Assembly (NCBI GenBank): GCA_951406725.2
Contig: OX597834.1
Coordinates: 19,344,001-19,408,000 of the forward strand
Reading direction: 5' to 3'
Source: Octopus vulgaris
Lineage: Eukaryota
Length of the DNA: 64,000 nucleotides
In this document: piece by piece, positions 1 through 64,000 of the stretch
Layout: every line of letters begins with the position of its first letter
How positions within the stretch are numbered: position 1 is the stretch's first letter
Translations under genes and position numbers: made by a program
The notes under the pieces: generated by a model
Databases searched by the model: none
Told to the model about the DNA's origin: nothing
The model's input: the letters and a program-made list of their open reading frames with translations, nothing else

Positions 1-33
<33 letters not shown>

Positions 34-102
34 CATACATACATATATTTACACATACATACATACATATATATTTATATATATATACACACACATACAT
101 AC

Positions 103-136
<34 letters not shown>

Positions 137-169
137 ACATACATATATATGTATGTGTATATATATATA

Positions 170-219
<50 letters not shown>

Positions 220-349
220 TCTACATATGTACATGCTTATATGTATGTGTGTGTGTGTGTATATAGATGTATATATACACATAACACGTATATGTCTATA
301 TATATAGAGAGAGAGACAGAGAAATACACACACACAAACACACACACAT
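1..349. repeat. Compound (TA)n/(TACA)n/(TG)n/(GA)n microsatellite
   Basis: Read directly; explains the low-complexity ORFs at 49-378. Confidence 0.95.
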
Positions 350-631
350 TTCAGTCACTACATGTCTTTCGATCTTAATAATATTTTCTTCAAGTGACAT
401 GGACTTTAAAATGTCATATAATCTAGAGATCCAGTCATCGAAAGCATCGGGTTGATTGCTAAACTGACCTAAACGCTCAGTAATCACCTTATCATGACTT
501 ATCTTGAGGGCATATTTTTCAACTTAACAATGAAAATATAAACCAAGTTACCATCATTATCATCAACAACCTTTAAACATTAACGACTTAAGCCTTAGGA
601 CTCATATAACCAGTTACCCAGTTTTTATAAC

Positions 632-830
632 GTTTAAAGGACCAAGTGCATACCAGTACCTCTGAACAGCATGCCAGCTGGTTGCAGGGTTATTCATTTA
701 CAGCTGAGTGGACTGGAGCTATGTGAAATGATGTATTTTACACAAGAATATGAGGCACCATCTGGTCTGGGAATTGAAACCAGGATCTCTTGATCATGTG
801 TGAAACACCCTAACCACTGGGCCATGAGCC
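632..830 (-). mobile_element. Old tRNA-derived SINE (family E)
   Basis: Minus strand has A-box-like TGGCCCAGTGGTTAG and B-box-like GTTTCAATTCCC, then a 'ctccagtccactcagctg' core. Related pieces at ~3415-3640(+), ~48880-49010(-) and ~58770-58890(-). Confidence 0.6.
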
Positions 831-984
831 ATCACTTATCATCACATGGACATGAAATGTTTTGAAAAGACATTCAATCAAGAAAAAGTAGGCTTTATTT
901 GATAAATCTTCAAGAATATTGACTTTACAGCACTGTACTGATTTCTGACAGAACGTGGTTGATACCATTGCTGCACGATTGGCT

Positions 985-1182
985 CCTGTGCTGTTGGCAT
1001 GTAAAAAGCACCCACTACACTCTTGGAGTAGATGGCATTAGGAAGGGTGTCCAGCTGTAGAAATCTTGCCAGATCAGATTGGAACCTGGTGCAGCCTACT
1101 GGCTTGCCAGTCCTCCATCAAACCGTCCAACCCATGCCAGCATGGAAAACGGACGTTAAACAATGACAATGATGATGGTGAT
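985..1182 (+). mobile_element. RTE-LINE 3'UTR-derived repeat (family C), 5'-truncated
   Basis: ggcatgtaaaaagcacccactacactc...ggcattaggaagggtgtccagc...catggaaaacggacgttaaac plus (GAT)-like tail. Matches the sequence that follows the RTE ORF end at 43413-43915. Confidence 0.75.
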
Positions 1183-3144
1183 ACAAGGCCCCAGATTTAG
1201 TGAATAGGTACAGACAATTAGGTTGAACCCCATTATTCAACTGGTACTTATTTTTTCTTTCCCAAAAGGATGAAAAACAAAGCTGACTTTGGTGAGATGT
1301 GAACTCATAATGCTAAGCCTTGCAACTAAATACCACAAAGAATTTTGTCTGTTGCTCGACTGAGACAGCCACTGACTGTATTGATAACAGTAATGATATG
1401 TAGTCTGTTCTTTTGGCTGCTCTACAAAACATCAATTATCCATTGATTTGATTCAATTGCCGAGTTTCTATTCATTAATGGCAGATCATACAAAAACATT
1501 GCTTTCAGAACAATGGAGTAAGTCTGGTAATAAGTCTCTGGTAAATATTTATTCTCTTCATAACAATGGATCGTTTCATAAATATTTAGAAAGTCTCAGC
1601 ATTATGTGCCAAGTTTGGAATCAGTGTTCTTTATGCTTCTCTCAAAAGGCATTATAATCTTCAGTTCCCTGTTATTTCCATTTAACAATACAACTTTCAT
1701 TTCCTTGTTTGTTTAACATCTGTTTCCTTTATGCTGGCAGGAGTTTGCATGGATAGTTATTTAAGACAGGATTTTACAGCTGTGTGCTTTTCCTGTTGCC
1801 TACTCTTAGCTGTTTTCCCAGTGAGAGATTTATTAGGCAAACCTATGAAAGTGCAGAGCAACCACTCACAGGGTCAACAAGTAATGTCAACAGCAGCACT
1901 GCTTCACTCAAACAGTAACAAGTGCAGAACATAAGCAACTCCCCTCCCCCACATACACACACTTACATGTGTATATTTACTTGCAGCTGCTTTCCATCTA
2001 CCAAATCCACTCACAAGGCTTTGGTTCGGCTGAGGCTGTAGTAGAAGATACTTGCCCAAGGTGCCATGCCGTGAGACTGACTGAACCTGGAACCATGTGG
2101 CTGGGAAGAAAAAGCTTCTAAACACACAGCCATCTTTAAAATCTGGAAGCTACAAAATACTACATGATTAATTCTAAAACATGTGGATTAATTAACATTA
2201 TATTTGATAAATTATTCTGAATGCTAAAGACTTTTGAGGAAGACCAGCTGTTGCCTAATTGTGTAAGTCTTCCTTCCTTACATCACCAACGCTTATCCAA
2301 GAGAACGGTACTAGTTTGAGTCTTATATAACTTGACACCAATTTCATTGCTGGAATTGCTGTCTAAATGCAAAAAACCAAGATAAAAACAGCAGGGTATC
2401 TTGCCAACCCCTCAAAAAGTTCTTCAAATCCATTGCTCTAGGGTTCCAGTTATGAATTCCAAAGTATTTGCAAACAGCAAATAACTTATTTTTGCATTCA
2501 CCTAAATTGTTCTTCAAAACTTTCATGCTGCTTTCATGGTGATATGGCCTTTTATTTCATCTTATTTTATTTCATCTCAATTTATTTTTATGTTCCCATC
2601 ATGCATCCGGTTATCTATAGATCAGATGTCTATTTATTATCATTGAAATTATTGTTTCCGACATTTGCAGTGTATCCATTTCTTCTTTTATAGATAATCT
2701 AATATTAGTATTACTCTATCTTCATGTGAAAATATTTGCATGAAACAACTTAACAACTTACTGAGATGATAAAATATCACTGATAAAGAAAAAAGGACAA
2801 AAACAAAGCACAGAAAAATACACACACACAATTAGTGTCACAGTTCTTTGTTGTTAACTGGTTGGTATTTGTAGATCCTCAGACTCAGCTGATTTTGACA
2901 ACACTGGAAACAAATAAATATGACTATAAAAATGATACTCAAATTGTTTATCTTGGTTATTAAAACACTGGATAATTATTATTCTTGTTATTTTATTTTT
3001 GATTTACAGAGATGTACTTGCATAGCAAGTGATTTGATCTGAGATCGTGTGCTGAAACGAAAACAATTGCAGCATGGAAGATGTTTGTAAGCCATTTAAG
3101 GAACACACAAAAGCCGTTCAATTCACTTCAACATTTAAGTTTAA

Positions 3145-3189
3145 TTTGTCAAAATATTTTCGTCGCTTTAAGACCTGTTCACTGACAAA
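3145..3189 (-). ncRNA. Minimal type-I hammerhead ribozyme-like motif, antisense copy, G3:C8 core
   Basis: Minus strand reads TTTGTCA-GTGAACA-G-GTC(TTAAAGC)GAC-GAAA-ATAT-TT-TGACAAA. Stem III is the palindrome AAUAUU; stem II is shortened by a 6-nt deletion. Confidence 0.5.
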
Positions 3190-3205
3190 AGATGCAGCAT
3201 GGATT

Positions 3206-3256
3206 TTTGTCAGTGAACAGGTCGCGGTCTTAAAGCGACGAAAATTTTTTGACAAA
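3206..3256 (+). ncRNA. Minimal type-I hammerhead ribozyme-like motif, G3:C8 variant core
   Basis: Stem I TTTGTCA (3206-3212) / TGACAAA (3250-3256); core GTGAACA plus G; stem II GTCGC/GCGAC; GAAA at 3240-3243; vestigial stem III; UH = UU. Confidence 0.55.
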
Positions 3257-5527
3257 TTAAACTTAAATGTTGAAGTGAATCGAACGGCTTTTGTGTGTTT
3301 CTTAAATGGCTTACAAACACCTTCCACGCTGCAATTGTTTATTTTTGATATTTCACACCAATATATTTTTTCTTGCACGGTTTAAAAGCTTCTGTAAAAA
3401 ATATCATTGGGGGAGGAATATGGGGCTTAGTGGATGAGGTGTTGTACTCATTATTGTAAGATTGTGGTTTCTGTTCCTGGACAAGGTGACACGTTATGTT
3501 CTTGAGCAAGACACTTTATTTGACACTGCTCTAGTCCACTCAGCTGGTAAAAAGAAGTAATCTTGCAATGGACCAGTGTCCCATCCAGGAATGATTTATG
3601 TACATGAGAAAAACTGGGAGACTAGCCTTATGCTCCTTACAGAGAAACGTGGGCTAACCATATCTGAGTGAAATAATATCGTAAATATATCAAAAATTGC
3701 ATTATGGAGTTACAAACATCATAAATCTATGCCCTTCTTTCCCTTCATTATTCAACAAGGATGAATTATATTTTTGTAATCTGGTGTCTTAGCTCTACCC
3801 AGACAGAGTATGGTGTGGCATTTGCAACGTGTTTGAACTTATAACTATTCACATCTCAGTCTGCTTGAATATGTTAAGAATGAATATATTCGTCATTGTT
3901 TCAATTGCCATTGTCTTTGCCTTGTATGGTGATGGTAATTTAATATCAGCTTTGTAAACCTCATCACACATCAAATAAACAAGTATATCTTGTTTGTAGA
4001 ATTCTATCGGCAACAACGAATTCTTGTCTAGCTTCAGAGTTCTGGATAGTGTTTCTCCCTGAGGAGGTGCAATCATGCTGAAACACTGGTGTCTATTGGT
4101 CTGCTAAGGTCACTGGAGTAAATGTGTTTATTTACATCAGCAAGAAGAGAATGTTGTTCTCTGAAGATAAAAATCCAGTGAATGTATACTCCATTGCTAA
4201 AATTACTTTTCCATAGTTTATTTATTTCCATTAATAGTATTTTAATCACATAAGAACACTTCTATTTTGCTTAGTTTAAAGAGAGAAAAATATTTATTCT
4301 ATTTCTGACTCACTTATCATTTTAGAATTACTTTATACTCACAAGAGAAATAATTAGAGAGTTCATTTTATTTTATATTTTTAATTATTATTTTTTATTT
4401 ATTTATTATTATTCCTACATTTATTCCTGGCTTGACGAAGTTCTTGTAAAGTAATTATAAGTGGTTTTATGAAATTACAGGTGATCTCGAAATACATAAA
4501 AAATTTCATTTGCTTATTTTACTGAGTACACTTAATAGTGTAAACAGTCATTGGCAGAAAAGCTTTAACTGTCGTTATTTCACATAGGGCAGGCAAAGGG
4601 TTAGATACCAGATTTAAAGTTACCTTTATTTCATCATTGTTTTTCTATGAAGATAGTGAGATGGCAGGTGCATTAGAGTGTTGGACAGAATACTTTGCAG
4701 TATTTGTTTCAACCTGAGTTCAAATCCAACTGTGGCTAATTTCAGAGTTGATGAAAAAATTAAAATAAAGAAGGGATGGCCACAGCTGGACTATCCTTGA
4801 TCAGTAGATTTGCTCAGTGATGGCTAACCTGGGTGTAGGCTACAAAATTATTATTATTATTTTCTACATTGTTATTATCATTTGCCTCCTCCTTTTCCTC
4901 ATCATTTTTATTCATCATTAAACAGCACACATTTCACAAACATTACACATATATTTCATGAATTTATTTACTTTCTAATCTAAACTGGAAACCAGAAAAG
5001 AGTTGAGAATGATATCTCGGTTAGTTCCATAACCAACATTACAGAGATTGTATTTTTCATTAGTGTTTGACTGAATATTTGCTTAAAATGACATTCATTA
5101 TTTCTAATGATACACTATTTAATAATAGAATCTATGAGATTTTAATTAGAAACCACTATTGGTTTATCAAAATTTCCTATCTACACAATAGGTTCACTAT
5201 AAATCTATTTGATTGGCTGTTTTTATTTTCATTATGATATCTCTGTCTTACAATCATCTTATTTATTTTTCTTTTACATCATAACAAATATTCTTAAAGG
5301 GAGTTTTATGACCAGTTAATGAAAGCCTCTAAGTAGTCACTAAATATACTAGAAATAGCAACCATATTTTTCATTTTATTTAAAAACAAAAGGAAGAAAT
5401 TATTGGTTATGTCTAACTATATAAGGAGTGGTCATGACTGGAGTGCCTTTGATCGTAGGTTTATGAACTTTGGTGAAACATGGTGATGTTCATCATGCTT
5501 TAATTAGCATCATAATGAAAAAATAAA

Positions 5528-5676
5528 TGCAGGCAGAAGTTTAACCTGATTGTTACTTCTAACCACAAGGTTCCAGGTTCAGTCCCACTGTATGGAATGT
5601 TGGGCAAGTGTCTTGTACTATTACCTTGGTCTGACCAACACCTTGTGAGTAGATTTGATCAGCAGAAACTGAACAT

Positions 5677-5723
<47 letters not shown>

Positions 5724-5893
5724 CCAAATAGGTTGTCAATTAGAACTGCCAGACTTCTGTTTTGCATATGTGAATTACAGGGTCTGTCATGCCCGGAGTC
5801 CAACTTTGATAGAAATAAGCATTCTTGACTGCTATTTCTATTTTTTCGGTATGCGGTCAAGCAACCTGTTTTGCCTGTCCCTTTTTCTTATAT

Positions 5894-5930
<37 letters not shown>

Positions 5931-6525
5931 CTACAAACAAGATATATATGTATATATATCTCCACTATATGTGGAGGCGCAATGGCCCAGTGGTTAGGGC
6001 AGCGGACTCGCGGTCGCAGGATCGCGGTTTCGATCCCCAGACTGGGCATTGTGAGTGTTTATTGAGCGTAAACACCTAAAAAAGCTCCACGACGGTCCGG
6101 CTGCGGGTGGTGATGCCTGCTGTACTCTTTCATCACTCTTTCTCCCATTCTTTCTTCTGTTGGCCTGCTCACTTAGCCAGCGGGGTGGTGTCATTCAAAG
6201 GCTAAAACAATGCGAACGCATTGTGACCAGTGATGTGTAACAACATCTGATGATCTGGTCGGTCATGTGATCACGTGGTTACGTGATATATGTATATATA
6301 AATATGTGTGTGTGTGTCTGTGTTTCTGTGCTTCACAAATGGTGTTGGTCTGTTTATGTCTCTGTAACTTAGCGGTTCAACAAAGTAGACCAATAGAATA
6401 AGTACCAGGCTAAAAAAAAAGAAAAGAATAAATACTGGAATCAATTCATTTAACTAAACTTTCTTCAACGTGATACTCCAGCTTGGCCACAGTCTAATGA
6501 CTGAAACAAGTAAAAGATAAAAGAG
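5528..6525 (+). mobile_element. SINE family A split by insertions in its microsatellite linker
   Basis: Degenerate A head at 5528-5675 (ggttccaggttcagtcccactg...ttgggcaagtgtc) and A tail at ~6305-6525 (gataaaagag end), separated by (TA)n, a unique ~170-bp insert and a family D SINE. Confidence 0.7.
5971..6286 (+). mobile_element. tRNA-derived SINE (family D)
   Basis: tRNA-like head GGAGGCGCAATGGCCCAGTGGTTAGGGCAGCGGACTCGCGGTCG...GGTTTCGATCCCC with A and B boxes, CpG-rich, ending in a repeated CACGTG-like tail. Confidence 0.8.
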
Positions 6526-7011
6526 ACTTCACTTGAAATACACAGCATTTTTAAAAAATGAGTTTTGAGAACAACGAACTGTTCAGTAAGTTAAATTTGT
6601 CATTATTCTGCTTGTGTTTGCAGCATAAATTTACATGGAATTTTGACATACAGTTTTAAAAAAAAGGACCCCTTTTGGTCATGAATGACTATGGGGTTGC
6701 ACCTACAAAGTTCCCCTTCGAGGCAGAAGTCTGGGTAAGGTTGTTTGTGGAAGACCAACAGCCTTTCCTTTTAATGCCACCGATGTTATCCAAGGGAAAG
6801 GCAAAAGCTGATACAGCTTGGCACCACTGATGTCGCAACTCATTTCTACAGCTGAGTGAACTGGAGCAATGTGAAATAAAGCTGATGATCCATCCAAAAA
6901 AACTGAAACCAGTTAAACAAACATTGTTCTTCTATTCTTCCAGTCCTTGTAGTAGTTGTGATTTATGTATCATAAGAAATCTGTTTTAAATAACAAATAT
7001 GCATTGACATT

Positions 7012-7218
7012 GGTAAGCTGGCAGAACTGTTAGGACTTTGGGTAACATGCTTTGTGGCATTTTGCCCATCTTTACATTCTGAGCTCAAATTCCATTGAGA
7101 GTAACCTTCTCTTTCATCCTTTTGGTGTCAATAAATTAAGCACCAGTTATGCACTGGGGTTGATGTAATCGATATCTCCCTCCCCCAAATTTCATGCCTT
7201 GTGCCTATAGTAGAATGG

Positions 7219-7250
<32 letters not shown>

Positions 7251-7531
7251 GGCAGCGAGCTGGCAGAAATGTTAGCATGCCGGGCAAAGTGCTTAGGGGT
7301 ATTTCGTCTGTCTTTTACCTTCTGAGTTCATATTCCACCAAGGTCAACTTTGCCTTTCATCCTTTCGGGGTCAATAAATTAAGTACCAGTTGCCTACTGG
7401 GTTCAATCTAATTGGCTGGCCCCCACCCCCAAAATTTCAGGCCTTGTGCCTAGAGCAGAAAAGCTTATCATCATCATCATTATTATTAATATTATCATCA
7501 TCATCATTATTATTACTACTACTACTACTAC

Positions 7532-7580
<49 letters not shown>
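7012..7580 (+). mobile_element. Two head-to-tail SINE family B copies (B2 tail) with (ATT)n tails
   Basis: Each has gctggcagaa...gagttcaaattcc-like...ctttcatcctt..gg.gtcaataaattaag...ccttgtgccta and ends in ATT/ATC repeats. Confidence 0.85.
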
Positions 7581-7859
7581 ATTACACTCTCCTGCATAAT
7601 AATTTCTCTTTTCTTTGTTTCAATGTTCTGGAGTAAAATTACATGAATGTAATATTGATTTACTCTGGAGATTCTACATATTAATTTCTGTATTTGTTAT
7701 TGCTGATATTTTCCATAGATGTGTAGGCATTATATGGAGTCTGTAAACATGGTTAAGCAGAAGTATTTATGCATAGATAGACAAATGGATCCACTGAGGA
7801 GTGGGGGGGGGACATACTGGTAGGATTTGATGAACAAGCAAACCAGACATACACAAAAA

Positions 7860-7893
7860 TATATAGGTGTATGTATGCATGTATATATGTAGG

Positions 7894-7925
<32 letters not shown>

Positions 7926-8087
7926 TGTATGTATGTATGTATGTATATGTATGTATGTATATGTATGTATGTATGTATGCATGTATATATGTAGGTATAT
8001 GTATGTATGTATATATGTAGGTATATGTATGTATGTATATATGTAGGTGTATGTATGTATGTATGTATGCATGTATATATATGTAGG

Positions 8088-8119
<32 letters not shown>

Positions 8120-8195
8120 TGTATGTAGGTACATGTATATATGTATGTATGTATGTATATATGTATGTATGTATGCCTGTATGTATATATGTATG

Positions 8196-8229
<34 letters not shown>

Positions 8230-8410
8230 TGTATGTATGTATGTATGTATGTATGTATGTATGTATGTAGGTATATGTATGTATATATGTATGCATGTAT
8301 ATATGTATGCATGCCTGTATGTATGTATATATGTATGTCTGTATGTATGTATGTACTATGTATATATGTATGCCTGTATGTATGTATATATGTATGTTTG
8401 TATGTATATA
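7860..8410. repeat. (TATG)n tetranucleotide array
   Basis: Read directly. Confidence 0.95.
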
Positions 8411-8708
8411 CAAGCAGTCATACACTTTGTGTGTTTGACATGCACACACACTTAATATTTGTTTGCTCAAGTGCATACAAACATAGACATATATATGTAC
8501 GTATATGCATTCATGTATGCAAAAATATAGAAACATATATGCATGTGTTTATATGAGTGTGTGAGTAAATATGTATACATATATGAATTCATGTATAGAC
8601 AAATATACGTACATGTATTTATATATAATATAGACAGGGTAATTCATAATGAATGGGTATGTTTTCTTTTTGCATTTATTCTGTACCATTCAATTTGAAT
8701 TACCCTCG

Positions 8709-8967
8709 GTGTGTGTGTGTGTGTCTGTGTGTGTGTGTCTGTGTGTGTGTGTGTGTGTCTGTGTGTGTGTGTGTGTTTCTGTGTGTGTGCGTGTGTGTCT
8801 GTGTGTGTGTGTGTGTGTGTCTGTGTGTGTGTGTCTGTCTGTGAGTTTGTGTGTGTGTGTGTGTTTGTGTGTGTGTGTCTGTGTGTGTGTGTCTCTGTAT
8901 GTGTGTCTCTGTGTGTCTGTGTGTGTATGTGTGTGTGTATGTGCCTGTCTGTGTGTGTGTGTGTGTC

Positions 8968-9007
<40 letters not shown>

Positions 9008-9060
9008 TGTCTGTCTGTGTGTGTGTGTCTGTCTGTGTGTGTGTATCTGTTTGTTTGTAT
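8709..9060. repeat. (TG)n/(TCTG) microsatellite
   Basis: Read directly. Confidence 0.95.
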
Positions 9061-10414
9061 ACACACAACTTCAGATGAAGAGGAAAGCTTGTATGCACAA
9101 CTAGAAATACAAACACACAGTTAGTTGGAGGGTAAAAATTATTCTTACATTGACAGTATTGGTTTAAATATAATGATTTTGTTATGGGGCAATCGTTAAG
9201 AATTTTCACGTTGGTTTTTTTTTTTTATATATTCACATTTTGGTCTATCAAAAAAAAAAAAAATAAGGAACGGAAATAATCTAAATTGATTTATCTTGGA
9301 AAAAATGAATTATCTAATTTTCAAGGAATATCCAGAGGTCTTGCAAAGGAAGTGGAACATTCAATTAAGTGACCGAGCCATTTTTAATTTTCTATTTTCT
9401 TTTTTTCCTTCTTTGTTTTTTTTTCTTTGCCAGAGAAGGAATTGAATAAAATGTTTTCTTTTCTGGATGAATGAGTGGGAAATGGTGATGCAATTTGATA
9501 TTAAAATCTATTTTTCAATTCTATTATCCTGGGGTCAAGATTGCAAATCTTTTTCTGGTAACCTACTAGAGAAATCGAATTTAGAGATGCAGTGAAGTTT
9601 TGATCAGGTTTTAAACTAGCTGAGCAGGCATTTTGGGGATTGAATATTTGAAATATATTAGGAAATGTACATGCATGTATGTATAAATGCATGCATATGT
9701 ATGTGTCTATATTTTTGCATGTATGTATGTGTATATATATATATATATATATATAAATATATATATATATGTATGTACATATATACACATAAGTGTCTAT
9801 ATATATATTCATACATACGTATATATTTACACAAGTATCCACATATGCACACACATTTTATTATAGAGCATGTTTGCATTTAAAATTTTTCTTTACACTT
9901 CTTTTTTCTTCTTGTTTTTTTTTTTTTTTTTTTTGTCTTATTAGCAGTTCTAGCGTTTCATTAATATTGACCTGAAATATATATCGATTTGGAACACAAA
10001 ATTTGTCGTCAATCATAAATTGTGTATATTTACCATTACAGAAGTTTGCACACCGAAGCTGTTACATTTAATGATTAAATCATTCTCAAAACTCTAAACT
10101 CTCCAGATCTGTGATAAAATTTGATCTGAGTTTAATTAATATTTCAGAGTTTCTATCAAATAACTTTATTTATACGCCAACTCAACTGTTTGAAAGCTGG
10201 ACTTAAATTCGTTTCCAGTGCTTTTATCTATCTTTGTGGAAATTATTAGTTTGTGTCGTTTACCTCTAGGTCAAGATACAACAGACATATGAGCAAAGGT
10301 ATTCCAGACATGACCAACCCGTCCTTCTTTCAGGCTATGTGTATCCAGAAGAATATCATTAATTGTATCCCTTCCTTGTTGAAATGGTATTCTTTTATTC
10401 CTTAATTCTTTAAC

Positions 10415-10548
10415 TTGTTTCAGTCATTTGACTGTGGCCATGCTGGAGCACCACTTTATTCAACATGGTCACAGTCAAATGACTGGACTGTGACCATGTT
10501 GACTAAAGGCGGTGCTCCAGCATGGCCACAGTCAAATGACTGAAACAA
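10415..10548. repeat. Palindrome built from SINE-A 3' tails
   Basis: Arms 10415-10476 and 10486-10548 differ by about 3 positions; 9-nt spacer. Confidence 0.85.
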
Positions 10549-10976
10549 CTAAAAGAAATAAAAGAAATTTTTTAACGTCCATTTTCCATGCTAGCATGGT
10601 TTATATATATACACAATGTGCTCCTTTCAGTTTCCATCTACCAAATCCACTCACGAGGCTTTGGTCAGCCTGAGACTATAGTATATATAGTATATATAGA
10701 CTATAGTATATAGACTGTGTATATATATGTATATGATGATGATGATGATCATCATCATTTTTTAATATCCGTTTTCCATGCTAGCATGGGTTATATATAT
10801 ACACAACGGGCTTCTTTCAGTTTCCATCTACCAAATCCACTCACAAGGCTTTGGTCAGCCTGAGACTATAGTAGAAGACTCTTGTGCATGGTGACACACA
10901 GTGGGACTGAACCTGGAACCATGCGATTGGGAAGCAAACTTCTTACCACACAGCCACACCTGTGCCTATGGTAGTA

Positions 10977-11935
10977 TATAATTGGAGGGAAATTTGGTTC
11001 CTCTTACAGTAGTGGTTCTCAACCAGGTTCCAGATGAGCCCTTGAGGTCTATATAAGCCTGGTGGTGGTGGTGGGTCCATATAAGATTTTGTTGTTAAAA
11101 CTTATATGCAATAAACTGGTTGTATGCTTTTACAAAAAAACAAAATATTTTGACAATTTTTATATAACTCAAGGTCAGAATCAAAATCGAAATCGATCAA
11201 CATCAATGGAATTTCTAGCTGTGATACCAGTGCCGAACCATCCGAACGTGGCCGTTGCCAGTGCCCCCCCCCCCCCCGACTGGCCTCCATGCCGGTGGCA
11301 CGTAAAAAACATCTGATCATGGTCGTTGCCAGCCTTGCCTGGCCTCTGTGTCGGTGGCACATAAAAAGTACCATCCGATCATGGCCGTTTGCCAGCCTCG
11401 TCTGGCACCTGTGCTGGTGGCACATAAAAAGCACCCACTACACTCATGGAGTGGTTGGCGTTAGGAAGGGCATCCAGCCGTAGAAACAATGCCAGATCAG
11501 ACTGGGCCTGGTGCAGCCTTCTGGCTTCCCAGACCCCAGTTAAACCGTCGAACCCATGCCAGCATGGAAAGCGGACGCTAAACGATGATGATGATGATGA
11601 TGATGAAGGTGTAGTTAGATAGATTCAATAGATTTCTTTCAGTTTCCATCAACCAAATTCTCTCATGATGCTTTGGTCAGACTGAAGCTAAAGCAGAAGA
11701 CACTTGCTCAAGGTGCCAAACAGAACATTTTACTTTCTGTTACAACTCATTCCTCAGAAAAACAATTCTGGATAAAAGATTTTAAAAAATATTTTTACCC
11801 TGTCATTTGAGCCCAAGCTACTTTTCTTGCTGACCCACCACCACCACCACCAGGCTCATATAGACCCCAAGTGCTCATCTGGACCCTGGTTGAGAACCAC
11901 TACTGAAAGAGGAACCAAATTTCCCTCCAATTATA
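10977..11935. mobile_element. hAT-like MITE ends within a ~100-bp inverted duplication
   Basis: Arms 10977-11077 and 11832-11935 are reverse complements and include TAGTGGTTCTCAACC / GGTTGAGAACCACTA, a Charlie-like terminus. The spacer holds family C and A fragments. Confidence 0.6.
11170..11605 (+). mobile_element. RTE 3'UTR-derived repeat (family C) with internal tandem units
   Basis: Three ggcac(g/a)taaaaa units, ggcgttaggaagggcatccagcc and a (GAT)n tail. Confidence 0.85.
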
Positions 11936-12489
11936 AGCATTACAGTTGATTCATGCGATCAACTTTTGGCTTATTCTTCCCTTCAGTATTTCCCTTATCT
12001 TTCCATTGTCCGAAAATATGTTCTTTATATTTCAGCATTATTCACCTTGTTTGAAATATAAGGCCTCACTTCTCACGCTTCGTTTTGCACTTGCTGCAGC
12101 CTTCTACAAAGCAACCTGTCATCGATGGCCTTTATTTCTTGCTGTTTCTTTTCATCTCTTCCAAACAAACTATCTTGTTGGTTGTCACATCCTAAACATT
12201 TTATTCTTCACAGCCTAACACACTCAAAGCAAACATGTCAAGACAAATGACAGCTGAGAAATGACTAAACATTAAATATCAATTGGAAAAACAAAGTGCG
12301 CCTGTGTGAATAAGCCTTTAAATCGTTCAGTATTTATGATCTTGGCATTTTAAAGATGATAAAAATTTAATTAAAAGATATAAAGAACAGCAACAACTAC
12401 AACAATATCAGCTGCTTCTAATGTAAGTTAACATTTCAGTAACAGATATCAAATGTTATAATGTCATTCCGTTAATAAATCAAAATGTT

Positions 12490-12635
12490 CAGCTTGCTAA
12501 CCAACCACATGGTTCCGGGTTCAGTCCCACTGCGTGGCATCTTGGGCAAGTGTCTTCTGCTATAGCCCCGGGCCGACCAACGCCTTGTGAGTGGATTTGG
12601 TAGACGGAAACTGAAAGAAGCCTGTCGTATATATG

Positions 12636-12666
<31 letters not shown>

Positions 12667-12886
12667 TTGTGTGTCTGTGTTTGTCCCCCTAGCATTGCTT
12701 GACAACCGATGCTGGTGTGTGTTTACGTCCCTGTCACTTAGCGGTTCGGCAAAAGAGACCGATAGAATAAGTACTGGGCTTACAAAGAATAAGTCCCGGG
12801 GTTGATTTGCTCGACTAAAGGCGGTGCTCCAGCATGGTCGCAGTCAAATGACTGAAACAAGTAAAAAGAGTAAAAAGAGTAAAGAG
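12490..12886 (+). mobile_element. SINE family A, slightly 5'-truncated
   Basis: B box GGTTCAGTCCC, ttgggcaagtgtcttc core, (TA)(TG) linker, tail ggcggtgctccagcatgg...gactgaaacaagtaaaaagag. Confidence 0.9.
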
Positions 12887-13808
12887 TATAATACATTTTA
12901 CTTCAACTTCATACCAAAACATACATCTTAGAAGCTAAAAGCATTCCCCGTCGTTTAGGAATATTTTGCATACAATTAGAATTAATTTAGCCATTAACAA
13001 AGTCATTTGGTAGTCATTGATATTATATTAATGTTATATGGCTTCGACTGTCTTAAGTGTTTCAGCAACTGTTTAAACAGCTCAATTCATGTCATTTCTC
13101 GGGCATAAATAATCGTTACCCTATCAAGTAATTAGAACTAATATGTAGATCTAACTTTAAGCAGGGGAAAAGAATGAAAATATAAAAAAAGTCCATAAAA
13201 ATGGACAATTTTCTTCAAGATATAATATTTCTCTCTTGCAAAAGAAAGTCGTTTATTTTTGTCGTTCTTTTGTTAAATGTTCATTTTTTTACAAAAAAAT
13301 TTTGATGCATGTATTTTTTTTTCTACTCACATTAATCCTTGTAATTATTTTAAGAAAATAAACCATAAAGCAAAAATACAGTTTTGTCCCTCTAGTCATC
13401 ATTCATCTTATAGCACCATCGAAAATAGTTTATATTTTTTAATACCAATTAAGAAAGGAGGATTAAATAAAAAAATAAATAAATAAATAATTACCCCAGG
13501 AAATGGTGGTTGTTTAAGGTTTTGACTTGACAATGTTGTTCTATTAATCTCGACCTTCCTGTTTTTGCTCAATACAAATTGATTTATGATTATACTTGAG
13601 GTATTCAATTTCGGAAGCTATGATAATATTTATTTCAGTTCCGAGTCATGCATCTTGGTGCTGTCTAAAAACATCAGCTGCATATGATGGAGTGTGAATA
13701 AGTACATCACAGATTTCTAGACATTGTTTTCGAAGATGAAGCAATTTACAAATCTTGCAATAGATATATCATCATCATCAGCATCATCATCATCATCATT
13801 ATTTAACA

Positions 13809-14024
13809 GAAACGTTAGCACGCCGGGCGAAATGCGTAGCCGTATTTCGTCTGTTGTTACGTTCTGAGTTCAAATTCTGCCGAGGTCGACTTTGCCTTTC
13901 ATCCTTTCGGGGTCGATAAATTAAGTACTAGTTTCCAACTGGGGTCGATGTAATCGACTTAATCCCTTTGTCTGTCCTTGTTTGTCCCTTCTATGTTTAG
14001 CCCCTTGTGGGTAGTAAAGAAATA
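13809..14024 (+). mobile_element. SINE family B (B1 tail) inserted into a minus-strand family C tail
   Basis: Flanked by the 9-bp direct repeat TATTTAACA (13800-13808 and 14025-14033). The host C element continues to ~14220. Confidence 0.85.
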
Positions 14025-14404
14025 TATTTAACACACGTTTTCTGTGCTGGCATGAGTTGGTCAGCTTGATAGGAACTGGTAAAGCCAGGAACCATAGTCT
14101 GTCTTGGCTTTGGTTTCAATGGCTGGATGCCCTTCTTAATGCCAACCATTCCAGAGTGTAGTGAATGCTTTTTATATGGCACCAGAACCCACACTAATGC
14201 ATTTTTATTTTATGTGGCACCTTGCTTTTACAAAAGATCATGTGATCAATTTATTGAATGTTCTCTCCTCAAGTATTTCCAGTGTTTACCTCAACAGCTC
14301 ATGATTCAAAAATGTTTTAAATGGCTGCTGCATTGATATTTTATGTACATAATCTTGGTTATACACTATCTTTATATAGAATCATATTATTATTATTATT
14401 ATTA

Positions 14405-14569
14405 TGGTTCTAAGTTCAAATTCTGCCAAGGTTGACTTTGCTCTTTCATCCTTTCAGGGTCAATAAATTAAATACCAGTTGAGTACTGGGGTTGATGTAA
14501 TCAATTTAACTCCTCCACCAAAATTTCAGGCCTTGTGCCTATAGTAGAAAGGATCCTTCTTCTTCTTAC

Positions 14570-14608
<39 letters not shown>

Positions 14609-14619
14609 TACTATTATTA

Positions 14620-14680
<61 letters not shown>

Positions 14681-14905
14681 GGCAGTGAGCTGGCAGAATC
14701 GATAGCACACTAGGCAAAAGGTTGAGCTGCATCTTGTCCATCTTAACTTTCTGAGTTCAAATTCTGTCAACATCTACTTTGCCTTTCACCTTTGCAGGGT
14801 TGATAAATTAAGTACCTGTTGAGCACTGGGGTCGATGTAATTGACTAACTCCCTCCCCCAAAATCTCAGACCTTGTGCCTTTTGTAGAAAGAATTATTAT
14901 TATTA
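14405..14905 (+). mobile_element. Two tandem SINE family B (B2 tail) copies joined by (ATT)n
   Basis: Repeated B body and aaatttcaggccttgtgcct-like tail; long ATT run at 14570-14679. Confidence 0.85.
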
Positions 14906-15270
14906 CGATCGTCTTTCAAATTGGTTTCCATTTTTTGCCGAGTGTCTTCCTGACACCTAGGACAGAGAAACGCACTGTATATATTGGCAGGCCATTAAAA
15001 TGAATGCACCGGATTGTTCATTTACAAAGTCACGTGATGAAGAAAAAGGGGAAGAAAGACAGAGAGGAAAAAAGGAAAAAATAAAAACTAAAAAAGGAAA
15101 CAAAGGAAATAAAAAAGAAAAAAATATTCACAGTGATAATGCTCTTCTCAGTACATGTGATGTACTAGTTAAGACAATCTTTTGCACTTCTTGCATGGAT
15201 CGTAAGCCAGGGATCATTCTTGAATAATCTTCAGTTCCTTTTTTTGATCATTCCAAGTGCTCCTTCAATC
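14895..15270 (-). mobile_element. R4/Dong-like non-LTR retrotransposon 3' fragment
   Basis: Minus strand translates (one frameshift) IEGALGMIKK..GTEDYSRMIPGLRSMQEVQKIVLTSTSHVLRRALSL*, resembling the C-terminus of restriction-like-endonuclease LINEs. Ends in (TAA)n. Confidence 0.7.
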
Positions 15271-15271
15271 T

Positions 15272-15503
15272 GGCAAGCTGGCAGAATCGTTAGCATGCCG
15301 GGTGAAATGCCTAGCGGTATTTTGTCTGCCGTTACGTTCTGAGTTCAAATCCCGCTGAGGTCAACTTTGCCTTTCATCCTTTTGGGGTCGATTAAATAAG
15401 TACCAGTTACGCACTGGGGTCGATGTAATCGACTTTATCCGTTTGTCTGTCCTTGTTTGTCCTCTCTGTGTTTTAGCCCCTTGTGGGTAGTAAAGAAATA
15501 GGT
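15272..15503 (+). mobile_element. SINE family B (B1 tail)
   Basis: Full tRNA-like head, gcctttcatcc central domain and ccccttgtgggtagtaaagaaatagg end. Confidence 0.9.
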
Positions 15504-15599
15504 ATTGTAAGTCTTGTGAGCCCACATCTTTACAATATCAATTAGCAAATCTTTATATTTTCTGAGCTTATCAAATTCTTTTGCTGAAATATTATGGTC

Positions 15600-15640
<41 letters not shown>

Positions 15641-16039
15641 GCTATATGCATAGAGCTTGATGATTCCTCCAAGAGCATTACCAATAAAACAAAGACACCA
15701 TTTCCATAATTAAGCCAAGCTTTGAACTTTCAGATTCGAACTCATCAAAGCTGAGTCTCTGAAATGTTTCACAAAAACCTAGCCATTTGCTAACAACATT
15801 TCCAGTATCCCATTGCTATCCTTTCTAATTATTAATACATTTTATCCTCCCGAGGAAAGCAAGCTGTTCTTAAACGAAGTGTGGAACATTATTGTGATTG
15901 ATATTATATTGTAGTTTTCTTGTTGCTTGAGGAATTAAGGCTGCTACTACTGTTGCTGCTGCTGCTGTTGTTTAACCTCAAATCAACCCTGATGAAGCAG
16001 AACTATGATCAAAAGCATTCCAGCCATAAACATGCTGGC

Positions 16040-16098
<59 letters not shown>

Positions 16099-16882
16099 GT
16101 ATTTTTTCTTTTTACTATTATTATTATTTCTGGCATAGTTTATCTTGTACTACATAATCACCACATGTCTTTCTCTTTTGTATTTAAGATAGTGGTGTGT
16201 GATATGAGGAGAATTTGGTTGTTATTTCTAGTACATTGAGTGACCACAAAGAATTTTTTGTTTTTAATCTGGTTTGCCCAACTAAATTTTGTAGCAGCAA
16301 TGGTGGAGGCAGTAGTATTAGTATTAGTAGTAGTAGTAGTAGTAGTAGAAGTTGTGGTTGTGGTAATTGCTGTACTAGTAGTTGCAGCAGTAGTAGTAGC
16401 AGCAGTAGTAGTAGCAGCAGTAGTAGTAGTGATGCCAAACATGAAGACTAATACTAAGATTAAACAGCAAGTCAAGAATTAGTGGACCCCACAGATATGA
16501 ATATTTGGGTGTATAATGGATTAAAACCTGGCATGTGCCATCAGTAATTATTCAGGGTAGGCATTTGATGACTTTTATGTAATAAAACACAAAAAAATAA
16601 GCAAAACACAGGTGGAGGCAAATTTACTTCTGCTTTCATAGCGCATAATGAAAACATTGTTGTAGGAATGTACGCAGCATGTGTACCACATCAGTTCTAT
16701 GTGTAGCTTTAATACTGAGATTGAAATTCAGGGGTAAATTATGCCTACCCAATCTACAAAAAATAAAATACTTTGTATTTTATGCATAGTAATCAGAGTA
16801 ACCTTCATAATTTTATTGAATTAGGTGCATATTTTGCCATAAAGGGAAAATTTTACTATTGATCTATTTTATTCAGGGTAGG

Positions 16883-17285
16883 ACTTTAGGGTAGGACTCC
16901 TCAAAGTGGTAGGATGGTGTAAACGAGCAGTTTCAGAGCTATGCCGTCAGGAACTTTGGTTCCTGGTAGGGCTACCCAAAGCAGATTCGTCTGGCACCGA
17001 GTGGTATTAGGGCCGCAGCCTGGCCAATGGGGCTCTGGTGAAAATTCCAAGAGGCATCTGATCGGCAACCGGTGGCCTCGAGGTCGTTCTGTCCCTGCGT
17101 CGGTGGAAACTCCATGGCAAACAGGGCGTCCCGTCACTCAAGATATGCATGCAGGATGTCGGGGACCGCTCATGAATTCAATATTCCCACGAAACCTCAT
17201 CTATGGTTTGTGATGCCATCAGGACCAGAGAAGAAGCTGGCTCAACCCACCCAGGGTGAACTCCGTCACAAGTACAAGTAAGTAG
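16883..17285 (+). mobile_element. Internally deleted (bipartite) RTE-type retroelement with 12-bp TSD
   Basis: Direct repeat ATTCAGGGTAGG at 16871-16882 and 17286-17297; GC-rich body; 5' cctggtagggctaccc motif; caagtacaagtaagta tail. Confidence 0.6.
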
Positions 17286-17892
17286 ATTCAGGGTAGGCAC
17301 TGCCTAATTTGCCTATCCAGGTGGCATGTCTGTGGTTGAAACCTTGCTGAAGCAAATTAATTAATATTATTATGAAGAATAAATAATTAGTATTATTATG
17401 AAAAATAAAAAAAATAAAGCATCAAGCAGACAGAATTGTTAACACATTGGGGAAATGCTTCACGGCATTTTGTCTGTCCTTACATTTTGAGTTAAAAATT
17501 CTGATAAGGTTATCTTTGCCTTTTAACCTTTCGGGATCAACAAAATTAGTACCAGTTGAATACTGGGGTTGATGTAATTGAAAGAAGCCTGTCATATGTG
17601 TGTGTGTGTGTGTGTCCCATCACTACTATCAGCTAGTGTTGGTGTGTGTTTGTGTCCTTGTTGCTTAGTAGTTTGGAAAAAGAGACTGATAGGATTAATC
17701 AGCCTAGAGCTAGTGTAGAAGACAATTGCCCAAAGAATTCTGCCACATAATGGGACTGAACCCAAAGCCATGTGTTTGTAAAGTGAACTTCTCAGCTGCA
17801 CAGCCATGCCCACACCTGTCATACATTTCTGGCTAACAAATTCTCCTGTAATTCTGAGCTTTTTAAAGCTAAGTGGAAGGAAAAAAAGGAAT

Positions 17893-18437
17893 AGGTGCAG
17901 GATTGGGTGTGTGGTAAGAAACTTGCATTCCAGCCACATGGTTCCAGGTTCAGTCCCACTGCATGACATTTTGGGTAAGTATCTTCTACTATAGCCCCAG
18001 ACTGACCAAAGCCTTGTGAGTGAATTTGGTATACGGAAATTGAAAGAAGCCCGTCACATATTTATATATGTATATATGTATTTGTGTGTCTGTGTTTGTC
18101 CTGGGGTTGATTTGTTTGACTAAAGTCAGTATTCCAGCATGGCCACAATCAAACGACTGAAAAAAGAAAAAGAATAAAAGAATATATATATGTGTGTGTG
18201 TATGTGTGTGTGTGTGTCTGTGTTTGTCCCCCCCCCCCCACCACCACCACCATCGCTTGACAACTGATGCTGGTGTGTTTATGTCCCTGTAACTTAACAG
18301 CTCAGCAAAAGTGACTGATAGAATAAGTACTAGGCTTACAAAGAATAAGTCCTGGGGCGGGAGTCGATTTGTTCGACTAAAAGGTGGTGCTCCAGCATGG
18401 CTGCAATCAAATGACTGAAACAAGTAAAAGAATAAAA
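17893..18437 (+). mobile_element. SINE family A with duplicated 3' half
   Basis: Head 17893-18055, internally deleted tail to ~18180, second full tail ~18190-18437. Confidence 0.85.
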
Positions 18438-18462
18438 ACGAATTTCTTTTTTTCTTTTTTTT

Positions 18463-18866
18463 TCTTTTTACTTGTTTCAGTCATTTGACTGTGGCCATGC
18501 TGGAGCACCGCCTTTAGTCGAGCAAATCGACCCCGGGACTTATTCTTTGTAAGCCCAGTACTTATTCTATTGGTCTCTTTTGCCAAACCGCTAAGTGATG
18601 GGGACGTAAACACACCAGCATCGGTTGTCAAGCAATGCTAGGGGGACAAACACAGACACACAAACACACACACACACACATATATATATATAGACATATA
18701 TATGACGGTCTTCTTCCAGTTTCCGCCTACCAAATCCACTCACAAGGCATTGGTCGGCCCGGGGCTATAGCAGAAGACACTTGCCCAAGATGCCACGCAG
18801 TGGGACTGAACCCAGAACCATGTGGTTGGTAAACAAGCTACTTACCACACAGCCACTCCTGCACCT
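18463..18866 (-). mobile_element. SINE family A, full length
   Basis: Near-consensus reverse-complement copy (cttgtttcagtcatttgactg...cagccactcctgcacc). Confidence 0.9.
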
Positions 18867-19619
18867 ATTTTTTAAAAACAGTTGAGGTTTTCCAAGTTAG
18901 TGACAGGAAGAGCATCCAGCTGTTAAATGATGCTTCAGCATGTATTCTTCCAACCCAGGTTAGCATGGAAAAACAGACATAAAATGAATTAATGGACAAA
19001 CCGCTTTTCAACTGTGTAAGTAATTTGAGACTAAGGACAGTTCCGTGCTAGTTCTAAGCTAGTTTTCTTCTTTTTTTTTTATATTTATATCTACCAACTG
19101 GTCTCATATAACATCTTTTCATTTATCTCCTGGGGTTTTCCATTTCAAACCTTCAGTTAAAATAAATAAATAAATGAATGAATAAATAAATAAGTAAATG
19201 AACAGATAAAACAATCGTGCAAACACCAGAAAATAAACAAAAAAAATGAAAAAGAAAGAACCTGCAGTTTTGCTTGTGTCAACAACCAAAACATACTTTA
19301 AATCAATAACAATTCCAATCGAATATCGTTGATGAGAGATCCTTTCTAAAAGCATAGAATCTGCTCCTGTGTTAATACATTTTCAGAATCATTTAACTAC
19401 ATATCTTTGTCGCCAGTGGACTGTACTAAAACCTATATTTCATATGACAATGGCTTAAAGAAGAAGAAGAGGAAGGAAGAAAGGAAGAAAGTTGGAGGAA
19501 GGGAATGGGGAGAAAAAAAAAAGGGAGGAAAACAAATGGCATTGTTTGTTCAATTGATTTATTATAATGTGAGAGTGTTTGTTGCGTGTGTTTGTGCGAT
19601 ATTACTGCTTTGGGATCTT

Positions 19620-20008
19620 TGTGTGTATGTATGTATGTATGTATGTATGTATGTATGTATGTATGTATGTATGTATGTATGTATGTATGTGTATGTATGT
19701 ATGTATGTGTGTGTATGTGTGTGTGTGCCTGTATGTATGTATGTATGTATGTATGTGTGTGTGTGTATGTGTGTGTGTGTGTCTGTATGTATGTATGTAT
19801 GTATGTGTGTGTGTGTGTGTGTTTGTGTATGTATGTATTTATGTATGTCTGTATGTGTGTTTATATGTACATGTGTATGTGTATATTTTGTATGCATGCA
19901 TTTGTATTTGTCACTGGTAATTTTTTGGTTTGTCGTGAAGGTTGTTCAGATACACACTCACACACACAAATATTTATATACACACACAAACACACACATG
20001 TTGTGTGC

Positions 20009-20066
<58 letters not shown>

Positions 20067-20150
20067 GTATATATGTATGCATGTATGTATGTATGTTGTG
20101 TGTGTGTGCATTTGTATAGATACTTGTATATTTATATATATATATATACA
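19620..20150. repeat. (TATG)n/(TG)n/(TA)n compound microsatellite
   Basis: Read directly. Confidence 0.9.
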
Positions 20151-20625
20151 TGCGCGGCACAGCCTTGAAGAATTTTAATTGAATGAATCGATCTCAGTCC
20201 TGTTTCTTTTTATTTCTTTTTACGCCTGGTACATATTCCATTGGTTTCTTTTGCTGAACCACTGAGTCATGAGGGATGTAAACACATCAACACTGATAGT
20301 CAAGTGGTTGTGGGGACAAGCTGAGACACAAATACACACACGCATATGCTTGCACACCTTTTAGTTTCTGTCAATCAAATTCACTCAAAAGGCTTTGGTC
20401 AGCCTGAGGCTATAGTAGCAGACACTTGCCCAAGATGCCATGTAGTGGGACTGAACCTAGAACCATGTGGTTAAGAAGCAAACTTCTTATCACGCAGCCA
20501 TACACATATGCATGTATATGTGTGTGTGTGTGTGTATAGGTGAAATTTACAGATAAACAAAAGATAAAGACAGTTGTATGAACAAACAGGTGTATTTGTT
20601 TGACACTCGGGAAAGTGAAAAAGTA

Positions 20626-21057
20626 GAGCGTAGGCGAGAAAGATATGCCATAATATACATCTGGAAGATCCTAGAAGGACTTGTCCCAAACTTTGGCATC
20701 GAGAGTTACACAAATGCCAGAACTGGGCGCCACTGCATAGTGCCAAGGATGTAGGACAAGATACTGTGATAGCCTGGGCTTCCGAGGCCCACAGCTCTTC
20801 AATATCCTCCCGAAGAACCTAAGAGACCTGCATGGGGTGGATGCAGATGTCTTTAAAATGAAACTGGATCTCTTTTTGTCAGGTGTACCAGATGAACCAA
20901 CTTCATGGCAGGAGGAGCAGATTAGGGCATGCACCAGATGGCATTTGCTAAAAAGCATTCATGAAGTAAAATCATGTAGCAACACCAAATGGCGGTGCCC
21001 CAGCATGGCCACAGCTTGTGAGCTGAAACTAAATAAAATAAAATAAATAAATAAAAT
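20626..21057 (+). mobile_element. CR1-group LINE ORF2 C-terminus and 3' tail (5'-truncated)
   Basis: Translates ERRRERYAIIYIWKILEGLVPNFG...GPQLFNILPKNLRDLHGVDADVFKMKLDLFLSGVPDEP with a frameshift. Tail ggcggtgccccagcatggccacagcttgtgagctgaaac plus (TAAAA)n. Confidence 0.8.
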
Positions 21058-21149
21058 ATATAATAGAGGATAAAATTATTAAAAAAATTTTATCAGTGAC
21101 CAGCATATAAAAATAGACCGTTTGAGGTGAAATCATATATATAATTATA

Positions 21150-21317
21150 ATTAAGGGCATAAAAAAGTTTTTCCACATTATATACTGAAGGTAGACACTA
21201 AATCATCTCACCACTTTAAAAGCCACAAGAATTTTTGTGATTTTGAAAGTGGTGAGACGATTTAATGTCTGTCTTCAGCATATAGGCTAGAAAAAAATAT
21301 TTTCCTATGCCCTTAAT
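21150..21317. repeat. Imperfect spacerless palindrome
   Basis: attaagggcata...cacaaga|ttttgtg...tatgcccttaat; the arms differ mainly by transitions. Confidence 0.75.
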
Positions 21318-21435
21318 ATAGACTTAATTCATCTCACCCGCCTTATATCATTTCATATCAAGGAGAATTGTTGATGTTTTATTTAAACATTAATCATCCA
21401 ACACGCATGGAGATGTTTTTTAACTGCTCTCTTCC

Positions 21436-21510
<75 letters not shown>

Positions 21511-22023
21511 ATGACAATAATAATCCCTGGATGTAGTTTATAAACATTTTAGTGCCTCATTACGTGCATTTCCACGAAGCACTTGTTTCTTAAGATCATA
21601 GTCCGTATTCCTGGGATGATTTGATTACAGTACAGTCCATAGTATCCGGGAAAATCAGGTAGATCATGTTCGTGCATTCATTTCTTCGGGTGAAATAGCA
21701 TTAATAGATTTTTAACTGAGGGTTGTTTACAAATTTTGATCAGGGTTTGTGAGCATTTTATATGCTTTTATACACTTATTCAAACCTTTTCTGTTACAAA
21801 CTTAAAGGATTTATATATATGTTGTATGTATGTTTGTGTGTGCGTATATGTATGTATATATATAAGGTACACACACATACACATACATGCTCATATATGT
21901 ATGTATTCATGACTATTTGTTTATACATTATACATATCAAAGTTTGGATTTACCATTAACTTCAGGCCTGCTTTTATGTGGATTATCATTTGTAAGTACA
22001 GACTCATTGATATCAGAATGCTA

Positions 22024-22131
<108 letters not shown>

Positions 22132-22229
22132 GTGTATGTGTGTGTGAATATAATGTATGTATGTATAATGTGCAGCACTAAGGCTCTGGTCCTTGAATGA
22201 ATTACAAATTACAGAATTCAAGGTGGTTT

Positions 22230-22263
<34 letters not shown>

Positions 22264-22507
22264 GCAGAAGAACCAAAACGAAAAGATACAAATGAAATCA
22301 CTAGTTACACTAATGACTTAATTATGTGGCAATTAATATTAGTTTGTGTCAGATGTTCAAATATATTCTTTGATGTGTTTAAAAAAGGTAAATAAAAGCA
22401 ATACAACAGAGAAGTGAAGTGTTAGAAGAGAATGATATAATCACTAGTTCTAGCTATGATTTAATTGTAGAGTATTTAATTTATAGGTAATATTATGATG
22501 CAAATTA

Positions 22508-22922
22508 AGGTGGCGAGCTGGCAGAAACGTTAGCACGCCAGGCGAAATGCATAGTGGTATTTCGTCTGCTGCTACGTTCAGAGTTCAAATTCCGTCAAGG
22601 TCGACTTTGCCTTTCATCCTTTCGGTGTCGATTAAATAAGTACCAGTTACGCACTGGAGTCAATATAATCGACTTAATCCGTTTGTCTGTCCTTGTTTGT
22701 CCTCTCTGTGTTTAGCTCCCTTGTGGGTAGTAAAGAAATAGGTATTTCATCTGCCACTACGTTCTGAGTTCAAATTCTGCCGAGGTCAACTTTGCCTTTC
22801 ATCCTTTCGGGGTCGATTAAATAAGTACCGGTTACGCACTGGGGTCGATATAATCGACCTAATCTGTTTGTCCTTGTTTGTTCCCTCTGTGTGTACCCCC
22901 TTGTGGGCAATAAAGAAATAAA
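22508..22922 (+). mobile_element. SINE family B followed directly by a 5'-truncated second copy
   Basis: Full copy 22508-22742; the second copy starts at the shared ggtattt microhomology. Confidence 0.9.
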
Positions 22923-24211
22923 TATTCTGTAAAACAGCAGAAAAGAATCTACTTAACAACTCCTACTCAACCCTTCTGTTACCATATTTCTGTTGAAATA
23001 AACAGCTTTTCTTTAAATTAATTTTGAAAATAATGAAGAATTTAATAAGATAATTTTGTCATTTTTAAGTAGGAGTGTGGAATATAAAATAGCGTGGGAT
23101 TTGGATGGAAGATTTTAATTTAGACCACTTTAAAACAAAAAGCTTGTTACACAAGTCTCTGGGTGGTCTCAGGCAGGTTTGGTATCAAAAACCATTGAAT
23201 CAACCTCAGAACTTTGATTATATTAGTCTTTAGTATAACGGTTGTTTTATACACTTGTTATTATTCTTAAGAGAAAGACGCAGTCCTTGAATTGCATGAA
23301 TAGAAGAAACATTATGTTCCATCCATTTTATTTATTCATTCAACTCCTGATCTACTCCGGGTTGCAAACATACATAAAATACAAATATATTCAACCACAT
23401 TCCATTGACTAACAGACACATCATTCACTCAACTATTGTGACCCTTCTTTCATGATTTTCAATACCATTTCCATCATTGCTACCTTCATCATTTTAATAT
23501 CTTTTTGTCAATCGTTGTAGGTTCAATGGTATTGGTTTTTAGAATTCTTGTGTTCTTCTTACTTGGTATAAACTAACAATGTATCACATTGGAAAATGGA
23601 CATAGTTTGTCTCATAAATCAATAAAAATCATATTAGTATAGGGAAAAATAGAAGCAAAATCATTGGTGATGGTGAATAAAGCCATATCTAGAATATCTC
23701 TTTTTTTCTTCTTCTCCTAATGTACCTGATACCTGATCTCTTCATTATGAAGACATAATACTGTAATCCATTAAACGGCTGCATATGTTGGAATGAGAAA
23801 GGTTTTACTAAGACTTTATAATGCACAGAATAACACAGAACAAACACTAAACTCCTGCTAAGTGAAGGTCGCATGGTTTTAGTTGGTAATTGTAGGTATT
23901 TCATTCTCCTTAAATTGGTAATGCTGTTAGTATAAATATCACCCTTCATATATTTCTCTCCACTCACCACTAATAAAAATAAACCTTGTGACTAAACAGG
24001 CTGCGTTATTTCTTTTTTGTTCTATTGCTGGTTTCAGTCGCTGGACTGTGGTCATACTGGAGCATTGCCTTGCAGGGTTCTAGTTGGTCAGATTGATCTC
24101 AATATTTTTTTAAAAACCTGCTACATATTTGTTGGTCTCTTTCTGAAAAATTGCTCAATTTGAGTGTCAGGCAATGAGAGACAAACACAACTCTCCCAAA
24201 CCATGTACATA

Positions 24212-24259
<48 letters not shown>

Positions 24260-24260
<1 letters not shown>

Positions 24261-24460
24261 TAGAGTATCGCCGGCGTTGCTCGGGTTTGTAGGAAATTTA
24301 CAAAAAAAAACAAAAGACTCAATATGAGGGGGGCACTGCTTTTAGTGTACAAAACAAACAGATGTATTATTTTTAAATCGTAGACTCATCGTAGACACGC
24401 TCTCGAGGAATAAGATACCCAAAACGCACCGCAAAATGTGGGAATAGTTAGGAATCTTTT
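24260..24460 (-). mobile_element. Non-autonomous Helitron-like 3' end
   Basis: Minus strand ends cccgagcaacgccggcgatactCTAG|T: a subterminal GC hairpin followed by CTAG, next to (TA)n. The other end is not defined. Confidence 0.55.
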
Positions 24461-26501
24461 CACGTTTCGAAAAAACAAAAGCAAGGACAGCTATTGTACG
24501 ATGTATTAGTATAATGCTCTTATTTTACTACAGAAAAAGGGACACAGAAAAAACAAGGAGAGAAAAAAATGTGTGTAGTGGCTAAAGATCGATCATGGCG
24601 ATATATATATATATATATTTATTATATATATATATATATGTTTATAAATGTTTATAAACATTTATAAATATATATATATATATCTTTTAAATTTGTTTAT
24701 GGGAAATGTTATGAAAATGCAAATAAAGCTCCTGTTATGCTGGTCACAGGAATACCTACATAACTAGCTTAACCTTCATACTGGTGGAAAGGGATCAGCA
24801 TCCCACTGTTGTACATTTACTATTGTTATATCACCTGAAGAAATGAATCCATGAAGATGATCAACCCGATGGCCACAGCTGCTACAGACTGCGTTGTAAT
24901 CATGCTAAGAATACAGACTGTGATCTTACAAGACATGGGATTTGTGGAAACGTGTGTAGCGATGCACTAAATGTTTATAAATACCATCCAAGTATTATTG
25001 TTATTTTTATCATATCATCATCATCATCGTTTAACATCTGCTGGCATGGGTGGCATGATCTGACAGGTGTTGGCCAGCAGAAGCCTACACCAGACTTCTG
25101 TGACTGTTTCAGCAGAATATCTACGGCTGGATCCAACCACTTTGCAGAGTGGACTTGGAGATTTTTACATGGTACAAGAACAGGTGAGGTCAGTTTTGGC
25201 AAGGTTTTTACTGCTGGATACTTTTCCAAACACCAACCATTTTACAGTGTGGACTGGATGCTTTTTTAATATGGAAATATTTTTTTAAAACTTTTCATTT
25301 AATTTTTTCACAATTTAATTGTTTTCCATGCTTTACTCTAAGTTGAAAAAGTTGCAAAGACTGAAACCGGTCCCAAAATGTTCTTCATGATAAAATTATT
25401 CTAGCATTTTCTACCTGGTCTTATTTTCCTTATACATATCAACTTGTGTGTTCCTTTTCAACCTTATATATATATGGAATTTATAGGATTTTTATAATGT
25501 ATGATTTTCTTTGTTGCTTTGTGTTTCACTGGAAAACATTTGCTAGGGAAACTCTGATGAGTGGTTATTGCTGTGAAGAAGAATAATGTAGTTTAATAGC
25601 TGGTGTAGCCAAAGATTACAAGTATGATTTCTCTGTTGTCTGAAACTTTACATTATTTATAAGGCAGTGGCCTTAGGAAGATGGTGTCGCCTATTGTCTT
25701 TCATGGGAAATTAGCAAAGTAAATGAATCAATTTCATTTCTGTGATATTGGGTTCTATCTTTACTAAGAACATCGTTTATAAGAAATGAAGATATCAAGT
25801 CCTTCGAGATGGATATCAGATGATACAAAATGGAAATTGCTTTCTGCATTCACGGCTGAATTTGCTGTTATGTGAAAGAATGCAATTTGGTGTGATAAAA
25901 ATATCTATCAATGAAATAAACAGAAAAGAAAAAATTATCAGAAGGTTGATAAAACATTCTGTATATAGAGTGTTAAGGGTTTTATATTCTTAAAGCTAGA
26001 GCCATTCACTGATGATTCTTGTTAGATAACCCCACTTGTCTATATATTCTGTTATTCTGCTGTTTCTGTCAATAGACTGTGGCCATGCTAGAGCACCACC
26101 TTAAAGGGTTTTTTAGTCAAAGAATTTGACCCCCAGAGCTTCTTTGGAAGTCTAGAACTTATATTATCAGTCTCTTTTGCTGACCTGCTAAGTTATGGGA
26201 ATTCGGTTGTCAAGTGATGGTGGTGGGACACACACACACACACACACGCACGCACGCATATATATATGATGGTCTTTCGGTTTGTGTCTACCAAATCCAC
26301 TCATAAGGCTTTGGTCATTCTCAGGTTATAGTAGGAGACACTTCCCAAGGTGCCATGCAGTGGGACTGAACCCAGAATTATAATAATAATGAAATTATTG
26401 TATACAGTGCTCGGGTGCAACACAACTTGTCAAAAGTGCGTATAAAGCATATGCAGTAATGTACAAATGTCTGGAAAGTGAACATACCTACATAAATACA
26501 T

Positions 26502-26812
26502 TGTTATTGTTTGTTCCTTCTCAAGCCATGCCTGGCTCATAAGGGCCAGTTTCCCAGTTTCCTTGGCATATAGGTTCCCCACCTGGATGGCACACTGGTC
26601 TATCACAGGTGAGTTGCAAGATGCAGGAGGAAAGAGTGAGAAAAAGTTGTGGTGAAAGAGTCAGCAGAAGCTCGCCATTACCTTCTGCCAGAGCCACATG
26701 GAGCTTAGGTGTTTCACTCATAAACACACACATTACCCGGTCTGAGATTCGAACCCGTGATCCTTCAATCACAAGTCTGCTGCTCTAACCACTAGGCCAT
26801 GTATCTCCACTG
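26502..26812 (-). mobile_element. tRNA-derived SINE, family D head with a different tail
   Basis: Head gtggagatacatggcctagtggttagagcagc...gggttcgaatctc; 11-bp TSD CATAAATACAT (26491-26501 and 26813-26823). Confidence 0.8.
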
Positions 26813-26910
26813 CATAAATACATATGTACCTTCATATGCACACACACACACACACACACAGACGACATTCATTAATAAGACCGGCTTCTTACCACACACC
26901 CATGTCTGAA

Positions 26911-26950
<40 letters not shown>

Positions 26951-26984
26951 TATACACACACATACACACACATATATATATGTG

Positions 26985-27172
26985 TGCGGGTGGCACGTAA
27001 AAAGCACCCACTACACTCACGGAGTGGTTGGCGTTAGGAAGGGCATCCAGCCGTAGAAACACTGCCAGATCAAACTGGGCCTGATGCAGCCTTCTGGCTT
27101 CACAGACCCCAGTTGAACCATTCAACTCATGCTAGCATGGAAAGCGGATGCTAAATGATGATGATGATGATG
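26985..27172 (+). mobile_element. RTE 3'UTR-derived repeat (family C)
   Basis: Near-consensus body with (GAT)n tail. Confidence 0.85.
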
Positions 27173-28515
27173 GTAGGCTTCCACATAATTTCTCTCTATC
27201 AAATTCTCTCAGAAGATATTGACCAGTCTAAGATTATAGATCTGCCAAAAAGTATCTTAAAATATGCTTCAACAAGCAACTTCAATATTCCCCTCAATGT
27301 TTCTTTTATTTCTAACCAAAGCCTCAGTTAAATAACTCTGTAAATGCTCCGATATTAAATCTCTGTAAGCCAGCTGCACTTACTTGTGACAATCACGAAC
27401 CAAAGCAGATTTGAGTTTTGTAAATTAATAACAATAGGTTACCGAAGTGAAGATAATACTATCTTCTCTGTGCCTTTGGAAGTAGCCACAATGGCACTAA
27501 GCAAATTTTAAAATCATAACCTATAGACCTTGCGTATCCACCACTGTAATTTTGCAGTCACTATTTCTCATCATTGAATTGAAGAATATCATACAAATAG
27601 AAATAGTAAATAAACAGCAGAAATACAGAGAACACCCACTTAAGTCAAAAATGAAAAATATTGTGATATAAACTAAATACTGTAAATAAGAAATAAATTT
27701 GCAAAATACACTAAAAAAGTGTTAAAATGAAATATAATCTGCTTAAATAATAAATTGATGGAACAGAAAATAAAATGGTATTATATTAAGAGAAAATGGT
27801 TAAGATAGAAATAAACCAATAAAATGAAAATTAAACTGTTAGAATATGAAATAGAATATAAAGATTTATTTGCATTCATATGCACATATATATATACATA
27901 TATAAATACATATATACACATATATATATACATATATAAATACATATATATACATTTACATATATAAATGGCGGTGCATATATATATAGATGGCGGTGCC
28001 CCAGCATGGCCACAGCTCATGAGCTGAAACTAGATAAAATGAAAATGAATGATACACATATGTATATAGATATAGGTATATGCATGAGTGAATATATATA
28101 TTCACTAATGATGAATATGTATGTGGGTGTATATATATGTGTGTGTTTGTACAAGCATCTCTATGTACCAATATGTATGTATACATTTATAAGAATTGTA
28201 TAATGTATATGAATAATGCATTTATGGAAGTTGTTATCATCATCACCCTTTAACGTCCATTTTTCATACTGGCATGGTTTGGACAATGTGATAGAAGCTG
28301 GCAAGCCGGATGGCTGCACCATGTTCCAGACATCTCTTTTGGTACGGTTTCTCCATCTGAGTGTCCTTCCTTATACCAACCACTTTGCAGAGTGTACTGT
28401 GTCCTTTTTTTGTGACACTGGCATGAGTGCTTTTTACATGGTGCCAGTACGGGTGCTTTCTATGAGTTGCCAGCATGGGCATTTTTTAAGTGGCACTAAC
28501 ACAAGATATGTATGC

Positions 28516-28560
<45 letters not shown>

Positions 28561-28609
28561 ACCCGAATGTCAAACTATAGACCTGCTTGTTGTTCATACA
28601 CCTGTCTTA

Positions 28610-28761
28610 GTGGCTGTGTGGTAAGTAGCTTACTTACCAACCACATGGTTCCGGATTCAGTCCCACTGTGTGGCACCTTGGGCAAGTGTCTACTACTGTA
28701 GCCTTGGGCTGACCAAAGTCTTGTGAGTGGATTTGGTAGACGGAAACTGAAAGAAGCCGTC

Positions 28762-28804
<43 letters not shown>

Positions 28805-29035
28805 TAATAGATAGATTAGATGTGTGTGTGTGTGTGTGTCCCTAACATCGCTTGACAACTGATGCTGCTGTGTTTACATCCCAGTAACTTAGTGGTTCAG
28901 CAAAAGAGACTGATAGAATAAATACTAGGCTTACAAAGAATAAGTCCCGGGGATGATTTGCTCAACTAAAGGCGGTGCTCCAGCATGGCTGCAGTCAAAA
29001 TGACCGAAACAAGTAGAAGGGTAAAGAGAGTAAAG
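28610..29035 (+). mobile_element. SINE family A
   Basis: Head, microsatellite linker and tail all present. Confidence 0.9.
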
Positions 29036-29755
29036 TGTATACATATATATTCATACACACATGCATGCACACACATAAGTAATACAAATTTACACACATA
29101 CACACAAACACAGGTAAATAATTGTTTCAAATGTTTCTCACAGGCTAGTCACACACAAATAAACTGCTTGACTTTCAGCAAATTAGGGATTTTAAAAGAA
29201 GCTAAGAATAGTAGATATACAAATTTAACAAGAAAATAAATTTTAACTTTTCAGAAAACTGGAAAAGCTTTTTCAGATCCATGGCGCACAATTCAGTGTT
29301 TGCACTCCAAATTATCTGAATATTGCTTCATACTGGAGTGAATTATATCTCACTTGAGATAAACTGTTTATATCTTGATGAAAATAATTCTAGGTTAGTC
29401 AAGTATCTATCATACAACACAGAGCATGTAGATTATAAGGAAACAATAACACCTGATTCTGTAAGGCGCTATTCTATCAAGTCAAGTTCTAAAGTAAAAA
29501 AGTGATATATATATATATATATATATATATTTATGGAAATTTCTTACTTGAAATTACTAACAAAGTTTGATAAGAGAATTGTATAATATCTTTGATTGCT
29601 TGTGTGTAAGCATGTTTATGCTTGTGTCTCGTGTGTGTGTGTGTGTGTGTGCATGAATATATATACATATATATATATGTATATATATATGTATATATAT
29701 ATATGTATTTATATATATATAAATTAATATCTATATATGTGTGTGCTTGCAAATG

Positions 29756-29847
<92 letters not shown>

Positions 29848-30065
29848 TAATGCTTACCATAACATCAGTATGGCTGTTCCATAGGCATCGATGTTACTGC
29901 TGTTTTTAACCCAGGAGGAGGCTCCTCCTGGAATTAAAAATGGTAGTAATCCTCTAACTTGCCAATGTGGTTTCAATTCCTGGACAAGGTGATGCATTGT
30001 GTTCTTCATTTCATGTTACTCCAGAACACCCAGTTTGTAGAGATGAGCAACCTTGTGACTGACTT

Positions 30066-30636
30066 GCACTCAGAATGCTTTGCAACGTTTGTTTTTGAAA
30101 GTAGTGGTTTTCTGATTGCAGCCTTCTCATGAAATCCTGCTTTGTGCAGCTCCTGGTGTACAATTTTTGTGTTCATTAGGTGATCATTATGCTCTGCAGT
30201 AATTTTGGGGGCTGTACTTTTGTTCTCCTTTCTAACAATTCATGTAAGAGTCTGATGGTCCCTATCTGAAAGTTTTGGTTTTCTTCTAGAGTTTTGTTTC
30301 GACGAGGAAGTTTTTCCCTCTTTCTCAAAGGCTGTCATTACTTTCGAGATAGTACTTCTTGATACACCAAATATTTTGGCTGTTTTTGATATGGTAGCAC
30401 CTGCCATATGAGCACCAACAATTTGACGTCTTTGAACGTCCGATAGATCTGTCATTTTAATGAATTTTAATTACCTTTTTCTCATCATATCTGAAAAGAA
30501 ACAGCAATTTTAACAAAACATATTAAGCAACACTAATGATAAATCAAAAGACATAAAAATAAACAAGCTTTTGACAGTTTTATAGATATTTCAAAATAAT
30601 GAGGCTATGAGTTTATATTATTTTGTCCAACCCCTG
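30066..30636 (-). mobile_element. Tc1-like transposon remnant (one TIR and the N-terminal transposase)
   Basis: Terminus CAGGGGTTGGACAAAATA at 30636. ORF MTDLSDVQRRQIVGAHMAGATISKTAKIFGVSRSTISKV... is a paired-like HTH, and a degenerate continuation reads ELHKAGFHEKAAIRKPLLSKTN. Premature stop present. Confidence 0.85.
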
Positions 30637-30819
30637 TGTGTATATATGTATATATATATATATATATATATACACCTGCACACATACTCACACTCATATT
30701 TTTATTGAAAATATAATATAATGATTGAAATTTATGAATCTCAGTGCTGGATAGTATTAAGCAAAATAAGACCTGTAAAAATGAATATGTTTAAATAAAA
30801 AGTAACACACCCTCACACG

Positions 30820-30853
<34 letters not shown>

Positions 30854-30897
30854 GACACACATATGACAGTTACTTTTTATTAAAATATATCTAAGTT

Positions 30898-31242
<345 letters not shown>

Positions 31243-31919
31243 ATTTTTTATCTAAATGTATTTATGTCTGTACATGTATTCAATTACAAAATTGCAGAAA
31301 GTAAAAAAAAAAAAACTTTTTGTTGGAAAATATTTTGGAACACCTCATTATTTATTTGTTTTATTTCGCATTTTTCAAATTTTATTCTCTTATTAATATT
31401 CTCTTCCTACCTGTTTAGAAAATAAAAAAATAAATAAAAAGAATTATCATGGAACATCTTCACTGATGCTAGTTCTTAATATATAGCTTTGTCAACAGAA
31501 TTCTCAAGAGATTTGAGCAAGAGGCTTCATCATATTATCATGATAACTGGTAATTTCACCCACCAAAAGAAAAGAAAAATGGAAAGGAATCGAAATTTTA
31601 ATACAGGTTTATAAATTTGCCTAAGAGAAACTAACAACTGAAAGAAAGAAAAACGAAAATACAGGGGTATGATGATAATAATTATGATAATGGTTTGTAA
31701 CATATTTACAAGCCCATATATTTGTGAGGAAAAGAAGGGTTTCATCAATTAAAATAACCCCAGTTTTGATATTTATTTTATCAACCTAGGAAGTTTGTGG
31801 AAAATGTCTCTGATATGGTAAGATTTGAACTCAGAACATATAGGATCATAACAAAATACTGCAAATCATTTGTCCAGCAGTATACTATTGACTTGGCTGT
31901 CCACCTGTAATATTATTGA

Positions 31920-32122
31920 TTTCAAATTTTAGCACAAGGCCAGGAATTCAGGAACAGGAGTAAGTCAATTACATCAACCCCAGTGCACAACTGGTACTTA
32001 TTTTATTGACCCCCAAAAGGCAAAGGTGACTTTGGTGAAATTTGAACTCAGAATGTAAAGGCAGACTAAATGTCGCTTAGCATTTTGCCTGGCATGCTAA
32101 CGATTCTGCCAGCTCACCACCT
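31920..32122 (-). mobile_element. SINE family B (B2 tail)
   Basis: Reverse-complement B body ending gattctgccagctcaccacc. Confidence 0.8.
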
Positions 32123-32223
32123 TTCCACCAGCAATAATTTTAATTACATTTCTGGCTGCCCAATCTTCACAAATATAAAATATTCTCCTATGCTTGATTG
32201 AATAAATTTTTACATCCATTTAG

Positions 32224-32380
32224 GGGACAAGTGGAGGAGGAGATTGGGAGAGTTGGTTTGAAAAAGGAGGACACCCCAAACCAGGCAAGATGGCGAGATG
32301 GTGTGAGGGCGGTTGCTAATGCATGGAGGTAGATCCAGCCTCCCTCGTTAACAGGGACAAAACCCGGATTTAAAACCCTG
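32224..32380 (+). mobile_element. RTE-type LINE 3' end fragment
   Basis: Translates GQVEEEIGRVGLKKEDTPNQARWRDGVRAVANAWR*, followed by a short 3'UTR. Confidence 0.55.
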
Positions 32381-32406
32381 GCAATAGGAAATAACACTTA
32401 CTGACC

Positions 32407-32542
32407 ATAGATCTGTCATTTTAATGAATTTTAATTACCTTTTTCTGATCATATCTGAAAAGATAAACAGCAATTTTAGCAAAACATATTAAGCAACACT
32501 AATAATAAATCAAAAAAACATAAAAGTAAACAAGCTTTTGAC
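32407..32542 (-). mobile_element. Second fragment of the same Tc1-like 5' region
   Basis: Near-identical to 30443-30575 (atagatctgtcattttaatg...caagcttttgac). Confidence 0.85.
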
Positions 32543-33429
32543 TGTCGGACACAGTGTAATGGATAATAATAATAATGGACACTTTAGTTAATCTTGAATA
32601 GTTTTGTTTGCCAGTATCATCCTTGTTAATCTTAAACACTTGTATGCACATTCTCCAAAATGTACCTAATTCTTGTTCCCAGAAAGCAAATTCTCAATGT
32701 ATTTCTCAAAATATGAATTATAAGAACAATAATCACAAACCCTTTCCACCATTGTACAAGTCTGAAATTTTGGGGGAAGAGCTTGTCAATTACATCGATC
32801 CCAGAAATTAAGTGCTCCTTCATTTGTCCCCACTGGAAGGACGGAAGGCACAACCGATCACTGAAGAATCCGTATTTGGAATGTAAAGAGAGCCGAAATG
32901 CTGCAAAAGATTTTACCCGGCATGCTAATGGTTCTACCATCAAGTTTGGGAAAAGGAATATTTAGTCAATTATATCCTCTTCAGAACTCGTCTAGAATTT
33001 TATTGAATTAACATTGGAGAGATGAAGGGCAAATCTGAATTTGGTGAGAGATCTTTATTTGCCACAAGGGTGTGTAAGTTAAGGGTACATTACAACAACA
33101 ACAAATGACAATGGAAATGAATAAAAAGAGATGTCCTAATAGAGAGAGACAGCAACTAGGAATAAGTGAGCAATCCTACAGTTTCGGGGATTTGCCCATA
33201 TTGTCAAAAAAACAAGTGTCCTTCCTCAAATGTGTTCTCTGGTCTTTAGATTCATGCTGCAAGTATTTCCATTTCTCGTGGGCCATATTTGCCAATCTCA
33301 CCCACCTTGCAGCAGATTTACTGGACAGCAGCACCTCTCTCTCTCTCTCTCTCTCTCCTCTCGCCCTCTTTCTCTCTCTTTACCACGACAATGATGATGG
33401 TAATGATGTTGTAACTGCAGTTGCTACTG

Positions 33430-33430
33430 T

Positions 33431-33463
<33 letters not shown>

Positions 33464-33522
33464 CGGTGATGACGGTGATGACGGTGATGACGATGGTGAT
33501 GATGGTGATGATGATGAGGATG

Positions 33523-33557
<35 letters not shown>

Positions 33558-33560
33558 GAA
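33430..33560. repeat. (GAT)n/(GACGGTGAT)n trinucleotide array
   Basis: Read directly; source of the poly-Asp in ORF 33105-33680. Confidence 0.9.
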
Positions 33561-34005
33561 GAAGAAAGACAGCAATGCAGTAGTTATTCTATTATATGTC
33601 AAAAAGAGAGGATTGCAAAATATATGATAATAACAATAATTATAATAATAATAATAACAACAACAACAACAGTAATGTAAATATGAGGTTTAATTAAATA
33701 CATTGTTACTAGTGTTGTAACTGTTATTAATTTGTTTGTTATTTAGATTTGCGTTCCTCCTCTTTATATTTACTTCATTTGTTATTATAAAGAGTGAATC
33801 TGCCACATATTATATGTCCAAATCATAGCTGCCATAATGACTGTATGAGTTGTAGTAATTACAGCTTCAAGACTGACAACGGGGTTGGAAGTAACGGGGT
33901 CTGGAGGTTTTGATTGTGGGGTTTTAGATGTAATTATGTGCTGTGTGGAGTAGAAGTAATGGTAGTCTGACTACTGTTAGTGCTGCACATACAGACATAT
34001 ATATA

Positions 34006-34037
<32 letters not shown>

Positions 34038-34111
34038 ACTGTACATATATTTATGTGTATAATACATGTGTGTATATAATATTTGTATAATATGCGTGTG
34101 TCTGTGAGTGT

Positions 34112-34147
<36 letters not shown>

Positions 34148-34354
34148 GTGACCGCGTGTGTACCGTTGGCAATTTTTTTTTCCTCTGTCTTCCCTTCTCT
34201 GGATCTTTCCTTCTCCTATGTTTCCGACGAAGAGCTCCGCTCGAAACGTTAAACCCTCCTTCTTTCCTTCTTTCCTGAGCGTCCAATAATACTATATTTG
34301 TTCCACGTCCTCGCGTTGTTGTGTTTTTTTGTGCTTTCATGTTTGGATTAACTT
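34148..34354 (+). mobile_element. Penelope pLTR-like / retrozyme-like short element inside (TA)n
   Basis: ~205-bp CpG-retaining unit with (TA)n on both sides and a central hammerhead-like fold. Confidence 0.65.
34220..34254 (+). ncRNA. Minimal type-I hammerhead ribozyme-like motif, U4C variant
   Basis: GTTT-CCGACGA-A-GAGC(TCC)GCTC-GAAA-CG-TT-AAAC: stem I GUUU/AAAC, stem II GAGC/GCUC, palindromic ACGU in place of stem III, GUU cleavage triplet. Confidence 0.65.
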
Positions 34355-34385
34355 TATATATATATATATATATATTGATAGACAA

Positions 34386-34456
<71 letters not shown>

Positions 34457-35384
34457 CACAGACACACACACACATATTTGTATAATCATGGCATGGGGCT
34501 CCGAAAGGGGTCTCAGGGAGTAGCATCGCTGCCTTCCTGAGCTAGCTTTCCTCCACATTTCTTAAAAATCATGGTAGAGGCCTTGGTCTCAGGACCACTC
34601 GTGTCTAGAAACTGAGGTAGGTGGTAAGCAAGGGCATGCTCCCCATAGAAAATCCATCTCCAAAAAAGCCTCATGATAGTAAAGGAGAATGGGCACCAGC
34701 CCACCCAAAGGATGAAGTAGGCTGCTTGAAAAGGTTAAGACCATGTGAACTCCTGCATATCTCTGCTCCTCAAAGCTGGTTGGTCTGTACCCTCTCTAGT
34801 CTGATCCTTACGACTCCCTCTTCCTTCCTCCTTCAGCTAGCCATATTGTTGGCACCACTTCACCACCCATTGTCCCACGGTCAACACTGCCCCAGAAATT
34901 TCTCCCACCTCCCGGATTCCATCCCTGCCCATGTTTTTCACCACAACCATCAACTTGTAACAGTTCAATAATGATATTTAACCATGTCAGTCTTACTGGT
35001 CTTAAAGTGCCTGTGAGACCAGGGTCATAACCCCTTCTTCCAGAACAAACCAATAAAAAAAAAAAACAAGCAAAGAAAGACCCTTCTGATAGAGAGTCAG
35101 AAGCTCCACCTGAAATAGCTCCTATAAAGTGTTTGTATTTAAACTTAAAATTTCATTACGTAAATGATAACTCGAGGCTAAAAGATCCATTACAGCTTTT
35201 ATGTAAGAAGCTTTTGTTTGGCGTGTAGTGAACAGGGAAAAGAAAAAAGGAGAAAAACAATGGAGATGAAGCTCTGTTAAACAACTTGAAATTTTTGATT
35301 ACTTTGAAAATTAATTGGAATATAAAGGCATTGTGTCGTCATTAGAAATATGGACACAAAGGAGTTAATGTATTAGACAACACT

Positions 35385-35740
35385 ACACACATGCGCACAC
35401 ACACACATGTGCACACACACATGTGCACACCCACACACACGTGCACACCCACACATGTGCACACACACACATGTGCACACACACACATGTGTACACACAC
35501 ACACATGTGCACACACACACACATGTCCACACACACACATACATCCCCGCATGCACACACACACACACATACACCCACACACACATGCACACACAAACAC
35601 ACACAAAGTCAAACACACACATATACACACACACACAGAGGCACACACACATACATCCGCACGCACACGCACACACACATGCACCCCACCCCCACACAAA
35701 CACACACACAAACACATGCACACACACACACACACACACA
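35385..35740. repeat. (CA)-rich compound repeat with acatgtgc interruptions
   Basis: Read directly. Confidence 0.9.
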
Positions 35741-36502
35741 TAATAGAATCATTAATGAATTTCATTACAATTGATCTTGAACATGTATTAATTGATTAGA
35801 TTATATTTATAATTCAAAAGAGGGATTTTAGTGTTTTATTTAAATATTAAATTGCCACATTAGGAAGTTATAATGAACAATATCCTCCGATTGAAATCCA
35901 TGTTGAATAAAAGCAATTCAAATCTCTTCAACATATATTTCTTTTAAAATGAATATTAAATTCCACTTCAGTCAGTATTAAATAGGGGCTTCTGAAATTA
36001 TATTTTTAACAAACTCAGCTAATTATTGTCGATGTTCAGAAAGAATTAAATGAAACAAGCATCAACATGTTGATCAGTTGTAAAGTGCATGAATTTAGGA
36101 AATTATATTTTTTAATTGATATTTCCTTGTTGTAATGTTTTTCATTTAAGAGTTTGGAATTTAAATAAATAGAGGAAGAAATTGGCTTCACAGCTACGCG
36201 GTTTTGAGTTTGGTTCCACTGTGTGGCACCTTGGGCAAGTGCCTTCTACTGTTATATCCAGAGCTAACCAATGCCTTCACTCTTGTCTAAGGTGTCAAAC
36301 AACTCGTAGCCACAATAACATTATAGTAGCTATGACTTGTTTTGACTTTTATTTCTAGCAATACTGGTGCTGAATAGTGCCCTCAATTGCTTTAGTGATG
36401 TATGTATATATTTTTGCCTTTAGGTTAAGATATTGCTAACAAGCCACCCTTATATATATATGTGTGTATATATATATATATATACACACACATATATATA
36501 TA

Positions 36503-36636
36503 GGTGCAGGAGTGACTGTGTGGTAAGAAGCTTGTTTCCCAACTACGTGGTTCTGGGATCAGTCCTACTTTGGGCAAGTGTCTTCTACCAAAGCCTTGTG
36601 AGTGGATTTGGTAGACCGAAACTGAAAGAAGTCTGA

Positions 36637-36713
<77 letters not shown>

Positions 36714-37357
36714 ATACATATGGTATATATGTATATATTTGTGTGTGTGTCTGTGTTTGTCCCTCCACCCCCGCTGTTGCTTGATAATTGATGTTGGTGT
36801 GTTTACGTCCCCGTAACTTAGCGGTTCGGCAAAAGAAACATGATAGAATAAGTACTAGGCTTACAAAGAATAAGTCCTGGAGTTGATTTGTTCGACTAAA
36901 GGTGGTGCTACAGCATGGCCACAGTCAAATGACTGAAACAAGTGAAAGAATAAAAAGAATAATATATATGTATATTGTGGCTGTGTGGTAAGTAGCTTGC
37001 TTACCAACCACATAGTTCTGGGTTCAGTCCCACTGCATAGCACCTTGGGCAAGTGTCTTCTACTATAGCCTGGGCTGACCAAAGCCCTGTGAGTGTATTT
37101 TGTAGACGGAAACTGAAAGAAGCCCGTCGATATATATGTGTGTGTGTATGTAAATGTTTGTATGTCTGTGTTTGTCCCCTAACATTGCTTGACAACCGAT
37201 GCTGGTGTGTTTACGTCCCCGTCACTTAGCAATTCTGCAAAAAAGACACATAGAATAAGTATTAGACTTACAAAGAATAAGTCCTGGAGTCGATTTGCTC
37301 AGCTAAAGGTGGTGCTCCAGCATGGCCGCAGTCAAATGACTGAAACAAATAAAAGAA
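36503..37357 (+). mobile_element. Two tandem SINE family A copies
   Basis: Copies at 36503-36960 and ~36977-37357. Confidence 0.9.
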
Positions 37358-37763
37358 TATTCATATGTATTGCTATCTATGATTATATACCAGGTGTTAT
37401 AGTGGAAACATTTGTTTGAACTACGAGGGTAGCATGTCTTAGTATTATACATTGCTATAAGGATTATATCTGTTGTAATCTATTGAGCTATTGAGGATTA
37501 TCTGTGTTAAATCTTAAGACAAACTGCTGCATTAATCAATGGGATATTCCTTAGATCATGTGGCATCATGTAGTTTTATCTCTGTGACAAATTTGTTGGG
37601 AAATTTACGGGTATTAATTCACCTTTAGATCTGTAGAGATCAATGTATCCCTAGATAATTACTGTCATAGCTTCAGCTTAGGGCTTCGTGCCACTCTGAA
37701 ATGTATTCAGTCAATGCAAATGCTTTATATATATATATATATATGTGTGTGTGTGGGGGGTGC

Positions 37764-37795
<32 letters not shown>

Positions 37796-37922
37796 ATGTG
37801 TGTGTGTGTGTGTGTGTTATATGTATATATTTATGACATCATTATCATGTGTGTATATCTATTACATATATATACATACATATATATTTGTATCTGTCTA
37901 TCTCTCTCTCTCTATCAATCTA

Positions 37923-37963
<41 letters not shown>

Positions 37964-39039
37964 GCACATACATATATATATATTTATATACACATATATG
38001 TATATATATATATATCTATTCAAGGTTCTTTGGCTGCTATTTCTAAACTTCGGTATGTGGTAAAGCAAATCTTTGCTGAACCCTAATTATAAAGTATATA
38101 TATATATATATATATCATAATATCTATATAAGTATATATGTATTTCTATATGTATGGTATATGTATGTGTGTGTATGTGTGTGCATGCTGTCAGCAATGC
38201 ATCAATGCTAGGTCTTTTTGTTTCTCATTTTGTTTCCAATAATGAGATGGAAGCTATCGCTGTTGGTGTGTTCTCGTGTCTTCTTCCTCAGCAAAATTAG
38301 AAGAGGCAAAAATAAAGAAATAATTAAATAAATAAATAAACCGTGCATCATCTTGGAAGTGTCTGCATTTTTAATCATGTAGGCGTAAAAAAAAAAAAAA
38401 GAAAAAGAAAGACATACTAAATAACTAGAAAAAAGTACCACTAAAATAGTTTGTCTCTGTCGGGAGTTGATCCTTTATTTGTTGAAGCCTTGTATCGTGT
38501 TTCATTTGTAGTTTTCTGTAGGAATTCCTGAGTCTTTTTTGGAGTTGCATTGGAAAAGCAACTTAGTTACTTATCTTTCTTGGGAGAAAATGAAAGTGGA
38601 ATAGAAAGAGCAACAAAGAACAAGGTGAGAGGCGGGGCGGGGAGATGCAAAGTGATAACAAAAAAATGTTATAAAAATAAAAATAAAATAAAACTCAAAT
38701 CAAAAGGTGGTAGAGATATCGGTTAGCCATTGGGGAGTTTTATATATCAGATATAGTGACAAAGAAGTAAAGAGAGGGGAAAAAAAAAAAATAAAACATT
38801 ATCAACCCTAAAGAAAAAAGGAGAAATAAAACGATAGAAAATAGAAAAAAAAGGAAGGAACAAGGCAACAACAAAGAGAGGAAGAAAGTAGAAGCGAAAA
38901 CGAAAGTGAAACACACTTCTGTTACTGAAATTGGTAAACTTTCTAAAGATATAGAAAGAACCAATTAGACAAGAACACCAACAGATCAAAAACTAGTTAA
39001 AATTTAACAGAAAAATGCTAATTTTAGTCAATGCGTGCA

Positions 39040-39570
<531 letters not shown>

Positions 39571-41578
39571 TAAGTGATATGAGCTCTATTTCTAGCCTAC
39601 TTCTAATCAGATAAATGCATTGCTGGCTTTATGGAATGGTAATTTTAAAGGAACTAAACACGGTAACGGCTTGCAATGTTATTGACTGGTTTCGTTACCG
39701 GGGGAATTTTGTGGCACTTTTTGTTATTTTCAAGTTGCACTTGAAGAGGATGGAGATGGGAAGAGGCTGGGATTAGGATGGAAGGATCTCCAGTGGATTT
39801 GCTGTCTGTGAGAGTGGCAAGAACAGTCCTGGAATACACTCCAATATCCTGCACGTGCCTGTAAGACCAGAGAACACAGCTGGTAAAAAGGGCACATGCC
39901 CAGGGTAATATTTGATCAGTAGGGTTCCTTTAGTGACCCCGAGGTAACTGGGCCTCTCCTCTAATGTCTGACTTAATTCCATTTGTATATTGTTGTTGTA
40001 GATTTTTCTTCTTTTCTTAATTGTTTTTCTATAATTAGTCCTTTTGTCACATCCTCCCCACCACAATACTTTTGTAATTTGTTCTTTTTTTTCTTATGCC
40101 TCACCCCATTTTCCATCCTTATATCTTCATTCCAAGTGAATAAATCTTCATTATTATTATTTATAGTTATTTATCTGTTATTTCCATTGTTCTTTGTTAT
40201 TGTAAGAAAATTACTGTTTATTTGTTTTCTGTAGGTTTTTTCCAATAGTTTTGTCTCTATGTATAACAGAGAGGGAGATGGAGAGAGAGAGGGAGAGAGA
40301 ATGAGAGAGAAGGCCTGAAAGAAAGAGAGACATATATATGCATATATATATATAGAGAGAGAGAGAGACAAAGAGACAGAGAGACAGAAAGAGACAGAGA
40401 GACAGAAAGAAACAGGGAGATAGAGGCATATGCAAGCAGATAGATGGCTTGATGAACAAAGAGTGAGAGAGAGAAAGAGAGAGAGAGATAAATAAACATG
40501 GAAAGACACATACATATACACACATGCACAAAGATAGAAAACGACAAGGAGTGAGAGAGACTTGGTAACCAAGAAAAAGAGAAAAAGAAGAAAAGAGAGA
40601 AAGAAGAAAAGAGAGAAAGAGACGTATACAAATGGACAGAGAGACCTGTGTGCAAACAGTTGGATAGCTTGATTTTCAAACAGGGCAGCAGATAGATGGA
40701 ATGATATGACGGTTGGTGTAAGATATCTTTTGACTGTGCAGTTAACATGCTGAGTAAAATAATTTGATGAGAAACTTTGGTTAAATTATGTATCTTTTTT
40801 TTTTTATTTTAGATGTAGGGAGGTGGGTGGTATATATTTCGAAATTTGGCTTCTTAAAAAAAAAAAGAAAAAAAAAAGAAAAATAACAGATGAGAAAAAT
40901 CTAAAAAAAGAAACTAAAAATTCAATTATGAACAAGGCTCATACCTGGCTCACTTACTGTTCCAATACCTCCTCGCTACTTTAATGACAGTTTTATAGAA
41001 TTGTGGTTAGAATTAATTACAAAAAGCCTTTAAGTAACTGCAGAAGAGAGAGATGGCTTTGTAGATAGGATATCAGACTCCCTGTGTATAAGTAGGTCAT
41101 GAGCTCAAATCACTGTTGGCATTTCATTGTGCCTCTAGTTCTTGGTTTCCTGTTGACTATAGCAGCCGGCTCACCTGGGAATGTTATCTATGATAGACTC
41201 AGTGTCCTAAATTAACTGAGGATTTATCAGGTCTAATATCATGAAACCAAAAGCTAACCATTCGTCATCAATCAGAATTCCCTTAGGACTTGGAAAGCAT
41301 TTGCTTTTCATCAACCATGTTTAATGTTTCTGCCCAGATATTATTAACATTAATAATCATAATAACGGTTTCAATTTTTTGGCACAAAGCCAGCAATTTC
41401 AGGGAAGAGGTATGTTGGTTACATCGACCCCAGTATTCAACTGGTATTTATTTTATTGACTCTGAAAGGATGAAAGGCAAAGTTGACCTTGGCAGAATTT
41501 AAATTCAGAATGTAAAAATGGCAGAAATGCCACTTAGCATTTTGTTCAGCATGTTAAACATTTTGCCAGACAACCACC

Positions 41579-41610
<32 letters not shown>

Positions 41611-42191
41611 TGCTTAACCCTAAACTGACAGATCCGACTCCTAATGTAAGAGCCGAAGCTCATCATGCCTCAATGTAAACAAAACAAATTACAAACTGCA
41701 ATGGTCATTGATCGGTTTACAAAAGACCACAAACCTGAACACTGAACCAAATTCTGACTGAAAAATCAGCCACTGGTTCAAATCTTCCCGACACACAGGA
41801 GCTGGACGTACCCCACAACTGGAATATTCCAACAGATGGCCGTCCATGCCCGTCACCAAATAACCAACAGAAAAAGAATGAAAAATGATCTAGGGAAGAT
41901 AATAAGGAAGTTCTTACGGCCTTCTACCATGCCATATATTTCCCCCACAGATAAATCTAACACTATACAAACCTACATAAACTGGAGACAGAAACACCCT
42001 GAATTTTTCACATGGTTTTTAGGCATTCACTAGTACAACACTAAATACAAAACCAAATATATGGCACCCTAGGCATAACACCAACATGAACCTCCAACTT
42101 GTCTCTTGAGGTCACTGGGTGAGACTTGGAGCCAGCTTGTGCAAATTTAAAGCAAAAGTCAAACATATAATAATAATAATAATAATAATAA
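41611..42191 (+). mobile_element. Internally deleted R4/Dong-like element in (TAA)n
   Basis: (TAA)n on both sides. Degenerate N-terminal peptide K*SREDNKEVLTAFYHAIYFP/TDKSNTIQTYINWRQKHPE is joined to a 3' end cttgaggtcactgggtgagacttgga...(TAA)n. Confidence 0.55.
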
Positions 42192-42299
42192 TTCTTTCTA
42201 ATTTTGGCACAAGGCCAGCAGTTTTGAGGGATACGGGCAAATTTATGACATTGATTATAGTACTTTATTTTATTCTTTTCTACTCAAGGCACAAGGCTT

Positions 42300-42398
42300 G
42301 AAATTTGGTGGGAGGGAGCCAGTCGAAATTTGGTGGGAGGGAGCCAGTCAAAATTTGGTGGGAGGGAGCCAGTTGAAATTCGGTGGAAGGGGGGAGCC
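42300..42398. repeat. 25-bp G-rich minisatellite, ~4 copies
   Basis: Unit GAAATTTGGTGGGAGGGAGCCAGTC, amplified from a SINE-B2 tail. Confidence 0.9.
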
Positions 42399-43412
42399 TT
42401 TAGTATTTGAGTGGCACTGTGCTCTTTATTTTATCAACTGGGGAAGGCAGGGATGAGAGGGCTGTTAAAAGATAAGAATGACCTCATTGGGATTTGAACC
42501 TGTAATGTAAAAAGGCAAAACTAACCCCTGCAAGGCATTTCAGTAATTGCTATACCATTTCTCCAACATTTAATAATATTAATTATAGTATTTGTTGACA
42601 GTTCAAAAAAAGAGAAAGGAAAAAATCATGATAATTTGAAATATGCTATTACATTCTGAACAACAGTAAACAATTTAAAATTTCATTTTATTTCATTGAT
42701 TTTTTTTTTACTCCACTAAAAATATTTTTAACAATACTATTAATGGTGATTCTTGTAGTTGTCTTCATTTCCTTTTTAAATATTAATGTTTTCTGTTATT
42801 CATGATACTAAAAAAACTTCCAAAAACTGCGACATAATAATAATAAAAAAAAGAACCAAAAAATGGCAGGAACCGTAATAATATTTGCTCATGACATGTG
42901 GTAAATAAAAACATTTGGTTTTACAAAAGCTGTTTTCGTTAATTTTGAAATAGGAAAACACTTCAGAAACAGCATGACAAAATTACTGGAAAAATTCCAG
43001 GTAACCTGCAGGTAGAAATTTTTATTTAATTTTTACCATTTCTTTTACAGTTTTCTTTTCTTTTTAAAAATTCTTGAAACTTATTTTAGTCTCTTTATTT
43101 TTTTCATTATCATTTTAATAACCATGACTTAGCTCTGGTCGTTAAAACACCCCCGGTCTTTCAATATATTTATTTATTTATTGGTTTTATTTGGTTTCAA
43201 ATTGTGAACAAAAGCATCATTGGTTGTTGCAGATTTCCAACTAACCCATCTCTGATTCCTTACATTTTCTTTATGGTAAAACGGAGTTTCTTACACTGGA
43301 GTTTCTCAGTTTCTTACTAATATCTTTTGCTAATATACAATACCCATGCACACACATGGCGGTGTGCAATCATGTTTAACATGCCTGTGTACACTTGGAT
43401 ATAGCATTATCA

Positions 43413-43915
43413 CCCAGGAAGACATGGGATGAGGTGGTGAAGCATGACCTTTGAACTTTGGGCCTCACATAAGCAATGATGAAAGACCGAGACTTCTGGA
43501 GATATGCTGTAACTGTGAAGACCCGGCAAATAAAGTGAGTTTACTGCTGTAACCTACACCAGTGTCGCATAACCAGCCCCAGCTCACTCAAAAAGTACCT
43601 TGGATCATAGGGTGACAAGCTGTGCTTGAGGAGCCCTATTGAGTCAAATACATCAAAATCAAAATCAAATGGAAAGCACCACCTGAATGAGGCTGATGCC
43701 AGCGCCACCTTGACTGGCTTCCATGCCGGTGGCACGTAAAAAGCACCAACCAATTGTGGTCATTGCCAACCTCCTTTGGCCCCTGTGCTGGTAGCACATA
43801 AAAAGCACCCACTACACTCTTGGAGTGGTTGGCGTTAGGAAGGGCATCCAGCTGTAGAAACACTGCCAGGTCAGACTGGAGCCTGGTGTAGCCTCCTGGT
43901 TTCCCAGACCCCGGT
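43413..43915 (+). mobile_element. RTE LINE ORF C-terminus and 3'UTR
   Basis: Translates PRKTWDEVVKHDL*TLGLT*AMMKDRDFWRYAVTVKTRQIK*, then runs into the family C motifs. Confidence 0.8.
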
Positions 43916-43993
43916 TTAATCTCCTCTCCTCCCAGTTGAAGGACTTTTGTCTTGCAAGGTACATAGTGACGGTATCAATGCTGATGTGACATT

Positions 43994-44731
43994 AAAAGCA
44001 CTGGTGGGGTTGCCATATAAAAAGCATGTGATGGTGCCACATAAAAAGCACTGGTGCTGGTGCCATGTCAAAAACACTGGTGCTGGTGCCATGTAAAAAG
44101 CACATGTGATGGTGCCACATAAAAAGCACTGGTGCTGGTGCCATGTCAAAAACACTGGTGCTGGTGCCATGTAAAAAACAATGGTGCTGGTGCCATGTAA
44201 AAAGCACATGTGATGGTGCCACATAAAAAGCACTGGTGCTGGTGCCATGTCAAAAACACTGGTGCTGGTGCCATGTAAAAATGGTGCACAATGGTGCTGG
44301 TGCCATGTAAAAAGCACATGTGATGGTGCCACATAAAAAGCACTGGTGCTGGTGCCATGTCAAAAACACTGGTGCTGGTGCCATGTAAAAAACAATGGTG
44401 CTGGTGCCATGTAAAAAGCACATGTGATGGTGCCACATAAAAAGCACTGGTGCTGGTGCCATGTCAAAAACACTGGTGCTGGTGCCATGTCAAAAACACT
44501 GGTGCTGGTGCCATGTAAAAAGCACATGTGATGGTGCCACATAAAAAGCACTGGTACTGGTGCCATGTAAAAAGCAAAGGTGCTGGTGCCATGTAAAAAG
44601 CATGTGATGGTGCCACATAAAAAGCACTGGTGCTGGTGCCATGTCAAAAACACATGTGATGGTGCCACATAAAAAGCAGTGGTGCTGGTGCCATGTAAAA
44701 AGCAGTGGTGCTGGTGCCACATTGAAAGTAC
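43994..44731 (+). repeat. 26-bp minisatellite (~28 units) with 78/104-bp higher-order structure
   Basis: Variants gtgatggtgccacataaaaagcactg, gtgctggtgccatgtcaaaaacactg, gtgctggtgccatgtaaaaagcacat and gtgctggtgccatgtaaaaaacaatg recur in fixed order. A family C tail follows to ~44860. Confidence 0.92.
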
Positions 44732-45427
44732 CCAGTACACTTTGTAAAGTGGTTGGCATTAAGAAGGGCATCCAGCCAAAACAGACTATTGAACCTGGTA
44801 CACCTCCTGTCCAACCCATGCCAGCATTGAAAATGGATGTTAAATGATGATGCTGATGAGGATAATGATTTGTAAATTAGTATTAAGACTGGTACTATTG
44901 CTGTGCTGCATTGGGAAAACATCTCTGGAATTGATTTATTTGTAGCTGATCTGGAAATGGTAAATGAAGAGACAGAAAAACTTGTGGTGCATAGATCTAT
45001 GCATGTGGTTTGTCAAATGTGACTCTCAGAAAATCGGTAAATAAATTAAGATCTCAGTGTTGCTGAGTGTATTGTGTAGGCCAATGCATAGAAACTAATT
45101 AATTAATTAATAAATAGCAACGTTGGATGATTTATTAGAAGTAATGTAACCCAGAACAGACAATAAAAGAAATAATACATTATATTCTTGCTTAATCACT
45201 TGGTGAGCAGAGTGGCAGAGTGGAAGCATGCGGGGTCCATAATTCAGAGGTTCATAGATTGGAACTATGCTTTGCAAAGAAGTGGATACTAATTTTGACA
45301 TTTATACAGTGAAAGTGAATTGTCTGCAAATATACCAGCCATATGCATATATATATATACACACACATATACATATATACATACATACACACACATATAC
45401 ATACATACATACATACATATATATATA

Positions 45428-45659
45428 TGTTTCTTTATTGCCCACAAGGGGCTAAACATAGAGGGGACAAACAAGGACAGACAAATGGATTAAGTCGATT
45501 ACATCGACCCCAGTGCGTAACTGGTACTTAATTTATCAACCCCGAAAGGATGAAAGGCAAAGTCGACCTTGGCGGAATTTGAACTCAGAACGCAACGACA
45601 GACGCAATACTGCTAAGCATTTCGCCCGGTGTGCTAATGTTTCTGCCAGCTCGCCGCCT
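45428..45659 (-). mobile_element. SINE family B (B1 tail), full length
   Basis: Near-consensus reverse-complement copy inside (TACA)n. Confidence 0.9.
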
Positions 45660-45686
45660 ACTACATACATACATGCAGACATACAT

Positions 45687-45734
<48 letters not shown>

Positions 45735-45736
<2 letters not shown>

Positions 45737-45992
45737 GTAGTGAAATAATATATTGATTGACAACTTCCAGCCTGTTGTTAATTAGGGGCCCTAGTCTGTC
45801 TATGAGGATAGATTCCTTAATTCTTAGATTACCCAAATTGCTATCATTGGCCTCAGTTGTGACTGTTATGCTTTTGTCGGTGTTCTGGCATCCGTCTAGA
45901 TGCTTTCTGAAGGAAAAGGCTCTCATGTTCAGATGTTCTTTGATGCGAATGTGTAATGGTCTTGTTGTGCTACCCACATAGAACTTGTTGCA
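45735..45992 (-). pseudogene. Penelope-like retroelement GIY-YIG endonuclease fragment
   Basis: CNKFYVGSTTRPLHIRIKEH...FRKH...LRIKESILIDRLGPLINN carries the YIG-like YVG and the catalytic R, E and N motifs. The GIY strand and RT are absent, and the fragment abuts (TA)n. Confidence 0.85.
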
Positions 45993-46991
45993 TATATACA
46001 CCTATATACATATATGTTGCACATATACACCTACAGGGGTAGAGACACATTATATCATGCAATAGAAATTTATACAGGCTGGTGCCACTTAAAAAGCACC
46101 CAGTACACACTGTGTAGTGGATGGTATTAGGAAGAGCATCCAATGGTAAAAACCATGCTAAAACAGGCAATTGGATGGTGGTGCAGCTCTCCAGTCTTGC
46201 CAGCTCCTGTCAAACCGTCTGACCCATGCAACCATGGAAAACAGGGTACATCAGAACTTAAAATATCATAGTGGACAGAAATGACAGCAACAACAAGAAC
46301 AACAACAGAACGTTTTGCTTAGTATATATATATCAGGCGTTGTTTTGGTGTTGGTGTTTATAGTAGTCTGTTATTTATTTATTTTTTTGTTGTTGTCGCT
46401 GAGTGGTTTTTATTCACTTTCTAACATATTCTTTTCAAGCCATTCTCTCCTACCAGCTGTGCAACAATACTGTAATCATCAGTAAGAGATACCCATACTG
46501 AAAAATAACTGATTTAAAATGATTACTTGTGCGTAGATTATGGGAGTGTTAGATTTATCACTGGTGCTAAAAATTGTTTGATGTAAATAACAAGCAAACA
46601 AACAAAAAAAAAAACTTAAAAAAGAAACACAAAGCAACGTGAGCATGTGTAAAATGTGAAACTGTGTCTTAGAATCAGGCATTAAAAAAAAATCAATTTG
46701 TTTGGGACATGAAAGTAAAATAAAACTTTAGTGATTGAAGGGAGATTTACAGTCAGCCAGTAAAAGATTGACAATGTGGTCAGTCAAAGAAAGCTTTAAG
46801 GAAATGGATGGTAGTATGTGAAGTTCAAATCTTTTCTCAGTTGTGCACATTCTCTTTGAGCAAGACATTATAAATCTGTTTGATTCAGTAAATTTTTTTC
46901 CTTCCTTCTTTCCGTCTTTACTTCCACCCCCCTGCCACCCTCCTCCCCCTCCTTCTTTCCATGGGCTCTCGTTTCCATGTAGAGGTATTAG

Positions 46992-47223
46992 GGCGGCGAG
47001 CTGGCAGAAACGTTAGCACGTCGGGCGAAATGCTTAGCGGTATTTCGTCTGCCATTACGTTGTGAGTTCAAATTCCGCCGAGGTCGACTTTACCCTTCAT
47101 CCTTTCGGGGTCGATGAATTAAGTACCAGTTATGCACTGGGGTCGATGTAATTGACTTAATACCTATGTCTGTCCTTGTTTGTCTCCTCTATGTTTAGCC
47201 CCTTGTGGATAATAAAGAAATAG
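46992..47223 (+). mobile_element. SINE family B (B1 tail), full length
   Basis: GGCGGCGAGCTGGCAGAAACGTTAG head, GAGTTCAAATTCC B box, central domain and tail. Confidence 0.9.
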
Positions 47224-47450
47224 GTATTGAGTTGTTATGACATCTGGGGTGTCGTGAGTGTTTTAAATCTTATGGAGCTCCTTCCTCTCCCTCCAGGTCT
47301 CTCTATAATAGATTTCTTCCAGGGAGGAAGACAAATAATTTTAAAAAAAGTGAGAAATAGATCTCAGAGAAGCTTACTGACGAATAATTTTAGTGAAATG
47401 AAAGAGTATGAAGATGTTAGGCAGAAATTCAAAAACACTTGTAAACAATA

Positions 47451-47612
47451 GGTGCAGGAGTGGCTGTGTGGTAAGTAGCTTGCTTACCAACCACATGGTT
47501 CCAGGTTCAATCCCACTGTGTGGTACCTTGGGCAAGCGTCTTCTACTATAGCTTCAGGCCAACTAAAGCCTTGAGAGTGGATTTGGTAGACGGAAACTGA
47601 AAGAAGCCCTTC

Positions 47613-47654
<42 letters not shown>

Positions 47655-47865
47655 ATGTGTCTGTGTTTGTCAAACCCACCAACATCACTTGACAACCAAT
47701 GCTGGTGTGTTTACGTCCCCGTCAATTAGTGGTTTGGCAAGAGAGACTGATAGAATAAGTACTAGGCTTACAAAGAATAAGTCCTGGGGTCGATTTGCTC
47801 GACTAAAGGTGGTGCTCCATTATGGCCACAGTCAAATGACTGAAACAAATAAAAGAATAAAAGAA
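47451..47865 (+). mobile_element. SINE family A, full length
   Basis: A box TGGCTGTGTGG, B box GGTTCAATCCC, linker and tail. Confidence 0.9.
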
Positions 47866-48227
47866 TACGATGAGCAGACATCAACCGCAATATAAAATGG
47901 CATCATAACTGTTATGATGCAGGTATACATGTCTGGCATAAAATGGCATTGTACAAAATAAATAGTTGATTGTGGTTATCTAGAAATAACCTATTGCAGT
48001 AATGTATGTTAAGATAGAATGCACTCTGTATTACTTGAATGTAGGTACGATACTCAGTATTCACTGTTCAACTACCAACTGTTAAACCAACACATGTTGA
48101 ACTAACATGGTAAACAAACATGGTTGAATTAACACTGTCAACTACCCTCGTTGAAGGTTCACTCAGTTCTTAGCTATTGTAATCGTTTAGTCCACCTTCA
48201 GTCACATGGGGGTGCTCAGGATTCTCC

Positions 48228-48228
48228 C

Positions 48229-48274
<46 letters not shown>

Positions 48275-48660
48275 AATTATTGTATACAGTGCTCAGGTGC
48301 ACCACAACTTGTCAGAAAGTGTGTATAAGGTATATGCAGTAATGTACTAATGTCTGGAAAGCAAACAATATATGAGTCAGATACATGCTTGTGTGTGTAT
48401 GGAGGGGAGAAAATCAGGTGTAGTGTTGGCGAATCTCAGAAAGCATGGAAGTTTCGAAGGATGCAGTGCTCCAACAACTAACAACTGATGCCGGCAGTTT
48501 GTTCCATGCTTCAGCAACTCTCAGCATGAAAAAATGTTTCCTAAAGTCATGGGAGCTGTGCTGTTTTCTGACTTTGTAAATATGTCCATGGGTGTTAGAC
48601 GGGTGGAGTTTAAAAAGGTGCTCAGAGTTATTTTTTGTAAGATGGTTGATAATTTTATAA
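48228..48660 (-). mobile_element. CR1-clade LINE 3' end
   Basis: Minus strand translates YKIINHLTKNNSEHLFKLHPSNTHGHIYKVRKQHSSHDFRKHFFMLRVAEAWNKLPASVVSC and ends in (ATT)n. A second 3' scrap lies at ~26380-26483. Confidence 0.85.
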
Positions 48661-48791
48661 TGATATTATTCCTTAAGTTTCTCATCATATGAGGGTAGTT
48701 ACTTGTAATCCAAGAAAATCAGTTCTGCAATTTCTGACTGAACAATCTGATCAAATGATTTGTTTTAAAGCAATCAAATGTATGTGCTGTA

Positions 48792-48821
48792 CCTAACCCT
48801 AACCCCAACCCTAACCCTAAC
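48792..48821. repeat. Short interstitial (CCCTAA)n tract
   Basis: cctaaccctaaccccaaccctaaccctaac. Confidence 0.8.
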
Positions 48822-49086
48822 TCTGTCAAAATGATGTTGTCTGAACAAGTGCATGGTGTGCCACATAGCAAGTGTTGAAGTTGTCACAAAGCAATGTGAA
48901 ATGAAGTGTTTTACTCAAGAACACAATGCACCACCTGGTCTAAGAATTGAAACCACTATCTTGTGATCATGAGTACAACACCTAAACCACCTGACCATGT
49001 GCCATCATCATGTGCCATGTGTAAGTTGTAAAAAGTGTTGTATGATTATTTTCCAATAACTGCACTGGAGATGAAAGCAGAAAATA

Positions 49087-49600
49087 CCGTAAATCCTCGA
49101 GTATGATCCGCATTTTTTCCCCAAAATTTCAAGGTCAAAATCCGTAGTGAGTACTATATACGAGGTTAAAAATGAAAATTATTTTCTAAGCAATGTCTGA
49201 GTCTCTATTTGCTGTCCGGCAATGTTTATTCAGATGCATTTTGTGATGTCGGAGGCAAAAATACCTTAAGCTAAGCCTGAAATCAATGAAGTCATAAAAG
49301 GATCATCCATAACTTGCAGTAAGCAACATTTATTAAACGTTATTACTGTTATTTCTTTATTTTCTGCAAACACAATGCACAAAAAAGCTACACGTTTGCA
49401 TTATGTTATATATATACAATAATAATAAAGGATGTTACCATACACATTTTTATAAACCAAGGACATTATATAGACCTCCTTGACTCAAGTTAGAGAAGGG
49501 GTGCGTATTATACACAAAGTTTAGGTTTTTCAGAGGTACAGCCCCCTAAGAATCCTTTGCGTATTAAACTCAAGGGCGGACTATACTCAAGGATTTACGG
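49087..49600. mobile_element. Tc1/mariner-superfamily (Tc2/pogo-like) MITE
   Basis: TIRs CCGTAAATCCTCGAGTAT / ATACTCAAGGATTTACGG (17/18 match), TA on both sides, no ORF. Confidence 0.9.
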
Positions 49601-49636
49601 TAAGAAAAAATAGTTAGTCAGTGGCATTTAACAACC

Positions 49637-49867
49637 TATTTCTTTACTACCCACAAGGGGCTAAACACAGAGAGGACAAACAAGGACAGACAAACGGATT
49701 AAGTCGATTACATCGACCCCAGTGCGTAACTGGTACTTAATTTATCGACCCCGAAAGGATGAAAGGCAAAGTCGACCTCGGCGGAATTTGAACTCAGAAC
49801 GTAGCGACAGACGAAATACCGCTAAACATCTCGCCCGGCGTGCTAATGACTCTGCCAGCTCGCCGCC
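49637..49867 (-). mobile_element. SINE family B (B1 tail), young, with TSD
   Basis: TSD TTTAACAACC at 49627-49636 and 49868-49877; CpGs retained. Confidence 0.92.
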
Positions 49868-50488
49868 TTTAACAACCAACAAGTAACCAACCAACTAACC
49901 AACAACCTGGCCCTTCAACTAATCAAGTTCCTTTACTGTCTCTCTATTAGCAAATCAAACTGCATTGATCTTACCAGTTTGGGAAGTCCTGCAAAACCCA
50001 TGTTTACTTTCTCCTATCTCAGCTCATACGTAAATCATAAGAAACCTATAATTCTTTGAATTTTCAAACAAAGCCAATCAAACTCAGGATAAAATAAATT
50101 TAAAAGGCAATAAATTTAAGAAAACTGAGGAAGATGGATATGTTTCTGTTTGTGACGTTTTTATTTGAATTTTTTTCGATTAAACTCAAGAGACAATAAT
50201 TTAGAAATTAGGAGACATGAGAAATTTTTAAAAAAAATATTTCACGTTTCCTCAACAGACATTTTTATTTATCTGAATTCTATAAGTTAAAGACATTATC
50301 ATACGTATATGTATATTCATATGTATGACTAATGGCATTATATGAGCACACGCATGCACTCACACACACACGTATTTATATTTGGTATTCATGTACATAT
50401 TTATACATATACATTTATACATACATACAAACACATACATATATATGTGTATATATTTACATATATGTATATACATGTAGTTATATAC

Positions 50489-50534
<46 letters not shown>

Positions 50535-50675
50535 GTATATACATGTGTATGTGTGTGTGTATATATATGTATATACATGCAGATATATGTGTGTGTATAT
50601 ATATGAATATACATGTAGTTATATATGTGTGTGTGTTTATATATTTATATTTGCATGTTTATACGTGTAGATATA

Positions 50676-50717
<42 letters not shown>

Positions 50718-51180
50718 ATATAAGTATGTACATATTTATTTATGTAGATAGATATTTGTATGTATGTAATGACATTATATGTATTTGTTTGAATATATTC
50801 TAAAGATGTGTCAGTATTTCAAATGACATTTTCCTCACACAGAATTTCCTTCATTATTATTATTATCTCAGTACAGACTTTGAGATTTACTAATTGTTAG
50901 ATACAAATTGAAAAGAAGTTCTGTAGTGTCACATGGAGTGTGGGGAGAACTTGGGTAGGTGTTACACAGAATCAATCATTGTTATCATTGGAAAGAACCC
51001 TGATTTATCGACAAACCTCATGGGGCTCTTAAATGAAATAACATTGTTTTTGTTTGGAATTCTGTGAATAAATTTTTTTTTTAATTTCAAGCCGTTTCCT
51101 TTTCACAATTATGTACGTAAAGCTGCATTCTCATGTAAATTGTTCTTCATTCAATGTATATTTATATATGTATACATATA

Positions 51181-51562
51181 GGCGCGGGAGTGGCTGTGTG
51201 GTAAGTAGCTTGCTAACCAGCCACATGGTTCCGGATTCAGTCCCACTGCGTGGCATCTTGGGCAAGTGTCTTCTGCTATAGCCCCGGGCCGACCAATGCC
51301 TTGTGAGTGGATTTGGTAGACGGAAACTGAAAGAAGCCTGTCGTATATATGTATATATATATATATGTGTGTGTTTGTGTGTCTGTGTTTGTCTCCGTAG
51401 CATTGCTTGACAACCGTCACTTAGCGGTTCGGCAAAAGAGACCGATAGAATAAGTACTGGGCTTACAAAGAATAAGTCCCGGTGTCGAGTTGCTCGATTA
51501 AAGGCGGTGCTCCAGCATGGCCGCAGTCAAATGACTGAAACAAGTAAAAGATAAAAAAGAGT
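51181..51562 (+). mobile_element. SINE family A, young copy with a small internal deletion
   Basis: Near-consensus head and tail. Confidence 0.9.
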
Positions 51563-51565
51563 ATA

Positions 51566-52190
51566 GGTGCAGACGTGGCTGTGTGGCAAGAAGCTTGCTT
51601 CAAGAGCTGGCAGAAACGTTTGCACGCTGGACGAAATGCTTAGCGGTATTTCGTCTACCATTACGTTCTGAGTTCAAATTCTGCCGAGGTTGACTTTGCC
51701 TTTCATCATTTTGGAGTCTATAAATTAAGTGCCAGTTAAGCACTGAAATCGATGCAATCAACTTAACCCCTTTGTCCTTGTTTGTCCCCTCTATGTTTAG
51801 CCCCTTGTGGGCAATAAAGAAATAAGTAGCTTGCTTCACACGTACATGGTACTGAGTTCAGTTCCACTGTTTGGCAAGTTGTGCAAGTATTTTCTAATAT
51901 AGCCTTGGGCTGACCAAAGCCTTGTGAGTGGATTTGGCCAATGGAAACTGAAAGAAGCCCATTATATGTGTGTGTATATATGTACCTATGTGTGTGTGTC
52001 TTTATGTCTGCATTTTCCTCCCACCAGCATCACTTGAAAACCACTGTTGGTGTGTTTACATCCCCATACTTTAGCAGTTCAGCAAAAAGATTGGTAGAAT
52101 AAAGTAAGTCCTGGGGAGTTGTTCAACTGAAACCCTTCAAGGCAGTGCTCTAGCATGACCACAGTCAAATGACTCAACCAAGTAAAAGAA
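51566..52190 (+). mobile_element. Older SINE A with a SINE B (51603-51823) nested in its head
   Basis: TSD AAG(A/T)AGCTTGCTTCA at 51588-51602 and 51824-51838. Confidence 0.85.
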
Positions 52191-52425
52191 TATATATATA
52201 TGTAAATTGCACTTAATGTTAGAAGCTCTGATGAAGTTCTAGAATGATGGACAAGTATTTAACTATGAGCGCATTGCCTCTTATAGCAGAAACAACCAAT
52301 AGCTAATGAAGTTCATGATATAATTTATTCCTTATTACTGCTCTCTACTCAACTGACACTCTGGTCTGAAGCATATGTTTATTGAGTTCTAGCACCAAGT
52401 AATTGGTATCAGTATACCTAAGTGA

Positions 52426-52480
<55 letters not shown>

Positions 52481-52490
52481 TATATATATT

Positions 52491-53211
52491 TATGTGGTCT
52501 GATCAATAAGTATCCAGACTGTTGCCATATTAATGATCTAAATCATGCAGAGTAAAGCTTGAACTCTGCTATGCATGCACACTAAGTTTTAACGTTCTAA
52601 CTAACTTCCGTTGTTCACAGCAGTGCTTGGAAGGAAGGTGTGTAGCGTGTGATCGTTGCATTGACCATTACAGAGAAAGTTAAGCAGAGAATCTGCATCA
52701 AATTTTGCCAAAAGCTTGGCAATTCCTGCACAGAGGCCTATGCGAAGTTTTCAAAATGTTTGCATCATTCTCAACACAATCAAAGCGATTTTGTGCAACT
52801 GAAATCTGAGTGTCTTTTTGGTCATCTGAAAGCAGTTTTGGCATAAACTTGGCAGACACGTATCTCATACTCAAATCCTCAGTGATTATGAACTGAACTG
52901 AACCTTTGTTAACTCATGGATGGTGATTTGACTATTTCATCTTGCAGCTGCAATGTTTTTCTCAGTTCTGTTGGTTGTGGGTCAGCCAGAACGTTCGTCA
53001 ATATTGACATTTTTTCGGCCATCTTGGAAACATCTGAACCACTTGTACAATTGTGTGTGGTTCATACACTCCTCTCCATACATGTTCCATAACTATACAG
53101 AGGTCTTTGAACAGGTATCGCCATGGAAACTTTTTCTGTCATGGTCAATGTGACGATCACATGCTACACACCTTCCTTCCAAGCACTGCTATAAACAGCT
53201 TTACTCTGCAT
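52491..53211. mobile_element. Mariner-like remnant made of two inverted 5' halves
   Basis: Plus strand: TIR-like tggtctgatcaataagtatcc and TEKVKQRICIKFCQKLG. Minus strand: YGEECMNHTQLYKWFRCFQDGRKNVNIDERSG and MRYVSAKFMPKLLSDDQK. Region 52615-52681 is inverted at ~53128-53193. Confidence 0.8.
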
Positions 53212-53869
53212 CTAATTTGCTTCCCTCTCTCCTCAAAAGCAGCTGGCTCTGTGCCAGATTTTGAAATCATCATCATCTCTTTTTTGCTATGGAATTATCT
53301 TCATTCCGTTTACAGCACAGCCAGTCACTTATTTACATTATCAACTCTTTAGCTCTATTTATATATCTTCATAAAAAACACTTTCCATTTCTTCTCTGGT
53401 GAAAGATCCTACCTGAATCATTAGAAATTTCTATCTATTCACAGTTCACAAACTCATTCAGTTTTGTGAATGTTATTCAATAGTTTTTTGTTGACAGAGA
53501 TCAGCACTAGTTTTTACTGACTTGAGTGTTTTTCCTTCTGAATGGTAGTTTGTCGAATGAAGACTATTTAGCCTTGATACTCATTTGTCTTTAGTAAGAT
53601 TCAGTACAACAAACATTAATACTTATTTGCTGTAAACAACCCATTAAAAGCTATATTTTCCTTCACTCGTGCACTTCTCATTTTCTCTTATCATTTTGCA
53701 TTCAACTTCATATTAATATCATTGTTTTTAATTATGTACCATATTTAATATCCCATAAGAAGTAATTTTTTTTCTCTTAAAAATGTCTCAGAAAAACGAT
53801 TCCAAGTCCTGTATGCAAAGTTGGGCCTATATTACATACTTTAATGCACCAAAAACATTTTTCCTGAAT

Positions 53870-54237
53870 GGCACGTAAAAAGCACCATCCGATCATGTCC
53901 GTTGCCAGCCTCGCCTGGCCCCTGTGCTGGTGGCACGTAAAAAGCACCATCCGATCGTGTCCATTGCCAGCCTCGCCTGGCACCTGTGTCAGTGGCACAT
54001 AAAAAGCACCATCCAACCATGGCCGTTTGCCAGCTCCATCTGGCAACTGTGCCGGTGGCACGTAAAAAGCACTCACTACACTCACGGAGTGGTTAGCGTT
54101 AGGAAGGGCATCCAGCCGTAGAAACATTGCCAGATCAGACTGGGCCTGGTGCAGCCTTCTGGCTTCCCAGACCCCAGTTGAACCGTCCAACCCATGCTAG
54201 CATGGAAAGTGGACGCTAAATGATGATGATGATGATG
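53870..54237 (+). mobile_element. RTE 3'UTR-derived repeat (family C) with ~60-bp internal tandem units
   Basis: Four ggcac(g/a)taaaaagcac units about 62 bp apart; (GAT)n tail. Confidence 0.88.
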
Positions 54238-54306
54238 TGCTACTGAAAGTGGGGTGCATCTAATATGCCTGTCCCCTCACTGGTTTATCATTCAGCTATG
54301 TATGAT

Positions 54307-54512
54307 CATCCCCTTGTCATGGTTTGAGGGGCTTCATGGTTCTATATGCCTGGAGTAAAACAGATGAGGCTAACTGAAGGGTACAGACAAAGCATGATCT
54401 ACTTCTCCTCGAGCCTAAAGCGTTTGACTTGAGGTTTGTTGGAAACCAAATTTTTACAGAAACTGCAAGTGGCCCTATGCTCCTGAGGGAATAACGCAGA
54501 CTAAGTGACTAA
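54307..54512 (+). mobile_element. Short bipartite RTE-like element
   Basis: 5' ccttgtcatggtttgaggggctt and 3' ggccctatgctcc...gactaagtgactaa resemble RTE termini (from recall). Confidence 0.45.
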
Positions 54513-55567
54513 TATTCCTGCGAGTCTTTTATGCCATCAAATGCAGTAACTATTTAACTATCATTCTCTGTTTATCAAGTTAAGGGAGGTGTCTGAAATG
54601 GAGTATGAAAGAATCTTTTGGTTGTGGTGCCTAACAAAAATGGTGTTGGTGTTCTTTTACAGTTGGTAGTCATGGTAGATGGTGGAGGCTGTGTCAGTAT
54701 CTTTTGTGATGATAATAGTAAATGGTAATGGTAGTAGCAGTGATGATGGTAATGGTGATATTTAAAAGATGCTAGATATGATAATGATGACCAAAGCTTT
54801 CTTAACACCATCGTAATAAGTAAGGCCCTTAGAATGTAAGAGTTTGAGGCTGAAACATTTTCATCAGGTGAGAAGGTGAGAATACTTTTCTGAAGAACTT
54901 CTGTTGTTCTGATCTCTCAAGAATTTCTTTCTGCAAAAGGTATCTTTACTTCTTTGTGACAGAAAAAAAATATCGTTAGCCAGGAAGAAATGCAGCACCT
55001 AAGGACCCTTTCCAAGGCCTCCAAGACTAGAGGAGAGAAAGAGAGATTTCTTTCAAATATACAACACATATAAATTCATATGATTGATTTTATATTAGGT
55101 ATGAATAAATCTGTCACAGACCAGCTACTGCTACTAGTAAACTACAACGGAATTTAAGCACCTGATTTAATTTAACAAGGTTCAAATTTATCTCATTCTA
55201 TCCTCAATATGTCATCCAGTGAAAGTTGCTCCATGACACAACTCAGTTTGCAACACAAATGTGTTCTTTTCTGTTTTGTTATTTAAAAAAAATGTTGGTG
55301 CTTATTTATTAGAGAATATATATACATACATATACACACACACACATATATATAATATATGCATACATGTGTTTTTGTATGTGTGGGTGTTTGCATTTTA
55401 TTGTCTTGACATTGTGTAACAGTCGTAAACAAGCACCACTGTCATGCAGGTGGTGTAATTTATTTCCAATGTTCTGTGAAAACATTTCCTACCAAGAAGA
55501 AATATTATCTTATTTGGATATGGATAAGGGTTGGTGACAGGAAGGGCTTGTTGTCAGAGAAAATCTA

Positions 55568-56116
55568 CTCTTTACTCTTTACTTGTTTCAGTCATTTGAC
55601 TGCGGCCATGCTTGAGCACCGCCTTTTTAGTCGAGCAAATCGACCCCGGGACTTATCCTTTGTAAGCCCAGTACTTATTCTATCGGTCTGTTTTGCCGAA
55701 CCGCATCGATTGTCAAGCAATGCTAGGGGGACAAACACACACATACACATATACATACATATATATCATCATCATCATCATTTAGCGTCCGCTTTCCATG
55801 CTAGCATGGGTTGGACGGGTCAACTGGGGTCTGTGAAGCTGGAAGGCTTCGTAGGCCCAGTCAGATCTGGCAGTGTTTCTACGGCTGGATGCCCTTCCTA
55901 ACGCCAACCACCCCGCGAGTGTAGTGGGTGTTTTTTACGTGCCACATATATACAACAGGCTTCTTTCAGTTTCCGTCTACCAAATCCACTCACAAGGCAT
56001 TGGTCGGCCCGGGGCTATAGCAGAAGACACTTGCCCAAGATGCCACGCAGTGGGACTGAACCCGGAACCATGTGGTTGGCAAGCAAGCTACTTACCACAC
56101 AGCCAATCCTGCTCCT
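55568..56116 (-). mobile_element. SINE family A with a family C copy (55766-55945) in its linker
   Basis: A tail, then (CAT)n-ended C copy, then A head, all on the minus strand. Confidence 0.88.
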
Positions 56117-57039
56117 ACGTCAATAAATTCCACCAGATCCATGGAAGCATGGAAGAATAGACATTAAAATGATGGTGAATATAATTATTTTTTATTATTA
56201 GTGAGAACAATTACAATTTTATTATTGAGAAGAATTTCTACTCATAATTTTTTCTTATGAGGTCAGAATAAAATTGTTTTTTCTTCCGTCAGATATAAAC
56301 ACGAGCAAGAAGATGTAATGCTGGTTAGTCAAGAGGCCAAACTGTAATAATAGTTGTAGGATTTAAATTAACGACCATGTAGTCAGAATGTCATCTCTTT
56401 AGCCTTGGAGCCATTGTGTCATATTACAAAAAAAAAAAAGAAAAAATAACAAAAAAGAAAAAAATTTGTCCTTCATTAAAGAAAGGCAACAAAAAAAATA
56501 CATACAAAGCCTTACAAAAATAACTCCAAAAATATATTAAAATACTAAATTATTTTAAAGAATTATAAAAAACAAAACTAATTAGTTTGAAGGCAAAAGA
56601 AATCCTATAAAACTCATCTTCGGCATTCATTTTTCTTTAACGTTCATCGTTAAAAAACACAAAGCCCGAAAAGTTCTTTGATGCCGTAAGACACGGCTTG
56701 GATTAAAATTGAAGGTCTTAACTGTTGTTACATCACTGTTTGTTTCTTAATGGTTCCTGTTGTATAAATGTTGTTGTCAAGAGCTCCTTTAAGTGAACAC
56801 CTGCTAATTTTATTTGGAGTGCATCAAGAAACACCGAATGGTCATATCTGATAATGCTTTTCTTTTCTCAACTATTTATAATGGTTGTGTTGTGTTTTTT
56901 TCTCTCTCTGTTTTGTTCCTCCCCAGTTCTAGAGGCCATTCTTAAACCTGTAATCTACCTCTACACGCTTTAGATTTTTCAAAAAATTCTTCTCTATTTC
57001 TTCATTTAAGCATTTCTCTTCATGCTTCTCATCTACAAA

Positions 57040-57656
57040 CACACATGCATGCACACACACACACACACACACTTAAATGCACACATACACATATTTACAC
57101 ATGCAGACATACACACATGCATGCACACACACACTTACATGCATACATACACACATTTACACATGCAGACATACACACATGCATGCACACACACACACAT
57201 TTAAATGCACACATACACATATTTACATGTGCAGACATACACACATGCATGCACGCACACATACACATGCATATGCACATATACACACAAACATGTACAC
57301 ATGTACACACACACACTTTATCTTTTTTACTGTTCAACAATTCTGTCCTTGTTTTTATTTACACACACACATTCACATTCATACACACACATGCATACAC
57401 ACATGCATACATACACAAACACAGTTGAATACATGCACACTTACATGCATGCATACACACACATGCATATATACACATACTCACTCATACACACACACTA
57501 ACACACACACATACACACTCACACGCACATACACACACACACTGTCTATTTTTGTCAGTATTCAGAAATTCCTTCTTTTCCCTATATACATTCACACACA
57601 CATATACACTCACTAACTCACACACTCACTCACTCACTCACTCCCACACACACACA

Positions 57657-57692
<36 letters not shown>
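57040..57692. repeat. (CA)-rich low-complexity region with internal duplications
   Basis: Block acacatatttacacatgcagacatacacacatgcatgcac recurs about three times. Confidence 0.85.
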
Positions 57693-57696
<4 letters not shown>

Positions 57697-57990
57697 CCAG
57701 TTCTTTCTCTAAAACATATTTTTTTATTCTTTTACTTGTTTCAGTCATTTGACTGTGGCCATGCTGGAGCACTGCCTTGAAGGGCTTTTAGTTGAATGAA
57801 TCGATTCCAGGACATTATTTAAAATCCTAGTACTTATTCTATCACTCTCGTTTGTCATACCGCTAAGTTATGGGGGCATAAGCACACCAAAACCAGAGCG
57901 TGGTGGGGACAAACACAGGGAACCCATAGGATGTGACACTTGTTGAAGATGTAATGCAAGATATTGAAGACCAAAGCGGACGTATGCCAC

Positions 57991-58057
<67 letters not shown>

Positions 58058-58064
<7 letters not shown>

Positions 58065-58114
58065 TCGCCATACTAATATGGCAGTCTTATAAATATTAGT
58101 ATGGCGATAACTAT
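58058..58114. other. Perfect 22-bp hairpin with 13-nt loop inside (TA)n
   Basis: ATAGTTATCGCCATACTAATAT / ATATTAGTATGGCGATAACTAT. Confidence 0.9.
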
Positions 58115-58209
58115 TAATTTCCAGTAACGCTGCCGTAATCTTCTTTAGAGAGACTTAGTAATTTTAATATTTCTATATATATATGTATATATATGTATAT
58201 TTATGTATG

Positions 58210-58344
<135 letters not shown>

Positions 58345-58529
58345 TTATATATGTATATATATATATATATGTATATATTTATATATGTATATATTTATAT
58401 ATGTATATATATATACATACATACAAAAGCATACTGGGAGAAAGGAAAGAAACGAAACGACGCGAGGGCGCTCAGACATACAATAATGTAATAAATAAAA
58501 TATATGCATACATACATACATATATGTAC

Positions 58530-58565
<36 letters not shown>

Positions 58566-59103
58566 GTATATATATATATATAGGCGCAGCAGTGGCTGTG
58601 TAGTAAGTAGCTTGCTTACCAACCACATGATTCTGGGTTCAGTCCCACTGCATGGCACCTTAGGCAAGTGTCTTCTACTATAGCCTCGGGCCGACCAAAG
58701 CCTTGTGAGTGGATTTGGTAGATGGAGACTGAAAGATGCTTGTTGTATATGTATATGTAATTACAACTCATTTTTGCCAGCTCAGTGAACTGGAGCAATG
58801 TGAAATAAAGTGTCTTGCTCAAGGACAGAAGGTGTCGCCGGGAATTGAATTCATGGGCCGAATGCTCTAACCCCTAAGCCATGTGCCTTCACATGTATAT
58901 ACACATTCACATATACACATAATCACATGCATGGATGCATGTGTATATGTGACTGTGTATATGTGTAAATATACACATACATGTATCCATATGTGCACAT
59001 ACACACATACTTACACATACACACATATACACATGCATTCATTCTCACACATGGACATATAAATGTATACTCACAAACCCACACATGCATCACTCACTCA
59101 CAT

Positions 59104-59142
<39 letters not shown>

Positions 59143-59299
59143 CTCATACACACACATATATATACTCATACACACACACACACACATATATGTATACTCA
59201 CAAACCCACACATGCATCACTCACTCACACACACACCCACACACACACACACACACACACATATACTCATACACATACTGTAATCGCTATTGTCTCATT

Positions 59300-59704
59300 C
59301 ACACATGTTGCTTCCTTAATCTACTCCTCCTCCTCCCCTCCCTGCATATCTCCTCTCTCTTTCTCTCTCTCCTTCTCTCTTTGTCTTATCCTTGCCATCT
59401 CTTCCCTTTATCTCCATCCTTATCTCTCCGTTTTGTTTCATAACAAAACTTCACACTTTATACAAATTTCTCTTTCTCCTTCCTATCATCAAAATACTAT
59501 TTTTCCCAACCGCACTTCCTTAATCTTACTCCTCTTACTTTCCCCCTCCAACTCACGTTTATTCTCTTTCTACCCCTCCTCCCCCTCTCTTAATATTTTC
59601 TTTCTTTCTGTTCTCTTCGCTACCCCCACCACCACCATCCTTATTTTCCTTTTTCTCATTCAAATTTCTTTCTTTCTATGCCTCCGTCTCTCTCTCTCCA
59701 ATCT

Positions 59705-59735
<31 letters not shown>

Positions 59736-60092
59736 CATCTCTCTCTCTCTCTCTCTCCTGTCTTTCAACTTATTTGTCTCTTTTTATCTCAATCCTTTTC
59801 TCCTAAACCTTCTAATCCTCCCCAGCCACCACCCCCGATCACCTTTCTTTTTATCATCATCTCTTGTTTGCTTTCTCAGCTCAACAACCTCCCCCTCAAC
59901 TTCCCAACCTCCTCTTTCTTTCTTCTTTCTTTTCCTACTCCTCACAACTTCTTTTTCTTTCTTTTTTTCGTTTTTGCTGTACCTTGCTCTACCTCCTCCT
60001 CCCAATCCCACCCCCTCCCCTTCTCCCACTGACCATTTTCCTCCTCTACCCCTGTCCAACACTTTCTCCTCCCCAACCCTTTCTTCTTCTTC

Positions 60093-60124
<32 letters not shown>

Positions 60125-60492
60125 CTTCTTCTTCTTCTTCTTCTTCTTCTTCTCTCCTTCTTCTTCTTCAAGTCCAATGTCAATACCTTCATCCCTTTTT
60201 TACCTTCAACGAAGTTCCCTGCATTACACCCACCAACTCCACCCACCAACCCACCCACTCCACCATCTCACCCCTATTGCACCTTTACCTCCTACCCATG
60301 TACCCACCCATGCCACACTAACCCCCAATCCACCCAACCCCACCCCACCCCACTCCAGATCCCAACCCAACACTGAAAAGTAGGCTCTCCAACTGCATCT
60401 CTCTCTCTGTTTCTCTGTCCGTCTGTCTGTCTGTCCGTCTGTCTGTCCGTCTGTCTGTCCGTCCGTCCGTCTGTCCGTCTGTCCGTCTGTCC

Positions 60493-60557
<65 letters not shown>

Positions 60558-61153
60558 GCTCTCTCCCAGCCTCTCTCAAGCTGCCAAGGTCACTCCAGTT
60601 CATCGGCTTGCAAGCTCCCTTCAGTCGTTCAGCTTGTACACATCCTCGTCGTAGTTGTTCCCTTCACACTTCATTAAGCATTCTTTAAGGTAATAAGTCA
60701 AATGACATCGATGCACTCTGCTGACTGCTGCGTCTCAATGCAGCATCTTTCTCCCGTAAAGCTGGCTGCATTCATCTCCCTCCCTCATCTCCTACCTGCC
60801 CCCTAATTTATCTTGTCTCTTTGTTAACATCTTCTGACACACCCCTATTAAGAGTTTCTCTGAAATTTCATACCTTAGAATAATATCCTCTCCTCTCTCT
60901 CTCTTTCACTGTCTCCCTTCTTTACTCTGTCTACATTACTCTCTGTTTCTCTCCTTCTTTCTCTTTCTCTCTTTCTTTTTTCCTCTCCCCTTTCTCTCTT
61001 TCTGTATGTGTGTGTATATCAACTTTTTTTTTATTTTATTTTTTTATTTTATCTAGTTTCAGCTCAGGAGCTGTGGCCATGCTGGGGCACCATCTCTTTC
61101 TCTTTTGCTTTCCACATTTCTTCTTTTTCTTTTTGTCTCTCTTCCTGAAAGTT

Positions 61154-61193
<40 letters not shown>

Positions 61194-61401
61194 TTCTCTC
61201 TCTCTCTCACTAAGTCCATTTTTTATCTTTTCAGTCATTCTCTTTCTCTCTCTCTTTCCTACTCTCTCTCTCTCATTTCTTTCTCTCTTCCTCTCCTTCT
61301 TCTCCCTCAGTCTTATTCTTGTTTTGAATCTTTCTCTCTCTCTCTCTCTCTCATTTCTTTCTCTCTTTCTTCTCCCTCGGTCTTATTATTTTTTTAATCT
61401 T

Positions 61402-61434
<33 letters not shown>

Positions 61435-61580
61435 TTCCTACTCTCTCTCTCTTTCCTACTCTCTCTCTCTCATTTCTTTCTCTCTTCCTCTCCTTCTTCT
61501 CCCTCGGTCTTATTCTTATTTTTAAATCTCTCTCTCTCTCTCTCCTTCCCCTTCTCTCACCTCTCATTTTCCAGCTCAAT
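59300..61580. repeat. Strand-asymmetric polypyrimidine domain
   Basis: (CT)n, (CTT)n at ~60082-60168, C-run tract ~60225-60375, (TCTG/TCCG)n and a thrice-repeated CT-rich block at ~61230-61540. Confidence 0.85.
60555..60695 (+). promoter_or_regulatory. Candidate promoter / non-coding first exon
   Basis: Unique CpG-retaining island after (CT)n; Inr-like TCAGTC at 60621-60626; no ATG; donor-like AAG|GTAATA at 60689/60690. Confidence 0.28.
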
Positions 61581-61844
61581 TACCTCTGATTACCATTACT
61601 CAACTAATAACTCTGTTTCTTCACTCGTTACTGCTACGATTACTTGTAATTTTTAAATATTCAGCCATAATTGTTTCACAAACAACTTGCTGGAACCAGC
61701 TTTCTTTGTTCTTTAAACACACACACACACACACGCACATACACACACACACGCACACACACACACACACACAAACGTGCAAGCACACAGTAAATGTTAT
61801 TCAATCATTTTAATATGCCAGTCTTTGTCAGTGGTTTAAGACTC

Positions 61845-62130
61845 TGTGTGTGTGTGTGTGTGTGCATGTATGTCTTTGTGTGTGTATGTGTGTGTGTGTG
61901 CATGTATGTGTTTGTGTGTGTGTGTGTGTGCATGTGTGTGTTTGTGTGTGTATGTGTGTGTGTGTGCATGTATGTGTTTGTGTGTGTATGTGTGTGTGTG
62001 CATGTATGTGTTTGTGTGTGTATGTGTGTGTGAGCATGTATGTGTTTGTGTGTGTATGTGTGTGTGTGCATGTATGTGTGTGTGTGCGTGCTTGTATGTG
62101 TTTGTGTGTGTATATGTGTGTGTGTGTGCT
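61845..62130. repeat. TG-based minisatellite (tgtgtgtgtgcatgtatgtgtttgtgtgtgta-like unit)
   Basis: Read directly. Confidence 0.85.
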
Positions 62131-62449
62131 TGTTGTGCACTTCAGAGAAAACACTTCATTCCATGCAATAAAATTGAACCAAAAACAAACAAACGATGTT
62201 TTCTTTCTCTTGTTGACTTTATGGCTATCCATGGAAAGCAACAATAACAACAGCAACAAAAAACAAATACACAGATATATATATAAAAAAAAAAAAGCTA
62301 TTGATTCTTACTTCTATTTTTTCCCCCATGTCTATATATTCAAACCTTTCCATTATATCTCAAATCATCCAAACACCAATGGAGTTTTGGGAATCTGGGA
62401 TTGTTCTTTGCAAGACCAGAAATAAATTTTGAAAGATTGAAAAATATAA

Positions 62450-62860
62450 GGAGTGGCTGTGTGGTAAGTAGCTTGCTAACCAACCACATGGTTCCGGGTT
62501 CAGTTCCACTGCATGGCACCTTGGGCAGGTGTCTTCTGCTATAGCCCCGGGCCGACCAATGCCTTGTGAGTGGATTTGGTAGACGGAAACTGAAAGAAGC
62601 CTGTCGTATATATGTATATATATGTATGTGTGTGTATGTGTGTGTGTTTGTGTATGTGTGTTTGTCCCCCTAGCTTTGCTTGACAACCGATGCTGGTGTG
62701 TTTACGTCCCCGTCACTTAGCGGTTCGGCAAAAGAGACCGATAGAATAAGTACTGGGCTTACAAAGAATAAGTCCCGGGGTCGATTTGCTCGACTAAAGG
62801 TGGTGCTCCAGCATGGCCACAGTCAAATAACTGAAACAAGTAAAAGAGTAAAAGAGAGAG
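62450..62860 (+). mobile_element. SINE family A, young
   Basis: Near-consensus copy. Confidence 0.92.
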
Positions 62861-63167
62861 AGTTAGCAAAAATCTGTAAAAAAAATTTTCCGGTCAGAAT
62901 CCCAGAGAAAATGTTTGTGTTTCTTAACTCCTGTTGATCTTTATATTTATAGAAATTTGTCGTGGTATTATTTTATTTGTGAAGTAACAGAATTGGGGAT
63001 AATCATGGAGTTTTGCTCATTGATACAATATTGCAATCATATTTCTGTTATTTTACTAATTAGCCCCTCCAATCTTACTAATGGCTAATTTTATGATTCT
63101 GCATTGAGGCTTAGGCTTCTTTTCAGTGACACCTTCATTACTAAAAGATCTACACTGAGAATTATAT

Positions 63168-63392
63168 TTATTTCCTTACTACCCACAAGGGGCTAAACAC
63201 AGAGGGGACAAACAAGGACAGACAAATGAATTAAGTCGATTACATCGACCCCAGTGTGTAACTGGTACTTAATTTATCGACCCCAAAAGGATGAAAGGCA
63301 AAGTCAACCTCGGCGGAATTTGAACTCAGAACGTAACGACAGATGAAATATGGCTACGCATTTTGCCCGGCGTGCTAACGTTTCTGCCAGCT
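63168..63392 (-). mobile_element. SINE family B (B1 tail)
   Basis: Near-consensus reverse-complement copy. Confidence 0.9.
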
Positions 63393-63434
63393 TGACAGAC
63401 TGTATCTCTGTGGATGGTTGAAGATTTTCATGAT

Positions 63435-63578
63435 TGTGTGGTAAGAAGCTTGTTTCCCAACCACTTGGTTCTAGATTCGGTGCCACTGTGTGGCACTTTG
63501 GGCAAGTGTCTTCTACTATGGCCTCGAGCAGACCAAAGCCTTGTGAGTGGATTTGGGAGACAGAAACTGGAAGAAGCC

Positions 63579-63630
<52 letters not shown>

Positions 63631-63860
63631 ACATGTGTGTGTGTGTGTGTGTGTGTCTTTGTGTCTGTGTTTGTTCCCCACCACTGCTTGACAACCGGTG
63701 TTGGTGTGTTTACATCCCCATAACTTGATGGCTTGGCAAAAAGAGTCTGATAGAGCAAGTACCAGGCTTAAAATAATAATAAAGAGTGGGGTCGATTCAC
63801 GTGACTAATTCTCTTCAAGGCGGTGCCCCAGCATGGTCACAATCTAAAGATAAAAGAACC
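63435..63860 (+). mobile_element. SINE family A, older subfamily
   Basis: Diverged head, linker and tail. Confidence 0.85.
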
Positions 63861-64000
63861 ACATGGTTCCTCTGGGTGGCAATTTGATCACACACATTCT
63901 GCTATGGCCCTAGGCCAACCCAAACCTGGCTGATTGCTTTAGAAGTTCACTTTGTAAACATACGATACAGACTTTGATTTCACAGCCATCTTGGACAAGT

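Follow-up and report, generated by a model that had tools for sequence, protein, structure and literature searches.

Organisation of the insertion

A foldback in the genome of Octopus vulgaris, located in a window of 64,000 nucleotides, carries in each arm a hammerhead-like motif with an exchanged core pair. This raises the question of what kind of element produced it and whether a hammerhead with such a core could still be a ribozyme. The first-pass annotation had described a 280-bp inverted repeat at 3061..3340. The inverted repeat itself stands, with ungapped arms at 3061-3175 and 3226-3340 that are 96% complementary and reach inward to ~ 3190 with one 6-nt gap, but the element extends 57 bp beyond the left edge of the foldback, so that the whole insertion covers 3004-3340. 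The foldback has a predicted energy of -200.4 kcal/mol (z -28), and none of 100 shuffles was as good.

The insertion is flanked by a direct repeat corresponding to a target-site duplication of 9-12 bp, up to three T's being ambiguous. The left copy lies at 2992..3003 (+) and matches the right one, at 3338..3349 (+), exactly over 12 nt; a single-copy flank contig of sequencing run X1 begins at 3338. A match of this type was found in 19 of 5000 random position pairs for 12 nt and in 54 of 5000 for 9 nt. Between the left duplication and the arm lies a one-sided tail of 52-57 bp (3004..3060, minus strand), which encodes codons 12-30 of an open reading frame. Copies of the family end at 3004 and 3009; indeed, loose ends pile up before 3004 in runs X1, X3 and X6 and before 3009 in X1, and family contigs are continuous from 3004 into the arm.

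Two pLTR copies of a Penelope-like element (PLE) can thus be delimited. The left one (3061..3190, minus strand) is 5'-truncated at the base of stem I, and the right one (3190..3340, plus strand), which has no tail, stops at ORF nucleotide 35 (~ codon 12), with family contigs spanning 3190-3337 and 3201-3339. The locus displays the features of an EN+ PLE layout: an inverted 5'-truncated copy, a short target-site duplication, AT-rich DNA, and a pLTR that holds the ORF start with an optional one-sided tail. We are highly confident that 3004-3340 is a single insertion of two 5'-truncated pLTRs, head to head, of an abundant octopus PLE. Head-to-head pLTRs are the commonest PLE arrangement (PMC3846280, PMC8557442). 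Hence the layout as such is ordinary and the foldback needs no regulatory explanation. No second copy was found inside the 64-kb window by BLASTN or by the hammerhead descriptor.

Link to a Penelope-like open reading frame

On the minus strand, 3006..3095 holds the opening 30 codons of the PLE ORF, identical at 27 of 29 positions to the N-terminus of P0004, an O. sinensis gene model. The ATG, at 3095, follows the predicted cut site at a distance of 57 nt; the arm ends at ORF nucleotide 35 and the tail at nucleotide 87 or 92. Among 1.84 billion proteins the 30-aa frame had one match, an O. bimaculoides model, and three Octopus models continue the tail-encoded residues into a longer ORF. Residues 25-223 of P0004 match the N-terminus of the 1045-aa P0006 (31%, E 8e-26), which in turn shares 41% with P0035 over 473 aa, into RT motif A. 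The seven best Foldseek matches of the predicted P0006 model (pLDDT 87) are telomerase RTs. In the PDB, a sequence search with P0006 gave 0 matches, and a profile search yielded a single bacterial RT (E 1e-5) plus four weak matches. Of 30 relatives, five match the Pfam model RVT_1 and five match GIY-YIG, in no case reaching the curated cut-off. The CxxxxCxxC linker and the C-terminal EN point tentatively to the Neptune/Nematis type.

[quoted passage not shown] This chain passes through predicted gene models, of which P0004 is a chimera with a methyltransferase at its C-terminus, and neither a full-length Octopus ORF nor a piece of DNA connecting the hammerhead with the RT was recovered. In the window itself, 0 of 134 frames (non-repetitive, at least 70 aa) matched an RT or GIY-YIG domain in Pfam. 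Relatives of the PLE protein were found in 0 of 11 candidate stretches from viral contigs and in one of 23 candidates from GTDB, and the ESM Atlas returned nothing usable for P0003 (best 0.75). A stop-free 109-aa frame on the plus strand of the foldback, partly P0002, has no Pfam match and was taken as chance. The cephalopod Penelope origin proposed in the first-pass annotation is supported by protein matches to Octopus gene models and, through these, to RT/GIY-YIG ORFs, a linkage at the protein level.

Hammerhead anatomy and the G3:C8 core

The right motif occupies 3206..3256 (+), with stem I at 3206-3212/3250-3256 and stem II at 3221-3225/3235-3239 (pair probabilities of the right-arm stems 0.71-1.0). 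Its core GUGAACA lies at 3213-3219 (G3 at 3213, then U4, G5, A6 and A7, C8 at 3218 and A9 at 3219); G12, A13, A14 and A15.1 occupy 3240-3243, U16.1 is 3248 and U17 is 3249. The cut is predicted at 3249/3250. The left motif, at 3145..3189 (-), has the same core at 3182-3176 (G3 at 3182, C8 at 3177) and retains the 6-nt stem III palindrome at 3158-3153, while 6 nt of the 5' strand of its stem II are deleted. Both arms have GAAA and the type I layout, with stems I and II around the core and the ends in stem I, of 7 and 5 bp on the right and 7 and 3 bp on the left. U4, G5, A6, A9, G12, A13, A14, A15.1-U16.1 and H17 are present in both. The literal C3 and G8 of the canonical motif are absent from both and replaced by G3 and C8, which are Watson-Crick compatible; the replacement of CUGANGA by GUGAACA thus holds on both strands, and the swapped core is, as anticipated, invisible to CUGANGA descriptors. 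Furthermore, an extra nucleotide, G3220, which the earlier reading had left unmentioned, separates A9 from stem II. Together with G10.1-C11.1 (G3221-C3239) and the palindrome, it agrees with the minimal PLE hammerhead architecture that had been suggested.

The two copies are, in turn, unequal and damaged. In the right arm a T at 3246 breaks the palindrome, whereas 3246 is A in ~ 99% of the family depth in X1, X3 and X6 and in 93% in X9; a palindromic 15.1-16.1 segment for a dimeric stem III is hence present in the left arm and in the family majority but broken in the right arm. At -0.2 kcal/mol, a duplex of this palindrome is marginal. The copies lie on opposite strands, giving no two sense copies per transcript, and the window has no further copy. 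The idea of two intact ribozymes is not upheld, given the shortened left stem II and the broken right palindrome, and both copies are probably inactive, as judged from these lesions.

The hammerhead descriptor, which accepted any Watson-Crick 3-8 pair, was run on both strands of 300 dinucleotide shuffles of the 64-kb window. At each copy's own stringency it gave 0 matches in the 300 shuffles, and in its most relaxed version 3; the motif is beyond chance. The isolated arms nevertheless fold little better than shuffles, the right ribozyme at z -2.1 and the left at +0.1, with a predicted ground state in which stem I is lengthened by a G3-U17 wobble. The description of each arm as a folded type-I hammerhead holds for the 7-bp stem I, the GAAA and U16.1/U17 at 3248/3249, but not for the equality of the arms, whose folding in isolation is weak. 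No Rfam hammerhead model was among the 11 matches at E up to 10, all below gathering score, although these models may not cover minimal PLE forms; matches to miRNA-type models reflect the long hairpin only. On balance, the motif very probably descends from a hammerhead.

The abundance of the family shows in runs X1, X3 and X6, where 15,921-24,985 contigs per run cover a 701-bp stretch that also contains a second repeat. In all four sequencing runs, no place has a C>G difference that reaches 5%, and no canonical C3:G8 subfamily was detected at this level, so that G3:C8 looks family-wide. Among the 40 differences listed out of 100, those inside the motif fall in loop II (3231, mirror 3170) and at 3246. 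In the one related locus retrieved (L001), the motif has an A where position 5 is otherwise conserved. Exact-pattern scans of viral contigs, metagenome contigs and GTDB found no family copies. No natural G3:C8 hammerhead was found in the literature covered, outside which lie Lunse et al. 2017 and Arkhipova et al. 2017. As far as this search reaches, the inverted core is a natural variant of what had apparently been made only in the laboratory.

Activity, alternative explanations and relation to known elements

The account that we consider likely combines the head-to-head pLTR insertion with G3:C8 hammerheads that would cleave in intact members and two probably inactive copies here. As a tertiary contact, the 3-8 pair prepares the hammerhead for catalysis. 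By retaining it, G3:C8 would position the 2'-OH at position 8, and two sense RNAs or tandem pLTRs would pair through the 6-nt palindrome into stem III. In intact members the hammerhead would cut the element RNA 57 nt upstream of the start codon, cleavage being predicted to require a second copy or the element's protein. The GIY-YIG endonuclease would nick the two strands of the target with a spacing of 9-12 nt, and the RT would copy the RNA from two internal start points, a short end at 3340 and a long end at 3004, leaving outward-facing 3' ends. The first-pass proposal that C3G plus G8C is compensatory finds support in another PLE hammerhead, which the double swap partly rescues (PMC11167929). 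We lean slightly towards measurable cleavage by the intact family form; that the family has fixed G3:C8 and retains self-cleavage, either in dimeric form or together with the element's protein, is a more tentative proposition, and cleavage in vivo at this particular locus is improbable.

The same PLE origin could be accepted with the motif as a catalytically negligible relic, a founder's swap amplified passively since mobility needs no cleavage. Mutating the hammerhead had no effect on the insertion of a PLE in vitro, and RNA-seq gave no reads ending at the cut site (PMC11167929); as cleavage is dispensable there, the motif could ride along unselected. Minimal hammerheads, dimers included, also show poor cleavage (PMC4209133), rescue by the double swap is only partial, G3 is predicted to mispair with U17, and L001 carries A at position 5. 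However, two changes restore the 3-8 pair exactly while U4, G5, A6, A9, G12-A15.1, U16.1, G10.1-C11.1 and the palindrome persist, which is unlikely without selection on the folded core. Moreover, U17 avoids a core-trapping G3-C17 pair, and PMC3884650 mentions, as data not shown, that G17 makes a G3-C8 variant more active than the natural C17 does. We regard the relic as unlikely, though to be taken seriously. A further, improbable alternative is a short, non-autonomous retrozyme-like element derived from the pLTR and spreading as tandem units or circles. Heterogeneous loose ends before 3190 (agreement 0.46, X3) and joints that lead back from 3326 to 3202/3203 (depth 1587 in X3, joint type not distinguished) would suit it, and a 2026 preprint makes the case for pLTRs as the source of animal retrozymes.

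By definition, a retrozyme consists of tandem units that each hold a hammerhead. The locus has no tandem of 150-450 bp units such as characterises non-coding non-LTR retrozymes, and its arm carries an ORF start that, with the tail and the target-site duplication, belongs to a PLE insertion; the label of retrozyme family is not supported. The foldback might instead be a selected regulatory device, locking the ribozyme in dsRNA or supplying dsRNA for editing or silencing. Indeed, read-through RNA of either strand would fold at ~ -210 kcal/mol, and the ribozyme stems have a predicted probability of zero, also in an RNA that ends just after the right ribozyme. The sequestration put forward earlier is in this sense predicted, if the locus is read through. 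Selection for it is nonetheless very improbable: the arrangement is the commonest among PLEs, both motifs are mutated, and the run presumed to be RNA shows no A>G excess (13 places versus 13-15 in the other three runs). An ordinary MITE, or a chance palindrome with an accidental look-alike, would account for an inverted repeat with a target-site duplication, for weakly folding arms and for the missing Rfam hammerhead match. Symmetric terminal repeats directly inside the duplication and no retroelement sequence would then be expected, whereas the ends are asymmetric, with the 57-bp tail between left duplication and arm, the arm encodes the PLE ORF start, which already contradicts a MITE, and shuffled windows did not yield the motif; this explanation has hardly any credibility left.

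Under the preferred reading of a PLE insertion with a compensated hammerhead, a natural family fixing both changes would provide evidence, from evolution, of selection on PLE hammerheads for an active fold, which bears on the open question raised by insertion in vitro without need for cleavage. If G3:C8 is both fixed and self-cleaving, it would be the first natural, family-wide hammerhead of this type. Censuses based on CUGANGA would then miss such hammerheads, and counts and 'no hammerhead' statements for PLE families would need redoing. Descriptor searches have this blind spot in genomes where the repeat is very abundant.

The closest known motifs are the minimal type-I PLE hammerheads (Cervera and De la Pena 2014, PMC4209133), which share the pLTR position, the extra nucleotide after A9, G10.1-C11.1, a tiny palindromic stem III, no visible loop I-II contact and opposite-strand pairs. 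In contrast, none of the 56 in Fig. S3 is G3:C8 (53 C3:G8, two U3:A8 and one U3:G8), the extra nucleotide is G in octopus and H in the published consensus, where G is rare, and the 7-bp stem I is longer than most. In the available parts of PMC3088659 and PMC4209133, only U3:A8 is reported as a natural compensatory core variant (Perreault et al. 2011; Cercyon of S. mansoni). It likewise keeps a 3-8 Watson-Crick pair, but by two transitions, whereas the octopus pair is inverted by two transversions.

At the level of the element, PAc (Poseidon of Anolis carolinensis, PMC11167929) shares a pLTR hammerhead near the ORF start, two RT start points defining the tail, AT-rich targets and nicking of both strands, which in octopus is inferred. 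Counted from the cut site, predicted in octopus, the short end is reached after 91 nt in octopus and after 85-92 nt in PAc. The ATG is inside the ribozyme in PAc and 57 nt downstream of the predicted cut here, and C3G/G8C is a partly active laboratory mutant there and the family state here. Other Octopus PLEs are Hydra-1_oBim, with a canonical core and a different sequence, and Naiad_Obim/Ovul, whose endonuclease is N-terminal, unlike the C-terminal EN of the present family (PMC8557442); the supplement text of that paper does not contain the family's motifs. Pen2a_Av of Adineta vaga (PMC3846280) resembles the octopus insertion in its inverted pLTR, 9-bp target-site duplication, one-sided tail and pLTR with the first 12 codons (22 with the tail). 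It differs in keeping its ORF and in a tail of 31 bp instead of 52-57 bp, the octopus insertion consisting of two truncated pLTRs only.

Anatomy of the foldback and its hammerhead motifs

The inverted repeat annotated at 3061..3340 in the first-pass annotation stands. Without gaps, 96% of positions pair between its arms, 3061-3175 and 3226-3340; allowing one 6-nt gap carries the match to the centre at ~ 3190, and the predicted stability of the whole foldback exceeds that of its shuffles by a wide margin (z -28). A hammerhead descriptor that accepts any Watson-Crick pair at 3-8 locates exactly two sites across the 64-kb window; each arm holds one, and GUGAACA is the core of both. At the stringency satisfied by each copy, 300 dinucleotide-shuffled windows gave no match on either strand; under the two loose settings the matches numbered 1 and 3.

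In the right copy, on the plus strand (3190-3340), stem I is formed by 3206-3212/3250-3256 and the core places G3 at 3213, C8 at 3218 and A9 at 3219, followed by an extra G at 3220, an intact 5-bp stem II whose first pair is G10.1-C11.1, and a 3' core of GAAA, U16.1 (3248) and U17 (3249); a T at 3246 disrupts the palindrome. In the left, minus-strand copy (3061-3190) a 6-nt loss shortens stem II to 3 bp, and the 6-nt palindrome from A15.1 to U16.1 is intact. The claim of a hammerhead in each arm thus holds for the shared core, but the copies are unequal, each having its own lesion. None of the Rfam hammerhead models matches the motifs. Isolated motifs fold modestly better than shuffles or no better at all, and therefore the hammerhead case rests on pattern, not stability. 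We conclude that the motif is a real hammerhead type, of putative catalysis, within an ordinary inverted insertion of a Penelope-like element (PLE).

The PLE insertion and its relatives

The whole insertion (3004-3340), including a one-sided 57-bp tail (3004-3060), is surrounded by a 12-nt direct repeat (2992-3003 = 3338-3349), or a 9-nt one should its final T's be part of the element; in a random control 19/5000 position pairs were equal over 12 nt. Read in the ribozyme's sense direction, an ATG placed 57 nt downstream of the predicted cut opens 30 codons up to the tail end. Among 1.84 billion proteins this peptide matched one, an O. bimaculoides model with the same starting Met; an O. sinensis model is identical to it at 27/29 positions and runs gapless into a longer ORF, and a third model begins at the second Met. 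Residues 25-223 of the O. sinensis ORF match the N-terminus of the 1045-aa PLE protein P0006 (31%, E 8e-26), to which an O. vulgaris model aligns at 41% over 473 aa, as far as RT motif A. Pfam RVT_1 and GIY-YIG were each found in 5 of 30 relatives, all below cut-off, and the seven best PDB matches of the P0006 AlphaFold model (pLDDT 87) are telomerase RTs. These matches of the window's 30 codons to PLE ORFs, made through predicted gene models of which one is chimeric at its C-terminus, support the proposed Penelope origin and RT/GIY-YIG link, the latter made through proteins, as no retrieved DNA joined hammerhead and RT; on sequence grounds 3004-3340 is a PLE insertion in an Octopus-like host.

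The related proteins P0006-P0034 (alignments A2, A3) have a C-terminal endonuclease, yet their RT motifs A and B stand ~ 120 residues apart, presumably a longer spacing than in canonical PLEs. They possibly represent an unplaced PLE clade; their motifs LYGLRKDHK and GGAIG were not found in the supplement text of PMC8557442.

The sole related locus retrieved, L001, encodes a PLE protein 34% identical; its contig carries a bacterial MAG label but probably comes from an animal host. At L001:2535-2577 (+), 228 nt 3' of the ORF stop, lies a hammerhead-like motif with C3:G8, the extra G, a 5-bp stem II, a 6-nt palindrome and a 6-bp stem I; hence the swap is not common to every relative (n=1). It departs in two places, with A instead of G5 and with the 15.1-16.1 pair inverted to U15.1-A16.1; since G5 and A15.1 interact (Perreault 2011), one change may be tied to the other. 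A descriptor loosened to suit this motif, and written after it was seen, matched 0 of 3000 shuffles of the contig.

The element was present, whole or in part, in 20 of the 24 listed sequencing runs (10 studies), from coded organisms A to D and one marine metatranscriptome, and four runs (X1, X3, X6, X9) were aligned to 2860-3560. In X1 the summed depth reaches 10^5-10^6 across the element vs ~ 50 on the flanks, which marks a very abundant repeat and is not a copy number. In X1, X3 and X6, 15,921-24,985 contigs aligned, numbers to which another repeat, at 3424-3553, contributes. The foldback repeat continues past 3061, contigs reaching 3004, before which loose ends with unrelated AT-rich letters accumulate (3 runs); among the listed rows a second pile-up precedes 3009 in one run. 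At 3246, A makes up ~ 99% of depth in three of the runs and 93% in the remaining one, so the family as a whole has the palindrome. C>G at 3218, or at 3182 on the mirror arm, would be expected of a canonical C3:G8 subfamily. No C>G difference was listed at any place at a 5% threshold in 4/4 runs; this tally bears on a C3:G8 subfamily, not on a U3:A8 one. With 40 of 100 difference rows listed, and with short contigs whose mismatches cluster perhaps under-represented, these data are no covariation measure. The G3:C8 core is natural and apparently family-wide.

Contig joints from 3326 to 3202/3203 and from 3342 to 3195 (depth up to 1587 in X3) connect the distal arm to the ribozyme start via short AT-repeat linkers, and could be tandem units or adjacent insertions into (TA)n. 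The right-arm ends (3194-3204 vs 3323-3333) are complementary at 9/10, a predicted long-range helix enclosing ribozyme and ATG that is weakened by the family majority at 3200. The very abundant repeat at 3424-3553, 84 bp right of the insertion, has a tRNA-like head, and we take it to be SINE-like by resemblance. Tandem pairs of another SINE-like repeat lie at 7016-7494 and 22556-22920 (units of ~ 243 and 185 bp), and at 30009-30470 (-) there is the broken N-terminus of a Tc1/mariner-type transposase, spread over two frames with HTH Pfam matches.

Predicted activity and proposed route of insertion

G3:C8 would maintain the 3-8 pair. In the hammerhead of PAc, the Poseidon PLE of Anolis carolinensis, single changes abolish cleavage and the double swap restores it partly (PMC11167929), which by analogy favours the compensatory role assigned to the swap. 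U17 fits a G3 core because C17 would pair with G3, a point stated in PMC3884650 with data not shown there; U17 is frequent in canonical minimal hammerheads as well (PMC4209133), and the predicted ground state still has a G3-U17 wobble. Stem III has a predicted probability of 0 in the monomer, so that cutting would depend on another sense copy pairing via the palindrome or on assistance from a protein, as described for PLE hammerheads of the minimal kind (PMC11167929, PMC4209133); the palindrome duplex is predicted at only -0.2 kcal/mol. In the right copy an extra U leads G5 and A6 to pair in a wrong helix (predicted probability 0.7), and any read-through RNA is predicted to bury the motif in dsRNA, in agreement with the sequestration suggested at first pass. 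Given this burial, the wrong helix, the lesion in each copy and their opposite strands, ribozyme activity at 3004-3340 appears unlikely.

The PAc endonuclease attacks AT-rich targets by nicking each strand, and two internal RT starts define the tail (PMC11167929). By analogy, two nicks 9-12 nt apart would each have primed one cDNA, the long start giving 3004 and the short start 3340, 91 nt beyond the cut site vs 85-92 nt in PAc; both cDNAs would have stopped near the ribozyme and then been joined head to head. A possible alternative route, self-priming on an antisense template, comes from PMC3846280, where the PLE closely resembles the present layout of an inverted end repeat (pLTR), 9-bp target-site duplication and one-end tail. 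There the pLTR takes in 12 initial codons, and pLTR plus tail 22, against about 12 and 30 here. PMC8557442 likewise describes inverted 5'-truncated copies with tails.

Comparison with known hammerheads

Full-text literature on G3-C8 gave engineered examples only, and among the 4 papers listed for Penelope, octopus and hammerhead together none, by title or abstract, concerned such a core. No natural G3:C8 was found, the accessible parts of PMC6765202, PMC6155905, PMC7229834, PMC13282606 and a 2026 retrozyme preprint included; Lunse 2017, a large PLE-linked variant set, and Arkhipova 2017 lie outside this comparison and could hold earlier examples. G3:C8 occurs in 0/56 representative minimal motifs in the available part of PMC4209133, where U3:A8 is the sole covariation described, as it is the natural covariation in the accessible part of Perreault 2011, and the core is canonical in 34/34 rows of PMC8557442 File S2, its one Octopus family included. 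Judged by its sequence, the motif would work like a PLE minimal hammerhead, with putative catalysis, and shares every tested feature except the literal C3/G8. The foldback itself is ordinary; the interest lies in a natural G3:C8 core that appears to be family-wide.

What the first reader, a model, noticed from the sequence alone, without database searches (positions are those of the whole stretch)
34148..34354. Retrozyme-sized element in (TA)n with a U4C hammerhead
Seen: a ~205-bp unit with a complete minimal hammerhead geometry, including an extra A after the core and palindromic ACGU, but CCGACGA in place of CUGANGA. Related downstream segments appear at ~20540-20625(-), ~28562-28608(+) and ~58422-58500(-), each beside a TA/TG microsatellite. 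Established: Penelope pLTRs and non-LTR retrozymes carry such motifs, and retrozymes can form circular RNAs. Inference: a microsatellite-targeted Penelope-derived family with a non-canonical core.
Basis: partly seen in the sequence, partly recalled or inferred. Interest (0 to 1): 0.7.

Follow-up and report, generated by a model that had tools for sequence, protein, structure and literature searches.

The report
Abundant Penelope-type repeat, C4-core hammerhead
A 207-base stretch set between two TA microsatellites is one copy of a very abundant repeat, likely the tail of a Penelope-like jumping gene in an octopus, and most of its family share a hammerhead-ribozyme motif with C in place of the usual U at core position 4, a change that would likely slow self-cutting, though cutting is untested.

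Summary
The motif is real. 34220-34254(+) fits the minimal type I hammerhead of Penelope-like elements (PLEs) at every position but C4, and it is the window's only hit (0.02-0.13 expected by chance). It belongs to a very abundant family: 5,987-12,524 contigs laid in each of three runs. C4 is not private: U4 makes up only 22-27% of summed depth, whereas a site private to this copy reads 96-98% 'other'. Family 5' ends abut (TA)n. Tandem joins are rare (3 contigs), and no cleavage, circle or transcript is shown, so 'retrozyme' is not supported. The three 'related segments' are not shown to be family members. U4C is a known natural variant (a viroid). I confirmed that it recurs in phage hammerheads: 60 of 91 CCGA(U/C)GA matches close into hammerheads, against 1 of 28 for A4/G4. 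The scan noted U4C before in phages and in a Euglena repeat. New here: C4 as the majority core of a high-copy animal PLE-type family, which I did not find in the papers searched. The autonomous partner is unidentified. Verdict: new variant of a known kind.

The parts
34148..34354 (+). One monomeric copy of a very abundant ~210-nt repeat (likely a PLE 3'-terminal repeat unit); U/C-rich sense strand (T 88, C 55, G 35, A 29); family alignments begin at 34146
34220..34254 (+). Minimal type I hammerhead motif: stem I 34220-23/34251-54, core 34224-30, extra A 34231, stem II 34232-42, GAAA 34243-46, palindromic ACGU 34246-49, U17 34250
   Evidence: compared with the consensus in the PMC4209133 supplement
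34225..34225 (+). Core position 4 = C; T makes up 26.9, 24.0 and 22.4% of summed contig depth in X9, X3 and X7
34250..34251 (+). Predicted cleavage site (after GUU); untested
   Evidence: hammerhead numbering applied; inference
34128..34147 (.). 5' flank (AT)10, preceded by (AC)8; other copies show (TA)n plus TTCAAA ahead of 34146
   Evidence: table 7 (29, 45 and 52 contigs)
34355..34374 (.). 3' flank (TA)10, followed by a (GATA)n run to 34456
   Evidence: depth in the last bin is 43-52% of the bin before
45737..45992 (-). Remnant of the C-terminal GIY-YIG endonuclease of a Penelope-like element, running into (TA)n; 11 kb away and not shown to belong to this family

Best explanation
This is one copy of a very abundant short repeat carrying a minimal hammerhead motif whose position 4 is C in most of the family; it is likely the 3'-terminal repeat of a Penelope-like retroelement, likely copied into (TA)n runs by that element's reverse transcriptase and GIY-YIG endonuclease, and its ribozyme would likely cut only slowly and only as a dimer. 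Shown: the motif, the abundance, the C4 majority, TA flanks, few tandem joins, and PLE endonuclease relics in the same window. Inferred: (1) an RNA bearing the unit is made, by read-through or from a parent element; (2) a PLE protein nicks (TA)n and primes reverse transcription from the 3' end; (3) copying often ends near 34146, either because the ~210-nt unit is itself the template (non-autonomous) or because it is a truncation hot spot of a longer element, which I could not tell apart; (4) with only a 2-bp helix III, cleavage at 34250/34251 needs two motifs pairing through ACGU, and C4 weakens the U-turn further, so a single-copy RNA would stay whole. The family amplified with C4, so efficient self-cleavage is likely not needed for its spread.
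For: The architecture matches the published PLE minimal-hammerhead consensus (U-rich flank, CUGANGAH, G10.1-C11.1, palindrome, NUH) except at position 4. 24 of the 44 alignment rows seen in that supplement have the same GAAA-C-G-U-H junction and 12 have U17. The motif starts ~130 nt from the 3' end, as in PLE 3' termini (e.g. Hydra-1_oBim, motif at 2403 of 2507). 18 of 24 listed runs, under four coded organism labels, hold 81-100% of the 16 sampled words (two are flagged as a possible source). Contigs laid: 5,987, 6,903 and 12,524. T at 34225 is 22-27%, while the private-site control 34171 reads 96-98% other. T4 is not plain CpG decay: of 12 CpGs only two others are listed, at 2-5%, and G5>A is not listed. 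No other core position varies at >=4%, and the one stem I variant (34254 C>T, 9-12%) keeps a G-U pair. The best-supported 5' loose ends are (TA)n. (TA)n preference is documented for PLE clades including octopus families (PMC8557442). The monomer folds into core-sequestering hairpins rather than the active form. U4C lowers activity in vitro yet supports viroid infectivity (Perreault 2011, passage). Mutants of the CUGA turn showed low activity in pairwise mutagenesis (PMC9901934, passage). In viral contigs C4 is the one substitution at position 4 that recurs in closed hammerheads: 46 of 57 CCGAUGA and 14 of 34 CCGACGA, against 1 of 28 for A4/G4 and 3 of 31 for C4 with A6 changed.
Against: No contig or protein links the unit to a PLE ORF. 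Searches for one found nothing, and five motifs of the unit are absent from the held text of the Craig 2021 supplement, which includes octopus Naiad and Hydra consensus sequences (line breaks could hide a match). The share at 34225 comes from summed depths of short, overlapping contigs laid on a C4 reference, which favours common and reference letters, so 73-78% may overstate C4. The only raw-read run (X21) laid 53 reads, of which about 2 are genuine, so there is no copy number or read-level share. Constraint on the motif is not demonstrated (2 of 35 positions variable inside, 13 of 148 outside, Fisher p=0.74). Transcription is not shown (X9 is only guessed to be RNA). No activity data exist. 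No target-site duplication can be read in TA runs.
Confidence: 0.65

Rival explanations
1. The ribozyme is dead and irrelevant: one master copy acquired C4 by chance and amplified, so C4 is a hitch-hiker with no tuning role.
For: No measurable excess conservation inside the motif. PLEs without hammerheads (Naiads) amplify well (PMC8557442). 8 of 9 Xenopus retrozyme dimers did not cleave (Li et al. preprint). Weak stems and competing folds.
Against: The only two common variants in the motif are the canonical U4 and a wobble-keeping change. C is the substitution that natural hammerheads tolerate at this position.
Confidence: 0.3
2. It is a true non-LTR retrozyme: tandem arrays elsewhere give multimeric RNA that self-cleaves and circularises, and this is a stray monomer.
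For: Size lies in the 170-400 nt range (PMC7229834). One head-to-tail join, 34329 to 34150, in X9 (1 contig, depth 17.4). Monomers are common in retrozyme families.
Against: Only 3 backward joins among 25,414 laid contigs, at depth 3-17 against 1e5 at the termini. Best-supported 5' flanks are (TA)n. The fold is not stable (z +0.5), unlike the highly self-paired retrozyme circles. The motif is the minimal PLE type.
Confidence: 0.12
3. C4 marks one large young subfamily, but canonical U4 masters (under-counted because they diverge from this reference) drive the family and need cleavage.
For: T4 is present at 22-27%. Several other sites vary at ~17-21% (34181, 34200, 34297), as a linked subfamily would. 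Laying on a C4 reference is biased.
Against: The same share in three runs under three organism labels. Small runs hold 81-88% of this copy's words.
Confidence: 0.15
4. The motif is a chance match in a pyrimidine-rich repeat.
For: The stems are only 4 bp. No Rfam hit.
Against: Chance rate 0.02-0.13 per window without counting the extra A, G10.1-C11.1 and the palindrome. About a quarter of family depth has the exact canonical core.
Confidence: 0.02

Closest known systems
Minimal type I hammerheads of metazoan Penelope-like elements (Cervera and De la Pena 2014, PMC4209133)
   Same: Short helix I, extra base after A9, G10.1-C11.1, palindromic 15.2-16.2 with no loop, U-rich flank; mostly dispersed single motifs from truncated elements
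   Different: Position 4 is C in most of this family. 0 of the 44 rows seen in that alignment have C4 (CCGA occurs twice in the file, both outside cores). The core variant reported there is U3-A8. Helix II is 4 bp rather than the frequent 6-8.
(TA)n-inserting PLE clades (Hydra, Naiad; microsatellite bias also noted for Neptune), including octopus Hydra-1_Obim (Craig et al. 2021, PMC8557442)
   Same: Insertion in (TA)n; hammerhead near the 3' end; 5'-truncated copies
   Different: The Hydra-1_oBim hammerhead has a different sequence, a CUGA core and a longer helix III. 0 of 34 rows in its File S2 have C4. No ORF is tied to this family.
Animal non-LTR retrozymes (Cervera and De la Pena 2020, PMC7229834; Li et al. 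2026 preprint 10.64898/2026.07.22.740005)
   Same: Size, non-coding, type I hammerhead, likely PLE origin
   Different: Tandem arrays rare here, no stable self-paired fold, no circular RNA shown
Natural U4C hammerheads (viroid variant cited by Perreault et al. 2011, PMC3088659; phage hammerheads)
   Same: Same substitution; the exact core CCGACGA closes into hammerheads in 14 of 34 viral matches
   Different: There it is a minority (about 60 closed matches against roughly 1,700 estimated canonical stretches), in self-contained motifs. Here it is the majority state, in a motif predicted to need a dimer.

Membership tests
PLE minimal type I hammerhead | Helix I of 2-7 bp and helix II closed by G10.1-C11.1 | tested here: met
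PLE minimal type I hammerhead | Extra nucleotide after A9; palindromic 15.2-16.2; NUH triplet | tested here: met
   A34231, ACGU, GUU
PLE minimal type I hammerhead | CUGANGA core | tested here: not met
   CCGACGA here and in ~73-78% of family depth; canonical in 22-27%, so a variant of the family
PLE minimal type I hammerhead | Self-cleavage as a dimer | not testable with these tools
   needs an in vitro assay
Penelope-like element terminus (pLTR / 3' end) | Contiguity or homology with an RT + GIY-YIG ORF element | tested here: inconclusive
   No genome held; no linked ORF found; an unlinked PLE endonuclease remnant lies in the window
Penelope-like element terminus (pLTR / 3' end) | Dispersed high-copy repeat with insertion bias for microsatellites | tested here: met
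   tables 1, 2, 7
Penelope-like element terminus (pLTR / 3' end) | Partial tandem and 5'-truncated structure | tested here: inconclusive
   3 backward joins; depth higher at the motif than at the 5' end, but summed contig depth is not a copy count
Non-LTR retrozyme | Tandem repeats, two or more units each with a hammerhead | tested here: not met
   Monomer here; 1 head-to-tail contig among 25,414 laid; contigs drop rare forms
Non-LTR retrozyme | Highly self-paired monomer | tested here: not met
   MFE -26.3 versus shuffles -28.0 +/- 3.4, z +0.5 (linear fold)
Non-LTR retrozyme | Expressed as circular RNA | not testable with these tools
   No raw RNA run offered
Hydra clade PLE | Endonuclease lacking CCHH; hammerhead with a 3-4 bp helix III | tested here: inconclusive
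   No ORF tied to the unit; helix III shorter than in Hydra rows; relatives of the window's endonuclease remnant keep CxxC and two His and so do not look like Hydra

The most novel reading that the evidence does not exclude
A short non-autonomous Penelope-derived element flooded an octopus genome because it de-tuned its own ribozyme. C4 slows self-cleavage so the single-unit RNA stays whole for reverse transcription, and the C4 lineage outran its U4 sister. That would be a natural paired experiment showing that PLE hammerhead activity is selected downwards in parasites of PLEs.
Probability: 0.2. Interest if true: 0.7.

Novelty: new variant of a known kind. Interest (0 to 1): 0.42.

Why it matters
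[quoted passage not shown] A high-copy family in which a weakened core (C4) and the canonical core (U4) coexist at about 3:1 lets one compare activity, age and copy number between sister lineages. It also means CUGANGA-only descriptors miss most copies of this family. If C4 is merely a hitch-hiker, the finding is an ordinary transposon tail with a footnote.

Tried and rejected
The own genome is not held, so no copy-level alignment, tree or covariation test was possible. Pattern scans for the family in metagenome, viral and prokaryotic collections found 0 matches each. The search for DNA around relatives of the endonuclease remnant found 404 pattern matches and none confirmed. Searches with a translated frame of the unit, meant to sample other copies as predicted proteins, found nothing. 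Raw-read run X21 was uninformative: 51 of 53 laid reads are under 90% alike, and its loose ends contain no C, as a base-converted library would give (inference). I dropped the 7 of 23 variant rows driven by these reads. The idea that C7 compensates for C4 (lead from e1-7359238) is not supported in viral motifs: about 14 per 500 with C7 against 46 per 1,200 with U7 (denominators are the tool's estimates). CpG decay as the source of T4 was rejected. Folding with C4 versus U4 gave no active monomer in either case. Searches used a misplaced ambiguity letter; 83 mostly repeated the canonical set and 86 served as the C4 + non-A6 control. Luense 2017, Ambros and Flores 1998 and Arkhipova 2017 are not held.

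Full report
Setting. The window is a microsatellite-rich, 27-44% GC animal sequence. It is likely from an octopus: the best protein match to a transposon remnant in it is an Octopus bimaculoides entry at 77% identity. This is an inference; no genome is held.

The motif. 34220-34254(+) reads GUUU CCGACGA A GAGC UCC GCUC GAAA C G U U AAAC. That gives a 4-bp helix I, core C3-C4-G5-A6-C7-G8-A9, an extra A, and a 4-bp helix II closed by G10.1-C11.1. GAAA is followed by the palindrome ACGU with no loop, then U17, so the predicted cut is 34250/34251. A descriptor scan found this as the only hit on both strands. Shuffled windows gave 0.007 (canonical), 0.02 (position 4 free) and 0.13 (any one mismatch) hits per window over 150 shuffles. 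Rfam does not detect it. The published consensus of PLE minimal hammerheads matches in every respect but position 4, and 24 of 44 rows seen share the GAAA-C-G-U-H junction. The unit sits between (AT)10 and (TA)10.

The family. I laid 4 runs at >=80% likeness. X9, X3 and X7 gave 5,987, 6,903 and 12,524 contigs, so the family is very abundant, though summed contig depth is not a copy number. X21 (raw reads) gave about 2 genuine reads and was set aside, with 7 of 23 variant rows. At 34225, T makes up 26.9, 24.0 and 22.4% of depth. At 34171, where this copy is private, the other letter makes up 98.0, 96.5 and 95.8%. So C4 is shared, and on this measure it is the majority. The measure favours common and reference letters, so the exact share is soft. 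T4 is not simple CpG decay: only two of the other 11 CpGs are listed, at 2-5%, and G5>A is not listed. No other core base varies at >=4%; 34254 C>T keeps a G-U pair in helix I. Against over-reading, variable sites are not significantly rarer inside the motif (2 of 35) than outside (13 of 148; p=0.74). CpG observed/expected is 1.29 in the unit and 0.40 in the window, consistent with a young or unmethylated family (inference).

Ends and tandems. The best-supported 5' loose ends, at 34146, are (TA)n followed by TTCAAA (29, 45 and 52 contigs; agreement 0.5-0.57; 417 further loose-end rows were not shown). This copy lacks those few bases. At the 3' end 43-52% of depth runs on into the TA bases. Three contigs of 25,414 show backward joins; one (X9, depth 17.4) is head-to-tail. 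No pile-up of starts is listed at 34251. The 207-mer folds no better than shuffles (z +0.5). Transcription is not shown, since X9 is only guessed to be RNA. The tandem and self-paired criteria for non-LTR retrozymes are thus not met; circles could not be tested.

The three 'related segments'. They are not detected by BLAST or nhmmer with the unit. Pairwise p values are 0.014, 0.76 and 0.015, at scores that unrelated tiles reach. Two of them are copies of another family.

Partner. No ORF is linked to the unit. A PLE endonuclease remnant ending in (TA)n lies 11 kb away. Its relatives include RT + GIY-YIG proteins, which shows that such elements exist in this genome, not that they moved this unit. 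Octopus PLE families with (TA)n preference are in print, and 31 recently active Penelope-like families were counted in O. vulgaris. The family may therefore already sit in a repeat library that I could not see.

What C4 does. Perreault 2011 states that the U4C variant considerably decreases activity in vitro yet permits viroid infectivity, and that U4 contacts the phosphate between A6 and N7. Pairwise mutagenesis found low activity for CUGA-turn mutants other than the 3-8 swap. Earlier notes of this scan said U4C recurs in phages, and I tested that. In viral contigs, with stem II anchored as GTC...GAC, matches closing into a hammerhead were 113 of 120 (CUGAUGA) and 111 of 125 (CUGACGA), both capped samples. 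For the C4 cores they were 46 of 57 (CCGAUGA), 14 of 34 (CCGACGA) and 2 of 14 (CCGAGGA). Controls gave 1 of 28 (A4/G4) and 3 of 31 (C4 with A6 changed). Counts are stretches, not independent lineages; distinct closed contexts number 37 and 11. So C is the tolerated substitute at position 4, normally at a few percent, with no sign of coupling to C7. In this unit the monomer is predicted to misfold with either letter, and PLE minimal motifs cleave weakly even as dimers.

Mechanism. Most likely a PLE 3'-terminal unit, copied by target-primed reverse transcription into (TA)n, whose hammerhead would cut slowly, only in pairs, and is not needed at full strength for spread (0.65). Rivals: dead hitch-hiker motif (0.3, overlapping in part), U4 masters under-counted (0.15), true retrozyme (0.12), chance (0.02).

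Novelty. I found no report of C4 as the main core of an animal PLE family. Searches run: hammerhead + U4C (1 paper); hammerhead + CCGAUGA/CCGANGA/CCGACGA/CCGAAGA/'U4 to C' (1 paper, on influenza, not read); hammerhead + octopus or cephalopod; and two supplements (0 of 44 and 0 of 34 rows). The library lacks most subscription papers. Luense et al. 2017, which I recall reports many PLE-linked variants, could not be read and may bear on this, as may file 1 of the 2014 supplement and the closed preprint supplements.

What I saw of each paper. PMC4209133: parts 1-2 of 4, supplement file 2 part 2 and a search. PMC8557442: passages, section 11, supplement part 2 and searches. PMC7229834: parts 2-3 of 6. 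Li et al. preprint: parts 1-3 of 5. PMC3088659: passages and section 8. PMC13282606: parts 1-2 of 3, supplement not read. PMC9901934, PMC6765202, PMC8967140, PMC6466107, PMC3907566: passages only. Ambros and Flores 1998, Luense 2017, Arkhipova 2017: nothing beyond citations. Hammerhead numbering and the target-primed mechanism rest on my own knowledge.

Verdict. Real motif, real and very abundant family, C4 shared by most of it; a new variant of a known kind; interest 0.42.

Noticed in passing
window 45737-45992 (-): GIY-YIG endonuclease remnant of a Penelope-like element (Pfam PF01541 E 0.0066, below cut-off; 77% identical to an Octopus bimaculoides protein; longer relatives carry RT + GIY-YIG). 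It ends at the ORF's last codons directly in (TA)n, with no 3' UTR. Relatives have a Cys linker and a C-terminal CCHH-type endonuclease, Nematis/Neptune-like by Craig's criteria (not tested by tree).
   Followed up: partly
table 7, place 34146: Many copies carry TTCAAA between (TA)n and the start seen here. Read in frame with the following ATGTGA, this could be the last codons and stop of a parent ORF (relatives of the remnant end in similar hydrophobic residues), which would make the 5' boundary a microhomology hot spot. Speculative and untested.
   Followed up: no
window 20539-20631 (-) and 28561-28608 (+): Two short copies of another microsatellite-flanked repeat, related to each other and only weakly to the 3' half of this unit; possibly a sister PLE-tail family cut short of its hammerhead.
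   Followed up: partly
window 58422-58500 (-): TA-flanked segment sharing CTGAGCG and an 11-of-12 match with 34309-34320; relationship not significant at window scale.
   Followed up: partly
window 18366-18529: Long near-perfect inverted repeat formed by two opposed copies of a common SINE-like repeat (spurious Rfam MIR841 hit); another hairpin at 21183-21280.
   Followed up: no
window 20741-21046 (+): Open frame resembling the C-terminal end of a LINE ORF2 (resemblance recalled, not searched).
   Followed up: no
window 43994-44719, 53869-54072, 11280-11431, 22556-22920: Tandem arrays of 26, 62, 63 and 185 bp units built from dispersed repeats.
   Followed up: no
viral loci (e.g. L067, L110): U4C hammerheads recur in viral contigs (37 distinct closed contexts with U7, 11 with C7), whereas A4/G4 almost never close.
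   Followed up: yes
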